Assembly (NCBI GenBank): GCA_963729715.1
Contig: CAVSPA010000006.1
Coordinates: 352,001 to 416,000, forward strand
DNA: 64,000 nucleotides
DNA from: an uncultured delta proteobacterium
GTDB taxonomy: Bacteria; Desulfobacterota; Syntrophia; Syntrophales; UBA2185
Direction of reading: 5' to 3'
The notes beneath the pieces are model-generated. The model did no database searches. It worked only from the letters and a program-made list of their open reading frames with translations, and was not told where the DNA came from. Shown here one piece after another: positions 1 to 64,000 of the stretch (positions within the stretch are counted from its first letter, which is position 1; each line of letters begins with the position of its first letter). The position numbers and the translations under genes are program-made.

Positions 1-1
1 T

Positions 2-1120
2 CTCTTTCAGATCGGCGGGCTCGGGATTATTACATTCTCCGTCGTTCTTTTCGGGCTGATGGGGAGAGGCATTTCGTTTAAAGGTAGGGAAATTTTCCAG
101 TCGGCATTTCTCCATACCCCGCGAAGAGATTTCTTCGTTATCATGAAATGGGTTTTCGGCCTCACCTTTATCATCGAGGCTGCGGGGACGTTTTTATTAT
201 TTCTCCGGTTTTCACGAGATTTTTCTCCGAGCCGGGCTTTCTATCAGGCTCTGTATCATGCTGTATCCGCCTTCAATAATTGCGGACTCTCTCTCCTTCC
301 GGACAAATTGGTGCGTTATCAGAATGATCTGATCATAAATCTCACAATCATGGCATTGATTATTTTTGGCGGGATAGGCTTTATCGTTCAGTATGAGGTC
401 GTTTCCAAGTGGAGGGGATATCAGCAGAAGATTTCCGTACATTCAAGAATAGTTCTCTTAACCACGGCAAGTCTCATCCTCGGTGGCGCCGCATTTTTTT
501 ATCTGTTTGAGATGAATCATATTCTCAAAGATACACCTGTAAGGACACAGCTTCTGACATCTTTTTTTCAATCGGTCGCTCCCCGTACGGGAGGGTTTAA
601 TACGATTGACATCGGTCATTTGACAAATCCGACAATCCTTGTCCTTATTATGCTGATGTTCATAGGTGCGTCGCCCGGCTCAACGGGGGGAGGCATTAAG
701 ACGACGAGTTTCGCACTGCTCCTTCTGATGATCTGGAATCGGCTGAAAGGACAGGAACAGGTGAATGTCTATGACAGGACCATCCCCGGTGAGGTTCTGA
801 CACGAACTATTGCCATTATCTTCGCTTCGGCCTTTTCGGTTACTCTCATCACGTCCATTCTGCTGTTGTTAGGGGGTGCAGGGGATTTGCCTCCCGCTGA
901 GGGCCGTCACTTCTTTGTGGAGTATCTTTTTGAAACAGTATCCGCCTTTGGCAATGTGGGGCTGTCCATGGGTATAACTCCAACCCTGAGTACAGGCCAG
1001 AAACTGGCTATCATCCTCACGATGTTTGCGGGGCGCATAGGTCCTCTCACACTCGCTTTTTCCTGGTATTCACCGAGAAAGGGTTTAACATATGCGGAAG
1101 AGTCTGTCATGGTTGGATAA
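2..1120 (+). CDS. ktrB: Trk/Ktr K+ uptake membrane subunit (5'-truncated by the window edge)
   Basis: Frame is open from base 2 (LFQIGGLGIITF...). Pore-loop motifs SAFNNCG, PRTGGF, GASPGSTGGGIKT, ETVSAFGNVGLS and MFAGRIGPLT are present. Confidence 0.92.
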   Translation, partial: LFQIGGLGIITFSVVLFGLMGRGISFKGREIFQSAFLHTPRRDFFVIMKWVFGLTFIIEAAGTFLLFLRFSRDFSPSRAFYQALYHAVSAFNNCGLSLLPDKLVRYQNDLIINLTIMALIIFGGIGFIVQYEVVSKWRGYQQKISVHSRIVLLTTASLILGGAAFFYLFEMNHILKDTPVRTQLLTSFFQSVAPRTGGFNTIDIGHLTNPTILVLIMLMFIGASPGSTGGGIKTTSFALLLLMIWNRLKGQEQVNVYDRTIPGEVLTRTIAIIFASAFSVTLITSILLLLGGAGDLPPAEGRHFFVEYLFETVSAFGNVGLSMGITPTLSTGQKLAIILTMFAGRIGPLTLAFSWYSPRKGLTYAEESVMVG

Positions 1121-1132
1121 GGAGGTTCGGTA

Positions 1133-1792
1133 ATGGCTTCAGTAACGCGGCGCGTGATTGTGGTTGGGCTCGGCATCTTTGGCTCCAATATCGTCAAAGA
1201 ATTATATGAAAATGGATTTGATGTCATTGCCGTAGATAAGGATAAGGAGGCCGTCCATCGTTTAAAAGATTTTGCCAGCAAAGCAATCGTCGCCGACGGT
1301 ACGGACAACGAGGTAATGGATCATATCGGCGTTCAGGAGGATGATGTTGCTATTATCTCCTTCGGTGAAGACCTGGCAGCGAGCACGCTCATAACACTTC
1401 ACCTGAAAAAGATGAAGGTCAAGACCATAATCGTCAAAGCCCCCAACGAAGAGCATAAACTTATTCTCGAAAAGGTTGGTGCAACTGACGTTATCATTCC
1501 TGAAAAGGAAGTTGCCAGCAAAGTTGCCAAGAGTCTGATTTCTCCGAGTGTCCTCGATTGTCTTCCCCTTTCTGAAGGCTATATGATATTTGAAATTGCG
1601 CCGCCTAATAGTTTTTTGGGGAAAAGCATTGGTGAACTTGAGTTGAGGAGCAGATATCACATCGAAGTCATCGCTGTGAAAGACGTGCTGACAGACCAGG
1701 TTCACATGGTGCCGGCCGCCAATTTTGTCCTGAAGGACGGAGAGATACTTGTAGTTATAGCTAAGGAAAAAGATATCCAGAAGATTAAATGA
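1133..1792 (+). CDS. ktrA: Ktr/Trk K+ uptake regulatory subunit (RCK_N + RCK_C)
   Basis: GLGIFG Rossmann motif and C-terminal RCK_C-like region; AGGAGG RBS; directly follows ktrB. Confidence 0.92.
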   Translation: MASVTRRVIVVGLGIFGSNIVKELYENGFDVIAVDKDKEAVHRLKDFASKAIVADGTDNEVMDHIGVQEDDVAIISFGEDLAASTLITLHLKKMKVKTIIVKAPNEEHKLILEKVGATDVIIPEKEVASKVAKSLISPSVLDCLPLSEGYMIFEIAPPNSFLGKSIGELELRSRYHIEVIAVKDVLTDQVHMVPAANFVLKDGEILVVIAKEKDIQKIK

Positions 1793-1835
1793 CTTACCCT
1801 TTAAGAAGGATGCCGGGTGGGAATGGAGGTTCATT

Positions 1836-2120
1836 ATGAGCGTCATCGTTGATTTTTCCATTTTCCCGATTGGTAAAGAGGAGAGCGTGAGTAAATACGC
1901 AGCACGGGCGGTTAAAATAATTAAGGATAGTGGCCTGCCTTATCACATCGGCCCGATGGGGACATCAATAGAGGGAGAATGGAATGAGGTCATTCTTGTT
2001 GTCACGCGCTGCATGGATGAGCTAAAGAAGGACTGCCCGCGGTTATACATGACCATGAAAGTGGACTGCAGGCAAAGCGAGTCCGGGCGTATGGAAAAAA
2101 AGGTGAAGAAGGTGGAATAA
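1836..2120 (+). CDS. MTH1187/YkoF-family thiamine-binding protein
   Basis: 94 aa with the pattern DFSIFPIG...SVSKY...GPMGTSIEGEW; GGAGG RBS. Confidence 0.85.
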   Translation: MSVIVDFSIFPIGKEESVSKYAARAVKIIKDSGLPYHIGPMGTSIEGEWNEVILVVTRCMDELKKDCPRLYMTMKVDCRQSESGRMEKKVKKVE

Positions 2121-2176
2121 GATTATTGGAGCTTCACAAAAGGGGTTTCTCGTGGCTCCTCCATTTCTATATTGCC

Positions 2177-4012
2177 TTAACTGACGATTAATGATTCCTC
2201 GGGGCAAGTCATGACCGTGTCATCCTCATTTTTAATCACTTCTGTCGCAAGGAAAGCGTTGGGCAATATATTGCTGACGTAATACCGGGCGCACGCGATC
2301 TTCCCTTTATAGAATGTTGTATCGATTGCATCGGCGGATATGTCATCGAGCTTCTTCTTCGCAATCAGTGCTTGCTCAAGCAGGCACTCGGCAACCTGGA
2401 CCTGGGAGCAGATGAACAGCGCTTTTATCGCATAAAGAGGGATGAGCGACCTTTTTTCACTCATATTGTCATACCAGGAATCATAAGTTGCTTTTACTGC
2501 CTCCAGGCACTGGTAGCCCCTGGCCAAGTTACTCATCTCTTTCTCGAAATCGGGGGCATTCCGGTTAGCGTCAATGAATTTCTTTATGGTTGCCATCCAG
2601 TTTGCAAAAGAAGAGCCTTCTTTCATACGCATCTTCCTCCCCACAAGGTCGTTTCCGTGAATAAAAGAGGTTCCTTCCCAGATCGACAGGATTTTTGAAT
2701 CCCTGAGGTATTGTTCGACCGGATATTCCTGGGTATAGCCAACCCCTCCGAGGATCTGGATTGCCTGGGAAATTATTCCGAGGCAGGCCTCACTGCCGTA
2801 ACATTTCACCATCGGGGTGAGTATTTCTGCCAACTCGCCCAGCTTCCTGGCCTTCTCTTTGTCGCTGGAGTTTGTCTGAATATCGAGATAATAGAATGCC
2901 TTGAATACCATGGCTCTGATGCCTTCGACATGCGCCTTCATATCAAGGAGCATCCTCCTGACATCTTCATGCTTAATGATTGGCACTCGCTCGGCGTTCT
3001 TCACCCCGAACGGTCTTCCCTGGATGCGCTCCGTGGCGAACTGGGATGCGAAATAGTATGCCGCAGCCGCCTGTGTGTTGGCGTTGTGACCAGTGCCTAT
3101 CCTGGATTCATTCATCATGTGAAACATCATCGCCAGACCTTGGGAATGTCCTTTTTCGTCCGGCGGCGGACCGAGGCGGATTCCGTAGCATTCGTCGTCA
3201 TCGCCGAAATTGAGGAGTGCCGTAGCCTGGGCATGGAGTCCCATCTTGTGCTCCAGGCGTGCTGTCCGGACGTCATTGGGTTTGCCAAGGGAGCCATCCG
3301 AGTTCACCCATATCTTGGGAACGATATAAAGTCCGATGCCGGATGATCCGGACGCCCCGGCATCGGGACGCGCCAGCACCATGTGTATGGTGTTTTCACA
3401 GTGGCCGCCGTCCCCGCCCGTGATGAACATCTTCGTTCCCTTGATCTTGTATAGACTGGGATCATTGGTCGGTAATGCCCTCGTCGTAATATCTCCTACG
3501 TCCGATCCGAAGTCCGGTTCGGTCAGGCACATGGTTCCTTGCCATTCACCGGTAAGCATCTTTTGCAAGAACATTGATTCATCCTTTTCTGTGCCAAAGC
3601 GCAGAATCAGATTAGCTGCACCGCTGGTCAGCTTAATGTAGGATGTCAAAGCTGGGCATGCGGCCTGGTTGATCTCAGCGATGGCCTTGTAAAGGATAAG
3701 AGGCATACCCGTGTTAAGCTTTATACATTCGCTGCTTGATCCCCATCCGTTCTGCTGAAGAAACTGGTACGCTTCCTTGAAACCTGGTGAAGGTATCACC
3801 ACACCGTTCTCAAGTTTGGCTCCCGTCTTATCTCCAGCTGTGTTTATGGGGTTCACGATCTCTCGTGCGATCTTGTAAACTTCACTCAAAACGATATCGA
3901 TATCATCAATGCCAAAATTGTTTTTGAACCGGTCGCAGGCAAATACCTCCTCTGAAGCCAGCCATTCCTTCAGAATAAATTTCAAATCTCTCAAATCGTA
4001 CTTGAATTCCAT
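2177..4012 (-). CDS. Acyl-CoA dehydrogenase (long, ~600-aa type)
   Basis: MCLTEPDFGSD, GTKMFITGG, EHKMGL, QILGGVGY, IWEGTS motifs. Confidence 0.92.
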   Translation of the reverse strand: MEFKYDLRDLKFILKEWLASEEVFACDRFKNNFGIDDIDIVLSEVYKIAREIVNPINTAGDKTGAKLENGVVIPSPGFKEAYQFLQQNGWGSSSECIKLNTGMPLILYKAIAEINQAACPALTSYIKLTSGAANLILRFGTEKDESMFLQKMLTGEWQGTMCLTEPDFGSDVGDITTRALPTNDPSLYKIKGTKMFITGGDGGHCENTIHMVLARPDAGASGSSGIGLYIVPKIWVNSDGSLGKPNDVRTARLEHKMGLHAQATALLNFGDDDECYGIRLGPPPDEKGHSQGLAMMFHMMNESRIGTGHNANTQAAAAYYFASQFATERIQGRPFGVKNAERVPIIKHEDVRRMLLDMKAHVEGIRAMVFKAFYYLDIQTNSSDKEKARKLGELAEILTPMVKCYGSEACLGIISQAIQILGGVGYTQEYPVEQYLRDSKILSIWEGTSFIHGNDLVGRKMRMKEGSSFANWMATIKKFIDANRNAPDFEKEMSNLARGYQCLEAVKATYDSWYDNMSEKRSLIPLYAIKALFICSQVQVAECLLEQALIAKKKLDDISADAIDTTFYKGKIACARYYVSNILPNAFLATEVIKNEDDTVMTCPEESLIVS

Positions 4013-4044
4013 TTCTTGCTTCTCCTGTTCGGGCTGTATTTATC

Positions 4045-5202
4045 CTACACCCTATTCGGAGCATAGCCGAGAGCGGCGTTCGCCACGATCATGGTATGCA
4101 TATGGGAAGTTCCCTCGAGAGTTTCAAACTGCTTTGAATCCCGCAGGAAGCGTCCGCAGGGATATTCCTCGGAGTAGCCGTAGGAGCCGTGAAGCTTCAT
4201 GCATTCATTGGCCGCGTGAACGACGATCTTTGCCCCGTAGAGCTTGGACATCGATGTCTCCATCACATTCGGAAGGTTCTTGTCTTTCAACCAGGCCGCT
4301 TTGTACACCAGAGCCGCGAGCGACTCGTGCTCCATCTTCATTTCCGCGATCTGCTGCTGAATCAGCTGGTATCTGCCAATCTGCTTTCCGAACTGCGTTC
4401 TTTCATTTGCATATTTAATGGATTGCTCCAGAATGGCGCCGGAAAGGCCCAGGGCGCCAGCCGAACAACCCAGGCGGGTTGCGTTCAGTTGTGTCATGCA
4501 TATCTGGAATCCCTTGTTCATCTGTCCGAGAACGAGCTCCTTGGGAACCCTGACGTCCTCAAAGGCGATTTCTGCCGTATCGGAAGCCCACAATCCCACC
4601 TTGTCGTGAAGCTTCCGGCGGGTGATGCCAGGCAGGCTGTAATCCATTATGAGGCAGGTGATCCCCTTAGCGCCGGCATCTTTGTCCGTCTTCACATAAA
4701 GGAGACCATGATTGCATATGGTTCCATTGGTTATGAACATCTTGGTGCCGTTTAAGAGAAAATGATCCCCCTTATCCTGCGCGCGGCAGCGCATGCCGGC
4801 AACGTCAGAGCCGATATCGGGCTCCGTCATGGCGAAGCTCCCGATGAATTCGCCATTGACAAACCTGGGTACGTAATGTTCCTTCTGTGCTTGTGTGCCG
4901 AATTTCTGGATTGTCAACGCCGGGCCCCAGCACTGCATATTAAAGGCCATCCGCCAGGAGGTATGGATCTTTGCAACTTGTTCAATTGCCAGGGTCCCCT
5001 CGAGAAATCCCATGCCGTTGCCGCCGTATTTCTCGTCGATACAGAAACCGAAGAAACCCAGTGCCGCCATTTTTTCGAATATCTCCCTGCGCCAGTGCTG
5101 GTTCCTTTCATCTTCCTCCACATACGGCTTGATCTCATTCTCGGCGAAATTCTTTGCCATATCCTGAATCATTTGCTGTTCTTGCGTTTGTGCAAAATCC
5201 AT
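4045..5202 (-). CDS. Acyl-CoA dehydrogenase, resembling non-decarboxylating glutaryl-CoA dehydrogenases
   Basis: FAMTEPDIGSD, ERTQFGK, GSYGYSEEYP, LEGTS motifs. The R-x3-NM segment (WRMAFNM) and the C-terminal LG..NR resemble anaerobe glutaryl-CoA dehydrogenases, compared from memory. Confidence 0.85.
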   Translation of the reverse strand: MDFAQTQEQQMIQDMAKNFAENEIKPYVEEDERNQHWRREIFEKMAALGFFGFCIDEKYGGNGMGFLEGTLAIEQVAKIHTSWRMAFNMQCWGPALTIQKFGTQAQKEHYVPRFVNGEFIGSFAMTEPDIGSDVAGMRCRAQDKGDHFLLNGTKMFITNGTICNHGLLYVKTDKDAGAKGITCLIMDYSLPGITRRKLHDKVGLWASDTAEIAFEDVRVPKELVLGQMNKGFQICMTQLNATRLGCSAGALGLSGAILEQSIKYANERTQFGKQIGRYQLIQQQIAEMKMEHESLAALVYKAAWLKDKNLPNVMETSMSKLYGAKIVVHAANECMKLHGSYGYSEEYPCGRFLRDSKQFETLEGTSHMHTMIVANAALGYAPNRV

Positions 5203-5220
5203 CTTGTTCTCCTTGCTGAT

Positions 5221-6489
5221 TTATGATTTTCTCTCAACGATCATGCAGATGCCCTGTCCGCCGCCGCCGCAGATGGTCTCAAGCCCGTAACGGACACTAC
5301 GCCTCTTCATTTCATGGAGAAGCGTTGTCAATCTCATCGTGCCGGTTGCGCCTACCGGATGGCCGAGGGAAATGCCCGATCCATTCACATTCACTTTCTC
5401 TTCCATATCTTTTTCACTGAGCCCGCAGAGCCTTGCATCGGCCAAGGCCTGGACTGCAAAGGCCTCCTGCACTTCTATGAGATCTATCTGATCGATCTTC
5501 AAAGCGGCCTTACTGAGAGCCCTGGAAACGGCGACAGGCACCGCCGGATATGTCAATGTCGGATCCGTGGCGGCAATAGCACACGAACGAAAATATGCCA
5601 TCGGTTTGATACCGAGTTCTGTTGCTTTTCTTTCCGATGCGAGGACAACGACGGAGGCGCCGTCATTCTCTGAAGAGGAATTACCGGCAGTACACACCCC
5701 GTCCGGATAAACGGGCCGGAGCTTGGCAAGCTTTTCCATTGTCGTTTTGCGACGCGGTCCCTCATCTGTATTAAAAAAGATCATGTCCCCGTCTTTCCCC
5801 TTTCCGACAGGAACGGGGACTATCTCATTCGCGAATTTCCCGGCATCCCATGCCGCAATGGCTCTCTTGTGGCTGCGATACGCCCACTTGTCCGCCTCTT
5901 CACGGGTTATTTTTTCCCTCTTGGCCGCCATCTCCGCCCAGGACATCATCGAGTTCAACTCTCCGTAACGGTGGATGGGCTGAGACATCACCCTCCCACG
6001 CTGAAGCCTGTCATAGAGAGGTATCCCCCACATGGCGAGGGCGCCGTGACCTCTGGGCATGAAACCGTACTTTTCATGGCTCTTACCACCGAGACCCCAC
6101 TTGATATCACCCGGTATATAAAGTTCCGCCTGGCTCATGCTGTCCATACCGCCGGCGACGATGATTTCTGCATTTCCCGTTTGAATCTGTAAAGCACCAT
6201 AAAAGATTGATTCCAACCCAGAGCAGCAGCGACGGTCGATCACGACGCCCGGCACAGTATCCGGCCAGCCCGCATCAAGAACGGCCATCCGGGCGCCGTT
6301 GGCGCACTCTCCGTTCTGGTAGGATGTTCCCATGATCACATCATCAACCGCAGAGGCTTCGATGCCAACCCTCTTGACGACCTCGTTTAAGACTAGGCTT
6401 CCCAGCCTATAGACCGGGATATCTTTCATGGCTCCGCCGTAAGCGCCTATCGGTGTGCGGACACAGCTCAGAATAACTACATCTTCCAT
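5221..6489 (-). CDS. Acetyl-CoA C-acyltransferase (thiolase)
   Basis: Catalytic Cys in RRCCSG, (Q)EAFA, GHPVGATG, CGGGGQG. Confidence 0.93.
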   Translation of the reverse strand: MEDVVILSCVRTPIGAYGGAMKDIPVYRLGSLVLNEVVKRVGIEASAVDDVIMGTSYQNGECANGARMAVLDAGWPDTVPGVVIDRRCCSGLESIFYGALQIQTGNAEIIVAGGMDSMSQAELYIPGDIKWGLGGKSHEKYGFMPRGHGALAMWGIPLYDRLQRGRVMSQPIHRYGELNSMMSWAEMAAKREKITREEADKWAYRSHKRAIAAWDAGKFANEIVPVPVGKGKDGDMIFFNTDEGPRRKTTMEKLAKLRPVYPDGVCTAGNSSSENDGASVVVLASERKATELGIKPMAYFRSCAIAATDPTLTYPAVPVAVSRALSKAALKIDQIDLIEVQEAFAVQALADARLCGLSEKDMEEKVNVNGSGISLGHPVGATGTMRLTTLLHEMKRRSVRYGLETICGGGGQGICMIVERKS

Positions 6490-6542
6490 TTTTTTATTGC
6501 CTCGTATTTTTAGCGCCTCTCAGAAGTGAATATCCGTTCCGA

Positions 6543-8186
6543 TTATCTTCCATACAACTTCCTTAACTCCACCTTATTGATCTTCCCTACGCTGGTTCGT
6601 GGAATGGCGTCGACAAACTCATAGCGGTCGGGAATGCCGTATTTCGGGAGTTTGCCTTGCTCGGACATCTTCTTCACGTAATCCTTCATGTCTTCGCCCG
6701 TTACCTTGCTTTTGAATTCCGTTCTCAGGGTGAGAATCACAAGGGGTCTTTCCCCCCACTTGGAATCCGGTACGCCGATTACGGCGGCCTCGGAAACAGC
6801 GGGATGCATGCTGACCAGGTTCTCGAGGTCGATGGAAGAAACCCACTCTCCTCCGGTCTTGATGACGTCTTTCAGCCGGTCTGTGATCTGGACATATCCC
6901 TGGTTATCTATGTATGCCACATCACCGCTGTGGAGCCAGCCGTCCCTCCAGAGGTCTTTTGATTTCTCAGGGTCCTTGTAATAGGATGCTGTGAGCCACG
7001 GAGCTCTCATCACCAGTTCCCCGGTACTTCTACCATCGCAGGGCAGGGCTTTTCCGCTTGCATCAACGACCTGTACCTCAACCAGAGGTGCGGGGAGACC
7101 GGTCTTGACGAAGATATCAAGTTTCTTTTCTTCGTCCAGATTCAACATTGTGCTTTTGAGGCTGGCGCCCGAGATGAGGGGACAGGTCTCGGACATACCG
7201 TAGGCGGAATAGATCTGTATCCCGAGTTCCATGGCGGCCATCGCCAATGACTTGGGCAGGGCTGCGCCGCCGATGACCACCTTCCATTTCGAGAGGTCCA
7301 ATTTTTTCGCGATCGGGTTTGTGACGAGCATATGTATTATGGTAGGAATGCAGTGAGAGAAAGTGACTTTCTCACCGAGGATAAGTTTCAACAGGACCTC
7401 CGGTTCATAGCGCCCCGGATAAACCTGTTTCACGCCCAGCATGGTAGCCAGATAAGGAACGCCCCAGGCATGGACATGAAACATCGGCGTGAGTGGCATG
7501 TAGACGTCGTTTGATCTGAACCGTCCCGTCGTCTCGTAGCTGCCCACATTCACACCCATTGCCAGGGTATGCAAAACAAGCTGGCGATGGGTGAAATGCA
7601 CGCCTTTGGGATCGCCGGTAGTTCCCGTTGTGTAGAAAATCGACGCCCGCGTATTCTCATCGAGATCGGCAAAATCGTAGGATGCGGGCGCCGCCTTCAG
7701 CATCTCCTCGTATTCTGCATCGATCCCGGCCTTTGTGTCCTTCCTTACGTCATCCAAAATAAGAATGACTTTCTTTACCGTTTTGAGGTGACCTTGAATC
7801 GCTTCGAGAAGCGGAAGAAAATCCTGATTGACGAGGATGACCGAGTCCTCGGCATGGTTGATCGTGTAAGCAAGTTGCGCGGGAGAGAGCCGCCAGTTGA
7901 GGGTATGTATGACTGCACCCATCATCGGAACGGCAAAGAAGCATTCCAGGTATCGGTGGCTGTCAAAATCCAATACGCCTACGACATCGCCCTTTCCCAC
8001 CCCCAGGGCGGTAAGACCGTTGGCCAGTCTATGAACCCGCTCGTGCATGTCTTGATAGCGATACCGGACCTTATCCCTATAGACAATCTCCTGATTCTGT
8101 CCGTAGATGATGCCCGTAGCCAGAATTTTCTTGATGATGAGAGGATAATCGTAGCTTTCTCCTGCTTTGTAAATCTTCGCCTCCAT
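6543..8186 (-). CDS. Medium/long-chain fatty-acid--CoA ligase (AMP-forming)
   Basis: YTTGTTGDPKG, YGMSET, SGD, DRLKDVIKTGGE and PRTSVGK adenylation motifs. Confidence 0.92.
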   Translation of the reverse strand: MEAKIYKAGESYDYPLIIKKILATGIIYGQNQEIVYRDKVRYRYQDMHERVHRLANGLTALGVGKGDVVGVLDFDSHRYLECFFAVPMMGAVIHTLNWRLSPAQLAYTINHAEDSVILVNQDFLPLLEAIQGHLKTVKKVILILDDVRKDTKAGIDAEYEEMLKAAPASYDFADLDENTRASIFYTTGTTGDPKGVHFTHRQLVLHTLAMGVNVGSYETTGRFRSNDVYMPLTPMFHVHAWGVPYLATMLGVKQVYPGRYEPEVLLKLILGEKVTFSHCIPTIIHMLVTNPIAKKLDLSKWKVVIGGAALPKSLAMAAMELGIQIYSAYGMSETCPLISGASLKSTMLNLDEEKKLDIFVKTGLPAPLVEVQVVDASGKALPCDGRSTGELVMRAPWLTASYYKDPEKSKDLWRDGWLHSGDVAYIDNQGYVQITDRLKDVIKTGGEWVSSIDLENLVSMHPAVSEAAVIGVPDSKWGERPLVILTLRTEFKSKVTGEDMKDYVKKMSEQGKLPKYGIPDRYEFVDAIPRTSVGKINKVELRKLYGR

Positions 8187-8364
8187 AGTATCCCTCCTTT
8201 TAATTTTGATAAGGTTCCTTTATGGGTCTGATTCTACAAGTTATGCCGGACCGGATTGCTGCAATGGTTTACTATTTTTTGTCACAGCGGGATCAGATAG
8301 AGAATGATTCCTGTACCATTTTCAAGAGCGACTTGTCAGCTATTCACATTTGCCAAAACAGGCA

Positions 8365-10461
8365 TCAATTCAAGACAATCGTGGCATCAACGGCAATCAG
8401 GGTTCCATCTTCGCGGACAATAAGAGGATTTACATCAATTTCGTGAATCCGCGGATAATGAAGGCCGATGTCGCCCACGGCGACGAGTATCGCTGCGAGT
8501 TCTTCCCTGTTAACAGGCGGTTCTCCCCTAAAGCCGGCGAATATCTTCTGTCCTCGCAAGCGCCCGATTAGCGCCAGAGCATCCTCCATGGTCAGCGGAG
8601 CTGGAGCGAAGACCGCATCACTCAATATCTCTGCCATTATACCTCCCAGCCCGAGCATGACACAGGGGCCGAAATGGAAATCCCTGACGAGTCCAACGAT
8701 GATCTCGATTTTTCCCTTAACCTGCTTATAGGCAAGGACCTGACCCGACGGGTCCATCTTCTTCTTTAGGGAATTGAAAACCTGAAGGGCAGCCCCCGGC
8801 GCTGCTATATTTAAATGCACCAAACCGAGTTCGGTCTTATGTACCTTTCCCTTTTGCAGGCCCTTCATGACAAGCGGAAAGCCGAGCCTGTCTGCGGCTT
8901 TCTTGCACTCCGCTACGTCTGAAATTATTTCCTCTTCTACAGTGGGAATTCCATGAAGCCTGAGAATAGTCTTGGAGGCATACTCGTCCAAAGGCCCAAC
9001 TGCTTCTTTTAGGACATCACAGCGCTCGTCGGGGATGCGGATAGTCTTCTCTTTTTCCGGAAGTTGTCGAGAAATCTCTGATGATCTCCGCTGATGGAAA
9101 ACAGCAGCCAGGCATTCCACGGCGCGGGATATTTCCTGGAATACAGGAATGCCAGAGGAGATAGCCTCTGCCTTAAAACGAAGGGCCTCTTCTTGTCTTC
9201 CAAGGAGCCATACGAACACAGGCTTGCCGGCCGCACGCGCCTGCTCGGCAATCTCCGTGACATTGATTCTCAACTGAAAATGTCCCGCAAAGGCGTGGAG
9301 GAAAACTGCATCGACTGCCGGATCTCCGAGTACTGCCGCAAGGGCCGTGCTGTATACATCGACGTTCGTTTCGCCCTGCTTTTCTATGGCCGGCCACAAG
9401 TCGACAGGATTCCCGACAGGCATCCAGTTGGGGAAAAGAAGCCCCAAGGCGTCTTTGGTTTCAGTGGAAAGCTCTGCTACGATCAGGTTATGCTCTTCAA
9501 TGAAGTCAGAGGCGACAATGCCGGAACCCCCACTGAACGTGAGAACAGCAATGCGACCATATCGGCCGGCCGGCCGCGGTCTTGCAGCGAGTGAACGGCA
9601 GATGTCCATCATCTGATGAAAATCTCCCGCTTCAGTCACTCCGGCCTGGGCCAAGGCGCCTGAAATGATCTTATGATTTCCGGCCATGGATGCCGTGTGG
9701 CTCATTGCCGCTTCGGCCCCTTTCCTGCTCTTCCCCCCGTGAAGGACGACAATGGGTTTTGTACTTCTCCTGCACAGTTCCATAAAGCGCCTGCCGTCGG
9801 AAAAAGACTCCAGGTAATGGCCGATGACTTCAGTATTAGTATCTTGAATCAGGTAAGACAGCAGGTCGCACTCGTTCACGTCTATCTTATTTCCTATGGA
9901 GCATACTTTACTGATGCCCATCACGCGGTGACTCATTACATCAACGAGAAAGCCGGCGGACAGCAATCCACTCTGTACCACAAGTGATACGTTTCCGGGG
10001 ATGAGGAGTCCCTGCTGCAATGAGCGTGGATCCATAAAGGAAAAAAGAAAGCCTCCGACGGCATCGACGAGACCCATGCAATTGGGCCCCCAGAGGCGGA
10101 TACCGGTTATCTTTGCTATATCCATCAGCGACTGCTGCAGCAAGCGTCCTTCCTGACCGGTTTCAGCGAACCCGCCGGATTCGATCATTACCCCCCTGAC
10201 GCCTTTCGCGGCACAATCCTCTATTACTGCCGGTACGAGTCTTGCCGGCACAAACACGATGGCCAAATCAACATGACCGGGGACGTCGTGTACGGATGGG
10301 TAACAGGCAATACCCTCAATTGCCTTATAGCTAGGATTGACAGGATAAATATTTCCCTTATAGCTCATGAGGAGATTCTTGAAGATAGCATACCCGCCTT
10401 TAAGAGTATTCGGCGTTGCACCGACAAGAGCGACGCCGTCCGGGTTAAAAAAGAAATTCAT
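8365..10461 (-). CDS. ADP-forming acyl-CoA synthetase (acetate--CoA ligase family, fused alpha-beta)
   Basis: CoA-binding N-terminus (VGAT..YPVNP), GPNCMG, phospho-His SHTASMAG, NPVD, ATP-grasp HKTELG and EIDVNPL. Confidence 0.9.
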   Translation of the reverse strand: MNFFFNPDGVALVGATPNTLKGGYAIFKNLLMSYKGNIYPVNPSYKAIEGIACYPSVHDVPGHVDLAIVFVPARLVPAVIEDCAAKGVRGVMIESGGFAETGQEGRLLQQSLMDIAKITGIRLWGPNCMGLVDAVGGFLFSFMDPRSLQQGLLIPGNVSLVVQSGLLSAGFLVDVMSHRVMGISKVCSIGNKIDVNECDLLSYLIQDTNTEVIGHYLESFSDGRRFMELCRRSTKPIVVLHGGKSRKGAEAAMSHTASMAGNHKIISGALAQAGVTEAGDFHQMMDICRSLAARPRPAGRYGRIAVLTFSGGSGIVASDFIEEHNLIVAELSTETKDALGLLFPNWMPVGNPVDLWPAIEKQGETNVDVYSTALAAVLGDPAVDAVFLHAFAGHFQLRINVTEIAEQARAAGKPVFVWLLGRQEEALRFKAEAISSGIPVFQEISRAVECLAAVFHQRRSSEISRQLPEKEKTIRIPDERCDVLKEAVGPLDEYASKTILRLHGIPTVEEEIISDVAECKKAADRLGFPLVMKGLQKGKVHKTELGLVHLNIAAPGAALQVFNSLKKKMDPSGQVLAYKQVKGKIEIIVGLVRDFHFGPCVMLGLGGIMAEILSDAVFAPAPLTMEDALALIGRLRGQKIFAGFRGEPPVNREELAAILVAVGDIGLHYPRIHEIDVNPLIVREDGTLIAVDATIVLN

Positions 10462-10481
10462 GGAAGCTCCTCATGAGAAAA

Positions 10482-10946
10482 TTATGGTTTGTTGACCGTA
10501 ACGTCGAGATACTTCTTTCCCCACGCCTTGCAATCTTTTTCATCAGAGAAAAAAATGTCGATGTGGTCTCCTTTGATGGCAGTACCTGTATCGTGCACCT
10601 CTCCCCAACCGTAACCAGGCACATACATCTTCGTACCGTAAGGATACCTACTGATGTCCGCTGCGATTGTCCCTTTTTTTGCCTTGGTTCCGTCAGAGGT
10701 GATACCCACCTTCTTTCTCTCTCCCTCGTGCGGTCCGTACGCATAAACCGGCGGCATCAGGAAACAGCCGTATTTGTTTTTCCAGCCCGTCGATTTCCTG
10801 CCGGCGTCATAGGCGGTCACCAGCATCTTGCGCGTTTCCGTCTTGCCATATTCACGGGGAATGGTGGCGCATCCGGAGACAAGCATGATGCATAGAATAG
10901 AAAAGCTAAGCGCAAGTAAAAAGACTCTTTGCAAATGTGGCATCAT
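10482..10946 (-). CDS. 3D-domain lipoprotein (peptidoglycan lytic transglycosylase-like)
   Basis: Lipobox LVSGC; VTAY, IAAD, YGTKMYVPGYG, DTGTAIKG..IDIF give the three conserved Asp. Confidence 0.85.
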   Translation of the reverse strand: MMPHLQRVFLLALSFSILCIMLVSGCATIPREYGKTETRKMLVTAYDAGRKSTGWKNKYGCFLMPPVYAYGPHEGERKKVGITSDGTKAKKGTIAADISRYPYGTKMYVPGYGWGEVHDTGTAIKGDHIDIFFSDEKDCKAWGKKYLDVTVNKP

Positions 10947-11164
10947 GATTCTCTGAAATCTTTATGAAGTATGCGAGGAAAGCTACCATAACGACGGCCT
11001 CTATTTCAAGGCAAGTTTGAACTCAGTAGATTTCTCGCATGTCAATTGTCTGAAAACCGCTCGTCACGCCGTCGGGGCAGTTTTGACTGTTCTGACTATT
11101 ATTTGAGCGGACAAAATTGTCTGTGGTTATCCTGGATGAGTATGTTCATTAGATTTTCAAGCAT

Positions 11165-13147
11165 CTATATATCGACACGGATTGGCAATATGACGGCCGT
11201 GATGCCCTGCCACTGCAACCGCCGCTGAATTGCAAAAGCGGTTTCATTGTGGAGCACCTTCTGGAAAGGATTTTCTTCACGAAAGATCAGTTTCCCGGTG
11301 AAGACCGTCGCCCTCGGAAATTCCTTCACGAGAGTCTCGCACAGCTCCGTAGCAGTATCAGCTACGTCGGTTCCTATCCCCATTCTGTAGTCAGCAGGGA
11401 ATCCGTAGGAACGGACAAGACGGACGTATTTTGTCAGATCACCCTCTACGGATTTTTTTAAGGCATCCATTTCCGCTATGCCTTTGAATGAGCCGGAATC
11501 GATTTCTCCGACAGAGACAAAAATAAAATTCTTGTAGAGTTTGGGAAATTCACGGACGACGGAAAGCCACACATGAAGACCGAATCCGCTGTAACCCCTT
11601 ACGAGGAGTATTGCCGTGGCCTCCTTTTGATCCAGCGGCTCATTGTTAGGCTGACTGCCTTTAGGAAGTTCAGACAGAATCTCCTCGAGTTGGCGAACGC
11701 CCCTGCGGACTTTCATGTAGTGCCTACGGATCAAGTAGCACAACACGATAACCCCAGAGGTGATTACGAGGGTCAGCCAGCCGCCCTCTTCAAATTTAAT
11801 AACTACAGTAATGATGAGGATTGTGAGACAGAGGATCAAGCCCACCACATGCACAGCAATATGTCTTTTCCATGCCTTATCCTTCTCCCTGTTGCGGAAG
11901 AAAAAAGTCGCCATTCCGAACTGTGACAGTGTAAAGGTAAGAAACACGTTGATGGAGTACATTACAACGAGTGCGGAAACGGAACCGTTCGTGTACAGTA
12001 AGAGCAGAAAGGCTGCACCGCCCATCAGAAGAACGCCGTCCTGCATGGAGAGACGCTCCGATAGCGATGCAAAGCGACGAGGCAGCCAGGAATCGATGGC
12101 CATGTTTGCCATAACACTTGGTCCCCCTGCGAATCCTGACTGAGCGCCAACCATGAGCAGGGCCCCTTCGGAGAGAATCGTTATCAGCGCGATCGTTCCG
12201 CCGAGCGGCCAATTACCAAAGGTGAGATCGGCAAGTACGGCGTTCAACGTTCTGCCCTCAGCAGGCACTATTCGGTAAAGCGAATAGCAGAACAAAAGGC
12301 CTGCTGCCGTAATTGCAAGGGATGTGGCCAGGTATGCCATCGTGCGCTTGCCTGTCTGAACTTTCGGCTCACGCATCATCTGCATGGCGTTAGAAACCGC
12401 TTCGATCCCCGTATAGGTACCTCCCCCGAGAGAAAAGGCCCTGAGAAAGATGGCCAGCATGCTCACATAGCCTATGGCGGAGATATCATATCTGAAATTC
12501 GCCTCGAAAGTCCGTGCAACCGGTCCAACCTGATTGGCGTGGCTCAGGATGCCATAACCGATCAACAGAATGTGGGTTACTACAAATGTCATGAATATCG
12601 GTGCGAGGGCTGTTACGGACTCCTTCACCCCTCTTAAGTTCATGACAACAAGGAGGAGGATTAAGAACACCACGAAGATCAACTTGTATTTAAGAAATGT
12701 GACAGGTAAATAGCTGAATAGGGCATCGCCACAGGAAGCAAGAGATACGGTGATGGTCAGTACGTAATCGACGAGAAGGGCGCAACCGGATATTACCCCC
12801 GCGTTCTTACCAATCGTATGGGTGGAGACGATGTATCCGCCGCCTCCATGGGGGAAATGCTCGATGATACGTGAATAGGCGTAGGAGATGATGAAAACCG
12901 TCAATGCCGTAGCCAAGGCGAGGAATACGGCAAGGTAGGTGTGGGGACCCAGCGCCTTGAACGCCTCTTCCGGACCATACGAAGAAGAAGAAAGGCCGTC
13001 GGCTCCCAGACCGATCCATGCCAGGACGGGGATGAGAGATATCCTGTGAAATATTGAAGGCTCGTAGATATCTCGGGGCGGCCCTATCAATCCACGCCGC
13101 AACTTCCGAGCAAATTTTGTTTTATGCCCCGACTCGTCAGAGTTCAT
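11165..13147 (-). CDS. APC-superfamily transporter, KimA/YdaO-like (putative K+/H+ symporter)
   Basis: DGLSSSSYGPEE, GGGGY, LLVDYVLT, TGIEAVSN; about 12 TM segments plus a soluble C-terminal domain. Confidence 0.8.
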   Translation of the reverse strand: MNSDESGHKTKFARKLRRGLIGPPRDIYEPSIFHRISLIPVLAWIGLGADGLSSSSYGPEEAFKALGPHTYLAVFLALATALTVFIISYAYSRIIEHFPHGGGGYIVSTHTIGKNAGVISGCALLVDYVLTITVSLASCGDALFSYLPVTFLKYKLIFVVFLILLLVVMNLRGVKESVTALAPIFMTFVVTHILLIGYGILSHANQVGPVARTFEANFRYDISAIGYVSMLAIFLRAFSLGGGTYTGIEAVSNAMQMMREPKVQTGKRTMAYLATSLAITAAGLLFCYSLYRIVPAEGRTLNAVLADLTFGNWPLGGTIALITILSEGALLMVGAQSGFAGGPSVMANMAIDSWLPRRFASLSERLSMQDGVLLMGGAAFLLLLYTNGSVSALVVMYSINVFLTFTLSQFGMATFFFRNREKDKAWKRHIAVHVVGLILCLTILIITVVIKFEEGGWLTLVITSGVIVLCYLIRRHYMKVRRGVRQLEEILSELPKGSQPNNEPLDQKEATAILLVRGYSGFGLHVWLSVVREFPKLYKNFIFVSVGEIDSGSFKGIAEMDALKKSVEGDLTKYVRLVRSYGFPADYRMGIGTDVADTATELCETLVKEFPRATVFTGKLIFREENPFQKVLHNETAFAIQRRLQWQGITAVILPIRVDI

Positions 13148-13210
13148 AGAGTCTTATTTGTGCCGTAGATTTATTACCCGGATATTACTTTTGGAATATG
13201 GTAAGATTAG

Positions 13211-13558
13211 TCAGGTAATCGGGTTCTCCACATGAATACCCTTACCGACCTGACCACAGAGAAAGCCGCGCTTCCCGTTAAGATGCGTACCCTGATCATC
13301 ATAGATCCTGATGGAAAAATCCTCGGTGAGAATCTTCAAGTGGAGTGATCTGCCGTCCGCGATTGTTATCTGTATGGGTTTGCAATTCGTGGGGAGATTG
13401 TCGGTGTCAGTGTCCTTGAAGGAAAGTTCATGTTTGCCGGGTTCGATTTTCAACGAAGTGGATTGTAATGAAAATACCTCTCCACCCTCGTGTCCATCGA
13501 GAATAATAATATAAGTGAAATGTCTACTGAGGTTTGTAATAGTTAATTCGGCACTCAT
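13211..13558 (-). CDS. Hypothetical beta-rich protein (115 aa)
   Basis: Intact ORF directly after a consensus promoter; no family recognised. Confidence 0.6.
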   Translation of the reverse strand: MSAELTITNLSRHFTYIIILDGHEGGEVFSLQSTSLKIEPGKHELSFKDTDTDNLPTNCKPIQITIADGRSLHLKILTEDFSIRIYDDQGTHLNGKRGFLCGQVGKGIHVENPIT

Positions 13559-13566
13559 TATTTTAT

Positions 13567-13595
13567 ATTATAAAATGGGCCAGAGACGGTGTCAA
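13567..13595 (-). promoter_or_regulatory. Perfect sigma70 consensus promoter TTGACA-N17-TATAAT
   Basis: Minus strand reads TTGACA ccgtctctggcccattt TATAAT; the ATG at 13558 lies 8 nt beyond the -10 box. Confidence 0.8.
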
Positions 13596-13700
13596 ATGAA
13601 AATAATGACGCGAATCCGGGTTGTCTTTTGTTGCATAGATTCACGTATACAATGCGCGTCAACCTCAACAGAAGTATTGCATATTACGGAGGGTGAATTT

Positions 13701-13988
13701 ATGAAGAAGACATTACCGTTAATTATTGTCTTGCTGTTTATATACGGTGAAGCACGCTCCTCATCCTCAGAGAGTTTACGATGCGGCAGTGGACTTGCCG
13801 CGGTAGGGGACACAAAGGTTGAGGTGATAACGAAATGCGGTAAGCCATCTTTTGGAGAAAGGACGTCGTCAAGAAGGTGTGGAATTGAGAAATCGTATTA
13901 TGATAGGGGTTCGGGCGATTTCGTTTACGTTCTGATCTTTCACGGGGGCATATTGAAATATGTGGAACAGGCTGGTCGCGGCAAGTGA
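13701..13988 (+). CDS. DUF2845-like small exported protein
   Basis: Signal peptide then LRCG...VGD.K.EV..KCG.P; GGAGG RBS before the ATG at 13701. Confidence 0.7.
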   Translation: MKKTLPLIIVLLFIYGEARSSSSESLRCGSGLAAVGDTKVEVITKCGKPSFGERTSSRRCGIEKSYYDRGSGDFVYVLIFHGGILKYVEQAGRGK

Positions 13989-14138
13989 ATCGTCAATGAC
14001 TTACGGATGTCCAACTCATTCTCGCTTTGGGACCTTATCGATCGGGGAGCCTTCAGGATCCCATCTGGTATGAACTTGCTGTCAAAGAGGTTTATGGTTC
14101 TTTATCAGTTGCCAGTGCGATCTCATACATAAAATTCA

Positions 14139-14507
14139 TTATTCGGAAAGCACAAGCTGCAGCATTTTGAGTAGCTCTTCGGCCTTGAAAGGCTTGGCAA
14201 GAAAGTATTGGCCGCCTATCTTGTGGCTCTTCGGGACCTCGCTTGCCTTAACTGCGCCGGTAAGAAAAATAACAGGAATGTTAGATGTATTGGGGTCGTC
14301 TTTCATTTCATGTGCAACACTTGACCCATCCATGTCCGGCATCATCAGATCCAGTATGACTGCGTCAGGTCTTATCAGCTTGCATTTGCTCAGTCCTTCT
14401 TCTCCTGTATGCGCAGTGTACACCTCATATCCATTTGCTGTGAGCCGCAATTCCACTATTTTAACTATGTCACGATCATCATCGACAACAAGAATTATCT
14501 TTCCCAC
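14139..14507 (-). CDS. Single-domain response regulator (CheY-like)
   Basis: ILVVDDD, LDLMMPDMDG, FLT, KPF; AGGAGG RBS before a GTG start. Confidence 0.92.
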   Translation of the reverse strand: MGKIILVVDDDRDIVKIVELRLTANGYEVYTAHTGEEGLSKCKLIRPDAVILDLMMPDMDGSSVAHEMKDDPNTSNIPVIFLTGAVKASEVPKSHKIGGQYFLAKPFKAEELLKMLQLVLSE

Positions 14508-14574
14508 TGTGCCTCCTCCTCAATGTTAGACATAGACAGCAGATAGCTTTTATTGGAATCCCGGACTTTATTTC

Positions 14575-14874
14575 TTAATCCTTCTTTTTTGATTCTTCTT
14601 TCATTCTGTCGAGTTCTTCCTTATACTTTTCGGCTTGGGCTCTCACCATTTCGATTTCTTCCCTTGCCTTTGCCAGACTTTCTTCCTGTTTTTGCCTTTC
14701 TTCTCTCAACTTGTCCTGAATTTCATCGAGACCGATATAAACGGCAAGTATACCGCCAAGTACAATAATGATGGGGATTCCGCCCTTCAGAATTATGACA
14801 AAATCACTCCACCAGAATATGAGACCTAAGAGTCCGATAATTACCGAAACTACACCGCCAATTAGCAATGACAT
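14575..14874 (-). CDS. Small membrane protein (2 TM + coiled coil)
   Basis: AGGAGG RBS before the ATG at 14874; two hydrophobic helices followed by an E/K-rich tail. Confidence 0.7.
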   Translation of the reverse strand: MSLLIGGVVSVIIGLLGLIFWWSDFVIILKGGIPIIIVLGGILAVYIGLDEIQDKLREERQKQEESLAKAREEIEMVRAQAEKYKEELDRMKEESKKKD

Positions 14875-15066
14875 GGCCTGACCTCCTATTGTACAATTCA
14901 ACGATAATGTGCCGAGGTTGAAACAATTGCCGTAAGATGCTAATATCTGTAATATATTAAGGTGGAACATAACACAGTATTGAGGTGCAGGCAAGGTGAA
15001 AGTTAACAAATCTCAAAGGAATGTACGATTCAAGGAAGAAGATTCAGGAAAGATGGAAAATATTTC

Positions 15067-15095
15067 TTGACATTATCATCAAATACTTTTAGCTT
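15067..15095 (+). promoter_or_regulatory. Putative sigma70 promoter of the liv-paaK operon
   Basis: TTGACA-N17-TAGCTT. Confidence 0.55.
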
Positions 15096-15125
15096 TCGCG
15101 GACTATCAAAAACTGTGACGAGCAA

Positions 15126-15185
15126 ATGAAAGAAGAATTCCTGGATCTCCTGATCGAACAGACCCGCTGTAAATACACATATTGA
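15126..15185 (+). CDS. Possible leader peptide MKEEFLDLLIEQTRCKYTY (19 aa)
   Basis: Short ORF between the promoter and livK, followed at once by a GC-rich hairpin; RBS is weak. Confidence 0.3.
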   Translation: MKEEFLDLLIEQTRCKYTY

Positions 15186-15339
15186 TGCCTGCTGTGCGCC
15201 TCGTTGGGCGGGCATGCAGGCCTAATCCGAATCAACCCCAGACAGAATTAGTCCCCATAATTAAAAGCAAGAAAATAATTGTAACGTTTCCTTAATGAGA
15301 GGATTACAATGCAGCGATAAATTTATCGGGAGGTACAAC

Positions 15340-16485
15340 ATGTTAAAAAAAATAATCATCAAATCAATTTGCATTTTCTGCCTTCTTCCTGTCTTTACGG
15401 TAAACTCTTGGTCGCAGGAGCCGATTAAGATCGGCGGACTGTTCGCCGTTACCGGCCCGCCCTCATTTCTCGGTGAACCGGAACGTAATACAGCCAATAT
15501 GGTGGTGGATCAAATCAACAAGACAGGTGGCATCAAGGGGCGGAAGGTGAAACTGGTATTCTACGATACCCAGGGTGATGCCACCAAGGCAGTACAGGCA
15601 GCGACGCGACTCATCAAGGAAGACCGGGTCAGCGCCATTATCGGTCCCAGCACGACGGGCGAGACAATGGCCGTAATTCCTGTTGTCGAAAATGCGGGTA
15701 TTCCGCTGATTTCGTGCGCCGCCGGAATCAAGATTACGGAACCGGTAAAGAAATGGGTCTTTAAGACAGCCCAGAATGATTCCCTGGCAGTGGAGCGTAT
15801 CTACGATCACCTCAGAAAACGGAATCTGCATAATGTTGCCATATTCACAGTGTCCGACGGTTTCGGCGCTTCAGGCAGGGAACAGTTGAAACTTCGTGCC
15901 AAGGATTCCGGTATCACCATAGTAGCCGATGAGATATACGGGCCCAACGATACGGACATGACAGCCCAGTTGGTTAAGATACGCGGCAGCAAGGCGCAGG
16001 CCATTATTTGCTGGGGAACGAATCCTGGACCTGCTAAGGTGGCCAGAAACGCCAGGCAACTCGGGCTTAATCTGCCGCTTTATATGAGCCACGGCGTTTC
16101 CTCGAAAAAATTTATAGAACTGGCCGGAGATGCAGCGGAAGGGATAACCCTCCCGTCGGGACGTGTTATTGTTGCAAATGTGCTTCCGAAATCCGACCAG
16201 CAGAAAAAGTCACTGCTCGCTTTTGTAAACGATTACAAGAATCATTTTAAAGTGGAAGGGGATCATTTCGGTGGTCACGCATGGGATGCCATCATGCTTC
16301 TCAAGGGTGCGATTGAACGTGGAGGCGATTCGCCTGCGGCCATTCGCAATGAACTTGAAAATACACGCAATTTTAAAGGTATCGGCGGTATATTCAACTT
16401 CACTCCCCAAAACCATGCAGGTCTGACAAAGGAAGCCTTTGTTCTTGTGACGATTAAGAACAAGGGGTGGATGCTGGTAAAGTAG
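15340..16485 (+). CDS. livK: ABC transporter substrate-binding protein (LivK/HAAT family)
   Basis: Signal peptide; IKIGGLFAVTGP, YDTQGD, AIIGP; GGAGG RBS. Confidence 0.88.
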   Translation: MLKKIIIKSICIFCLLPVFTVNSWSQEPIKIGGLFAVTGPPSFLGEPERNTANMVVDQINKTGGIKGRKVKLVFYDTQGDATKAVQAATRLIKEDRVSAIIGPSTTGETMAVIPVVENAGIPLISCAAGIKITEPVKKWVFKTAQNDSLAVERIYDHLRKRNLHNVAIFTVSDGFGASGREQLKLRAKDSGITIVADEIYGPNDTDMTAQLVKIRGSKAQAIICWGTNPGPAKVARNARQLGLNLPLYMSHGVSSKKFIELAGDAAEGITLPSGRVIVANVLPKSDQQKKSLLAFVNDYKNHFKVEGDHFGGHAWDAIMLLKGAIERGGDSPAAIRNELENTRNFKGIGGIFNFTPQNHAGLTKEAFVLVTIKNKGWMLVK

Positions 16486-16524
16486 CATTTGGAATCTGGA
16501 AGATCGTCTCCTGTATAAATTACT

Positions 16525-16580
16525 GAGATTGTCATTTCGAGCCCTTCGGTTTACTCAGGGTAAACTCCGCGAGAAATCTC
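16525..16580. repeat. REP-like nested palindromic element between livK and livH
   Basis: GAGATT...AATCTC outer arms and an inner GTTTAC-N5-GTAAAC stem, in a GTCATTTCGAG...CGAGAAATCT frame. Only one copy seen in the window. Confidence 0.5.
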
Positions 16581-16696
16581 GCTGATTGAGGAGATGTACG
16601 GGAGCGGAACTGACGTATTGCCCGGGTATGTAATTTGAGAAGCGATTCACCAGAAGATCATATTAATGTGATTTACCATACATAAGTATTAGTTCT

Positions 16697-17581
16697 ATGG
16701 AACTTATTGAACAGTTGCTGCAATATACTCTGTCCGGACTCTCTACGGGGGCGATTTACGCCCTCATCGGGCTTGGTTTCGCCATCATCTACAATTCCAC
16801 GAGCATAATCAACTTTGCTCAGGGTGAGTTTGTGATGCTGGGCGGAATGCTGACGTTATTTTTCCACATCACTCTCGGGCTTTACCTTCCGCTTGCCGTC
16901 GTCCTTGCAATTATGGTTGCTACGGGAGTGGGCGCGTTATTTGAACTCCTCGCCATCAGCCCCCTCAAGGATGCTGAACCGATCATTCTCGTCATCATCA
17001 CCATAGGTGGAAGCATACTTATCCGTGGAGTTGCCATGCTCCTCTGGGGAAAGGATACGCATGCCCTGCCTATGTTTTCCGGAGATGAGCCGATCATCGT
17101 GATGGGTGCCGCAATAATGCCGCAGAACATTTGGATCTTTGGCGTCACGCTGATAATTATCACGGCGAACAGGCTTTTTTTCCACCACAGCATAAACGGG
17201 AAAGCGATGCGCGCCTGCTCTTTCAACAGGATAGCGTCAAGGCTTGTCGGGATCGATGTCAAGCGCATGAACCTATTCTCCTTCGTCATAAGTTCGGCCA
17301 TGGGGGCCGTAGCGGGAATCATCATCGCACCTCTTACCATGACGTCATATGATGTGGGCGTCATGCTCGGATTGAAGGGATTCTGTGCCGCCATCATCGG
17401 CGGTATGAGCGGCGGCATGGGAACGGTTGCCGGCGGTTTGATCGTAGGCGTTCTGGAGTCTCTCGGGGCGGGCTTAATATCGTCAGGTTATAAGGATGCC
17501 ATTGCCTTTATTATTCTTCTTGTCATCCTGCTGATCAGGCCTCAGGGGTTGTTCGGAAAGGGAGAAGCGGAAAGGGTATGA
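16697..17581 (+). CDS. livH: Branched-chain amino acid-type ABC permease
   Basis: GAIYALIGLG, INFAQGE, GKAMRA, AAIIGG, RPQGLFG. Confidence 0.9.
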   Translation: MELIEQLLQYTLSGLSTGAIYALIGLGFAIIYNSTSIINFAQGEFVMLGGMLTLFFHITLGLYLPLAVVLAIMVATGVGALFELLAISPLKDAEPIILVIITIGGSILIRGVAMLLWGKDTHALPMFSGDEPIIVMGAAIMPQNIWIFGVTLIIITANRLFFHHSINGKAMRACSFNRIASRLVGIDVKRMNLFSFVISSAMGAVAGIIIAPLTMTSYDVGVMLGLKGFCAAIIGGMSGGMGTVAGGLIVGVLESLGAGLISSGYKDAIAFIILLVILLIRPQGLFGKGEAERV

Positions 17582-17598
17582 AATTATCGGACGAATGA

Positions 17599-18570
17599 AT
17601 GAAACGTGAATTGATGAAATTTCTCTTATTTGCTGCCGCTATCCTCATGGCGCCGATGTTCTTCAAGGGCGGCTATATTGTGAATGTGCTGGTCTTCGTC
17701 GGCATTTACACTATTTTAGCCGTGGCTCTGAACCTGCTATTGGGGCTTGCCGGCCAAATCTCTCTCGGGCAGGCGGCATTTTTTGGACTTGGCGCTTACA
17801 TATCCGGCGTGCTCACGGCAACACATGCCGTGAATCCCTGGATGGCCATGGTTATCGCCGTCATTGCCGTGGGTGTCATAGCCTTTGTACTCGGCTTTCC
17901 CATCCTGAAGCTTAGGGGACATTACCTGGCGATGGCTACGCTCGGCATGGGGATTATCGTTTTCATCATCTTCAACGAAACTGTCGATATAACGGGCGGC
18001 CCTTCAGGACTATCGGGTATACCGAATCTCTCTATCTGCGGCATTGTCTTCAATACCGACATGAAAAATTATTATTTGGTGTGGTCGTTTGCCGTGGCCA
18101 CTATTCTTCTATCCCTCAATCTTTCCGCCTCAAGGATCGGCAGGGCTCTTCGGGCCATTCACGACTCCGAGGTGGCGGCCCGCATCCTCGGAGTGAATGT
18201 CAGACTCTTGAAAGTGCAGATTTTTACCATTTCAGCCATTTTTTCTGCCCTTGCCGGAAGTCTCTATGCCCACACAGTCCAGTTTATCTCGCCTGCATCT
18301 TTCGGGTTCAATGTTTCCATAGAACTCCTTACTATGGTGATTATCGGGGGGCTGGGCAGTATCTACGGCTCTTTTTTGGGTGCTGCTATTCTGACGTTAC
18401 TGCCGGAGCTTTTCAGGACGTTTCAGGATTATGATATTGTCGTTTACGGCATTGTTCTGATAGTAATGACCATGTTCATGCCGGGCGGCCTCGTGCGAAG
18501 CGTGCCGCTTCTGGCTAGATCCCTGTTTGGCAAGATAAGCGCCGGCCGCTCTTCTGAAAAAAGTGTTTAG
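17599..18570 (+). CDS. livM: Branched-chain amino acid-type ABC permease
   Basis: [43 protein letters not shown]. Confidence 0.9.
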
Positions 18571-18582
18571 AGGAATCGTGAC

Positions 18583-19335
18583 TTGCTTAAGATAGAAGGC
18601 ATGACAAAAATATTCGGCGGCCTCACGGCCCTGCAGGGTGTTTCTTTCTCAATTTCAGCAGGCGAGATTACCGGCATTATCGGCCCGAATGGAGCGGGCA
18701 AGACGACACTGTTTAACATTGTAACGGGTATATATTATCCGACATCCGGAAAAGTCTTCTATGACGGTAAAGATATAACCGGATTTTCCCCGGAGAAGCT
18801 TGCGAGACTCGGCTTGGTGCGCACATTTCAAGGTATTGAATTGTTCGGTCAAATGACGGTTGTGGAAAACGTCATGGTTGGTCTTCATACAAGGTCACGA
18901 AGCGGCATCATTGCTTCGGCTTTAAAATTGCCGGCCCATTTACGGGAGGAACGCCATATCAGAGAACGGGCAATGTCCTGGCTCGAATTCGCAGGCATCG
19001 CGGACATGGCTGATATGAAAGCAGCCAATTTACCGTTTGGCAAGGGGAGGCTCCTCGAGATTGCCCGCGCCATGGCCGTTGAACCTAAAATCATCCTCCT
19101 CGATGAACCGGCAGCGGGGCTCAATAGTAGGGAGACTTCCGATCTCGCCGCGCTGATTAAGAGAATAAAAGAGTCAGGAATCACAGTAGCTCTTGTGGAA
19201 CATGATATGGAACTGGTCATGGGAATCTGTAGCCGCATCGTTGTTCTCAATCTCGGGCATAAACTTGCGGAAGGGACGCCGCGACAGATTCAGGAAGATG
19301 AAAATGTAATAACGGCTTACCTCGGCGTGGGTTGA
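18583..19335 (+). CDS. livG: ABC ATP-binding protein
   Basis: [22 protein letters not shown]. Confidence 0.9.
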
Positions 19336-19351
19336 TGGTGGTTTGTTAATA

Positions 19352-20095
19352 ATGTTGAAAATTAAAAACGTCAATACATATTACGGTAAACTGTATGCCC
19401 TGAGAAACGTCTCCCTCCATGTCAATGCCGGAGAGATCGTCGCTCTCATCGGATCTAACGGCGCCGGGAAGACGACAATGTTAAATACAGTATCTGCTGT
19501 CACGCCTCCGGCGGACGGCGAAATATATTTTGACGGTGCGTTGATCAGTAGACTTTCTCCGGTGGCCATAGTGAAACTGGGCGTCTCCCACGTTCCCGAG
19601 GGAAGGCAGATCTTTAAGCCCCTTTCCGTTGAGGATAATCTTGAACTTGGCGCATATCTCCGCGCTGAGGCCGGAGAAAAGAAGAAAGACATAATGAAAG
19701 ATAAGGATGCGGTCTACGCGTTATTTCCGCGTCTGGGGGAGAGACGTAAACAAATTTCAGGAACCCTGTCGGGAGGGGAGCAGCAGATGTTGGCTATAGG
19801 CCGGGCGCTCATGGCGAAACCGCGGCTGCTCCTCCTTGACGAACCTGCCATGGGACTTGCTCCGCTCTTGGTGCATGAGATATTTCGGGTTATAGAGGAG
19901 CTCCGCAGGCGGCAGGGAACTTCCATACTTCTCGTGGAACAGAATGCACGGGTCGCGCTCAAGGTTGCCGATCGGGGTTATGTGCTTGAAACCGGAAAGG
20001 TGATTCTGGAAGAAACGGCTTCAGAGCTTCTGGCCAATAAGGATGTGCAGAGGGCATATCTCGGAAAAGACAGAAGGGAAATCTGGGAACGTTAG
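19352..20095 (+). CDS. livF: ABC ATP-binding protein
   Basis: GSNGAGKTT, VPEGR, LSGGEQQM, LVEQN. Confidence 0.9.
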   Translation: MLKIKNVNTYYGKLYALRNVSLHVNAGEIVALIGSNGAGKTTMLNTVSAVTPPADGEIYFDGALISRLSPVAIVKLGVSHVPEGRQIFKPLSVEDNLELGAYLRAEAGEKKKDIMKDKDAVYALFPRLGERRKQISGTLSGGEQQMLAIGRALMAKPRLLLLDEPAMGLAPLLVHEIFRVIEELRRRQGTSILLVEQNARVALKVADRGYVLETGKVILEETASELLANKDVQRAYLGKDRREIWER

Positions 20096-20115
20096 CAATA
20101 AAACGTGAGGTGCTT

Positions 20116-21417
20116 ATGAAAATTTGGGACGCCAAATATGAATGTATGCCACGCGAAGAGCTGGAGGAGCTTCAGCTCGAAAGACTGCAGGCAACTCTAA
20201 ACAGGGTCTACAAAAATGTGACATTCTATCATAAAATGTTTGACGACTTGGGGATCATTCCTGAGAGTATGCAGTCACTCTCAGGGTTGGTGAATATTCC
20301 GTTTACCAGCAAGGATAACTTGAGGATGAATTATCCCTACGGCATGTTTGCGGTTCCTCTTCGTGAAGTGGTGCGGGTGCATTCATCATCGGGGACTACT
20401 GAAAAACCTGTCGTCGTCGGCTATACAAGAAATGACATCAAGGCGTGGACGAACCTTGTAGCCCGCGTCATGACTGCCGCCGGAGTTACCCGCGATGACA
20501 TGGTGCAAATTACCTTCAGTTACGGTCTATATACGGGCGCCTTTGGGTTTCATTACGGGGCGGAAGCCATCGGGGCAAGTGTAATTCCCACGGGCACCGG
20601 CAACACGGAAAAGCAAATAATGATCATGCAGGACTATAGAACATCAGCTCTTATTTCCACACCGACCTATGCGATGACGCTTGCAGAGAGGATGGATTGT
20701 ATCGGCGTTGACCCAAAGAAGCTGGCATTGAGGGTCGGCCTATTCGGCGGAGAGCCTTTATCGGAAGACATGCGCAAAGAGATTGAATCGATACTGGGCA
20801 TCACTGCCACGGACAATTACGGATTATCAGAGATTATCGGTCCGGGCGTGGCAGGAGAATGCGAATACAGATGCGGCATGCACATCTTTGAAGACGCCTT
20901 CATTCCGGAGATTATTGACCCTCTCACGGGCGAACAGCTGCCAGCTGGAAGCGTCGGTGAACTTGTTCTGACAACCCTCAAGAAAGAGGCCTTTCCCATG
21001 ATCCGTTATCGCACGGGGGACATGACATCTCTTGAATACGGGGACTGCAGATGCGGGAGAACAATGGTGCGGATGAATAAGACGGCGGGGCGATCAGACG
21101 ACATGCTGATCATCAGGGGGGTTAACGTATATCCTTCGCAGATAGAGTCCGTATTGGCCGCGATTGTGGGAAAGGCGCCGCACTATCAGATTGTAGCGGA
21201 TCGGAAAGGCGCCCATGATTTTTTAGAGATTCATTTTGAGGCTGCGGAAGGGACCTTCTTTGACGAAATGAAAAGGCAAAAGGCCTTCCTAGAGATGGTG
21301 GAAAAGAGGATAAGGTCCGTCATAGGAATAAGCGCCACAGTGAAACTGGTACCGCCCAACACGATTGCCAGGCATGAAGGCAAAGCCGGGATCGTGATAG
21401 ATAGACGCAATACTTAG
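20116..21417 (+). CDS. paaK: Phenylacetate--CoA ligase family protein
   Basis: YPYGMFAVP, HSSSGTT, DNYGLSE, IRYRTGD, GRSDDMLIIRGVNVYPSQIE. Confidence 0.88.
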   Translation: MKIWDAKYECMPREELEELQLERLQATLNRVYKNVTFYHKMFDDLGIIPESMQSLSGLVNIPFTSKDNLRMNYPYGMFAVPLREVVRVHSSSGTTEKPVVVGYTRNDIKAWTNLVARVMTAAGVTRDDMVQITFSYGLYTGAFGFHYGAEAIGASVIPTGTGNTEKQIMIMQDYRTSALISTPTYAMTLAERMDCIGVDPKKLALRVGLFGGEPLSEDMRKEIESILGITATDNYGLSEIIGPGVAGECEYRCGMHIFEDAFIPEIIDPLTGEQLPAGSVGELVLTTLKKEAFPMIRYRTGDMTSLEYGDCRCGRTMVRMNKTAGRSDDMLIIRGVNVYPSQIESVLAAIVGKAPHYQIVADRKGAHDFLEIHFEAAEGTFFDEMKRQKAFLEMVEKRIRSVIGISATVKLVPPNTIARHEGKAGIVIDRRNT

Positions 21418-21539
21418 CGTCGAAGAGTTTGTTCCAAAGTGTTGGTACTCGGCGCCGCCCGCATGGGAAGGATAAGTCACTGACTGGCCATCGGCGTTTC
21501 AGATTGCGGCCCGTTGCTTTCTTATCCATCGCTGTTCTG

Positions 21540-22406
21540 TCAAATCTGGATGTAATCTTGGGTCCTGCCGGGCTTGAGCAGGCCGATCGTGAAGTGATAC
21601 AGGGCAAATAATTCCATAGAGAATGGCAGGTATCCGAGATAGCCGAGCACGGGCATTTCAAAAATCCGGGGGAAATCGAAGAAGGGGATATAATATATCC
21701 ACTTGGGATATGAGTAAAAATTCCACATCTCCCAGAAGAACCCGCAGATGATGCACCCGACCCACAAGGATAGAAGGGGTTGCCAGTTGCCCGCAGAAAT
21801 GTACTGGAGAAGTGTGCGGTTCGTGAGCCATGCATTCAGCGGTTCGAGCATTAAATAGACCGAAAGCCAGACAAAACAAAAAAAATAAACGGGCCAGATC
21901 AACATCAACAGCAGCATAAGAAGCCCTGCTGCAAAGAGGGCAATCAATCTCACTGGAGTTACTTCAAATCGGAGCCTTAATTTAAACCCGTTGATCCACG
22001 AGAATGTGCCGGCAAGCTCGGCCGTGCCTAATACTGCGGGCATGACCGTCGAGAAGCTCAGCGAAGAAAACATAAAGAACTCAGCATCGGTGAAGTATTG
22101 CTCGCCCAGATAGTACCAGTTCTGTGTCCGCAGATTGATAATCTCAAAAAGCCACCATGCAGGCACGGAAATAAGAAAGAGCGCTGCATAGGCACCGGGA
22201 CTGCGCGTCAAGAGCGAATGGCCTTTCCGGGTGAAAACCATGGCGTCGACGGTGAGGCAGTATCCCAGCCACATGGGGAAAAAGCCCCACTGAGTGCGCA
22301 ATCCGGAAAGGGACCAGTTCAGAATCCAGAATGTGACAGCGAGTCCGGAACCGAGCCACCCGTAAAGGGGCCAGTGCCAGACACGTGATGTCAATTTCAT
22401 ATCCAT
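21540..22406 (-). CDS. Uncharacterised multi-pass membrane protein
   Basis: About 8 hydrophobic segments; repeated E..N...W.Y motif; start codon uncertain. Confidence 0.7.
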   Translation of the reverse strand: MDMKLTSRVWHWPLYGWLGSGLAVTFWILNWSLSGLRTQWGFFPMWLGYCLTVDAMVFTRKGHSLLTRSPGAYAALFLISVPAWWLFEIINLRTQNWYYLGEQYFTDAEFFMFSSLSFSTVMPAVLGTAELAGTFSWINGFKLRLRFEVTPVRLIALFAAGLLMLLLMLIWPVYFFCFVWLSVYLMLEPLNAWLTNRTLLQYISAGNWQPLLSLWVGCIICGFFWEMWNFYSYPKWIYYIPFFDFPRIFEMPVLGYLGYLPFSMELFALYHFTIGLLKPGRTQDYIQI

Positions 22407-22496
22407 CGCAAGACCAGTTTGCAACTTTAAATGAAAAAGGAGAACAAACGAAAGAGAAATTATGGTGAAAAGTTCACGCCACTATCAATCTTTAAG

Positions 22497-22525
22497 AATT
22501 TATCCAATTTGATTTTGACTGTCAA
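22497..22525 (-). promoter_or_regulatory. Putative sigma70 promoter
   Basis: Minus strand TTGACA-N17-TAAATT upstream of the membrane-protein gene. Confidence 0.55.
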
Positions 22526-22621
22526 GATGTCGCTGTTCTTTTTTGTATTTGTTGAAAAAAAAGAAAAAGTGTAATAGATATTATTCAATATTTGTCAATG
22601 TCCGAGAAAAAGGAGGAAGTC

Positions 22622-22780
22622 ATGATGAAGGAAAGGCGGTCTGGTTGCGAAGGTGAGACTGATAAGAGAATTCTTGCGAGGATGTTGCTTGATGGGGAGA
22701 TTACGGAGAAGGATTTGCAAGCCTACCTCAAGGAACTTCCTGATGTGTCCTCCTGTGCCGATGAGATAGAGATAGAGTAA
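22622..22780 (+). CDS. Small hypothetical protein (52 aa)
   Basis: AGGAGG RBS; DKRIL.R.L..G.I.EKD...YLKELPD; first gene of the tatD run. Confidence 0.65.
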   Translation: MMKERRSGCEGETDKRILARMLLDGEITEKDLQAYLKELPDVSSCADEIEIE

Positions 22781-22811
22781 TCCGGCTGGTGAACATTCTA
22801 CAGGAAGGCTT

Positions 22812-23576
22812 ATGATCGCTGATTCGCATGCACATCTGGAGATGAGGGACTTCGACCGCGACAGGGCTGAAGTTATAAAAAGAGCTGAAGACGCGGGAGT
22901 TGACCTGATTGTAACGGTCGGCACGACCTTGGATGACTGCAGAAAGGCGGTTTCGATTGCCGGGAAGTTTAAGAATGTGTATGCGGCGATTGGTATACAT
23001 CCGCACGATGTTAAGGAAATTGATGATGGGACCTACGATTCTCTCAGGACGCTGGCAAAAATGGATAAGGTTGTGGCCTTCGGGGAAATCGGTCTTGATT
23101 TTTTCCGCAATCTGTCTCCGAGAGAGGCGCAGATCAGGAGGTTTGGAGAACAGCTGGAGGTAGCCGGCGAGATTGGACTACCCGTAATCATACATGATCG
23201 TGACGCCCATAAGGAAACCATAGACATGCTCGAAAGGTGGAAGCGTGAGCAAAGAGGAATCATCCACTGCTTTTCCGGCGACCAAGGGATGGCGGCGAAA
23301 TTTCTCGACATGGGTTTTCTCATTTCTATACCGGGTGCGATTACGTTCGGGAAGTCAGAAAAGCTCCGGGAGGTGGTGAAATATATCCCGGTAGCGAGTC
23401 TTCTGTTAGAGACAGATGCACCCTACATCACCCCCCATCCCCATAGGGGGAAAAGGAACGAACCTGCCTATGTTGTCCATACGGCAAGAAAGGTGGCGGA
23501 GATAAAGGGCCTGTCCCTTGAAGAATTGGCCAAGGTGACATATCAAAATACAAAGGATGTCTTTGGCATTGCATAG
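22812..23576 (+). CDS. tatD: TatD family metal-dependent hydrolase/DNase
   Basis: DSHAHL, GIHPH, GEIGLDF, IIHDR, HCFSG, ETDAP, RGKRNEP. Confidence 0.95.
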   Translation: MIADSHAHLEMRDFDRDRAEVIKRAEDAGVDLIVTVGTTLDDCRKAVSIAGKFKNVYAAIGIHPHDVKEIDDGTYDSLRTLAKMDKVVAFGEIGLDFFRNLSPREAQIRRFGEQLEVAGEIGLPVIIHDRDAHKETIDMLERWKREQRGIIHCFSGDQGMAAKFLDMGFLISIPGAITFGKSEKLREVVKYIPVASLLLETDAPYITPHPHRGKRNEPAYVVHTARKVAEIKGLSLEELAKVTYQNTKDVFGIA

Positions 23577-23639
23577 AGAGCACAAGAATTGGTGGCCAGA
23601 CATTAGATAATCCTTTTGACAAATTCTCATATTAATCCC

Positions 23640-24302
23640 ATGAATAAAGTCATATTAGTCGTTGCCGGCGGCGAGATCAGGGACCTGGCATTCTTACGGT
23701 CAAAGATCTCCGAGTTGAAGCCTTCCGAGATAATCTGTGCAGACAGGGGTGCCGCCTATCTGCGCGCAATCGGCATGGTCCCACATGTCATAATAGGCGA
23801 TATGGACTCTATTACGCCCGGCATACTGGAGTACTTCAAGGAGCGGGGGAGCCGAATTATCAGATATCCGGAGGGAAAGAACGAAACAGATACGCAATTG
23901 GCTTTGGAATATGCTTTTGGTATTGCGCCCGATGAAATCTATGTGTTCGGCGCCTTCGGAACCAGGATTGATCACACCCTTGCCAATGTATCACTCCTCG
24001 CTCTCGGCTTGAAAAAGGGCGTGCAAATTAAATTGATCGACGAATGGTGTGAGATTTTTATTGTGAGCCACGAGTATGCCGTTGAGGGTCAACCGGGGCA
24101 GACGGTATCCCTTCTCCCTCTTTCGGATATGGTCACAGGAATAACAATTGACGGATTTGATTATCCGCTTAAGGATGGAACAATGGAGATCGGGACACCT
24201 TACGGGGTCAGCAATCGCTTAGCTGCCGCCAGCGGTATCATTTCCGTTAAAACCGGTCATCTCCTTGTAATCAGATATTTCAAGGCGGGGGCTCTACCCT
24301 GA
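23640..24302 (+). CDS. thiN: Thiamine diphosphokinase
   Basis: [33 protein letters not shown]. Confidence 0.92.
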
Positions 24303-24310
24303 GGGGACAA

Positions 24311-25108
24311 ATGAAGTTAGTCCGGGTCTTAACAATCGCCGGTTCGGATTCCTGCGGCGGTGCAGGGATACAGGCGGATCTGAAGACAATCATGTCATTG
24401 GGCGGTTTGGGGATGAGCGTTATAACAGCCCTCACCGCGCAGAACACCTTTGGCATCCAGGATGTTTATGAGATCTCGCCTGAATTTGTGGAGAAGCAGT
24501 TTGCATCTGTCATGACCGATATGGGCGTTGACGCTGCCAAAACGGGGATGCTGACGAATACTGAACTATTAAAGACAGTGGCGAGTATGATCAGGAAATA
24601 CGACATTGAAAAGGTCGTCGTCGATCCGGTAATGGCGGCCAAGGGAGGGGAGACATTGATAAGAGGCGAGGCGAGGGATGCATTGATCAGGGAATTGATT
24701 CCACTGGCATTCGTCGTGACTCCGAATATACCTGAGGCAGAGGTCTTGGCTGAAATGCAAATAAACTCTGCGTCCGACATGAAAGAGGCGGCGAAGATTA
24801 TTTACGGCTTTGGTGCGAAGAATGTGGTCGTTAAAGGAGGACATCTGACAGGCGATGCTTTAGATATCCTCTATGACGGCAAGAAATTTCGCCGATATTC
24901 TTCCGAAAGAATCGATAAGATGGAAACGCACGGCACAGGGTGCACTTTTTCCGCTGCCATTGCTACCCTGTTGGCCAAGGGTGAGAGCGTATCTAAAGCA
25001 GTGGCAGGGGCAAAAACCTATATAACCCAGGCCATAAAGACTTCATACAGTACCGGCGCAGGATACAGATTGATAACGCATTTTTTTCCGGGTTCATCGG
25101 ATGAATAG
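24311..25108 (+). CDS. thiD: Hydroxymethylpyrimidine/phosphomethylpyrimidine kinase
   Basis: [47 protein letters not shown]. Confidence 0.95.
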
Positions 25109-25160
25109 AAAGACTCTCCGTCTTCCGGCGTATCAAGACAATTAAAAGGGAAGATGATCT

Positions 25161-26519
25161 TTGTTAGCTGATAGTTCCGGAAAATTCAAAGCGTCCCGCG
25201 ATACGGCGGCAAGTATTGTTCGTCGCTTGCAAGATGCTGGCCATGAAGCCTACTTCGTGGGTGGAAGCGTGCGTGATCTCCTGCGCGGCGTGGAGCCAGG
25301 AGATTATGACATTGTTACCTCGGCGCGGCCCGAGGAGGTCTGTTCGCTTTTTCCTCATACGGTGCCGGTGGGTATAAGTTTTGGCGTCGTGGTTGTGGTT
25401 GAGGAAGGCCACGGTTATGAAGTTGCCACATTTCGAGCCGAGAGCGACTATGAAGATGGACGCAGGCCTTCTCATATCGAATTCACGAGCGCACATGGGG
25501 ATGTGTGCCGCCGCGACTTCACTATCAACGCCCTGCTCATGGATCCGATGACGGGCGACGTCATCGATTATGTAGGCGGAAAGAAGGATATCGAGGACCG
25601 TGTAATCCGGACAATCGGGAATCCCGACGAGCGCTTTGCCGAAGATCATTTAAGGATGCTTCGTGCTCTTCGCTTTTCCGCCAACCTCGGGTACGCAATT
25701 GATCCCGATACTTCCCGTGCCATAAAACGACATGCTTTCGAGATAAGACGCATCAGCGCCGAGCGCATCCGAGATGAATTGACGAAGCTCTTGACGCGCG
25801 GTGGTGCGCGCCGCGGAATGGAAATGATGGCGGAAACCGATCTTCTTGCCGAAATCTTGCCCGAGGTCGATTGCCTGCGCGGTATTGAACAGCCGTCGGC
25901 ATTCCACCCGGAAGGCGATGTATGGGAACACACGCTCCGCATGCTTGACCGGCTGCCTACGGGAGACATTTCGAACGACTTGCGCCTTGTCTGGGGCGCA
26001 CTATTACACGACGTTGGCAAGGCCTGCACGGGCTCCGTTGATGATTCAGGCATTCACTTCTACGGTCATGTGCGCGAAGGCGAGAGGATTGCGGAGGCAT
26101 TGATGCGGCGCCTCAGGATCTCCCGTGCAGACATGGAGACCATTCTTAGCCTCATTCACTATCATATGCTCTTCATGAATGTCACGGATATGCGACCGAA
26201 CAGGTTAAAACGCTTCCTCAGAATGCCGGACTTCCGAATGCACCTTGAGCTTCATCGTTTGGACTGCCTTGCGAGCCATGGGTTTCTCGATAGCTATGAG
26301 TTCTGCAGGAGCAAACTTGCGGAAATGGGGGAGGATGAGCTGCGTCCTTCGAGGTTACTAACCGGAGATGATCTTGTTGCCATGGGATTTCCTCCCAGCC
26401 CTCTTTTTGGCGAGATACTTGATGCTGTTGAGGACGCGCAACTCGACGGGACGATAGTGACGTCCGACGATGCTCGCAGGCTGGTCATGGATCGCTGGGC
26501 GGATAAGTTGCCTGCATAA
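25161..26519 (+). CDS. cca: tRNA nucleotidyltransferase (CCA-adding class II) with HD domain
   Basis: VGGSVRD, DYD, RRDFTIN, EDHLRMLRA.RF, SAERI, HPEGDV, LLHDVGK. Start uncertain; CC- versus CCA- versus A-adding specificity not determinable here. Confidence 0.85.
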   Translation: MLADSSGKFKASRDTAASIVRRLQDAGHEAYFVGGSVRDLLRGVEPGDYDIVTSARPEEVCSLFPHTVPVGISFGVVVVVEEGHGYEVATFRAESDYEDGRRPSHIEFTSAHGDVCRRDFTINALLMDPMTGDVIDYVGGKKDIEDRVIRTIGNPDERFAEDHLRMLRALRFSANLGYAIDPDTSRAIKRHAFEIRRISAERIRDELTKLLTRGGARRGMEMMAETDLLAEILPEVDCLRGIEQPSAFHPEGDVWEHTLRMLDRLPTGDISNDLRLVWGALLHDVGKACTGSVDDSGIHFYGHVREGERIAEALMRRLRISRADMETILSLIHYHMLFMNVTDMRPNRLKRFLRMPDFRMHLELHRLDCLASHGFLDSYEFCRSKLAEMGEDELRPSRLLTGDDLVAMGFPPSPLFGEILDAVEDAQLDGTIVTSDDARRLVMDRWADKLPA

Positions 26520-26556
26520 CTTAAGACGTTTGAAAGATCGACTGACAAGTATTCCT

Positions 26557-27348
26557 ATGCATGTGGAACAAACAGAATATGCTCTAAGACTGCGATGCCG
26601 CCTGAAAGTTACTGGCGCCATTTTTTTAATGATCATGCTTTTTGCAGGCTGTGTGGGACGGCACGCCTACAGTAGTCGTCCGAAGGCTATAGAAAAGCCT
26701 CTCGCCCGTCTCGGTTATACCATTCAGGTTGGGGCCTTTTCCGATGTCGAAAATGCCGCCCGGTTGACTGAGCAACTCCAGGCCAAGGGGTTGGATGCAA
26801 CATATTTCGTGGCACGCGCAGGACTGTATAAAGTGCGGTTTGGCAATTACCCATCAAAGGCAATCGCCCGCCAAAAAGCAGAGAGCCTTAAATCTTCGGG
26901 GGCGATTGATGAATTTTATATTGTCAGCCCGGATGAATATGCCGTTGCCAAACAACAGCAGTATGGCGACGTGTATATCAGAGAGGAACTGATAAAGACA
27001 GCCGAGAGCTTCGTAGGTGTTCCATATCTCTGGGGCGGCACCTCGCCAAACACCGGATTTGACTGCAGCGGATTGTCAATGACTGTCTATCAGCTAAACG
27101 GGCTCAATCTCCCCCGGTCATCCAAGGAGCAGTACGAAGCGGGTAGCCCTGTCGGGCGGAATGACCTTATGAAAGGAGACCTTGTCTTTTTTGCCACATC
27201 CGGCAAAAACAAGGTAGCGCACGTGGGCATATATGTAGGAGATGGTCGATTTATCCATGCAGCGGGCAGAGGCAAGAATATCCGTATGGACCACTTGTCG
27301 AGCAGCTATTACAAAAAAAGGTATGTCGGTGGCAGGACATATATATGA
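26557..27348 (+). CDS. SPOR + NlpC/P60 peptidoglycan endopeptidase lipoprotein
   Basis: Lipobox LFAGC; SPOR YTIQVGAF; GVPYLWGG, FDCSG, LPRSS, HVGIY, FIHA. Confidence 0.88.
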   Translation: MHVEQTEYALRLRCRLKVTGAIFLMIMLFAGCVGRHAYSSRPKAIEKPLARLGYTIQVGAFSDVENAARLTEQLQAKGLDATYFVARAGLYKVRFGNYPSKAIARQKAESLKSSGAIDEFYIVSPDEYAVAKQQQYGDVYIREELIKTAESFVGVPYLWGGTSPNTGFDCSGLSMTVYQLNGLNLPRSSKEQYEAGSPVGRNDLMKGDLVFFATSGKNKVAHVGIYVGDGRFIHAAGRGKNIRMDHLSSSYYKKRYVGGRTYI

Positions 27349-27528
27349 GTCTGCTGGGGCACCGCGATGGGGATTTGCGTCATCTCAAAATCTCGTTCCG
27401 TACTTGCAATTTGGTAAGAAGCAGGGGAAGATATCATATAGAATGCCGCTGCCGCTGATCAGTCAAGGCAGGGGAAAAGTATCGCTTTAACGAAAAAGTG
27501 ATGTGAAAATAAAAGGGGAAGTAGTGAC

Positions 27529-28596
27529 GTGAATATCAATAATCTGATGGTCACAGGCGGCTGCGGGTTTATCGGCAGTAACTTCATCCATTATGTGCTG
27601 AAAGAAACAAAATTTACGGGCAGAATAATTAATGTCGACAAGCTGACCTACGCAGGTAATCCTGAGAACCTGAAAGGCATAGGGGAACGATTTGGCGACA
27701 GGTACGTCTTTCAGAAGATGGACATCTGTAATGCCGATGGGATAGAGAAAATCTTTGGTGATTATGATATTGATGCCGTCTGTCATTTCGCCGCGGAGTC
27801 TCATGTAGACCGGTCGATCAAGAGGCCGGAGAGCTTTATCTACACAAATATTGTCGGAACTTTCAACCTCCTTGAGCTTGCGAGGGCCATGGCGGATAAA
27901 TTTACGCTCTTTCATCATGTAAGTACCGACGAGGTCTTTGGCAGCCTCGGTCGGCAGGGATATTTTACGGAGGAGACTTCCTACCGGCCTAACAGCCCCT
28001 ACTCGGCATCCAAAGCGGCCTCGGACCATCTGGTCCGCGCCTATCATGAAACCTACGGCCTCCCCGTTCTCATTACCAATTGTTCCAACAATTATGGTCC
28101 TTACCAGTTTCCGGAAAAGTTGATCCCTCTCATGATTATCAATGCTGTTGAGGGCAAGCCTCTGCCGGTATACGGAGATGGGCGGAACGTCAGGGACTGG
28201 CTGTATGTCAAAGATCATTGTGAGGCCATCTGGACGATCATGCAATTCGGGGAAAGGGGAGGGACGTTTAATATAGGCGGCAATTCAGAGATGGAAAACA
28301 TCGTCATCGTGGAAATGATCTGTGATATCCTTGATGAGATGCTTCCTTCCCCCGATGGGATGTCGAGGAGAAGACTGATCACCTTTGTGAAAGACAGACC
28401 GGGACACGACCGCAGGTATGCCATTGACTTTAGCAAACTGCAAAAGGAACTTAGCTGGGCTCCGCGGGAATCTTTCGCCTCGGGCATCAGGAAGACGATA
28501 ACCTGGTACCTCGAGAAGAAAGCATGGATTGAGAATATCAGGAGCGGCGAATACCAGACGTGGATTGACGAGCATTACGGAGAAGATTCCAAATAA
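27529..28596 (+). CDS. rfbB: dTDP-glucose 4,6-dehydratase
   Basis: TGGCGFIGSN, DKLTYAGN, AAESHVDRS, HVSTDEV, YSASK, DRPGHDRRYA. Confidence 0.96.
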   Translation: MNINNLMVTGGCGFIGSNFIHYVLKETKFTGRIINVDKLTYAGNPENLKGIGERFGDRYVFQKMDICNADGIEKIFGDYDIDAVCHFAAESHVDRSIKRPESFIYTNIVGTFNLLELARAMADKFTLFHHVSTDEVFGSLGRQGYFTEETSYRPNSPYSASKAASDHLVRAYHETYGLPVLITNCSNNYGPYQFPEKLIPLMIINAVEGKPLPVYGDGRNVRDWLYVKDHCEAIWTIMQFGERGGTFNIGGNSEMENIVIVEMICDILDEMLPSPDGMSRRRLITFVKDRPGHDRRYAIDFSKLQKELSWAPRESFASGIRKTITWYLEKKAWIENIRSGEYQTWIDEHYGEDSK

Positions 28597-28609
28597 GAAG
28601 GGGACTTGT

Positions 28610-29605
28610 ATGGACACACAGGCATGGAGTCCGGATAAACTGCTGAAGGTATCAGGGTCCTACTGGCAGTCTTTCACCCTTCACGCTGCAGTTAAACTTG
28701 GGCTATTTACTGTGTTAGGCAGCGAAGAACTTACAGCTGGGGATATTGCTCAGAGGTTAAATGCGAGGGAAAGAGGCGTTGTGATGCTGCTCAACGCCCT
28801 CGCGGCAATGAATCTTCTTGTTAAGAGAGGCGACAGATACTCCAACACACCATCCAGTACATTTTTTCTCTCCAAGAATTCCCCGGAATATATGGGCCAT
28901 ATAATCATGCATCATCACCATCTTGCTCTGTCATGGTCGAAGCTGGATGAGGCGGTAAGGACGGGTGGCCCCATGAGGGCAAGATCATCCGGGAGTGATG
29001 AAGAAGCTCGGGAAAGTTTTCTCATGGGCATGTTCAACATCGCCATGAATCTCGCTCCGCGGCTGGTCAATACAGTAGATATCTCTGGACGGCGCCGCCT
29101 GCTTGATCTTGGCGGCGGGCCCGGCACGTATGCAATCCACTTTTGCCTCAACAATCCCGGGCTCAAGGCGACCGTCTATGACCTTCCGGGAACCGCACCA
29201 TATGCCGTAAAAACAATAGAGAGGTTCGGTCTTACAGACCGCATTGATTTCGTGTCGGGCGACTACTTGAAAGAAGATATTCCTGGAAGCTATGATGTCG
29301 TCTGGCTTTCCCAAATTCTCCATTCGGAAGGCCCCGATGAGTGTCAGAAGATAATCGAGAGGGCGGCCTCCGTTCTCGAGCCTGGAGGCCTGTTGTTGAT
29401 CCATGAATTTATCCTGGGAAACTCCAAGGACACCCCCCTCCAACCCGCACTTTTTTCCCTTAATATGCTTCTCGGAACGGCAAACGGCAGATCCTACTCT
29501 GAAGGGGAAATAATGGAGATGCTTGCCCGGGCCGGGGCGAGGGAGATTAAGCGCATTCCCGCCCAATTTCCAAGTGAATCGGGGGTTATAGGCGGCGTGG
29601 TTTAA
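28610..29605 (+). CDS. SAM-dependent O-methyltransferase (type 2, with dimerisation domain)
   Basis: Winged-helix N-terminus; LDLGGGPG; SQILH; LEPGG.LLIHE. Confidence 0.85.
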   Translation: MDTQAWSPDKLLKVSGSYWQSFTLHAAVKLGLFTVLGSEELTAGDIAQRLNARERGVVMLLNALAAMNLLVKRGDRYSNTPSSTFFLSKNSPEYMGHIIMHHHHLALSWSKLDEAVRTGGPMRARSSGSDEEARESFLMGMFNIAMNLAPRLVNTVDISGRRRLLDLGGGPGTYAIHFCLNNPGLKATVYDLPGTAPYAVKTIERFGLTDRIDFVSGDYLKEDIPGSYDVVWLSQILHSEGPDECQKIIERAASVLEPGGLLLIHEFILGNSKDTPLQPALFSLNMLLGTANGRSYSEGEIMEMLARAGAREIKRIPAQFPSESGVIGGVV

Positions 29606-29650
29606 CTGAGATAATTGCGAATGTTTGATCAACTCCTCGTGTCCGAAGGA

Positions 29651-31741
29651 CTAATTCTTATTAACTGAGACAACTTTTACAGGACTCCGCTGCCGGATAA
29701 AATTCAAAATTTCTATAGCAACCTCCTTTGGCCTTTCAAATTGAATGGCATGGCCGCTCGCCAATGAGACCAGTCGGTTCTGATTTTGGCCGGAAAATAG
29801 ATGGCCAATGAACTGCGAAACCTTATTGTTGTCCACAATCCGATCATTTTCTGCCATTATAGCAAGCACTGGGAGGGTGTTCCGCAGTATTGCCAACCAT
29901 GAAAGCTCCTGAACCTCATCCATGATGCTTATCGTTTTTAATGTAATCATGGTTGTTTTAAGATCATCGTTGTCAATAAAGTCAAGCCATTCATCGATCA
30001 GTGTGAAATCGGTTGCTTCCATGGGAATTGGTATGCAGGCATGGTTTCGTTCGGGTTTCAGTTTGAATTCAGAAATCATATCCATAATGATTTTCTCTCC
30101 GATACTCAAAACTGACCTGAATCGCTCGTTCCAGAAGAAGCCAGGAGTTAGCAGGATAAGGCTGGAGAGCATATCTCCGAGTCTCGCTGCGGCAACAGAA
30201 GCGTATTGTGCACCCTGGCACCAGCCTGCAAGATGAACCCTCTTAAAGGACTTATTTAGGAATTCGACGTGCTTGATAACATCTTCAATGACAAGTTGAA
30301 CAGAGCCCAAGTCTCCGCGCTTGTCATTTAACCCGCAACCACGCCGGTCAGGTGCAGCAACTGTTATGTCCGGTGCTATAGAACGCAGTTGAATTGCCAG
30401 CGGCGCCTGCCAGCCAGAATGACTCATGCCCCCGTGTAAAATCAACACCACGTCTTCCCCTTCGGTTTTACCCCAAACGCGGTAATGTATTTTATATTTA
30501 TCAGACGTTTCAAGAAAATGAACTTTGGGTGCGCCGTCGTCAGTGACCATGGGCATACGGCACTGCATTCCAAATCCGATATTCCAGTTTTCAGCCGGTA
30601 TGACCTTAAGTCCCTGAACTGTTTTGAAGTAATACGGAAAGTGCAAATTCAGCAGACCATTGCGGCCGAATCTCAGCATCGGGTCCACCGGCTCCCTCTC
30701 TACCAGATAGTCGCCGAACGCCCCTTCATGAGCAATGAGACTTTCTCCGGCGGCAGATGCGGCTATAAGTGCAGCCCTTGTGAGTAACGATGTTTCGCCC
30801 ACATGGCATCCGATGATGATCGGCCAACCCAGTCTTTTCAGCTCTTCAATCAGCCCTAAAGCTCGTGTAAGACCGCCAACCCGCGATATCTTTATATTCG
30901 CTATGAATTTTCCAGGTAGATCTTTATAGAGAGATAAATCTTCCAAGGTACACAGGCTTTCATCCAAAATAACGGGCAACCCCGTAGCCGTGCTGACCTT
31001 GCTTATGTCACCGGCATTGCGTGATCCTACGGGTTCTTCTATAGCGAAGACCCGTCCATCCAGTGCCCTTATATACGCTATAGCCTCGTCACATTGATCC
31101 TTCCATAAATTATTTGCGTCAAGACGAATACGTATGTCGCTGCTGTTATGCTGAATAGATAAATCTTCAAGAATGGAAATCTTTTCAATATCGCGTTCGA
31201 GGTTATTGCCATTTAACTTAATTTTAAAATCAGAAAATCCTCGAATCAGGTATTTATCCGCCAGCGTGGTATATTTCCATTTTTTATCATCCCCCAGAAC
31301 GGCAGTGTAGCGACCACGGAGTTCAAAGCCATCGAGTCCAAGCAACCCCTCAACACTACAACCTCTCTCCCGGGAAAAAAGATCAAGCAGTGCCATTTCT
31401 ATTGCACACCATGCTGATGGGTACTTATCGATTGCCGTGCTGTTATTTTCGACCCACTGTTTCAGGTCTTCCAGTGTTTCGAAATTCACCTTCCCGGTTG
31501 AAAAATTTTCCTCTACCCATTTGACACTCGACTCGAGATCATCACCGGCCACATAGGTTCTCGGACAACCCTCACCGTATCCCTTGTTTCCATTTCTTTT
31601 TGCCTGGACCCAGACGCTTTCTCCTTCATTTCTGGTTGCCGCGGCGTGACGGATTGTTGTCTTAAATTTTACCCGCAATGCCCTCACTTGTATGTGAATT
31701 GTTTGCGTAGTCATACGCTTTTCTCCATTATCCATGGCCAT
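29651..31741 (-). CDS. Fusion of an enolase-superfamily (muconate-lactonising/epimerase subgroup) domain and an alpha/beta-hydrolase with a Cys nucleophile
   Basis: N-part GYGEG.PR, FKIKL, RLDAN, IEEP, LDES, NIKISRVGG, GCHVGET. C-part LHGG, DRRGCG, GWCQG, ENDRIVD, GHAIQFE. A better RBS (GGAG) precedes the ATG at 31714. Confidence 0.85.
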   Translation of the reverse strand: MAMDNGEKRMTTQTIHIQVRALRVKFKTTIRHAAATRNEGESVWVQAKRNGNKGYGEGCPRTYVAGDDLESSVKWVEENFSTGKVNFETLEDLKQWVENNSTAIDKYPSAWCAIEMALLDLFSRERGCSVEGLLGLDGFELRGRYTAVLGDDKKWKYTTLADKYLIRGFSDFKIKLNGNNLERDIEKISILEDLSIQHNSSDIRIRLDANNLWKDQCDEAIAYIRALDGRVFAIEEPVGSRNAGDISKVSTATGLPVILDESLCTLEDLSLYKDLPGKFIANIKISRVGGLTRALGLIEELKRLGWPIIIGCHVGETSLLTRAALIAASAAGESLIAHEGAFGDYLVEREPVDPMLRFGRNGLLNLHFPYYFKTVQGLKVIPAENWNIGFGMQCRMPMVTDDGAPKVHFLETSDKYKIHYRVWGKTEGEDVVLILHGGMSHSGWQAPLAIQLRSIAPDITVAAPDRRGCGLNDKRGDLGSVQLVIEDVIKHVEFLNKSFKRVHLAGWCQGAQYASVAAARLGDMLSSLILLTPGFFWNERFRSVLSIGEKIIMDMISEFKLKPERNHACIPIPMEATDFTLIDEWLDFIDNDDLKTTMITLKTISIMDEVQELSWLAILRNTLPVLAIMAENDRIVDNNKVSQFIGHLFSGQNQNRLVSLASGHAIQFERPKEVAIEILNFIRQRSPVKVVSVNKN

Positions 31742-31786
31742 TTTGAAACCTTTATCTGTATCTATGATGAGAATTCCGAGTGGTAA

Positions 31787-34627
31787 TCATATTTTTTTGT
31801 CCAACACTTCCCTTACTTTTTGCGAAAGGGTATTTACACTGTACGGTTTTTGAATGAAGCCATAGCAGCCCTCTTCCATCATCCTTGTTGAACGTGCGTC
31901 TGCGCTGTATCCGCTCGAAAGGATCACCTTGATGCCGGGATCGATGGACTTGAGAGCATTGAATGTTTCCCCCCCATCCATTTCCGGCATGATCATGTCC
32001 AGGATCACCATATCAATTTCACCTTGTTTTTCTTTGTATATATCTACGGCTTCGCGACCGCTCCTCGCTACAGAAACCTTGTACCCCAGCACCTCCAGGA
32101 TCTCGCTGCCCACATCAATGATCACGTCTTCGTCATCCACGAGAAGGATTGTCCCCTCACCCCTTGCTATGTCTGTTGAGACTTTCTCTTCCTTGACAAG
32201 CTCTTTCTCTGAAGCAGGAAGATAGATGGTAAACGTCGCCCCGTGGCCCTTTTCACTGTATACATCTATTATACCGTTGTGGCCTTTGACAATACCGTAG
32301 ACAGATGCAAGACCGAGACCCGTACCCCTTCCCATCTCTTTCGTCGTGAAAAAGGGCTCAAAGATTCTGTCCCGCGTCTGTTCATCCATCCCGATACCCG
32401 TATCGGTTACAGCGATCCGTACATACCTTCCGGGCTTCACACCATACGGTCTAGCGGACTCCTCGTCAAGAAAGACGTTAGCAGTTTCCAGATACAAATC
32501 GCCGCCGCCAGGCATGGCCTGCCAGGCATTGACATAAATATTCAAAAGCACCTGCTCTATCTGCCCGCGATCAACCTCCACCGCCCAGATATTGTCCTTG
32601 TGGTTACGGTGAATAGTAATTTCCTTCTTCGTTCTCCCGAACATGGCTGACGTCTTGTTGATAATTTCGTTCATATCGGTTACGGCGACTTCATATTTGC
32701 CGCCACGGGCAAAGCCCAATAGCTGCTTGGTCAGCTCGGCGCCGCTTCTCACCTGATCTTCAATTCCCTTTAATTTATCATAAAGAGGGTGAGTGATATT
32801 CATATCGAGAAACATTAGAGAGGCATACCCCTGTATGCCCGTGAGGAGATTGTTGAAGTCATGGGCGATGCCTCCGGCAAGAGTACCCACGGCTTCCATC
32901 TTCTGGGCATGGAGCAGCTGTGATTCAAGCTGTTTCTGTTCGGAGATATCCCTGAATATTCCCACGATACCTGTTACATTTCCCTTTAAATCAAGATTTG
33001 GGGCTCCACTTATATTAAATACCCTTTCGGACCCATCTTTGTGCAGAATCGTGCCGACCCTGTCCCTCAGAATAAGTTTTCCATCCCTTACCTGCTCAAA
33101 AAGGAGGAGGTATTCTCTGGCGTCCTTCTTTGCCATAAAATCGACAAAATTTCGTCCTATGACCTCATCGGTCCGATGTCCCAGAATTTTCTCCCAGACG
33201 GGATTTATATAAGTAAATGAACCATTAAAATCAAGAGTGTAAATAATATCAGGAGCATTCTCACTTAAGGAGCGGAACCGCTCTTCGCTTTCGAGTATTT
33301 TTTGATAGGATGTCGCATTATTTATGCTGATGGCTATGTGGGTCGCGATCCCCATGAGAAGGCTGACATCACTCTGCGTAAGATGCCTCTTTGATCTGAC
33401 GTTATCAACCATCAGGACGCCGAGAGACTCGTGTTCGAAAACAATGGGAACGCATATGAACGACTTGGCACCCATCATTCGGGCAAACTCATGACTCTTC
33501 TTCGAGAGGCTGTCTTCTATTTCGGAAATATCATCAATCAGGATAGGTTTCTGCAAACGAAAGGACTCCACTGTAGGTCCCCTCGAATTAGGCCTATTAA
33601 GGTGAAACGCCACACCTGTGAGAAATTCCTCATGCTCAGGGTTGTAGCCATAACCAATGGCATACACGAGACGGGTTCTATCCTGGTTGGCAAGCATGAT
33701 CATGCCCCGATCAAAATCAAGACGTTTCTCCATGGCTTCCATAACTAGCTTGAGCAGTTTTTCGCTATCCAAAATCATGGAGGTTGCCTGGCCGATCTCC
33801 TGAATGAGGAGGGCATTGTTATAACGGATGTTGATCTCACCTAACAGGTTATCGGCTAAATCACCCTGCTTTTTCAGGTTTATCGCAAGCTCCTTTTTTT
33901 CTACATACTCAGAGTAAAAAACAAAAATAAATACAAGCAATACATAGAGCAAAACGGGCACTGCCCAAGCCCACTCGGTATCGTGGAGAATAAAGAATAA
34001 GATCGGGCAGACCACAAAAGCCGAAAGTGCGACGTAATTGCGGACTGTCTTCCACGTAAAAGAAGGCACTTTCTCCCAGCTTATAATATAGCGGCAACTG
34101 CCTCCTCCTTTATGAATACAGGTCGGGTGTTCTACACTGGCGAATTTGGTTGTGAAAAGTTTGGCAATTGCCTCGAAGTTTGCGAGCCGATACTGACATT
34201 GAAAGGGTTTCTCTTCTACGCCGGGGTTTGGGGTGACGACAATTTCGACCTGGTTTCTTCCAAGACTTCTTACATGAATGGTTGAGGCGCGACTGAAAAA
34301 ATGATGCAGTTTACCAAGGACTGAGTAAGCGACGGAAGGCGTTATAAAACCCAATGCGTATTGCGATACGGCGCCACCAGCTTTTGAGAATGGAGCATTA
34401 CGGCCGACATTCTTGGGAATGTCGGGGTCTTTTGTTTGTTGGGTCATGCCTTCGTGAAAAAGATCTATTTGCCTCTGGCTGAACCAGTGCCCCCCATCTT
34501 CGAGCTGGTAGGTTGTAATTCCGGCATAATTGAGAAGCGTATCTATATTGACATCGGGATGATGCTCGTTAAGGTATTCAATGTAGTTCTTAATCAGTCT
34601 GCTGCTGTATAATCCGGCGTCATTCAT
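31787..34627 (-). CDS. Hybrid sensor histidine kinase: V4R-like, 2 TM, GAF, PAS, HisKA, HATPase, REC
   Basis: FQC...[18 protein letters not shown] hairpin; FICVPI GAF; APDIIY..INP PAS; AHDFNN H-box; N/G1/F/G2 boxes; ILLVDDE...LDMIMP...KP receiver. Confidence 0.9.
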
Positions 34628-34652
34628 TCTACGATTCTCAGGATAAATTGTA

Positions 34653-36743
34653 CTACTCGTATTTCATTCTAAAATGGCGCTGCACGTACTCCATAAATTT
34701 ATTGGAATGGCGCATATTCGTGATCCATAGTTGATACTTCTTTTCGCTCGGGATGTGCATAACATCAGAATAAACGGATGGATAAATTAAAAGAGGAATG
34801 CTGTCAAGGTGATAAACCCCCGTTAGTTGGCCAACAGCAAGAGAAAGAACTTCCCAAGGCAAATTCTCCGAGTCAACTACAATAGCGTTTATGCCATTTA
34901 AAAGCTCAGATAGATTTACTCCCACATCAGACTGATTAACAATCATAACGGCTCTCAGATAGTCCCCTTCTGTAAGTGAGTATACTTCCCATTTTCTTGT
35001 GAAACCGAGCCGTTGGGATACGTGCTCCAGTGAGTCCCCCGTAAGGTCATTTTTCCCTAAATTTAGCACATCGAACAATAACCCTCCGGAGGAATGTTTC
35101 AAAAATTGCTCGAGGTGCCATAATTCGGATTTGGTGCTTTCGTGTAATGACCAGCCCCGTGGCAGTTCTTTCTGGGGTATTCCGACAGGAAATGTCATAT
35201 AAGAAAAGAGGTCAAGCGAACAGATACGGGGATTATCCAACTTTCTCGCAAAGCCGCCGAAGACGCGATCGGGAAATTTGTTCTCCGGGCGGAAGAAGCA
35301 CATGACGTAGTCCATATTTGCGGAAGGAAGATGGTACATGCCGTACAAAAAAAGCATCATATGTTTTAGAATCTGAAAGCCCGGCAGTTTATTGTGCATT
35401 GGCCTCGCCGCGTGGTGATGTATCAACCAGGCGCGCTCATAGGCCCTGAGCATGGACATATGACCGTATATTCGCCCATTTTCCTCGTAGGTAAAATGCA
35501 TGGCGATTTCGGCATTTTCCTGATAGAGCTTTCTGTAGGTATTCTTAAAATCTTCCCGCCGGTCATGGAGTAGTTTATACTTCTTAGGGTATATGAAACC
35601 GGTATCGAAGAAGAATTCCCAGAGGGCATCCATATCGACTTCCGTGGATATGCAGGAATGATGATCCATATTTAAAGCAATGATCCTATTCAAACGGCTG
35701 TAGCTGTGGACGTCCATATCCAGGATGGCAATGCCGCAGCAGACTTTATTTTCCTCCTGCTTCTTGCGGTAGATTACCTGGGCCGTACAGTTCATTTTCA
35801 GCTCCCCGGCATAGATTATTGACAGCCCATGTATAATCATGCCCGGCAGCAATATGCCCTCTATGGCATCGTCATACACAGAAAAACCAGTAATGGAGAT
35901 GTCTGTGATTTCTCGCTGGACTTTTCTTCCAAAAAATGGATGTTCAAAGATGGCCATCGGAGGGGGGAATATCCGGTGGCGGGGATGGCGAATCGTTCTC
36001 GTCTGGAAGCGTTTGATCTGTTCACTCGGGGGGGCAACGACGATTTCCCAATCGTGAGTTTCATGCGTTTGTCTTAAACAGCGGCAGTTTCCCGAAAAAA
36101 GCATTTTACCGTCGCTCGTTAATCTGATGGTAACCGTGGCATCGGGATTGAATTCGTGATATGATGAGGGCATTTCAGGGCTTACTCTTATGCGGAAAGA
36201 CTGCGGGCTGAAATCTATAAGGCTGCCCCTGGCCAAAAAGCCGCTCTGCGTCAACTCCACAGTGACATCCCGGCAGGGAAAGCGATTTGTCACTCGCTTG
36301 CTTATAAGGTAGCTCTCGTCCGGCAGCTCTACCTTAAATCCTGCACTGTCTATACCGAGAAGTTTTGCAGGAATAAGGATGATGGACTGTTGATCCATTA
36401 CTATCAGGTAACTGAACTGGAAATTTTCCAGGCCGAAACTCATGTGACTCTTATCCCAGGAACAGGCTAATTCGTCTCCTTCGATAGCTTCCGGCATTGC
36501 ATTTACAAGAATAGCTTGGTCATACTTAGGATGGCGCAACAGGGCGCAGATAGGATCGCCCATAAAATGGATCCGGTTCAGAGTATTCATCAGATTCTCT
36601 TTTTTGATGTGGCTGCCGGCATCGATGGCGTTAATGAGATCATCGTGCTGAAAAAACCACAGGGGCAGGAATGGTTCCTCAGGAGCCTTTCTGACTTTCC
36701 CGATGTCAATGAGGATGGGTTGCCTGATTTTTTTGTCTTCCAT
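34653..36743 (-). CDS. Tandem PilZ-domain protein with a C-terminal GNAT-like region
   Basis: KRVTNR...DFSPQS and RHPRHR...DISITG PilZ-type motifs. The ~330-aa C-terminus (LWEFFFDTGFIYP, GRIYGHMSM, FRPENKFP) is GNAT-like by pattern only. Confidence 0.75.
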   Translation of the reverse strand: MEDKKIRQPILIDIGKVRKAPEEPFLPLWFFQHDDLINAIDAGSHIKKENLMNTLNRIHFMGDPICALLRHPKYDQAILVNAMPEAIEGDELACSWDKSHMSFGLENFQFSYLIVMDQQSIILIPAKLLGIDSAGFKVELPDESYLISKRVTNRFPCRDVTVELTQSGFLARGSLIDFSPQSFRIRVSPEMPSSYHEFNPDATVTIRLTSDGKMLFSGNCRCLRQTHETHDWEIVVAPPSEQIKRFQTRTIRHPRHRIFPPPMAIFEHPFFGRKVQREITDISITGFSVYDDAIEGILLPGMIIHGLSIIYAGELKMNCTAQVIYRKKQEENKVCCGIAILDMDVHSYSRLNRIIALNMDHHSCISTEVDMDALWEFFFDTGFIYPKKYKLLHDRREDFKNTYRKLYQENAEIAMHFTYEENGRIYGHMSMLRAYERAWLIHHHAARPMHNKLPGFQILKHMMLFLYGMYHLPSANMDYVMCFFRPENKFPDRVFGGFARKLDNPRICSLDLFSYMTFPVGIPQKELPRGWSLHESTKSELWHLEQFLKHSSGGLLFDVLNLGKNDLTGDSLEHVSQRLGFTRKWEVYSLTEGDYLRAVMIVNQSDVGVNLSELLNGINAIVVDSENLPWEVLSLAVGQLTGVYHLDSIPLLIYPSVYSDVMHIPSEKKYQLWITNMRHSNKFMEYVQRHFRMKYE

Positions 36744-36975
36744 TTATCGAAGGCCTACAATTTTTTCGACATAACAAATTTGCGGCAGCTATTCCATGTA
36801 GTCGAGAAATGTTCAGGATGCCACTATTCTTAAAAAGCGTATTCGGCCATAAGGATTTGAAAGCAAATACAGCGTAGAAGGCAAAAATGCGATTTCCGCA
36901 AGACAGATGAGGAGATGCCGGATCGGAAAAGACCACTTTATATTGATCCGGAAAAGCTGCCCTTCCTTCCCTTAG

Positions 36976-36999
36976 ATATAAATTAGTGTCAATTTATAT
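36976..36999. promoter_or_regulatory. Inverted repeat ATATAAATT-N6-AATTTATAT, candidate operator
   Basis: Perfect 9-bp arms about 230 bp upstream of the PilZ gene, overlapping one minus-strand TTGACA and near another. Confidence 0.4.
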
Positions 37000-37145
37000 A
37001 CTAAATGCTTCTTTCATGTCAAATTTTATATGACGAGAGAGGGGGCTTTTGAATTCAGTGGCGAGCGCATTCTCCGCGGCCTACTGTGGAGAGCTTCAAT
37101 CACCTTAGGAATATCATCAATGGTATGGTATTACTCGAATATTTG

Positions 37146-38003
37146 TCATTCGGCGGATGGCTTCCGATTTAGTTGCGGCGGTCTCTTAATCTCAATATAA
37201 CCTCCCAGACCGACGGCTTTGAATATCTCCTCGATGGTTGCGCCCATCGTATGCACTATCATTCCCTCCGGATCAGGCATGGGTGATAATAATACCAGCT
37301 TGTTATCAAACCTTCTGAAGCTCAGGTCTACGATGCTGTAGGCTACAATGACGACGCCGGATAGAGAAATAAGCTCCCTCTCAAGCGTGAGGCACGTGGT
37401 GGAAATTACATCCTTCAGGAATTCCGGCAAACCAAATTTCTCCATAAATTTCATGCCGAGCTGTGATTGATGCTGAGAGATAAAATCATCGTCTATCGCC
37501 GCTTGCTCATACTCATCTTTATACAGCGACTTGTAGAGGGCGATGATGATCTTACCGATTTCGAGGAGAAGGCCCCCTATCTCTACTCTTCTTGTGTCGT
37601 CGTCCCTCAGGCCGAACTCTTTCGCGAGAATCCTGCCCCCGATTATGGAAGTTGCAAAACTTTTTGCGCAAATAATTCTCACTTCCTTGTCCTTTGACAG
37701 GGCTGCAAACGACAAGAATATTATGAGAACACGGGCAAAGTCCATGCCCAGCCGGGAAACAACCTTGTAGAATGTATCGACAGTTCCTCTTTTCAGATGC
37801 CCGTAATAGGCGGAGTTGGCTATGCTGAAAAGTCTTACCAGGATTTCGTCTCCCACTTTTGACTTCAAAAGCTCAATCTCACTCTCGTCCGCGTCGGGAT
37901 CGCTGAGCACGGCAAGCACGTCCGGATTAAAACCGACGTTGACATTGTTGAGAATCTTATCTTCAATATCTAAAATTATCTGATTAACTGTTTCGGCGTC
38001 CAT
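37146..38003 (-). CDS. HDOD-domain protein
   Basis: L.RL.SIANSAYY, V..LG, GLLLEIGK (LHD degenerate), HQSQLG...KFGLP; AGGAGG RBS. Confidence 0.82.
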   Translation of the reverse strand: MDAETVNQIILDIEDKILNNVNVGFNPDVLAVLSDPDADESEIELLKSKVGDEILVRLFSIANSAYYGHLKRGTVDTFYKVVSRLGMDFARVLIIFLSFAALSKDKEVRIICAKSFATSIIGGRILAKEFGLRDDDTRRVEIGGLLLEIGKIIIALYKSLYKDEYEQAAIDDDFISQHQSQLGMKFMEKFGLPEFLKDVISTTCLTLERELISLSGVVIVAYSIVDLSFRRFDNKLVLLSPMPDPEGMIVHTMGATIEEIFKAVGLGGYIEIKRPPQLNRKPSAE

Positions 38004-38493
38004 TTTCTGACCGCTCCTCCTGTCAATGAGACCGAATACTGAGGAGTAATGCTGAATAATTTAGATAGGCGCTTAGCTAATTTCTTATCCAGCACGTTCT
38101 TCAATGACCTGTGCAAGGTATTCATCGTGCATAGCTGCTGAAGAGATGCCCCCTCCACATCCTAAGGTGAGTTGGTGTTCGATGTAGATACCATAAATAT
38201 GGAAAAAGTTACAGGGTATAAATGTTTTTACTTGCATGAAGAACATAATGTCCACCCCTTAAGTGGGTAGCTTGGATTATGGAAGAGTCCTTCCATCGAA
38301 GATCAGGAGAGTAGGGTACATTCGTCTTGAGGTTGATCGGTAAATTTGATAAGTACTTTTATGTTCTGCTGTCTTGCAGCAAACGGCGGGGGCTTAATGT
38401 TCCAGTCGCGTCTCTTGTAAATACTTCCAATATTGCTGGGCAAGCCGGTATGCCCTGCTATCGATTTTTTTTGCGCGTTAAAAGGAGAAACCT

Positions 38494-39300
38494 ATGGGAT
38501 TAGTCTATGAGAAGGAAGGACATATCGCAAAAGTAGGTCTGAATCGTCCCGAGGAAAAGAACGCCCTCGATCCCGAAATCCTGATGGACTTGCATCGCGC
38601 GTGGACGGATATCAATGAGGACGAGATGGTGCGCGTCGTCATTCTCTATTCATGCCTGTCGGACATTTTTTGCTCCGGCATGGATCTGAAAACGGCCATA
38701 CCTGTGCTCACAAAGGCCAGGGAGCCGAGGAGCGAATCAGAGCGATGGCTGGTGCAGGTGGGACCGCATGTAGGGGAAGCCATGTTGAAGCCGAACATCG
38801 TGAAGAAGCCCGTAATTGCCGCCATCAACGGTTACTGTCTGACAGGGGGCTTTGAGATGGTTATGGGAGCCGATCTTCGCGTCGCCGCGGCAAATGCAGT
38901 TTTTCAAATGCGAGAAGCCAGTCTCGGCATCATGCCGGTCGGCGGTTCGAATGTCTATCTGCCCCGGCATTTGTCACCCTGCCGTGCCTTGGAAATCCTT
39001 CTGACGGCGGGTAACTTCCGTGCGAGAACCCTCCTCGAGTGGGGTTTCCTCAATCACGTGGTATCAGAGGAAGACCTGATGAAGAAAACCATGGAATTAG
39101 GGGACAGGATTGCGAGTAACGGTCCCCTTGCCGTTCAGGGTATCATCAGATGCGTCCGGGAATCGCAGGATATGTCATTTGCTGATGCCTTCAGGAGGGA
39201 ACTGGAGATCGGCATGCCCGTATTCGGCAGTAAGGACGCACGTGAAGGCATTCTTGCCCAGAAGGAAAAGCGGAAACCGAATTTTCCGGGCCGGTACTAG
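38494..39300 (+). CDS. Enoyl-CoA hydratase/isomerase (crotonase) family protein
   Basis: LNRPE.KNAL, FCSGMDL, KPVIAAING, GGFE, REASLG, DAREG. Confidence 0.9.
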   Translation: MGLVYEKEGHIAKVGLNRPEEKNALDPEILMDLHRAWTDINEDEMVRVVILYSCLSDIFCSGMDLKTAIPVLTKAREPRSESERWLVQVGPHVGEAMLKPNIVKKPVIAAINGYCLTGGFEMVMGADLRVAAANAVFQMREASLGIMPVGGSNVYLPRHLSPCRALEILLTAGNFRARTLLEWGFLNHVVSEEDLMKKTMELGDRIASNGPLAVQGIIRCVRESQDMSFADAFRRELEIGMPVFGSKDAREGILAQKEKRKPNFPGRY

Positions 39301-39379
39301 AGATTTTATTGAAGGTCCCGTCTGATAGTGAGATACACTATGGGGGCGTGAGTTCCTAATATCGGGGAAAATACCTGCC

Positions 39380-40978
39380 ATGAAAGAAGTATTGATTTTT
39401 GCAACCGGTCTCGTTTTGTTCTTATTCGGCATGAGAAAATTGAGCGCCGGGGTGCAGCAGCTTTTCACTTCGCGCATTAGAGAATATATTAGGTATTCAG
39501 TGAGAAGACCGATTTACGGACTGTTGACCGGTATAGTAACAACAATGCTGTTTCAGAGTAGCGGGGCGACGACACTCCTCACCGTGGGGATGGTGAGCGC
39601 CGGGTTGATGACCTTTTACCATTCCCTCGGCCTCATCCTGGGCGCGGACATCGGTACTGTACTCACTGTTCAACTGGTCGTCTGGAAATTTGCCGATATT
39701 TCCCCACTTATTATTGTTTCAGGCGGCATTCTCTGGCTTACGGGAAAGGCAAAATGGAAGGATGCGGGCGAGGCCATCTTCTACTTCGGCCTTTTGTTTT
39801 TTGGCTTAAGCCTGGTGGCGATGACCACGGCGCCATTGAAAGATAATCAGGCGGTCATCCGCTTTTTTCAGGAAACAAAAAATCCGCTCCTGGGTCTTGG
39901 GGTTGGTATTATTTTTACAGGAATAGTACAAGCCTCTGTCATTCCCATCAGCATTCTCGCAATTCTGGCGCAACAGGATCTTATCACCATTGAAAACGCC
40001 CTGCCTGTTGTTTTCGGGGCCAATGTGGGGACGACCGTCACAGCCCTCATGGCAGGTGCGGTCGCTACCATCAGCGGCAAGAGAAGCGCTGTCTCTCACC
40101 TCCTCTTTAAATGTTTCGGCGCCGTTGCCTGCATGGTCGCCCTTCCGTGGCTGATTCCATCTTTGAAAAGTATTTCTTCAAACGTGGCGCAGCAGATCGT
40201 CGTCGGTCATCTCTTGTTTAATCTTTTCATTGTCGCCTCTTTCATTTTTTTTCTCAAACCATTTGCCAGATTGATTGAAAAGATCATACCCGGCCAAGAA
40301 GAAATCCTGCCATTATGGCCGGAATACCTTGATGACAGGCGTCTTGCGGATCCCCAAGACGCTCTGGTGTGCGTAAGAAAAGAACTGCAGCGTGAGATTA
40401 TCCTCGTACAAAAGATATTCACAGAGAGTCTGCAACTGTTGGATGACTATAAAGAGTGGAAAAGGCAAAATATCATATATGTCGAACTTGTTGTCGACGT
40501 CTTGCGGCGCGAGATCGTGAATTTCTTGCGCAAGATTTCCTGTCGGCAATTGTCACCGGCATTGTCACGAAAACTCTTTACATATACGGCCATGGCAAAC
40601 GACATTGAAAGGATCGGGGATCATGCCGTCATACTGGCAAAGCTGGCCAGTAATAAGTATCAAGCGGAGGTCAGCTTTACAGAAATGGGCAAAAAGGAGC
40701 TTGGAGAAATTGAGCGGCAGGCGACGGAAAACCTTGGCGATGCCGTGTCTCTGATCGGAGAGCGCGATGCGGAAAAGATAGCAAATATTGCCATGCGTGA
40801 GGAAGACATTGACATGAGTGTGAAGGAGGCGCGAGAAAGACATCTCGTGCGATATTACGAAGGGATCTGTCAGGCTGAGGCCGGTCCCATCTTTATAGAA
40901 ATGTTAATGCATCTTGAAAGAATATCCGATCTTTGCCAGAATGTTGCGGAATATGTCGATGAGCTTAAAGATTCTTGA
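39380..40978 (+). CDS. Na/Pi cotransporter family protein with PhoU-like C-terminal domains
   Basis: QSSGATT, GADIGT, GANVGTT repeats; DIERIGDH and LERISD. Confidence 0.9.
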   Translation: MKEVLIFATGLVLFLFGMRKLSAGVQQLFTSRIREYIRYSVRRPIYGLLTGIVTTMLFQSSGATTLLTVGMVSAGLMTFYHSLGLILGADIGTVLTVQLVVWKFADISPLIIVSGGILWLTGKAKWKDAGEAIFYFGLLFFGLSLVAMTTAPLKDNQAVIRFFQETKNPLLGLGVGIIFTGIVQASVIPISILAILAQQDLITIENALPVVFGANVGTTVTALMAGAVATISGKRSAVSHLLFKCFGAVACMVALPWLIPSLKSISSNVAQQIVVGHLLFNLFIVASFIFFLKPFARLIEKIIPGQEEILPLWPEYLDDRRLADPQDALVCVRKELQREIILVQKIFTESLQLLDDYKEWKRQNIIYVELVVDVLRREIVNFLRKISCRQLSPALSRKLFTYTAMANDIERIGDHAVILAKLASNKYQAEVSFTEMGKKELGEIERQATENLGDAVSLIGERDAEKIANIAMREEDIDMSVKEARERHLVRYYEGICQAEAGPIFIEMLMHLERISDLCQNVAEYVDELKDS

Positions 40979-41033
40979 TTATTTGTCCCCAGCAGGGCCG
41001 CTCAACATTTCTTCTCAGCCTTTGCTTTCGGTC

Positions 41034-41062
41034 TTGACAATTAGATTTTGCACTAATAAAAT
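41034..41062 (+). promoter_or_regulatory. sigma70 promoter
   Basis: TTGACA-N17-TAAAAT upstream of the ferritin-like gene. Confidence 0.7.
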
Positions 41063-41125
41063 TTATACAAAGTGTCATAATGCAATTAAACTACAGAACC
41101 TGAACTTTCAATAAGGAGATTGATT

Positions 41126-41644
41126 ATGAAAGAACGACTCAATGCACTGCAGGTTGCCCTCAACAACGAGATGAAGGAACACGAGTTCTACCTTAAGAAT
41201 GCGGCGAGAACCAAGAATGCGGTCGGTAAGGCGATGTTTGCGCAGATAGGGAGCGAAGAACTGGAGCACTACGAAAGGCTGAAACAGCTGCATGCGAACT
41301 GGGAAAAGGACAAGAAGTGGCCCGAAACCGTCCCCCTCAAAGTTAAAGATACGGTTATTAAGAGTGTCCTTAAGAATGCGGCGCAGAAGGCGCCCAAGAC
41401 GATCAAAGGCGATGCCGATGATCTCAAAGCCATCCGGGTAGCCATAGAATTTGAGGGCAAAGGAACGGAGTACTATGCAAATCTCCGTGAACAAGTATCC
41501 GACCCGAAGGAAAAGGCATTTTTTAATCTCCTTGCCAACATAGAACACGAACACTATGTGTCGCTCAAAGAGACGGAGGAATTCCTCACCGACCCTGTCT
41601 CCTGGTTCAGAAAGAAGGAGAACACGGGTTTGGATGGTGCCTAA
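41126..41644 (+). CDS. Ferritin-like/rubrerythrin-family di-iron protein without a rubredoxin domain
   Basis: Two repeats of E-x6-Y...E-x2-H; AAGGAG RBS. Confidence 0.85.
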   Translation: MKERLNALQVALNNEMKEHEFYLKNAARTKNAVGKAMFAQIGSEELEHYERLKQLHANWEKDKKWPETVPLKVKDTVIKSVLKNAAQKAPKTIKGDADDLKAIRVAIEFEGKGTEYYANLREQVSDPKEKAFFNLLANIEHEHYVSLKETEEFLTDPVSWFRKKENTGLDGA

Positions 41645-41745
41645 TTAGCAAGGGGCATTCATCTTCCGTCGGTTTTCCCGCTAAGAAGAATAGAAAGGGA
41701 TCTCTGTGAACATCGAATTCATAGAGTTCCCTTTTTTCATGCCTG

Positions 41746-43074
41746 TCACTCCTCCGTTGACCTACTTTTTTTCCTGAATATAACCCTGATCGGCGATTGA
41801 TCAAACCCGAATGCTTCTCTGATCCGGTTGGTCAGGTAACGCCTGTACGAAAAATGAATGGCGCGTGGTTCACGGACAAAAAAAACAAATGTGGGAGGGG
41901 CCGAAGATACCTGGGTTACATAACTGAAAGTATTTGCCCTGTTTTGATGACGGGCGGGAGGGTTTGATGCGAGTACTTCCCTGACAAGTCGATTAATCTC
42001 GCCAGTACTTACCCGTTTTGTGTACTGGATCAAGACAGCCTCAATAACGTCAAATATCTGAGACACCCTCTGCCCGGTGAGGGCTGACACAAAGATGATC
42101 GGTGCATAATCCATGAACTTAATCGTCTCTTTGATGTCTCTGACATAATTTCCCACCGTAGAGTTGTCTTTATCTATTGCGTCCCACTTGTTCACAACGA
42201 TGATGCAGGCAATCCCTTTTTCTGCGGTCAGCCCGGCGATCTTGGCATCCTGTTCGGTCATTCCCTCCTCTGCATCGATGACGAGCAATGCTATATCGCA
42301 GCGGTCTATCGCCTTAAGGGCCTGGACAATGCTGTATTTTTCAAGGACGTGACTGACCCTGCTTTTTCGCCTGATGCCTGCGGTGTCAACGAGCAAATAT
42401 TTTTTGCCGTTCAATTCGAAGGGCGTATCTATGGCATCTCTCGTAGTGCCCGGTATGGGGTTGACGATAGTTCTTTCATATCCAAGGATTTTATTAACGA
42501 GCGAGGATTTTCCAACATTCGGTTTCCCGATCACTGCTATCTTGATCCGCTTTTCCCCCGCGGGGAATTCGTCAGTGGGGGACGCAAGATGCAAAGCCAC
42601 ATCCTCCATGAGTTCATGAATACCGAGTCCGTGCTGCGCGGAGATGCCGTAAAGTTCTTCAATTCCCAGTTCATAAAACTCATAGGTCTGGGTATCCTGC
42701 TTAGGGCCATCTATTTTATTGACGACAAAGAAAACCGGTCTTTCAACCCCCCTGAGGATATCCATGATTTCCCTGTCCGACGGGGTCAAACCTTCCCTGC
42801 CGTCCATGAGGAAAATAATGACGTCTGCCTCTTCCATGGCCAGCTGTGCCTGCTCTCTCATCTGTACCAGGATTGTTTCCGCGGATGCCGGCTCAAATCC
42901 GCCGGTGTCGATAAGGATAAAATCCTTGCCATACCACGCGGCATCAGCATAGTTCCGGTCTCTCGTGGCGCCGGGTTCATCGATGACGATGGCCTTGTTT
43001 TTCTGAGACAGGCGATTGAAAAGCGTCGATTTTCCTACGTTGGGTCTGCCGATGACAGCGATTACCGGTTTCAC
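41746..43074 (-). CDS. der: Ribosome biogenesis GTPase Der
   Basis: Two G domains (GRPNVGKS, GKPNVGKS, DTGG/DTAG, NKID/NKWD) plus a KH-like C-terminus. Confidence 0.97.
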   Translation of the reverse strand: MKPVIAVIGRPNVGKSTLFNRLSQKNKAIVIDEPGATRDRNYADAAWYGKDFILIDTGGFEPASAETILVQMREQAQLAMEEADVIIFLMDGREGLTPSDREIMDILRGVERPVFFVVNKIDGPKQDTQTYEFYELGIEELYGISAQHGLGIHELMEDVALHLASPTDEFPAGEKRIKIAVIGKPNVGKSSLVNKILGYERTIVNPIPGTTRDAIDTPFELNGKKYLLVDTAGIRRKSRVSHVLEKYSIVQALKAIDRCDIALLVIDAEEGMTEQDAKIAGLTAEKGIACIIVVNKWDAIDKDNSTVGNYVRDIKETIKFMDYAPIIFVSALTGQRVSQIFDVIEAVLIQYTKRVSTGEINRLVREVLASNPPARHQNRANTFSYVTQVSSAPPTFVFFVREPRAIHFSYRRYLTNRIREAFGFDQSPIRVIFRKKSRSTEE

Positions 43075-43101
43075 CTGACCTTTACCTCAGCCTTACCATT
43101 T

Positions 43102-44001
43102 TCATGTTTTTTCTGCATATCCGAATTCTCTGAGCATCCCCGCATCATGGGTCCAATCCTTTCTCACCCTGACGAACAACTCTAGGTAAATCCTAACAGC
43201 AAAGAATTTTTCCATGTCCTGTCTTGCCCGTTTGCCGATTTCTTTAAGCATGGAGCCTTTCTTGCCTATGAGTATGCCTTTCTGAGAATTCTTCGCCACA
43301 TTGATTGTTGCCTGGATGACGAGCAGATTTTTGTCTTCATGTTCTTTGAACGAATCCACAACAACGGCCGTTGCATAAGGTATTTCCTGATGGGTCAGCA
43401 TGATAATCTTTTCCCTGATGATCTCCGCCGCGATAAAACGCTCGGTCCTGTCTGTCATCATATCATCGGGGAAGTACCGCGGGCCTTCGGGCAGAAGCCT
43501 CCATATTTGTTCCATCAGAGCGGAAAGCCCATCACCGGTAAGGGCGGAGATGGGGATAATCTCGGAAAAAGAAAAGAGCTGCTGGAACCGGTCCATAACG
43601 GGGAGGATATTTTGCTTCCGGACAAGGTCGATCTTATTGATAAGCAGTATGACCGGCAGTCTGATGTTCCGGAGGGATTCCATAATGAGCTCATCGTCCC
43701 TGTGAACGCCTTCCGCGGCCTCCACAACCAAAAGGATAATATCAGCGCTTCTGAATGCATCCTTCGCTGCCGTCACCATGAATTCGTTTAACGGTGTCGT
43801 CGCTCTGTGAATGCCCGGCGTGTCGACGAATATCAATTGACCGTTCTCAACATTCTTGATGCCTGTGATCCTGTTTCTCGTAGTCTGCGGCTTATGGCTG
43901 GTTATGGCTATTTTTTCGCCTATAATCTTGTTCAGAAGCGTTGACTTTCCCACATTCGGTCTGCCAATGATGCCTATAAAACCGGACTTGAACATCTGCA
44001 C
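43102..44001 (-). CDS. era: GTPase Era
   Basis: GRPNVGKSTL, KPQTTR, DTPG, NKID, EIPY, GKKG KH domain. Confidence 0.97.
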   Translation of the reverse strand: MQMFKSGFIGIIGRPNVGKSTLLNKIIGEKIAITSHKPQTTRNRITGIKNVENGQLIFVDTPGIHRATTPLNEFMVTAAKDAFRSADIILLVVEAAEGVHRDDELIMESLRNIRLPVILLINKIDLVRKQNILPVMDRFQQLFSFSEIIPISALTGDGLSALMEQIWRLLPEGPRYFPDDMMTDRTERFIAAEIIREKIIMLTHQEIPYATAVVVDSFKEHEDKNLLVIQATINVAKNSQKGILIGKKGSMLKEIGKRARQDMEKFFAVRIYLELFVRVRKDWTHDAGMLREFGYAEKT

Positions 44002-44070
44002 TTTCTCTCTCTGAAGTTAGTCTTTATGCTGCCCATTCGTTGTAAACTACCGTCTCAACCAATGATCCCC

Positions 44071-45120
44071 TTAATGACGGAACCTTTCTGTCATTGATTT
44101 CCTGCCATCGGCGATCATGGCAAGAGTCCCTCTTTCCTGGACAGGGTCAACTGATACGTCTATTTTTGTGAGGCCAAATGTCTCTTTCAGCGTTTGCATG
44201 TTTTTATTCTTGTGGCCGAGGAAACATGAGACGTCTTTGGGAGAGAGCGAAAAAATCACTTCTTGTTTGCCCATCTGTCCGGTGAGCATTTCTGCTGCCT
44301 TATCAAAAAACATGGATTCCTCGACGAGAGAACGAAATGCGGGATGATATGGGCCGGCGATTATGCTGCCCGCCATCTCCATTTCCCGTGTCGTCTGCAA
44401 ACCGACGCGAATCACCGCGATGCTGGCTTCTCCAAATCTTCGCAAAGCATACTTGCACATGTCAATGGCGTGAGGCATGCTGAGCGGCCGATAAGCTCCG
44501 TTCAAGAAGATCTCTGCCAGACGCGTATCCTGGAGTACTAATGTGGGATGAATCCTCACCATATCCGGCTTAAGGGCGATAGTCCGTGCAATTGTATATT
44601 CAAATCCCAACTGACTGTCTCCCGGAAGGCCCGCCATGAGGTGTATCCCCGTCTGGAAGCCTCGATCCTTCAGCATCTCCATGGCCGCAGAAACATCCGA
44701 CGCTCTATGCCCCCTGTTGGAAAGTTGGAGCACTTCATCCACCATGGATTGCGCTCCGATTTCAACAGTCGCTACACCGAATCGCTTCATTAGATCCAGG
44801 CTTTCGTTATCTATGCTGTCCGGTCTTGTAGAGATCCTCACGCCATGTACCAATCCCTTTTCTATGAATGGACTGGCAAAACCGAGCAATTCGGTCTGGT
44901 AGTCTTTTGCCATGCCTGTAAAATTGCCGCCATAAAATGCGACCTCAGCGCCATTTCCCTTTCTTTTTGGGTGATTGAGATATTTGTGAACTGTTCTCCG
45001 GAAAGTATCTTCGGTAATCTTCTCTGAGGAATCTCCCGCAGTCTTGTGAATGTTGCAGTAGATGCAGCGGTTCGGACAACCTTGATAAACGATAAAGAAA
45101 GGAATAATCATTTGTGCCAT
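44071..45120 (-). CDS. Radical SAM protein (Elp3-like, no acetyltransferase domain)
   Basis: GCPNRCIYC, FYGGNFT, STRPD, EIGAQS, LMAGLPG. Confidence 0.85.
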   Translation of the reverse strand: MAQMIIPFFIVYQGCPNRCIYCNIHKTAGDSSEKITEDTFRRTVHKYLNHPKRKGNGAEVAFYGGNFTGMAKDYQTELLGFASPFIEKGLVHGVRISTRPDSIDNESLDLMKRFGVATVEIGAQSMVDEVLQLSNRGHRASDVSAAMEMLKDRGFQTGIHLMAGLPGDSQLGFEYTIARTIALKPDMVRIHPTLVLQDTRLAEIFLNGAYRPLSMPHAIDMCKYALRRFGEASIAVIRVGLQTTREMEMAGSIIAGPYHPAFRSLVEESMFFDKAAEMLTGQMGKQEVIFSLSPKDVSCFLGHKNKNMQTLKETFGLTKIDVSVDPVQERGTLAMIADGRKSMTERFRH

Positions 45121-45163
45121 ATTACTATTCAGTCTAACTCGCCATTCAGGGGTGAGGTAGCAC

Positions 45164-45871
45164 CTACAGTTTCGGAAACTCCGCCAATGCCCTCCGGGCC
45201 GCCTGCTGTTCCGCTTCCTTCTTACTTTTGCCCGTGCCCGTGGTCGTGATCATGCCTGCTATATTCAGGCTTATTTCAAAAACTTTATCGTGGTCGGGAC
45301 CAGTTTCATCGATCAGTGTGTATTTCGGCGTTTCTTTAAAACGGCTCTGGCAGATTTCTTGGAGCGCCGTCTTATAATCTCTATAGATGACACTCTTTAT
45401 TCCTTCCTCAACCAGGGGCTCAAAGACATTTTCCAAGAATTCGCATGTTTTTTCAAATCCGCAATCGAGATATATTGCAGCTGTAACCGCTTCGAAGGCA
45501 TTCGAGAGAATGGATGCCTTTGTTCTTCCCCCTGAGCCTTCTTCTCCCCTCCCGAGGAGGAGGTAGTGGCCGATACTAAGCTCCCGGGCAAGACCGGCGA
45601 GTGATTGTTCGTTCACTACATATGCCCTGAGTTTGGAGAGCTGACCCTCGGCATAATCGGGGAAATGTCGCACCAATAAATCGCTGAGGCAAAGCCCGAT
45701 AACAGCATCACCGAGAAATTCGAGCCTCTCATTGTCTTTGCAGGAGAGCGCCGGGTTCTCATTAACAAAAGAGCTGTGTATCAAGGCATTATCAAGCAGA
45801 TCAATCTTACCGAAGCGGTAGCCGAGTGTCTGCTGAAGGTTCTTGAGGTCTGCAAACCTTTCATCGGTCAT
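45164..45871 (-). CDS. rnc: Ribonuclease III
   Basis: NERLEFLGDAV; dsRBD DYKTALQE...GPDH...KK.AEQ.AA. Confidence 0.97.
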   Translation of the reverse strand: MTDERFADLKNLQQTLGYRFGKIDLLDNALIHSSFVNENPALSCKDNERLEFLGDAVIGLCLSDLLVRHFPDYAEGQLSKLRAYVVNEQSLAGLARELSIGHYLLLGRGEEGSGGRTKASILSNAFEAVTAAIYLDCGFEKTCEFLENVFEPLVEEGIKSVIYRDYKTALQEICQSRFKETPKYTLIDETGPDHDKVFEISLNIAGMITTTGTGKSKKEAEQQAARRALAEFPKL

Positions 45872-47177
45872 CGGTTGTAATCCTTGCGCACAGTTTGCCA
45901 TCCAGAGAATAATCCGGTATCACGTTTAGGACGCGATTTACCAGTGAAGAGTTCCCATTTTCTATAATGACGGGAATGTAGTTGTCAGAAAATCCTCTCA
46001 AAAGGCCCGTATCTTTGTCTTTCTTATTCTCGACAAGAACACTCAGCTTCTTTCCCACAAACCTACGGGCGAAGGCATCTCTTTTTTCCTTACCGAGTTT
46101 CCTTAGTATATCACCACGTCTCTTCTTGACTCTTTCATCAACCTTGCCGGGGAGACCCGTCGCGACCGTGCCCGGACGCCCTGAATAAGGGAATACATGG
46201 AGGTAGGCAATGGGGAGTTCTGCAATCAGACGGAGCGTGTTGCCAAACTGTTTCTCCTCTTCACCGGGAAACCCGACCATAACGTCAAGACCGAGGGCAA
46301 TATCAGGAATAGCCTGTGTTATTACGTGGAGGCGATTCTTAAAGAAGGCCGAGTCGTAATTCCTCTTCATGGCAGAAAGAATCACGTCATCTCCGCTCTG
46401 GAGAGGAATATGCAGGTGTTTGCATAAAGTGGCCCCTTCTGCTATGAGTTGCATCATGTCATCTGATATTTCCGTGATTTCTATGGAACTCAGACGCAAT
46501 CTTCGAACCAATCTATTCCTATCTACGTGTTTCATTATCTCGTAGAGATTTGATGGGGGCGCCAAGTCCTGGCCGTAGACTCCGAGATGAATGCCAGTGA
46601 GGACTATCTCTCTGTAATCTGATCCGGCAAGAGTTTCAATTTGTTTCAAAACATCCATGTATGCGAGACTCCTGCTATGACCCCTTGCATACGGAACGAT
46701 GCAGTAGCTGCAGAAACTGTTGCAGCCATCCTGGATTTTGAGGAATGCACGGGTGTGGCCGGCGAACCTTAAGGGATTGAGACCGGAAAATTTCCCGGCC
46801 TTGCGGATGTCGCTTACGTGTAATTGAGGGTCTCTTTTTGCGAGGCGCTCCATGAGCCGGGGGATATGATCCTTTTCTGCATTTCCTGCGACGAGAGTTA
46901 CACCGGGAATTCCGGCGAGATCATGAGGTGCAACCTGCGCGTAGCAGCCTGTAACAATAATGCATGCGTCAGGGTTTGTCCTGATCGCTCTTCTGATAAG
47001 GTTTCTTGACTGGTATTCCGTCCGGCCCGTGACAGTGCATGTATTGATTATGTAACAATCAGCCTTCGCATTAAATGGTACAGACACATAGACACTCTTA
47101 TCAAGTATCTCCATGATGCCCGCAGATTCGTACTGGTTAACCTTGCAACCCAAGGTTGATATGGCTACTTTAATCAA
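45861..47177 (-). CDS. mtaB: tRNA t6A37 methylthiotransferase
   Basis: TLGCKVNQYE, NTCTVT, TGCYAQ, KIQDGCNSFCSYC, HVFPYS.RPGT. Confidence 0.93.
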   Translation of the reverse strand: MIKVAISTLGCKVNQYESAGIMEILDKSVYVSVPFNAKADCYIINTCTVTGRTEYQSRNLIRRAIRTNPDACIIVTGCYAQVAPHDLAGIPGVTLVAGNAEKDHIPRLMERLAKRDPQLHVSDIRKAGKFSGLNPLRFAGHTRAFLKIQDGCNSFCSYCIVPYARGHSRSLAYMDVLKQIETLAGSDYREIVLTGIHLGVYGQDLAPPSNLYEIMKHVDRNRLVRRLRLSSIEITEISDDMMQLIAEGATLCKHLHIPLQSGDDVILSAMKRNYDSAFFKNRLHVITQAIPDIALGLDVMVGFPGEEEKQFGNTLRLIAELPIAYLHVFPYSGRPGTVATGLPGKVDERVKKRRGDILRKLGKEKRDAFARRFVGKKLSVLVENKKDKDTGLLRGFSDNYIPVIIENGNSSLVNRVLNVIPDYSLDGKLCARITTDDR

Positions 47178-47208
47178 TTCCGATGCCTCTCTTTATACCG
47201 CGTCGTTG

Positions 47209-47237
47209 AATTTAAGCTTCCGTACACTATTTGTCAA
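47209..47237 (-). promoter_or_regulatory. sigma70 promoter of mtaB-rnc-era-der
   Basis: Minus strand TTGACA-N17-TAAATT. Confidence 0.6.
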
Positions 47238-47309
47238 GGCTAAAGGATTACTGGATTTTTGTCGATAAATAGAATAGATTGAGTCTGTCTTCACGATGGA
47301 GGTTCAACT

Positions 47310-47690
47310 ATGGACAGCTTTATAGATTACATGATTACCCATCAATTTACCGCCGGGGTATGCATCTTTGTTGCCATCGTCATCGTATATTTTCTTTTCA
47401 AGAAACTCATCAAAGTTGCCCTGCTGCTGATTCTGATCATCATAATGTTGACTGGATATGCATACTTCAAGGAGTCCAACAGAATGCCGAAAAGCATACA
47501 TGAGGCCCTGCAGAAGGCCAAGGAAGAAACCCGCATGGTGGTGGAAAAGGGCAGGGGCGTATATGACGATGTGATGTCGATATTCGAAAAGCGCAGAAAA
47601 CCTGTGACTGACTATATTGATAAGATTACGGAACAGGACAAAGAAGCCTACAAGAAGAAAAAGCCCGAACCGTCGGATGAAATTCGCTGA
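47310..47690 (+). CDS. Hypothetical membrane protein (2 TM + charged tail)
   Basis: GGAGG RBS; hydrophobic N-terminal half. Confidence 0.65.
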   Translation: MDSFIDYMITHQFTAGVCIFVAIVIVYFLFKKLIKVALLLILIIIMLTGYAYFKESNRMPKSIHEALQKAKEETRMVVEKGRGVYDDVMSIFEKRRKPVTDYIDKITEQDKEAYKKKKPEPSDEIR

Positions 47691-47741
47691 ATCGGGAATT
47701 ATAAGGATAGTCAGAGTTACAGCTTCAAAAAGGTATCCCGT

Positions 47742-48152
47742 TCAGAAAATGTTAACCTCCATGGCCCTCGGCGGACAGGCCAATACACAGAATTCACAGC
47801 CATTGCACTTTTCCGGATCGAAGACGACTTTCATAGATTCTTTTTCCATGGAAAGGGCATCAGTTGGGCAGAAAGCAGTACAGGCGCCGCAATGCACACA
47901 TTTGTCCATATTCTGGCTCACATTTTTTGAAACGGGCTCGACCTTTAGACCCCTTTCTTTGAGGAAATGGATACCCTGATCAAAATTTTCTTTCAAACCG
48001 CTTAGCTCAACGACAATGATGCCTTCCCTCCTGGGCAGGATCTGGGCCTTAAGGATGTTGAATTCGAGATCATGTTTTTTCACAAGCTGGCATATTATAG
48101 GCTGGTCCACATTGTCCGCTGCATACCTGATGACTACTTTCTTTTTATACAT
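47742..48152 (-). CDS. NIL domain + 2x[4Fe-4S] ferredoxin protein
   Basis: PII..L.K..DLEFNILKA; CVHCGACTAFCP and CNGCEFCVLACP. Confidence 0.9.
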   Translation of the reverse strand: MYKKKVVIRYAADNVDQPIICQLVKKHDLEFNILKAQILPRREGIIVVELSGLKENFDQGIHFLKERGLKVEPVSKNVSQNMDKCVHCGACTAFCPTDALSMEKESMKVVFDPEKCNGCEFCVLACPPRAMEVNIF

Positions 48153-48183
48153 ACCTTTTCTTTAGACTCCAATCTTTTGACAG

Positions 48184-48212
48184 ATGTTAAGAGAATGCTG
48201 AAATCTTGTCAA
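48184..48212 (-). promoter_or_regulatory. sigma70 promoter
   Basis: Minus strand TTGACA-N17-TAACAT upstream of the NIL-ferredoxin gene. Confidence 0.6.
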
Positions 48213-48254
48213 GGGATTAGTTGCCCGGCGCAATACCCACGTATTTGAAACCGC

Positions 48255-48737
48255 TCATGAAGTTTTTAGAAGATCATCCCAGTTCATGAGGCTGAAAGTC
48301 TTGTGGAGAGAATGGTCATCATCAACGAGATGGTATGTGAGGCTTGCGAAGGCCGTCCGTGCTATATCTCGGACGGCTGAAGGGGAAACCACATCATCAT
48401 CTCTGCCGTGATAAATAACAACAGGGAGCAGGAGCTGCCTGCCGAGGTAAGGCTCAAATTCAAATAGATCGAGGGCAGGCGCCAGGAGAATAAGTTTCTT
48501 GACGCTCTTTTCATTATTGAATGCATACACCGCAGCCATTAATCCGCCATAGCTTGAGCCAACCAATATCAAAGATGTCTTGCCGGAGAGTATTTCATTC
48601 AACTTTTCCATTCTATATTTGAAAGAACCGGCAAAATCTTCAATGATCATTTCGGGGTATTTGTCCCTGAAAAATACGCCCTTCGTTCCCATGCCGGAGC
48701 TTTCCAGCCCGTGGATAAACACTCTTGCCGGCTTCAT
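48255..48737 (-). CDS. Small alpha/beta-hydrolase (YqiA/YcfP-like esterase)
   Basis: FIHGLES, GSSYGG, LLAPA, HGRDDDVV, DDHSL. Confidence 0.85.
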   Translation of the reverse strand: MKPARVFIHGLESSGMGTKGVFFRDKYPEMIIEDFAGSFKYRMEKLNEILSGKTSLILVGSSYGGLMAAVYAFNNEKSVKKLILLAPALDLFEFEPYLGRQLLLPVVIYHGRDDDVVSPSAVRDIARTAFASLTYHLVDDDHSLHKTFSLMNWDDLLKTS

Positions 48738-48863
48738 GTAAACACCTCTGACCATCATTTCTTCATCTCGATACGGAGCGAAGTGGAGCTGTATCCCAAT
48801 GGCGCTTTTGAATTGATTTCAATATGTCAGTATGTTAGAAATTTCGCAAGAGGAGATTCTGCT

Positions 48864-50108
48864 ATGTCTGTCGTTATTCCCTTTAAGGCGCTAAGGCCGC
48901 ATAGACAATTTGTCCAGGCCGTGGCCTCTTATCCCTATGATGTGGTGAGCGTGGAGGAGGCAAGAGAGATTGTTAAAGACAATCCCCTGAATTTCTTGCA
49001 TGTGGAGAAATCGGAAATCGATCTGCAATCTTCTATAGGTGCAAATGATGAGAGTCAATATGAGATCGCAAAATCAAATCTTGACAAGCTGATTGAGAGG
49101 AACATCCTGTTTCAAGAAAAAGAGGATTGCTTTTATATATACCGGCAGAAAGCCGGTTCCCACGCGCAGTACGGCATAGTTGCTGCGATCAGCCTCGCTG
49201 AATACGAATCGGGCGAGATCAGGAAACATGAGCTTACAAAGGCAGATAAGGAACATGATCGCATTCGGCATGTCATGGCAGTAGATGCCCAGACGGGGCC
49301 GGTATTTGTGACATACAGAGCCCAGGACCCAATCGACCGGATGGTCAAGAAAGTGGTCGAGGATGATCCCGAATATGATTTTATTTCTGATGATGGCATC
49401 AATCATACCGTATGGGTTATAAACGCCGAAAAAAAAATTGCAGCTTTTGAAGAGGCATTTGCTAAGGTGCATACGCTCTACATAGCAGATGGCCACCACC
49501 GGGCTGCCGCAGCGGCAGCGGTGAGGAAGCTGAAGAAAGAAAAAAATCCCGGAATCGGAAGCGAGCAAGCACACGACTATGTGATGGCTGTCCTGTTTCC
49601 GCATAATCAACTCAAGATCATGAGCTATAACCGGGCCGTGACAGATTTAAACGGCCTTGATGAAGCCGAATTCCTTCGTCATGTTCGCGGACAATTTCTT
49701 GTATCCGATAATTTTGCGCCGAAGTCGCCGTCCCAGTGGCATGAAATCGGGATGTATCTACGAGGCAGGTGGTACAGGCTAAATGCGAAGGATGATAGCT
49801 ATCATAAGGATGATCCCATTAAGAGCCTTGATGTTTCGATTCTTCAGGAAAATCTCTTGAAGCCTGTCCTGGGGATCCGGAATCCCCGGGCGGACGAAAG
49901 GATAGAATATATAGGCGGCATAAGAGGGGTGCAAGAGCTCGAGAGGCTGGTCGATTCAAGTGAATTTGCCGTTGCCTTCTCCCTGTATCCGACAAGTATG
50001 GAACAACTAATGGCCGTGTCAGATGCGGGCAAAATCATGCCTCCAAAATCCACCTGGTTTGAACCTAAGCTTCGCAGCGGCATATTTATTCATCTACTTA
50101 CATCATGA
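48864..50108 (+). CDS. DUF1015 family protein
   Basis: PFKALRP, PYDV, IRKHELT, YIADGHHR, MPPKSTWFEPKLRSG; GAGGAG RBS. Confidence 0.88.
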   Translation: MSVVIPFKALRPHRQFVQAVASYPYDVVSVEEAREIVKDNPLNFLHVEKSEIDLQSSIGANDESQYEIAKSNLDKLIERNILFQEKEDCFYIYRQKAGSHAQYGIVAAISLAEYESGEIRKHELTKADKEHDRIRHVMAVDAQTGPVFVTYRAQDPIDRMVKKVVEDDPEYDFISDDGINHTVWVINAEKKIAAFEEAFAKVHTLYIADGHHRAAAAAAVRKLKKEKNPGIGSEQAHDYVMAVLFPHNQLKIMSYNRAVTDLNGLDEAEFLRHVRGQFLVSDNFAPKSPSQWHEIGMYLRGRWYRLNAKDDSYHKDDPIKSLDVSILQENLLKPVLGIRNPRADERIEYIGGIRGVQELERLVDSSEFAVAFSLYPTSMEQLMAVSDAGKIMPPKSTWFEPKLRSGIFIHLLTS

Positions 50109-50893
50109 AAAAGAATGTTCCACGCCTGTCAATGTTAAGAAGAAAGGGAGAAACCGTCGATGAACTTCTTGGCAGACGGGTGAAGATATTTCAAAAAGAG
50201 AAGGGGTACCGCTTTTCTGTTGATGCGCTTCTCTTAGCTCATTTTGTCCGTGTGAAAAAAGGAGATCTGATTGCCGATCTCGGAACCGGCAGTGGCGTGA
50301 TTGCCATCATCGTGGCGCAGAGAGAAGAATGCGATAAAGTCGTAGCCGTTGATATTCAGGAAGAACTCGTTGACATGGCAAGAAGAAGCGTCATACTGAA
50401 TGATCTTCAGGAGAAGGTTAATATCTGCCATGGGGATGTCAGAAAAATCGAGACCTTCTTTAAAGCGGGATCTTTTGACGTCTCAATCTTCAATCCTCCT
50501 TATAGAAAATTAAGTTCCGGAAAACTAAATCCCAATGCCGAGAAGTCCGTGGCGCGGCACGAGATCAAAGGATCGCTGCACGATTTTCTGAAAGCGTCGG
50601 TGTATCTTTTAAAAAAATCAGGACGTGTCGATATCATATATCCTGCGATGAAGATGGTCGGGCTTCTCTCTTCCATGAGAACGGCCGGTATGGAGCCCAA
50701 GAGACTGCAAATAGTGCATTCATATGCCGCGTCCCGCGGGGAGTTTGTCTTGGTGGAGGGGGTAAAAAATGGGCGGGAGGAGTTGGAAGTCTTACCGCCT
50801 CTGGCAGTATATTCCGAGGCTGGCCGATATACGGAAGCGATGAATGCCGTCTTTAGAGAGCTTTCCTGTTTCCCGAAAGCCCCCGCCGAATGA
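50105..50893 (+). CDS. tRNA1(Val) adenine(37)-N6 methyltransferase-like protein
   Basis: GYRFSVDALLL, DLGTGSG, NPPY, ARHEI. Confidence 0.85.
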   Translation: MKKNVPRLSMLRRKGETVDELLGRRVKIFQKEKGYRFSVDALLLAHFVRVKKGDLIADLGTGSGVIAIIVAQREECDKVVAVDIQEELVDMARRSVILNDLQEKVNICHGDVRKIETFFKAGSFDVSIFNPPYRKLSSGKLNPNAEKSVARHEIKGSLHDFLKASVYLLKKSGRVDIIYPAMKMVGLLSSMRTAGMEPKRLQIVHSYAASRGEFVLVEGVKNGREELEVLPPLAVYSEAGRYTEAMNAVFRELSCFPKAPAE

Positions 50894-51359
50894 TATTTTT
50901 CGTCATCACCCTTCTTAGGATTTCCTTCAATTCCGGGTCTGCAACAGAAGAAATGCTTTTCTCGATCAGTTTCTTGTCCTTATCCTTGAGGGGGTAGGAG
51001 TCAGCTGAAAATGATGAGCCATATTGATGCGTGGGCATAGTCGATGGGATCTCACCGATGGAAAAGTGGATATTTTTTATCAAATCCTTTCCGATGATCT
51101 CGTCGATCTTTTCGATAATATCCTGCTTAAGGATATGAAGCTGGTGCATCCACACTGAAGAAGAAACCTTGACGAAAAGGGTATTTCTCTTGAACTTGTC
51201 GGGGCGGGTCTGGACTGAAATCTGTGGCCCTACAGCTTTTTGCCAGACTTCGAGCAGGTGCTGTGCCTCAGAGTCAAAGTAAATATTATGCTTTTTCAGT
51301 ACACCCGCAAGGACATTGCCGAGCCTTTGCAGATTTGCTTGTTTGCTCTTCCTACGCAT
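50853..51359 (-). CDS. dciA: DUF721/DciA helicase-loader family protein
   Basis: W...VG..I...T.P......L.V.V.SSVW..QL pattern. Confidence 0.75.
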   Translation of the reverse strand: MRRKSKQANLQRLGNVLAGVLKKHNIYFDSEAQHLLEVWQKAVGPQISVQTRPDKFKRNTLFVKVSSSVWMHQLHILKQDIIEKIDEIIGKDLIKNIHFSIGEIPSTMPTHQYGSSFSADSYPLKDKDKKLIEKSISSVADPELKEILRRVMTKNIIRRGLSGNRKAL

Positions 51360-51417
51360 AACTTATAATCGCATGGTCCCATGACGGGGGTCATGAATGC
51401 ATAGCTTCATCCAAGAC

Positions 51418-51954
51418 CTATCCCTGTGTGATTTTTTTCAGCTCCTCCGCAAAGATTTCGTATGTCTTGCGACCAAAAAGCACAAAACGAACCAGCCCAA
51501 TATCGGCGTGTTCTTTGAGATAATCTATGGCTGTTGTGAGGGCGATGTGTGCGGCTTCGTCCACGGGATAGCCATAGACGCCGGTGCTAATGGCCGGAAA
51601 GGCGACGCTCTTGAGCTTTTTTGCTGAAACAAGCTTGAGACTCTCCAGATGGGCGCTTTTTAAGAGTGCTGCTTCACCCTTTGCGCCGCCCTGGTAAACT
51701 GGCCCCACTGCGTGGATGACATATTTTGCCTTAAGATTTCCCGCAGTGGTGATAACCGCATGTCCTGTGGGACATCCTCCGATTTTCCGACACTCCTGCA
51801 TGATGGACGGCCCGCCCGCCCGATGTATGGCGCCATCTACGCCTCCACCACCCGCGAGTCGCGAATTGGCGGCATTGACGATTGCGTCTGTTTCCTCCAT
51901 TGTTATGTCTCCTTCAACAAGGGACAATATCAAATTGTTAATCCTCACTTCCAT
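51418..51954 (-). CDS. Macrodomain O-acetyl-ADP-ribose deacetylase (YmdB-like)
   Basis: GDIT, DAIVNAAN, GGGGVDGAIH, HAVGP, AFPAISTGVYGYP. Confidence 0.93.
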   Translation of the reverse strand: MEVRINNLILSLVEGDITMEETDAIVNAANSRLAGGGGVDGAIHRAGGPSIMQECRKIGGCPTGHAVITTAGNLKAKYVIHAVGPVYQGGAKGEAALLKSAHLESLKLVSAKKLKSVAFPAISTGVYGYPVDEAAHIALTTAIDYLKEHADIGLVRFVLFGRKTYEIFAEELKKITQG

Positions 51955-51957
51955 GAT

Positions 51958-53592
51958 TCAACTCCTTTCGGCAACGGGTGTTCCCTCACCATAGACGAGC
52001 ATCCGATATGCCTTTTCAATTCTGCCCCAGTTCTCCTCTCTGTCCATGGACCAATACCTGCCTATGGCGGAGACTACCTTTCCGAGATTGAGGTCCCTGC
52101 ATTTCTGTTCCACCATCTCTATATACTTGGCCCCGCTCTCCTGCAATTCTCCGCGCCTGCCGAGCATGGCATGAATGAAGACATCCCTTATTTCCTCCTG
52201 CTTCGCGATATCCATCAGGGCAAGAAGGTGATTGACAGATCCATGGGAACTGAAGAACGACACGATACCCATAATGTGTAGCGCCTTGCCGCTATCCTTG
52301 GCGTTACGTATGACATGCAGAAAAGCCTCATTATGAAAAAAAGATCCATCGGCAATGGACTGATCGATTTTCACCTTGTCGGATAAAATTCTTCTCCCCG
52401 ACCCTATGTGGAGGTGTCCGGCTTCAGAGTTGCCGACCGTCCCCGCGGAAAGGCCGACAGCTTCACCGGCAGCGGCAAGCAGCGTATGAGGGTATATTTT
52501 CTTGAGCCTGTCCATGGCGGGGGTGTTGGCGCGGGCTATCAGATTTCCCTCGCTGCTTTCATTTTCGCCCCAGCCGTCGAGAATCAGAAGCAGGACCCGC
52601 CGGGTTTTTTCCTCGGATGGATCGACGCGTCGCCGGGATGTTTTTTTTATTAGTGAATGCCCTGTCATGTACGGCGATTGGGGAATACCCATCAGCTCGA
52701 GAACAGTGGGGGCGATGTCTGCAAGCTCTCCTTGCTCGCGGAGGGATATGTCGCGATCAGTGTGCACGAGAATGAAAGGGACATGGCTATCTGTATGTCC
52801 TGTGTCGATGGTGCCGTCCGGATAGAGCCATTTTTCAACTGTACCGTGGTCGGAACTGACGATGGCGACTATCCCTTCTCTTGAAGCCTCGGCGATAATA
52901 TCGCCCATGCACGTATCCACGGCTTCGACCGCCTTAACGATGGCTTCTTCATTTTCTATGTGGCCTACCACATCGACATTGGGGAAGTTTATGAAAATGA
53001 AATGATAAGAAGGGTCGCGAATTTTTTCCTGGGCTTTTTCCGTGACGGCATAGATGGACATCTCCGGAGCTTCGTCAAAGAGGACAACATCTCTTCGAGA
53101 CGGAACGATGACCCTCTCTTCTCCCGGCAGGACTTCTGTGTTTTTACCGTTGAGGAAGAAGCCCACGTGACTCGCCTTTTCAGACTCCGTGATCTTGGCC
53201 TGTTTCAGGTTATGCCTTGCAAGGACTTCGCTCAGGGTGTCTTTGATCGCGCCCTCCGGCGGAAAGGCAACGCTAACGTTCAAATCCTTCTCGTATTCTA
53301 TCATCGTGGCAAAATGAAGAGTCAGGTCATTCTCCACCGGAAATTTGTCGAAGCCTGCATCCGTCAGGCTCTGGGTAAGTTCGACTTCTCTTTCTCCCCG
53401 GATGTTATAGTATATTACGGCATCTCCTTTTTTCAATCTTCCCACTGGCCCACCCTTACAATCAAACAAAACGAGGGGAGGGAATGTCTCATCATCTTTC
53501 CCATTCCTGTATGCATTTTTAACTGCACGAGACATGATAGACCTAATGCTTGCCATGGATTTTTCTCTCTTAGTCAATAAAGCTTTCTGCAT
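51958..53592 (-). CDS. gpmI: Circularly permuted 2,3-BPG-independent phosphoglycerate mutase (GpmI-like)
   Basis: All iPGM motif blocks are present but in swapped order: ESEK..H, DVVGH, SDHG, LADIAPT, MTG.SL come first; LILDGWG, GNSEAGH, GRY..MDR come last. Start may be 53556. Confidence 0.85.
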   Translation of the reverse strand: MQKALLTKREKSMASIRSIMSRAVKNAYRNGKDDETFPPLVLFDCKGGPVGRLKKGDAVIYYNIRGEREVELTQSLTDAGFDKFPVENDLTLHFATMIEYEKDLNVSVAFPPEGAIKDTLSEVLARHNLKQAKITESEKASHVGFFLNGKNTEVLPGEERVIVPSRRDVVLFDEAPEMSIYAVTEKAQEKIRDPSYHFIFINFPNVDVVGHIENEEAIVKAVEAVDTCMGDIIAEASREGIVAIVSSDHGTVEKWLYPDGTIDTGHTDSHVPFILVHTDRDISLREQGELADIAPTVLELMGIPQSPYMTGHSLIKKTSRRRVDPSEEKTRRVLLLILDGWGENESSEGNLIARANTPAMDRLKKIYPHTLLAAAGEAVGLSAGTVGNSEAGHLHIGSGRRILSDKVKIDQSIADGSFFHNEAFLHVIRNAKDSGKALHIMGIVSFFSSHGSVNHLLALMDIAKQEEIRDVFIHAMLGRRGELQESGAKYIEMVEQKCRDLNLGKVVSAIGRYWSMDREENWGRIEKAYRMLVYGEGTPVAERS

Positions 53593-53707
53593 AAATTAGG
53601 AGTGCATCGTGTCTTGCGGGAATACATGATGACATTTAGTTTCTAACTAAATTGCGAAAAACTGTAAAGTGAAACTTTGTCATTCCTTGATAAAAAGGCC
53701 TTTTATA

Positions 53708-53736
53708 TTGAAAATTGCATGTTTCCATGATATACT
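53708..53736 (+). promoter_or_regulatory. sigma70 promoter with extended -10
   Basis: TTGAAA-N17-TATACT with TG just upstream of the -10 box. Confidence 0.55.
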
Positions 53737-53766
53737 AAATAGATAAAATAATGGGAAAAGTCGGTC

Positions 53767-54168
53767 GTGCTAAAACTAAGCAGAGAAAAAGATCCGGAAA
53801 ATATACTGCGCGAGGAAATGCTGAAGGAAAGAGCGGAAGTCCTTGGCCGTGCCGGTGAAAAGTTGGCAGCTGCTATTGATAAGATGAGAATCGTAGAGCA
53901 GGGTATTGATGAGCGGCTGAAGCGTTTCCGCTTCACTATGGAGAAATATGAGGGAAGAGGCGGCGATAACAAAATTGCTTCTTTGAAGCAGGAAATGATG
54001 GGGGAAATCAATCGGGAGATTACTAAATTCAACCGTGCCAGAGAGTATGCGAAGTTGAGATATTACTACCTTATTGTGACGAGAGAGGCTATGGGCATGC
54101 GTCGTCATCACTGGGTAGATGATTGGTACAGCATTCCTCCGAGGAAACCGCCGTTTCGGGACTTATGA
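53767..54168 (+). CDS. Hypothetical helical protein
   Basis: 133-aa ORF ending [12 protein letters not shown]; its stop overlaps the pcm start (ATGA). Confidence 0.7.
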
Positions 54169-54815
54169 TGGATCGTTATTTAAAGCAAAGAAAGAAGATG
54201 GTGGAATCTCAGATAAGAGCAAGGGGGATCAGGGATCCGCACGTACTTGCGGCGATGGAAACGGTTCCCCGGCATCTCTTCGTCAATGAGGCCCTGAGAG
54301 ACCAGGCTTACAATGACAATCCACTTCCTATAGACGGGGGGCAGACTATTTCTCAACCCTATATCGTGGCTCTGATGACGGAAGCTATGGAGCTTACCGG
54401 GAAGGACAAGGTTCTCGAAATCGGAACAGGTTCAGGTTATCAAACTGCCGTACTGGCGGAACTCGCGGAGCATGTGTTTTCCATCGATCGCGTTGCCACG
54501 CTGGCAAATGCGGCGAGAAAGCTTCTGGAGTCGCTTAATTATTTTAACGTGGCAATCAGAGTCGGGGATGGGACATATGGTTGGCGGGAAGAGGCTCCCT
54601 TCGATGCAATTATTGTCACAGCCGGTGCTCCGGACATTCCCAAGACTTTCGTGGAGCAGCTCGCTATTGGAGGAAGACTCGTTATCCCTGTTGGCGGCCG
54701 CCATTCTCAAGCACTCATTAGACTGACCAGATTGTCCGACGACGTAAACACTGTGAAAAAAGAAGACCTGGGTGGATGCCGGTTTGTGGATCTTATCGGG
54801 GAATACGGATGGTAA
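54165..54815 (+). CDS. pcm: Protein-L-isoaspartate O-methyltransferase
   Basis: [44 protein letters not shown]. Confidence 0.96.
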
Positions 54816-54929
54816 TTCGGACGGCTTCGAAACTATTTGTAGACATATGGGCTGAAGTAACTGTTTCTGTCCAGTCAGAATCGAGATTACTCATTTGCCG
54901 TGTTTTAAACTGATGCAGCTAATACGAAT

Positions 54930-55880
54930 ATGTCCTGGCGCTTGATCATTATCCCCCTTCTCTTAGTAAATCTCTTATATGCCTGTACAGGGCTTTATAC
55001 CGGAAATGTAAAAACTAAAGGCATATACTATCGAGTTAAAAGCGGTGACACCCTGTGGAGCATTGCCAATGCCTATAATATGGATATCCAGGAACTCGCT
55101 GAGGCGAATAATATAACGGATCCCAAGCTGATAGGGGCCGACACCATCCTGTTTATCCCTGACGCAAATCAGATTATCGATGATGTAATGACTGCGGTCA
55201 GCGAAACGGAGCCAGCAAAGAAAATAGCAAAGAAGGAAGGGAAGACATCAGAGCTAAAAACCCGTAAAGGAGGACGCTCAGGTGATAAGGTAACGGCCGC
55301 ACCGGAGGAATTATCAACGAGGGAGGCTTTAAGGGGCAGGGACGGTGAGGCGGTCAGAGAAGAATCAAAAGGGATCAAGGCCAAAGGCGTGGAGGAAGGG
55401 ACCACATTGACGGATGGGGCGCAGCCGCGCGAGGCAATGGGACGAAAGGTCGACCAAAAAGGCAGGGAAAGGGATGGTGCGGGAGAATCTGCCAAGATAA
55501 AGTTCGACAAGGATCGTTTTATATGGCCAGTGAAGGGCAAGGTACGGTCGAAGTTTGGCTTTCAGCGCGACGGTACTTATTATAATTGGATTAGCATAGC
55601 GGCAAAGGAAGGGGCGCCGGTGCTGGCTGCGGCGAACGGGACCGTAATTTATTCTAATTCGTTGAAGGATTACGGAGAAACAATTATTATAAAACATCAA
55701 GACAATTACGCCACCGTATATACCAATTTGAGCGGCAGAATAGCGCGAGTGGACGATAAGGTCAAAAAGGGCAATCGCATAGCCTTTCTCGGTAAAGCAG
55801 AAAAAAAAGGCGAAGCTTCCTTAAACTTTGAAATCCGCCATAAGAACAAGGCACGCAACCCCCTGTTTTTTCTTCCATGA
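54930..55880 (+). CDS. LysM + M23 lipoprotein (NlpD-like, degenerate M23 active site)
   Basis: Lipobox LYAC; YRVKSGDTLWSIA LysM; FIWPVKG; metal-binding His residues replaced (YNWIS, YTNL, SLNFE). Confidence 0.82.
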   Translation: MSWRLIIIPLLLVNLLYACTGLYTGNVKTKGIYYRVKSGDTLWSIANAYNMDIQELAEANNITDPKLIGADTILFIPDANQIIDDVMTAVSETEPAKKIAKKEGKTSELKTRKGGRSGDKVTAAPEELSTREALRGRDGEAVREESKGIKAKGVEEGTTLTDGAQPREAMGRKVDQKGRERDGAGESAKIKFDKDRFIWPVKGKVRSKFGFQRDGTYYNWISIAAKEGAPVLAAANGTVIYSNSLKDYGETIIIKHQDNYATVYTNLSGRIARVDDKVKKGNRIAFLGKAEKKGEASLNFEIRHKNKARNPLFFLP

Positions 55881-56040
55881 TTTTGAATTTTAATTACACT
55901 GCCGATATTCGCCTGCGCTTTGACATCCGGATAAGATATCCGAAAGGAAATGAGCTCAAGAGGTCGGTTGGTTAATTCCGGATATTCTTGGAGATAAGCA
56001 GCGCGACAGATATTGTCAGTGGGGAACCAAGAGGATCGAA

Positions 56041-57189
56041 ATGAGGCACGACATCGAACAGGGGCCAATAAGGCCGCCCAGTGAGGCGACAAGCCTCCTC
56101 ATCCGGGCAACGAGGAACTGCCCGTGGAATAAGTGCGCCTTTTGCCACACCTATCGCGATACAAAATTTGAACTGAGACACGTGGACGAAATTAAGGCGG
56201 ATATACAGAAGGCAAAGGATATTGCAGACCAGATAACAGAGCTTTCGTGGAAGCATGGCGAAGGCGGGCGTGTCAGCAAGAGCACAGTGAATCTCATATA
56301 CGGTCATGATGAGGCATACAGTGATGCTGTGAGATCGATAGCGGCCTGGCTTTATTACGGTGGCGAGTCTGTTTTCCTACAGGATGCGAATTCGATCATT
56401 ATGAAAACGGCTGATCTTGTAGAGATACTATCGTTCATTAAGGATAAGTTTCCATCTGTGAACAGGATTACCTCGTATTGCCGGTCAAAGACGGCAGCAA
56501 GGAAAACCGTGGAAGAGTTCAAGATGCTGAAGAGCGCCGGCCTCTCGCGAATTCACATAGGTATGGAAAGCGGGTACGATCCTCTTCTAAAATTTGTCAA
56601 GAAGGGAGTCACAGCAGCCGAGCACATAGAGGGAGGGCGCAATATCAAGGAGGCGGGAATTTCACTCTGTGAATATGTTATGCCGGGCCTCGGCGGGGAT
56701 CGGTGGTCGAAAGAACATGCCGAGGAAACGGCGCACGTCATCAATGAGATAGATCCGGACTTCGTCAGATTGAGGACATTTCATGCTGTTCCGGGAACGG
56801 ATCTTTTTGAAATGGTGCAGAGGGGTGAGTTCCATCCCATAGGCGATGAGGAAATACTGAGAGAGATAAGGAGATTCATAGAGTATCTTCATGGCATCGA
56901 CACTTCCATAGTGAGTGATCATATCCTGAATCTCCTCGAAGAGCTGCATGGGAAACTTCCCGAGGATCAAAAACATCTTTTGGAAATCATTGACGGATAT
57001 TTTTCTCTGCCTGATGATGAAAGGCTCGTGTACAGGATTGGAAGAAGAATCGGCGCTTACAGGGGGTTGGGCGATCTCGCAGATGAGGGCATGTATAAAA
57101 AGGTAAAGAGTATAATCGATCAATACAGTTCGCAAGACCGGAATCAGCTCGATAATGAATTACTGAAAATAATGAATAGATACATATAA
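56041..57189 (+). CDS. Radical SAM protein of unknown function
   Basis: IRPPSEA, NCPWNKCAFC, FLQDAN, GMESG, SDHILN. Confidence 0.85.
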   Translation: MRHDIEQGPIRPPSEATSLLIRATRNCPWNKCAFCHTYRDTKFELRHVDEIKADIQKAKDIADQITELSWKHGEGGRVSKSTVNLIYGHDEAYSDAVRSIAAWLYYGGESVFLQDANSIIMKTADLVEILSFIKDKFPSVNRITSYCRSKTAARKTVEEFKMLKSAGLSRIHIGMESGYDPLLKFVKKGVTAAEHIEGGRNIKEAGISLCEYVMPGLGGDRWSKEHAEETAHVINEIDPDFVRLRTFHAVPGTDLFEMVQRGEFHPIGDEEILREIRRFIEYLHGIDTSIVSDHILNLLEELHGKLPEDQKHLLEIIDGYFSLPDDERLVYRIGRRIGAYRGLGDLADEGMYKKVKSIIDQYSSQDRNQLDNELLKIMNRYI

Positions 57190-57229
57190 AGGCGATTTCC
57201 CGCGTATAATTGGTTGTCTGTTGGTTGTC

Positions 57230-57258
57230 TTGACTATTGCCTAAAAGTGTGATATAAA
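57230..57258 (+). promoter_or_regulatory. Putative carD promoter
   Basis: TTGACT-N17-TATAAA with TG extension; lacks the conserved final T of the -10 box. Confidence 0.45.
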
Positions 57259-57291
57259 AAATAGTTCTAAAATAATTAGTAGGTGAACGAG

Positions 57292-57777
57292 ATGTTTAAA
57301 GTGGGGGATTTGGCGGTCTATCCGGCTCAAGGCGTGGGAATTATCGAAGCTATTGAGCACAAAGAGTATATGGGCAGCAAACAGAAGTTTTATGTCATGA
57401 AGATCATGAGCAATGGCATGAAAATAATGATACCCATCAATAGCGCACAATCCATCGGGCTAAGAGAGGTAATCGCTGAAAAGGAAATTCCTAAAGTATA
57501 TGAAATCCTTAGAAATAAGGACGTTACTATTGATAAGCAGACATGGAACAAGAGATACAAAGAGTACTTGGACAAGATTAAGACGGGGTCGGTATTCGAG
57601 ATTGCGAGAGTGCTCCGGGACCTTATTATTTTGAAGTCCGATAAGAATCTCTCCTTTGGTGAAAGGAAGATGATGGACACGGCTAAGAGCCTCTTAGTCA
57701 AAGAAATATCAGTTGCGAGTAACTCCGAAGAAACCAAAGTGGAGCAAGATCTTAGAATAATCCTGACTGTTCAATAG
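57292..57777 (+). CDS. carD: CarD/CdnL RNA polymerase-binding factor
   Basis: FKVGD..VYPAQGVG, IGLR, TWNKRY, LSFGERKM. Confidence 0.93.
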   Translation: MFKVGDLAVYPAQGVGIIEAIEHKEYMGSKQKFYVMKIMSNGMKIMIPINSAQSIGLREVIAEKEIPKVYEILRNKDVTIDKQTWNKRYKEYLDKIKTGSVFEIARVLRDLIILKSDKNLSFGERKMMDTAKSLLVKEISVASNSEETKVEQDLRIILTVQ

Positions 57778-57882
57778 GCGTTAGGGAATAACCTTGTCGG
57801 AGTCTTCAATTCCTCTCTTTGAAAAAATGAAAATTATCACGCCAAGTGGGCCGGTATAAAAGTAATTTAGGCAAGAAAGGAG

Positions 57883-58911
57883 GTGAACATATTGATTATA
57901 AAGATTCTTTTAATGGCTGCTTGTTCAATTAGTGGTTATTTTATCGCTTTTACCTATTATGGGTTTCCCATAGCATTAATAGGATTATTTTCAGGATTTC
58001 TAATTGCCATTTGTGTCATACGAGCCGAACAAGCCATAAGAAAGGTATCGCTCAGGGTCATATTCGGTGGCGTCGTAGGCATGATCATAGGTCTTTTTAT
58101 AGCTTTTTTCCTCGCCTATGGTCTTAATTTTGTGGGAGTTACCTGGGAAAAGCAGCAGGTTGCTCCTTGGATATATGCTCTTCTGACAGGCATCATGGGC
58201 TATCTCGGACTGGTCATCGGATCAAAGAAAATCGAAGAATTCAGTTGGTTTGGCTTTAGCCAGACAAAGGAGAGCCCAGATTACGGGATTTTGGATACGA
58301 GCGTTATTATTGACGGCAGGATCGCGGATATATGTGATACAGGTTTTATCGAAGGTACGTTGGTAGTTCCGAGGTTTGTGCTGGATGAGCTGCAGTATAT
58401 TGCAGACTCTTCCGATTCCATGAAACGCTCCCGCGGCAGGAGAGGGCTCGATATCTTAAACCGGATGCAGAGAAGCAGCGGCATCAATATCGAGGTCGTT
58501 GATCAAGATTTTCCTAAGCTCAAAGGTGTTGACGCGAAGCTCGTAGCTATGGCAAAAAAAATGAACGCGAGAATTATAACCAATGACTTTAACTTGAACA
58601 AAGTAGCCGAACTACAAGGCATAAAGATCCTGAATGTTAACGAACTGGCAAATGCCCTGAAACCTGTTGTCTTACCGGGTGAAATAATGACGGTCAAGGT
58701 AATCAAAGAAGGCAAAGAACCCGGTCAAGGGGTGGCATATCTCGATGATGGAACAATGATAATTGTCGATCATGCACAGAAATACCAGGGTTCAACCGTC
58801 GAAGTTATCGTAACCAGCGTGTTGCAGACTACTGCAGGCAGAATGATATTTTCTGAGATGAAAGAGGTTGTCAACGACAAAAAAACCTACGGGTTCAGTG
58901 CGAAACAATAG
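57883..58911 (+). CDS. Membrane-anchored PIN/TRAM domain protein (YacL-like)
   Basis: N-terminal TMs; LDTSVIIDGRI, RGRRGLDIL, TNDFNL; GKEPGQGVAYLDDGTM, QTTAGRMIF. Confidence 0.92.
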   Translation: MNILIIKILLMAACSISGYFIAFTYYGFPIALIGLFSGFLIAICVIRAEQAIRKVSLRVIFGGVVGMIIGLFIAFFLAYGLNFVGVTWEKQQVAPWIYALLTGIMGYLGLVIGSKKIEEFSWFGFSQTKESPDYGILDTSVIIDGRIADICDTGFIEGTLVVPRFVLDELQYIADSSDSMKRSRGRRGLDILNRMQRSSGINIEVVDQDFPKLKGVDAKLVAMAKKMNARIITNDFNLNKVAELQGIKILNVNELANALKPVVLPGEIMTVKVIKEGKEPGQGVAYLDDGTMIIVDHAQKYQGSTVEVIVTSVLQTTAGRMIFSEMKEVVNDKKTYGFSAKQ

Positions 58912-58920
58912 TGGCATGGT

Positions 58921-58960
58921 AAAGCCCGGAGAGCTGGAAAGTCGCCGGGCTTTTTTATTT
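58921..58960 (+). terminator. Intrinsic terminator
   Basis: AAAGCCCGG...CCGGGCTTT stem followed by TTTTTTATTT, right after the PIN/TRAM stop. Confidence 0.65.
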
Positions 58961-59047
58961 GCATCAAAGAGCTTCTTGAAAAATCAACATAATGCGTTCT
59001 GAAGCATCCCTCGATATATTCATAGAGACACTATCGTGAGCCTTCTC

Positions 59048-59740
59048 ATGAAGACAGTGGCGATCATCCCTGCCGCGGGTTCAAGCAAACGGATGCATAA
59101 TAATGTATCAAAGCAGTATCTCTTGCTTGACGGTGTTCCCGTGCTGGCACGTACCCTGGAAATATTTCAGAGGTCGCCGGGAATAGGTGAGATATTTCTC
59201 ATTGTACCAGAGGCGGACATTGACTACGCTCATAAACACATTGTTGACAGATACGCGATTTCCAAGGTCAGCAACATATTAGCGGGGGGGAAGGAAAGAC
59301 AGGACTCTGTACGAAAGGGCATTGATGCTTTGGGGAGCGGTCATGATATCGTCGTTATTCACGACGGCGTCAGGCCTTTCATATCGGAAGAGTTAATCCA
59401 TTCGGCCATTATGGAGGCGTCGTGGGCGAAAGCGGTGACGGCAGGAGTCCCCGTTAAGGACACTGTCAAATCAATCGATCATCATGGGATTGTCGTGGAG
59501 ACACTCAACCGTAACCATCTGTGGCTGACGCAAACGCCCCAGGCTTTTGAAAGGGACGTTATAAAAAAGGCCTATGAAGCAGCATACAGAGACAACTACT
59601 ATGGGACAGATGACGCCTCTCTTGTAGAGAGGATAGGCGTCAAGGTCATGATGATTCGCGGTTCCTACGATAATATTAAGATCACTACGAAAGACGATAT
59701 TATGCTGGCGGAGATCCTTACGAGAAGGCTCACGCGATAG
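59048..59740 (+). CDS. ispD: 2-C-methyl-D-erythritol 4-phosphate cytidylyltransferase
   Basis: IPAAG..RM...KQYL, GGKERQDSV, HDGVRP, QTPQAF, TDD, NIKITT. Confidence 0.96.
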   Translation: MKTVAIIPAAGSSKRMHNNVSKQYLLLDGVPVLARTLEIFQRSPGIGEIFLIVPEADIDYAHKHIVDRYAISKVSNILAGGKERQDSVRKGIDALGSGHDIVVIHDGVRPFISEELIHSAIMEASWAKAVTAGVPVKDTVKSIDHHGIVVETLNRNHLWLTQTPQAFERDVIKKAYEAAYRDNYYGTDDASLVERIGVKVMMIRGSYDNIKITTKDDIMLAEILTRRLTR

Positions 59741-59839
59741 GGTACTACTTTGAGTGAAGGCACAATGTAATTTGTAAGGAGCCAATTTGTGCCGGGTCAT
59801 GGCTTGACTGAAACACCGGCGGCCAAGAAAAGGACTGAA

Positions 59840-60322
59840 ATGAGAATAGGGTTCGGATATGACAGTCACCGGCTGGTTGATGGGAGGATACTTATACTCG
59901 GAGGAGTAGTCATCCCTCATGAGAAGGGGCTTCTCGGCCACTCAGATGCGGATGTGCTTGTCCATGCCATATGTGACGCCATAATCGGCGCCATAGCGGA
60001 TGGAGACATCGGCAGATATTTTCCCGATACAGATCCTGCTTACGAAGGCATATCGAGTCTGAAATTGCTGCATCTGGTTTGTGTCAAGGCAGGAGGAAAA
60101 GGATTTGTCGTGAATAATATAGATTCTACGGTCGTCCTGGAAAGGCCGAGATTGATGGACCACATACATAATATGGAATCTAATATTGCGAATACATTAA
60201 ACATCCCGGTGGAGAAGGTTAATGTCAAGGCGAAAACCAACGAAGGGATGGGGTTCCCGGGACGTGGAGAAGGAATCGCCGCCTTTGCAGTAGCCACGGT
60301 TATCGAAAAGGATGGCAGATGA
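59840..60322 (+). CDS. ispF: 2-C-methyl-D-erythritol 2,4-cyclodiphosphate synthase
   Basis: MRIGFGYDSH, GHSDADV..HA..DA, GDIG..FP, VKAKT.E.MG..GRGEG. Confidence 0.96.
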   Translation: MRIGFGYDSHRLVDGRILILGGVVIPHEKGLLGHSDADVLVHAICDAIIGAIADGDIGRYFPDTDPAYEGISSLKLLHLVCVKAGGKGFVVNNIDSTVVLERPRLMDHIHNMESNIANTLNIPVEKVNVKAKTNEGMGFPGRGEGIAAFAVATVIEKDGR

Positions 60323-61767
60323 CGTCACATAGACCGAGGGTCAGATTTGCACCATCGCCGACGGGAGACCTTCATGTCGGGAATGCGAGAACGGCCCTGT
60401 TTAATTGGCTCTTTGCCAAGCACTATGGTGGCGACTTCATCCTGCGGATAGAAGACACCGATCAGGAAAGGACTTCTCCTGTCTTTGAAAAGAACATTCT
60501 TGAAGATCTGAAATGGCTCTCTCTGGAATGGGATGAAGGCCCGGAGAAGGGCGGCAGTCTGGGGCCGTACCATCAGATTAAGAGGCTTGACCTCTACGAT
60601 AAATACATAAGAGAGCTGAAGAGCGCCGGCAAAGTATACCCCTGTTACTGTACGGAAGAAGAATTGGAGGCGGAACGCGCCTCACTCCTCGCCATGAGGA
60701 TGATGCCGAGGTACATGGGGAAGTGTAAGAAACTGACGGACAAGGAACGTGAGGCGCTTGAAGAGAGCGGCAGGAAATCGGCCCTTCGTTTCAGCGTGGA
60801 CAAAGGGGCTATCGAATTTAACGATCTCATTCGGGGAGAAATGAAATTTGAGGGTGAGGCCATCGGTGATTTTATTATAGTCCGTTCCAATCGTATTCCT
60901 TCGTATAACTTTGCCGCCGTCGTGGACGATCACCTTATGGAGATTACCCATGTCATCCGCGGAGAAGACCACCTCTCCAACACGGCGATTCAGCTTCTTC
61001 TCTATAGAGCCCTTGATTTTGAACCGCCTGTATTTGCCCACCATTCACTCGTTCTGGGGAAAGACCGCACAAAATTGAGCAAACGTCATGGGTCGGTCAC
61101 CGTCCGGGAATTTAGAAGCAGGGGAATCCTGTCTCCCGCGCTCTTAAACTATCTGTCTCTTCTCGGAGGTTCGCTCGGGGAAGGAAAAGAAGTTGCTTCC
61201 ATGGAAGAGATCATCAACATGTTTTCTCTCGAGAGGGCCGGCAAGAGTGGGGCCATCTTTGATGAAGCCAAGCTAAAATGGCTGAATGCAATATACATCA
61301 GGAATTGCGATGTGGATAAGCTTACGGAATTGCTTCTCCCGTTTATCAGAGAGGCCGGCTATGACGTTGATCTTATGAATCGCGAATGGCTTCATCAGGT
61401 TGTTGAGGCTCTGAGAGACAACCTCGCGACATTGGCCGACGTCGGTCTATACCTGGATATTTTTATTGACGACAGGTACTCAATGTCAGACGAGGCGAGG
61501 GCGATCCTCAGGGAGGATACTGCTGCCGTAGTGAGAGTACTTCACGAAGAGTTGGAGCAGCGAAACATTCCTGAGCGAGATTTCTACCATGATCTGATCA
61601 GATCCGTGAAGAGAAGGACGGGCCTTAAGGCAAAGAATCTGTTTCTCCCGATCAGGGCAGCGGTGACGGGCAGGATCTCGGGACCAGAGCTGGAAAAAGT
61701 CTTTGCTATTCTCGGTAAAGAATCAATCGTGAGACGGCTGGAGCACGCAATGCAAATAGCCACCTGA
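60319..61767 (+). CDS. gltX: Glutamate--tRNA ligase
   Basis: RFAPSPTG, HVGN, LRIEDTD, CYC, RGEDH, KLSKR, anticodon-binding domain. Confidence 0.95.
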   Translation: MTSHRPRVRFAPSPTGDLHVGNARTALFNWLFAKHYGGDFILRIEDTDQERTSPVFEKNILEDLKWLSLEWDEGPEKGGSLGPYHQIKRLDLYDKYIRELKSAGKVYPCYCTEEELEAERASLLAMRMMPRYMGKCKKLTDKEREALEESGRKSALRFSVDKGAIEFNDLIRGEMKFEGEAIGDFIIVRSNRIPSYNFAAVVDDHLMEITHVIRGEDHLSNTAIQLLLYRALDFEPPVFAHHSLVLGKDRTKLSKRHGSVTVREFRSRGILSPALLNYLSLLGGSLGEGKEVASMEEIINMFSLERAGKSGAIFDEAKLKWLNAIYIRNCDVDKLTELLLPFIREAGYDVDLMNREWLHQVVEALRDNLATLADVGLYLDIFIDDRYSMSDEARAILREDTAAVVRVLHEELEQRNIPERDFYHDLIRSVKRRTGLKAKNLFLPIRAAVTGRISGPELEKVFAILGKESIVRRLEHAMQIAT

Positions 61768-62067
61768 CAGTTGATCCATATCTTTTACCCTGATTCTTTA
61801 CAGACACAACGTTGTGAATGTTACCGATTAACGGTTGAAACATCGCTTGCGTCCGTTATCCGCATGCTTATCAAGAATCACCTCACCTTATGATATTCCG
61901 CCTTAATCAGCAAATTGGAAGCGGGCAGTCAGGTTTCTAGCGGCCACAAATCAGGATATTACCGATTGTGAATCAGTGTCCAGTTCTGTATGTAAAAACT
62001 AAATATTGTTGTGCTCTATAATCACTCGATCACCTTTGTTGTGCGAGAGCCGAGATGATGGGGGTTG

Positions 62068-62085
62068 CATGAAACCGGTTTCATG
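62068..62085. promoter_or_regulatory. Perfect 18-bp palindrome CATGAAACCGGTTTCATG, LacI-type operator-like
   Basis: Exact self-complementary sequence 50 bp upstream of a small gene. Confidence 0.5.
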
Positions 62086-62134
62086 GATCGATTTATAATC
62101 CGAGAGAATCTCATGCTTCCCAAAGGAGGTTCAA

Positions 62135-62311
62135 ATGCTGCGGTTGGCTACCGCCGTGCTGATTGTCTTATGGCTATTGGGGCTCATAACTGGTTTTACG
62201 ATGAGTTCATTCATTCATGTCCTTCCCGTGCTTGCCATTATTATCGAATTGATCAGGATCGGGGACTCGGATGAGAAAACCTTTGCGGCGAACTCGCAAA
62301 TAGAAGAATGA
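62135..62311 (+). CDS. lmo0937/DUF5670-like small membrane protein (58 aa, not in the ORF track)
   Basis: AAGGAGGT RBS; MLRLATAVLIVLWLLGLITGFTMSSFIHVLPVLAIII matches the family pattern LWLLG.....G..IH.L.V.A. Confidence 0.75.
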   Translation: MLRLATAVLIVLWLLGLITGFTMSSFIHVLPVLAIIIELIRIGDSDEKTFAANSQIEE

Positions 62312-62460
62312 ACTTTACATAAAGCAGATATGCGAGAGCAGATGGACGAATAGGCCGGCTTTTTCTATATGACGCCATTCCTGTTTCCGGCACGGAACGC
62401 GTGATAAACACAGCTGCGTGGGTCAATTCACTTCCTGAAAAATTAGTTCTCAACTTTGAA

Positions 62461-62489
62461 TTGACATTTTCACCCTTCCCGTTTAGACT
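62461..62489 (+). promoter_or_regulatory. sigma70 promoter
   Basis: TTGACA-N17-TAGACT upstream of the DUF2284 gene. Confidence 0.65.
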
Positions 62490-62525
62490 CCACCAAGATC
62501 ACCAATTCATATTAAGGAGAGCCGC

Positions 62526-63065
62526 ATGAAAGGATCGGACCTGGAAAAATATTGTGAAAAAGCCATTCAAAGCGGAGCGACCCACGCCAAAGAGATTCAT
62601 CCGAACAGCGTCGTAACGGCCCCCTGGGTCATGATGAAATGCCTGTACGGATGCCAGTACAGGGCAGGCTTCTGCTGCCCTCCCCATTCGCCCACGCATG
62701 ACCAGACGAGAGAGGTCTTGGGCTCTTATCGACGTGCCATCCTCTTTCATCGGGAAGCTCCCAGGACCAAAGAACGGGGGGAGCTAAACATGAAATACTT
62801 CGACATGCTCCTGACGATGGAAGGAGACCTCTTCAAGGACGGCTATTACAAGGCCTTTGCGATACTGGCCGGTCCCTGCGCACTGTGCAAGGAGTGCGGT
62901 AAAGTCCAGGGAATTCCCTGCCGATTCCCGGCTAAGGCAAGACCGTCTATGGAAGCATGCGGAATCGACGTTTTCCAGACGGCGAGGAACAGCGGCTTTT
63001 TCATAGAAACCCTCCGAGAGAAAACAGAAACACAAAACCTTTATTGCCTCATACTTGTCGATTGA
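62526..63065 (+). CDS. DUF2284 Cys-rich metal-binding protein
   Basis: KC.YGC..Y....CCPP, GPC.LC.EC, CRFP.KARPSMEACGIDV. Confidence 0.85.
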   Translation: MKGSDLEKYCEKAIQSGATHAKEIHPNSVVTAPWVMMKCLYGCQYRAGFCCPPHSPTHDQTREVLGSYRRAILFHREAPRTKERGELNMKYFDMLLTMEGDLFKDGYYKAFAILAGPCALCKECGKVQGIPCRFPAKARPSMEACGIDVFQTARNSGFFIETLREKTETQNLYCLILVD

Positions 63066-63420
63066 TATTCTTCTTTAACTAATTGAAGTCGTGCATGCCG
63101 GAAATTTGCAGGGTTCAGTGAGCAGTCAGGGTTACAAAAATATGGCAAAAAAAGAAAATGACTTCGACATAATCCGTGAGCAACGGGGGTTCATCAAGCT
63201 GATCGGTCAATAAAGGGAAAAGCCGCATACACGGCTCTCCAAGTCTAAATTTGCGCCGAGGGTAAGTGAAGAATGTCCCGTAAAGGGAAAGAAGATCGAA
63301 CCGGAAAGCGAGAGAAAAGCGGATTTCTATCTTGACCAAAATGGGTCTATAAGATATATATTGCCGTCCTTTTCCCGGGAAAAATATTAAACTGATTGGA
63401 CGCTGAAGAAAGGGGGCACT

Positions 63421-64000
63421 ATGAAATTTATTGACGAGATCGATCTCAAGGGTAAAAAGGTTTTATTCAGGTTTGACTATAATGTTCCTTTGGACAGTAC
63501 CTTGAACATAACTGATGATATCAGAATAAGAGCGACGCTTCCGACGATTAATTATGCCCTCGATGAGGGAGCAAAAGTGATAATTATGTCTCATCTCGGA
63601 CGCCCCAAAGGAAAGGTTTCTCCTGAGTTTAGTCTTGCTCCGGTGGCGAAAAGGTTATCCCGGCTCCTGAACAAGGAGGTCATGTTGGCAAAAGACTGCA
63701 TCGGCAGCGAGGTCAAAAAATTAGTTGCAGGCATGACTCCGGGGAGCGTTGTCCTTCTTGAGAACCTGAGGTTCCACACTGAAGAGGAAAAGAATGCCGA
63801 CGAATTTGCTAAGGAACTGGCCAGTCTCGGGGATGTTTATATTGACGATGCCTTCGGAAATGCCCACAGAAAACATGCATCAAATGTGGGAATCATCAAG
63901 TTTATAAAAGAATCCGGGGCAGGCTTCCTGATAAAGCAGGAGTTGAATTACTTAAAGAAGGCTGTGGATAATCCGGCGAGACCATTTGTCGCTATTATCG
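63421..64000 (+). CDS. pgk: Phosphoglycerate kinase (3'-truncated by the window edge; not in the ORF track)
   Basis: [56 protein letters not shown]. Confidence 0.95.

Follow-up and report, generated by a model that had tools for sequence, protein, structure and literature searches.

Three neighbouring genes on the minus strand of the window analysed here, a stretch of 64,000 nucleotides from an uncultured delta proteobacterium, raise the question of whether they form a unit and what such a unit might do. In an earlier note they had been read as a candidate operon making, sensing and maturing or destroying a small acylated molecule. The analyses revealed that the three genes are real, belong together and represent one version of a gene set widespread in anaerobes, in which an acyl-transferring enzyme is combined with a sensor in the membrane and with a modifying enzyme that can be exchanged. 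This set probably makes, alters and detects a fatty-acyl signal.

The three genes and their predicted products

Inspection of the open reading frames confirmed three co-oriented genes (Table 1) with gaps of 25 nt between genes 1 and 2 and 45 nt between genes 2 and 3. A possible alternative start of gene 3 is Met10, where a GGAG ribosome binding site is located and homologues begin at the matching place; with this start, genes 2 and 3 would lie 72 nt apart. Each gene is present once in the genome. A promoter scan yielded 16 hits with 15.9 expected, which is chance level.

Table 1. Features of the locus (positions within the window)
Feature	Position	Strand	Characteristics
Gene 3 (696 aa; probably 687, with Met10 as start), swappable slot	29651..31741	-	MLE-subgroup enolase and Cys-nucleophile alpha/beta-hydrolase
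Hydrolase domain	29684..30514	-	GWCQG elbow, Cys-Asp-His triad
MLE-subgroup domain	30542..31711	-	Catalytic Lys and metal ligands, GCHVGET motif, no DxD
Gene 2, core (946 aa)	31787..34627	-	H-NOX/V4R-like, 2 TM, GAF, PAS, HisKA, HATPase, receiver
Two hydrophobic helices (aa 199-237), probable membrane hairpin	33917..34033	-	Hydropathy peaks 1.98 and 2.53; structure model
Input domain (aa 1-190)	34058..34627	-	H-NOX/V4R fold, predicted zinc site C144/H167/C170/C178
Gene 1, core (696 aa)	34653..36743	-	YcgR-N-like barrel, two PilZ barrels, tandem GNAT
Tandem GNAT (aa 361-696)	34656..35663	-	Fold match; conserved residues in first repeat
Second PilZ (aa 248-360)	35664..36002	-	R252/R255 spacing non-canonical; D/N-x-S-x-x-G intact
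First PilZ (about aa 149-245)	36009..36299	-	Canonical RxxxR and DxS
HDOD-domain gene	37146..38003	-	PF08668; 402 nt upstream of gene 1, same strand; local add-on

Gene 1 probably encodes a c-di-GMP-regulated acyltransferase, as judged from sequence and structure models. Its homologues number 1814 at E<=0.001 among 4957 candidates. The expected PilZ domains were recovered by Pfam (PF07238, E 1e-8, above the cut-off) and as barrel folds (structure matches with Z 13.5-15.1). PilZ domains binding c-di-GMP carry the motifs RxxxR and D/NxSxxG. Both are present in the first PilZ domain, with R150 and R154 in 90 of 90 homologues, D177 in 88, S179 in 74, and G/A at position 182; through this domain the protein is a putative c-di-GMP receptor. 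The second, which matches 4xrn (Z 15.1, rmsd 2.0, 105 residues aligned), has the canonical form in the second motif only, S283 and G286 being invariant.

For the C-terminus of gene 1, no acyltransferase family was matched by sequence in Pfam or NCBIfam, and searches with this stretch of sequence in Pfam, in PDB and among plasmids gave nothing useful. The GNAT fold suspected earlier was found by structure comparison, as a tandem GNAT defined by fold only, with matches at E 1e-8 and Z 12.3-12.7 over about 260 residues that share 7-13% identity with gene 1. The best one is a histidine acetyltransferase with N-myristoyl-His (9emp; Z 12.7, rmsd 4.9, 261 aligned). GNAT enzymes bind acyl-CoA through motifs A and B. 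In gene 1, a motif-B-like stretch, N488...F495-G-G-F498, is conserved, and motif A is reduced to G455 and non-canonical; the conserved residues of the first repeat are FFxxGFIYPxKY, W439, H443, G455 and N488...F495-G-x-F498. Kinship to LuxI or to FeeM, which makes N-acyl amino acids, had also been considered and was not borne out by sequence: among 44 family members, no match to a LuxI or FeeM model of Pfam was obtained at E<=0.1, PF00583 was matched once and weakly, and NCBIfam gave no match. By structure, LuxI-type RpaI (6wn0) reached Z 10.0, level with many single GNATs; FeeM was not among the best 50 matches in each of two fold lists, which excludes nothing. Hydropathy indicated no membrane segment. 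A search for GNAT homologues of smaller size mostly recovered fragments from short contigs, and the Atlas contains stand-alone clusters of about 350 aa, assigned to no family.

The product of gene 2 is predicted to be a membrane-anchored hybrid histidine kinase with HisKA, HATPase_c and receiver domains, in which H-box His589 and the receiver Asp are present; the model contains no extracellular domain. A search with the sensor model in Foldseek was swamped by GAF matches. The input domain matched the So H-NOX 4u99 (Z 16.6, rmsd 2.9, 177 aligned) and 6mx5 (Z 15.8), and 29 of 50 sensor family members matched the Pfam V4R (PF02830) at E<=0.05, with a best E of 1.7e-6 and the single score seen, 25.2 bits, lying below the cut-off of 31. 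The V4R-like input domain proposed earlier is supported, with sequence and model pointing to a haem-less H-NOX/V4R-fold domain. A conserved haem-ligating proximal His was not found, His occurring in at most 15 of 50 members at any column from 105 to 111. The haem motif of H-NOX is YxSxR; the matching columns 136, 138 and 140 hold G, a variable residue and K, and no member of the 50 matched the HNOB Pfam. Gene 2 of this locus itself carries H108-H109, with which this particular protein may bind haem. No sensor residues are better conserved than the three cysteines of the predicted zinc site (13 of 13); family-wide, C144 and C170 occur in 50 of 50 members and C178 in 45. Like sensors were expected on different outputs and do occur on them: among 57, 26 have a kinase, 12 a cyclase, 9 an HD-GYP domain, and 10 are truncated or other. 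The receptor family comprises 3182 clusters at 50% identity. A complex prediction for gene 1 (aa 36-696) with the input domain scored 0.01, the mark being 0.32, and speaks neither for nor against binding.

Domain searches confirmed the fusion architecture of gene 3. The lysines at strands 2 and 6 and the three acidic metal ligands that define the MLE subgroup (K175, K284, D208/E235/D260) and R/K287 are each present in 120 of 120 homologues. In the hydrolase domain, which scores 65.6 bits with Hydrolase_4 and 18.9 bits (E 0.001) with dienelactone hydrolase PF01738, under the cut-off of 21, the triad is conserved (C508 in 116, D633 in 120 and H664 in 119 of 120); this half is present in 58 of 80 gene 3 homologues, some being cut by contig ends. 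The designation cycloisomerase was not supported, because the closest solved relatives are dipeptide epimerases (3jva at E 6e-24 versus chloromuconate cycloisomerase at E 1e-12) and both catalytic lysines and the basic residue at Lys+3 are kept. Dipeptide epimerases use DxD as amino-group motif; it is missing from gene 3, where strand 8 reads HEGAFGD; the position at the end of this strand is Glu in 98 and Gln in 22 of 120 homologues. The top NCBIfam matches are of NSAR/OSBS type and N-acetyl-D-Glu racemase, all below cut-off, and the scores were 80.7 bits versus 200.65 for NSAR (TIGR01928), 77.5 versus 400 for DgcA, 62.7 versus 500 for dipeptide epimerase (NF041118) and 54.5 versus 335 for muconate cycloisomerase (TIGR02534). 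The two-base site with R/K at Lys+3 is of the NSAR type, and a racemase fits better than a cycloisomerase; this residue is described as needed, and insufficient alone, for racemase activity in the MLE subgroup.

A conserved core and an exchangeable third gene

To determine how far these genes stay together, 251 genomes of the phylum were sampled, 29 of which carry gene 1. This sample consists of related and in many cases fragmented genomes, duplicates occur among the loci, and part of the loci counted had also served as seeds for profiles A5, A6 and A8. The sensor family is present in 28 of the 29, within 10 kb on one contig in 20 (read by hand), and at 43 of 48 gene-1 loci with at least 4 kb downstream. 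The conserved co-occurrence of PilZ-GNAT and V4R-like sensor genes, which the earlier note proposed as a check, is supported. From its three-gene set, the linkage of the MLE-hydrolase to the pair held, but the conserved core consists of genes 1 and 2 only, gene 3 being a dedicated partner in a swappable slot. Gene 1 or the sensor lies beside gene 3 homologues at 59 of 80 metagenome loci, and the linkage is kept in five of six other genomes of the order. Where the flanks reach at least 3 kb to either side, gene 1 or the sensor was present in every case (25 of 25), and five gene orders were seen. Chance adjacency was rejected.

The slot is usually occupied by a SAM methyltransferase, which 21 of the 29 gene-1 genomes have. 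At 80 gene-1 loci, a methyltransferase was counted 28 times, an MLE gene 11 times and both together never; the exact fusion described here was seen at two. Other occupants are a WbuX-like PP-loop amidotransferase (192 bits, cut-off 203) and an M20 deacylase-like gene at one locus (L090). B12 radical SAM and patatin genes recur at cassette loci; catechol or muconate pathway genes did not recur in the loci examined. At least nine slot changes were placed on a FastTree tree (90 labelled of 135 rows), and eight informative genomes of the source genus showed five different slot contents. If the slot alters the ligand, a matching change in the sensor pocket would be expected. Such an association was suggested by pooled pairs and not supported by independent ones (28 after removal of four near-duplicates), for which p was 0.5 with radical SAM genes left out of account and 0.12 with these genes included; one methyltransferase/MLE pair keeps 93% pocket identity.

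Some neighbours were rejected as members. The HDOD gene was found at only five of 80 gene-1 loci, all from close relatives, and the upstream crotonase in close relatives and at three other loci; neither belongs to the core. The convergent O-methyltransferase (about 28610-29605) was discarded by score as the cassette methyltransferase. The latter was not found in a search of this genome, the best score being 39 bits versus more than 400 for typical and 142-174 for the most distant members.

A sister cassette keeps the sensor and an MLE gene and replaces gene 1 by an unrelated LpxL-type acyltransferase (PF03279 in 8 of 8 tested). This enzyme is present in 23 of the 251 genomes, all with the sensor family, and adjoins the sister MLE in 22 and the sensor in 20. 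The top NCBIfam match of the sister MLE is muconate cycloisomerase (130 bits, cut-off 335), two further sister MLEs adjoin GH3 acyl-amido synthetase-like genes, and FadL-type channels occur in 8 of 20 sister-cassette stretches. One of the two cassettes is present in 49 of the 251 genomes, about a fifth; 13 of 61 sensor-bearing genomes have neither of the two acyltransferases.

A possible acyl signal and competing explanations

With even confidence, the cassette is read as making, modifying or destroying, and sensing an acylated carboxylic acid that is probably N-acyl-amino-acid-like. Gene 1 would transfer an acyl group to a small acceptor, leaving a free carboxylate, and c-di-GMP bound to its first PilZ domain would tune, or gate, the enzyme. 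The slot would alter the acid; the amidotransferase and the M20 deacylase-like enzyme, both predicted to act on carboxylates, were counted in favour. Here the MLE domain would most likely racemise the alpha-carbon and the hydrolase remove the acyl group, which tips the balance slightly towards turnover and away from maturation; in relatives a methyltransferase or PP-loop amidotransferase would take their place. The product, conceivably a diffusible signal, or its modified form would bind the sensor pocket and set kinase output, and in relatives whose output is a cyclase or a c-di-GMP phosphodiesterase, the circuit would feed back on itself. Export and re-uptake of the product are hypothetical, as the FadL profile has no match in this genome and only 5 of 180 gene-1/gene-3 loci contain one.

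The cassette could instead tailor envelope lipids or glycans with a built-in monitor, slot enzymes decorating a membrane aminolipid or acylated sugar that the acyltransferase makes and the sensor reads within the same cell, without any cell-to-cell signal. The LpxL-type replacement from the lipid A/lysophospholipid acyltransferase family, the WbuX-like slot enzyme, the recurrent radical SAM and patatin genes, a membrane-anchored sensor lacking an extracellular domain and the missing FadL all suit this. It is nevertheless unlikely: gene 1 has no membrane segment, the FadL-type import channels found with the sister cassette suggest a molecule that comes from outside, and a racemase-type enzyme with a hydrolase would be better suited to a small soluble substrate. 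Somewhat less probable still is protein acylation by a c-di-GMP-gated gene 1, directed at the sensor or at a motility target, with the sensor reading redox through its zinc-cysteine site. PixB is a c-di-GMP-binding PilZ-PilZ-GNAT protein (PMC8316039), and for a Vibrio H-NOX without haem, this Cys site is described as the means by which oxidation is sensed (PMC7108781). Protein acetyltransferases are among the tandem GNAT matches, and the extreme conservation of the three cysteines would fit. Left unexplained would be why MLE, hydrolase, methyltransferase, amidotransferase and FadL genes track the pair and how gene 1 can be replaced by an LpxL-type enzyme; moreover, zinc sites in V4R domains are usually structural.

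Two further explanations are both improbable. In the N-succinylamino-acid racemase route, D-amino acids are converted to L-amino acids by acylation, racemisation and deacylation. An inducible salvage or detoxification pathway of this kind, with the sensor detecting incoming substrate, would employ the same trio of GNAT, MLE-subgroup racemase and deacylase, and the sub-cut-off NCBIfam matches of gene 3 lean this way; the frequent methyltransferase, which never shares a locus with MLE, the many homologues without the hydrolase half, and PilZ gating with c-di-GMP outputs, unusual for salvage, do not. Alternatively, gene 3 could be a true cycloisomerase/lactone-hydrolase pair that turns an unsaturated acid into a lactone signal and reopens it. 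The Cys nucleophile elbow resembling dienelactone hydrolase, the frequent Glu at the end of strand 8 and the muconate cycloisomerase match of the sister MLE are set against epimerases as closest solved relatives, Gln in place of this Glu in 22 of 120 and the non-recurrence of catechol or muconate genes.

Should the acyl-signal reading hold, syntrophs and sulfate reducers would have a candidate signalling system in this cassette, and the large family of haem-less H-NOX/V4R orphan sensors would gain a class of ligands. PilZ-GNAT proteins such as PixB would then have a lead to their substrate, and a branch of the enolase superfamily that is so far unassigned would receive a function. A more far-reaching version is doubtful. 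It would have anaerobic sulfate reducers and syntrophs communicate between cells by a signalling class of its own, novel in kind: one receptor family would read acylated-acid signals from interchangeable unrelated acyltransferases (PilZ-gated tandem GNAT or LpxL-type), c-di-GMP would feed the synthase, and rapid exchange of the slot enzyme would give rise to dialects through stereo-inversion, methylation or amidation.

Comparison with known systems

A description of the cassette was not found in the literature searched, subscription journals being mostly outside the search. Acylated amino acids, sometimes methylated and with proposed signalling roles, are known as stieleriacines (PMC7293339) and N-acyl alanine methyl esters (PMC11580390), for the latter of which the biosynthesis genes are reported as unknown; a sequence link to gene 1 was not found, and the accessible text mentions no cognate receptor. 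The NSAR/dipeptide epimerases BC0371 and AmyNSAR, as far as described in the accessible text (PMC2948282; bioRxiv 10.1101/2022.03.03.481873), have the two catalytic lysines, three metal ligands and Lys+3 base in common with gene 3, as well as a neighbourhood with acyltransferase and deacylase. Gene 3 differs in scoring below every family cut-off, in its GCHVGET subfamily, in the fused Cys hydrolase and in its signalling context.

The zinc-binding H-NOX proteins of Shewanella oneidensis and Vibrio cholerae share the fold (Z 16.6) and Cys/His zinc ligands with the sensor. According to the available part of PMC7108781, the proximal haem His is absolutely conserved in H-NOX and HnoK is addressed in trans, whereas the cassette sensor has no conserved proximal His and is fused in cis to TM-GAF-output. 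PixB (MXAN_2604) of Myxococcus xanthus, compared by domain description, has two PilZ domains and a GNAT like gene 1, and c-di-GMP binding is proposed in the text available to boost its transferase (PMC8316039); gene 1 adds the YcgR-N-like barrel, the tandem GNAT and the ties to sensor and modifying enzymes. The logic resembles that of the DSF/Rpf system of Xanthomonas (RpfF, RpfC/RpfG, RpfB), where, in the accessible description (PMC9040794), a fatty signal is made, sensed by a hybrid kinase coupled to c-di-GMP breakdown, and turned over. The synthase there is a crotonase and not a GNAT or LpxL-type enzyme, and an acyl-CoA ligase takes the place of MLE/hydrolase or methyltransferase; the cassette sensor uses an H-NOX/V4R pocket, and c-di-GMP would in addition feed the synthase.

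Linkage of the three genes

The earlier note had described three co-oriented genes with gaps of 25 and 45 nt, and reading of the open reading frames in the window confirmed this arrangement, on the minus strand; gene 3 probably starts at Met10. Each gene was found once by genome search, and close homologues carry the Syntrophales label. Third-codon-position GC of gene 3 is 0.465 versus 0.539 and 0.522 for genes 1 and 2, which is weakly in line with a later arrival of gene 3 in the slot, the swappable third position of the cassette.

In a sample of 251 genomes spread evenly over the phylum, gene 1 is present in 29, and the sensor encoded by gene 2 was detected in 27 of these with a narrow and in 28 with a broad profile. 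Gene 3 was found less often, in 9 of 151 genomes of the order, and two of these have hydrolase-only matches located elsewhere. Its MLE part occurs in six other genomes. It adjoins genes 1 and 2 in five of these, and in the remaining one only 2.7 kb of contig lie upstream of it. Gene 3 has 405 metagenome matches; of the best 80, some of which are near-duplicates, 59 loci hold gene 1 or the sensor. The remaining 21 all have less than 3 kb of flank on at least one side, and where 3 kb are available on both sides, gene 1 or the sensor is present at 25 of 25 loci, in five gene orders.

Predicted properties of the core proteins

Only a single PilZ domain was found in gene 1 by Pfam, while the AlphaFold model (pLDDT 83.4, 90 sequences) predicts a YcgR-N-like barrel, two PilZ barrels and a tandem GNAT. 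Residues R150 and R154 of the first PilZ are invariant in 90 sequences; the second is canonical only in the D/NxSxxG half. Conservation is centred on the first GNAT repeat, with H443 and G455 invariant and N488 present in 86 of 90 sequences. The model matches tandem GNATs in Foldseek (E 1e-8) and histidine acetyltransferase in VIA-align (Z 12.3-12.7 over about 260 residues), including an N-myristoyl-histidine complex, with other GNATs scoring close. In sequence-family searches no family claimed the GNAT part, and it was therefore not filed as LuxI or FeeM. The nearest studied architecture is that of PixB, a c-di-GMP-binding protein reported without a known substrate (PMC8316039); the likeness lies in one part.

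Clear domains of gene 2 are GAF, PAS, HisKA, HATPase and receiver, and two hydrophobic helices are located at residues 199-237. The first 190 residues, as modelled, resemble the H-NOX fold (Z 16.6); the ligand domain of VirS is also similar (Z 14.8). The sensor family profile aligned with Shewanella H-NOX across the zinc motif (E 0.002), C144/H167/C170/C178 corresponding to C139/H161/C164/C172. The haem histidine, absolute in H-NOX (PMC7108781), is not conserved in the sensor family alignment. Because the fold and zinc motif match and this histidine is not conserved, the input domain is predicted to be a haem-less H-NOX/V4R pocket. Outputs of 57 sensors from the best 80 of 573 gene-1 loci comprise 26 kinases, 12 cyclases, 9 of HD-GYP type and 10 truncated or other forms. 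In seven same-genus loci no other part of the core varies as much as the input domain (residues 5-187), whose mean identity is 70% versus 80-84% for PilZ, GNAT, GAF and PAS.

Slot contents and the sister cassette

Among the best 80 of 573 gene-1 loci, the slot holds a dedicated SAM methyltransferase in 28, an MLE in 11 and both in none; genes for B12 radical SAM, PP-loop and metallo-hydrolase proteins recur too. Two of these 11 MLEs are the gene 3 fusion and nine a sister type about 25% identical to it. In the 251-genome sample, the methyltransferase is present in 21 of 29 gene-1 genomes, and gene 1 in 21 of 23 methyltransferase genomes; a profile search did not find it in the genome of the window. 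On a FastTree tree, at least nine switches between MLE and methyltransferase are needed among 90 labelled rows; 45 further rows, with short flanks or with neither enzyme, did not enter the count. Gene 1 occurs in 9 of 11 genomes of the window's genus, and eight informative ones show five slot contents, a set largely repeating the fetched loci L001-L010. At other loci the slot holds a WbuX-like amidotransferase or an M20 deacylase-like enzyme. Since these two and the enolase-type enzyme act on carboxylic acids, and the methyltransferase can, we infer that the gene-1 product has a free carboxylate.

Tracing the sister MLE in the same 251 genomes led to a sister cassette, in which gene 1 is absent, an LpxL-type acyltransferase is present instead, and the sensor is of a distant form with three cysteines and W48 invariant (13 of 13). 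FadL is often found at these loci, as is a B12 radical SAM gene. The acyltransferase occurs in 23 of 251 genomes, all 23 with the sensor family, about half of them having seeded the profiles. By hand-read adjacency, it adjoins the MLE in 22 and the sensor in 20 of the 23. Both cassettes occur together in three genomes of the sample. That unrelated acyl-transfer enzymes occupy the same role is the strongest argument, drawn from gene content, that an acylated small molecule and not protein contact may link the cassette parts.

Features of the window and of loci fetched from other genomes and metagenomes (L-numbers)
Locus	Positions	Feature	Remarks
Window	34653..36743 (-)	Gene 1, 696 aa	PilZ and tandem GNAT
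Window	31787..34627 (-)	Gene 2, 946 aa	Sensor
Window	29651..31741 (-)	Gene 3, 696 aa	MLE-subgroup enzyme fused to alpha/beta-hydrolase
Window	28610-29605	O-methyltransferase	Convergent
L100	13260-14330	Look-alike of this O-methyltransferase	Two genes from gene 1; distant genome without cassette methyltransferase; single case
L020	14727-17084	Apparent fusion of sensor input-GAF-PAS	MFS transporter-like segment replaces output domain
L214	6710-9526	Sensor gene and neighbouring genes in several fragments	One same-genus genome; fragmentation probably a sequencing error
L057	6832-8538	Protein of 509-568 aa, flanked by gene 1 and sensor	Recurring neighbour without family
L008	17882-18346	143-182 aa protein	Recurring neighbour without family
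L002	15207-16037	276 aa PP-loop-like protein	Recurring neighbour without family
L101	5167-14688	Distant 950-aa gene 1 relative	Extra PilZ-like segments, GNAT motifs kept; adjoins methyltransferase, radical SAM gene and two-kinase sensor without GAF
L102	3336-12075	As L101	As L101
L103		As L101	As L101
L125, L135, L137, L141, L151, L173		Cassette adjoining FabG-like genes	Other lipid-pathway-like genes adjoin as well
L190-L203, L205, L219, L220	7822-14350 (L190)	Sister cassette	Sensor, LpxL-type acyltransferase, HVGET-type MLE
L204	6377-9268	Further sister MLE (HVGET-type)	Flanks GH3 acyl-amido-synthetase-like gene; sensor not found nearby within the stretch fetched
L206	9323-13310	As L204	As L204

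Alternative readings and known systems

Gene 3 had been called a cycloisomerase in the earlier note, a name that is not supported: among solved structures its best matches are dipeptide epimerases and a related member of the subgroup, and cycloisomerases rank lower. All family scores lie under the cut-off. True lactone chemistry is correspondingly improbable. In 120 sequences the MLE-subgroup catalytic and metal residues are invariant, as is R/K at Lys+3, and the hydrolase has a Cys-Asp-His triad. According to PMC2948282 and bioRxiv 10.1101/2022.03.03.481873, the Lys+3 residue is needed for racemisation in the MLE subgroup, yet is no proof of it, and N-acyl amino acid racemases arose previously from this region of the subgroup. 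An NSAR-like salvage route appears just as improbable as lactone chemistry.

Monitoring of envelope lipids is less remote, although still unlikely, and protein acylation combined with redox sensing somewhat more doubtful than that. A FadL profile gave no match in the genome of the window, and 13 of 61 sensor genomes in the 251-genome sample have neither acyltransferase. The prediction that the slot changes the ligand and the pocket follows was not significant on independent pairs; the pocket is the most variable domain, and pooled pairs lean towards the prediction. This result fits a signal-destroying slot as well as a signal-changing one.

The literature search, which covered papers without their supplements, found no description of the cassette; a similar neighbourhood may be documented in the supplement to the PixB paper. 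Amino acid signals that are acylated and methylated exist, their genes being reported as unknown or only proposed (PMC7293339, PMC11580390). By analogy with DSF/Rpf (PMC9040794), the small-molecule cassette is proposed to work alike, with different parts.
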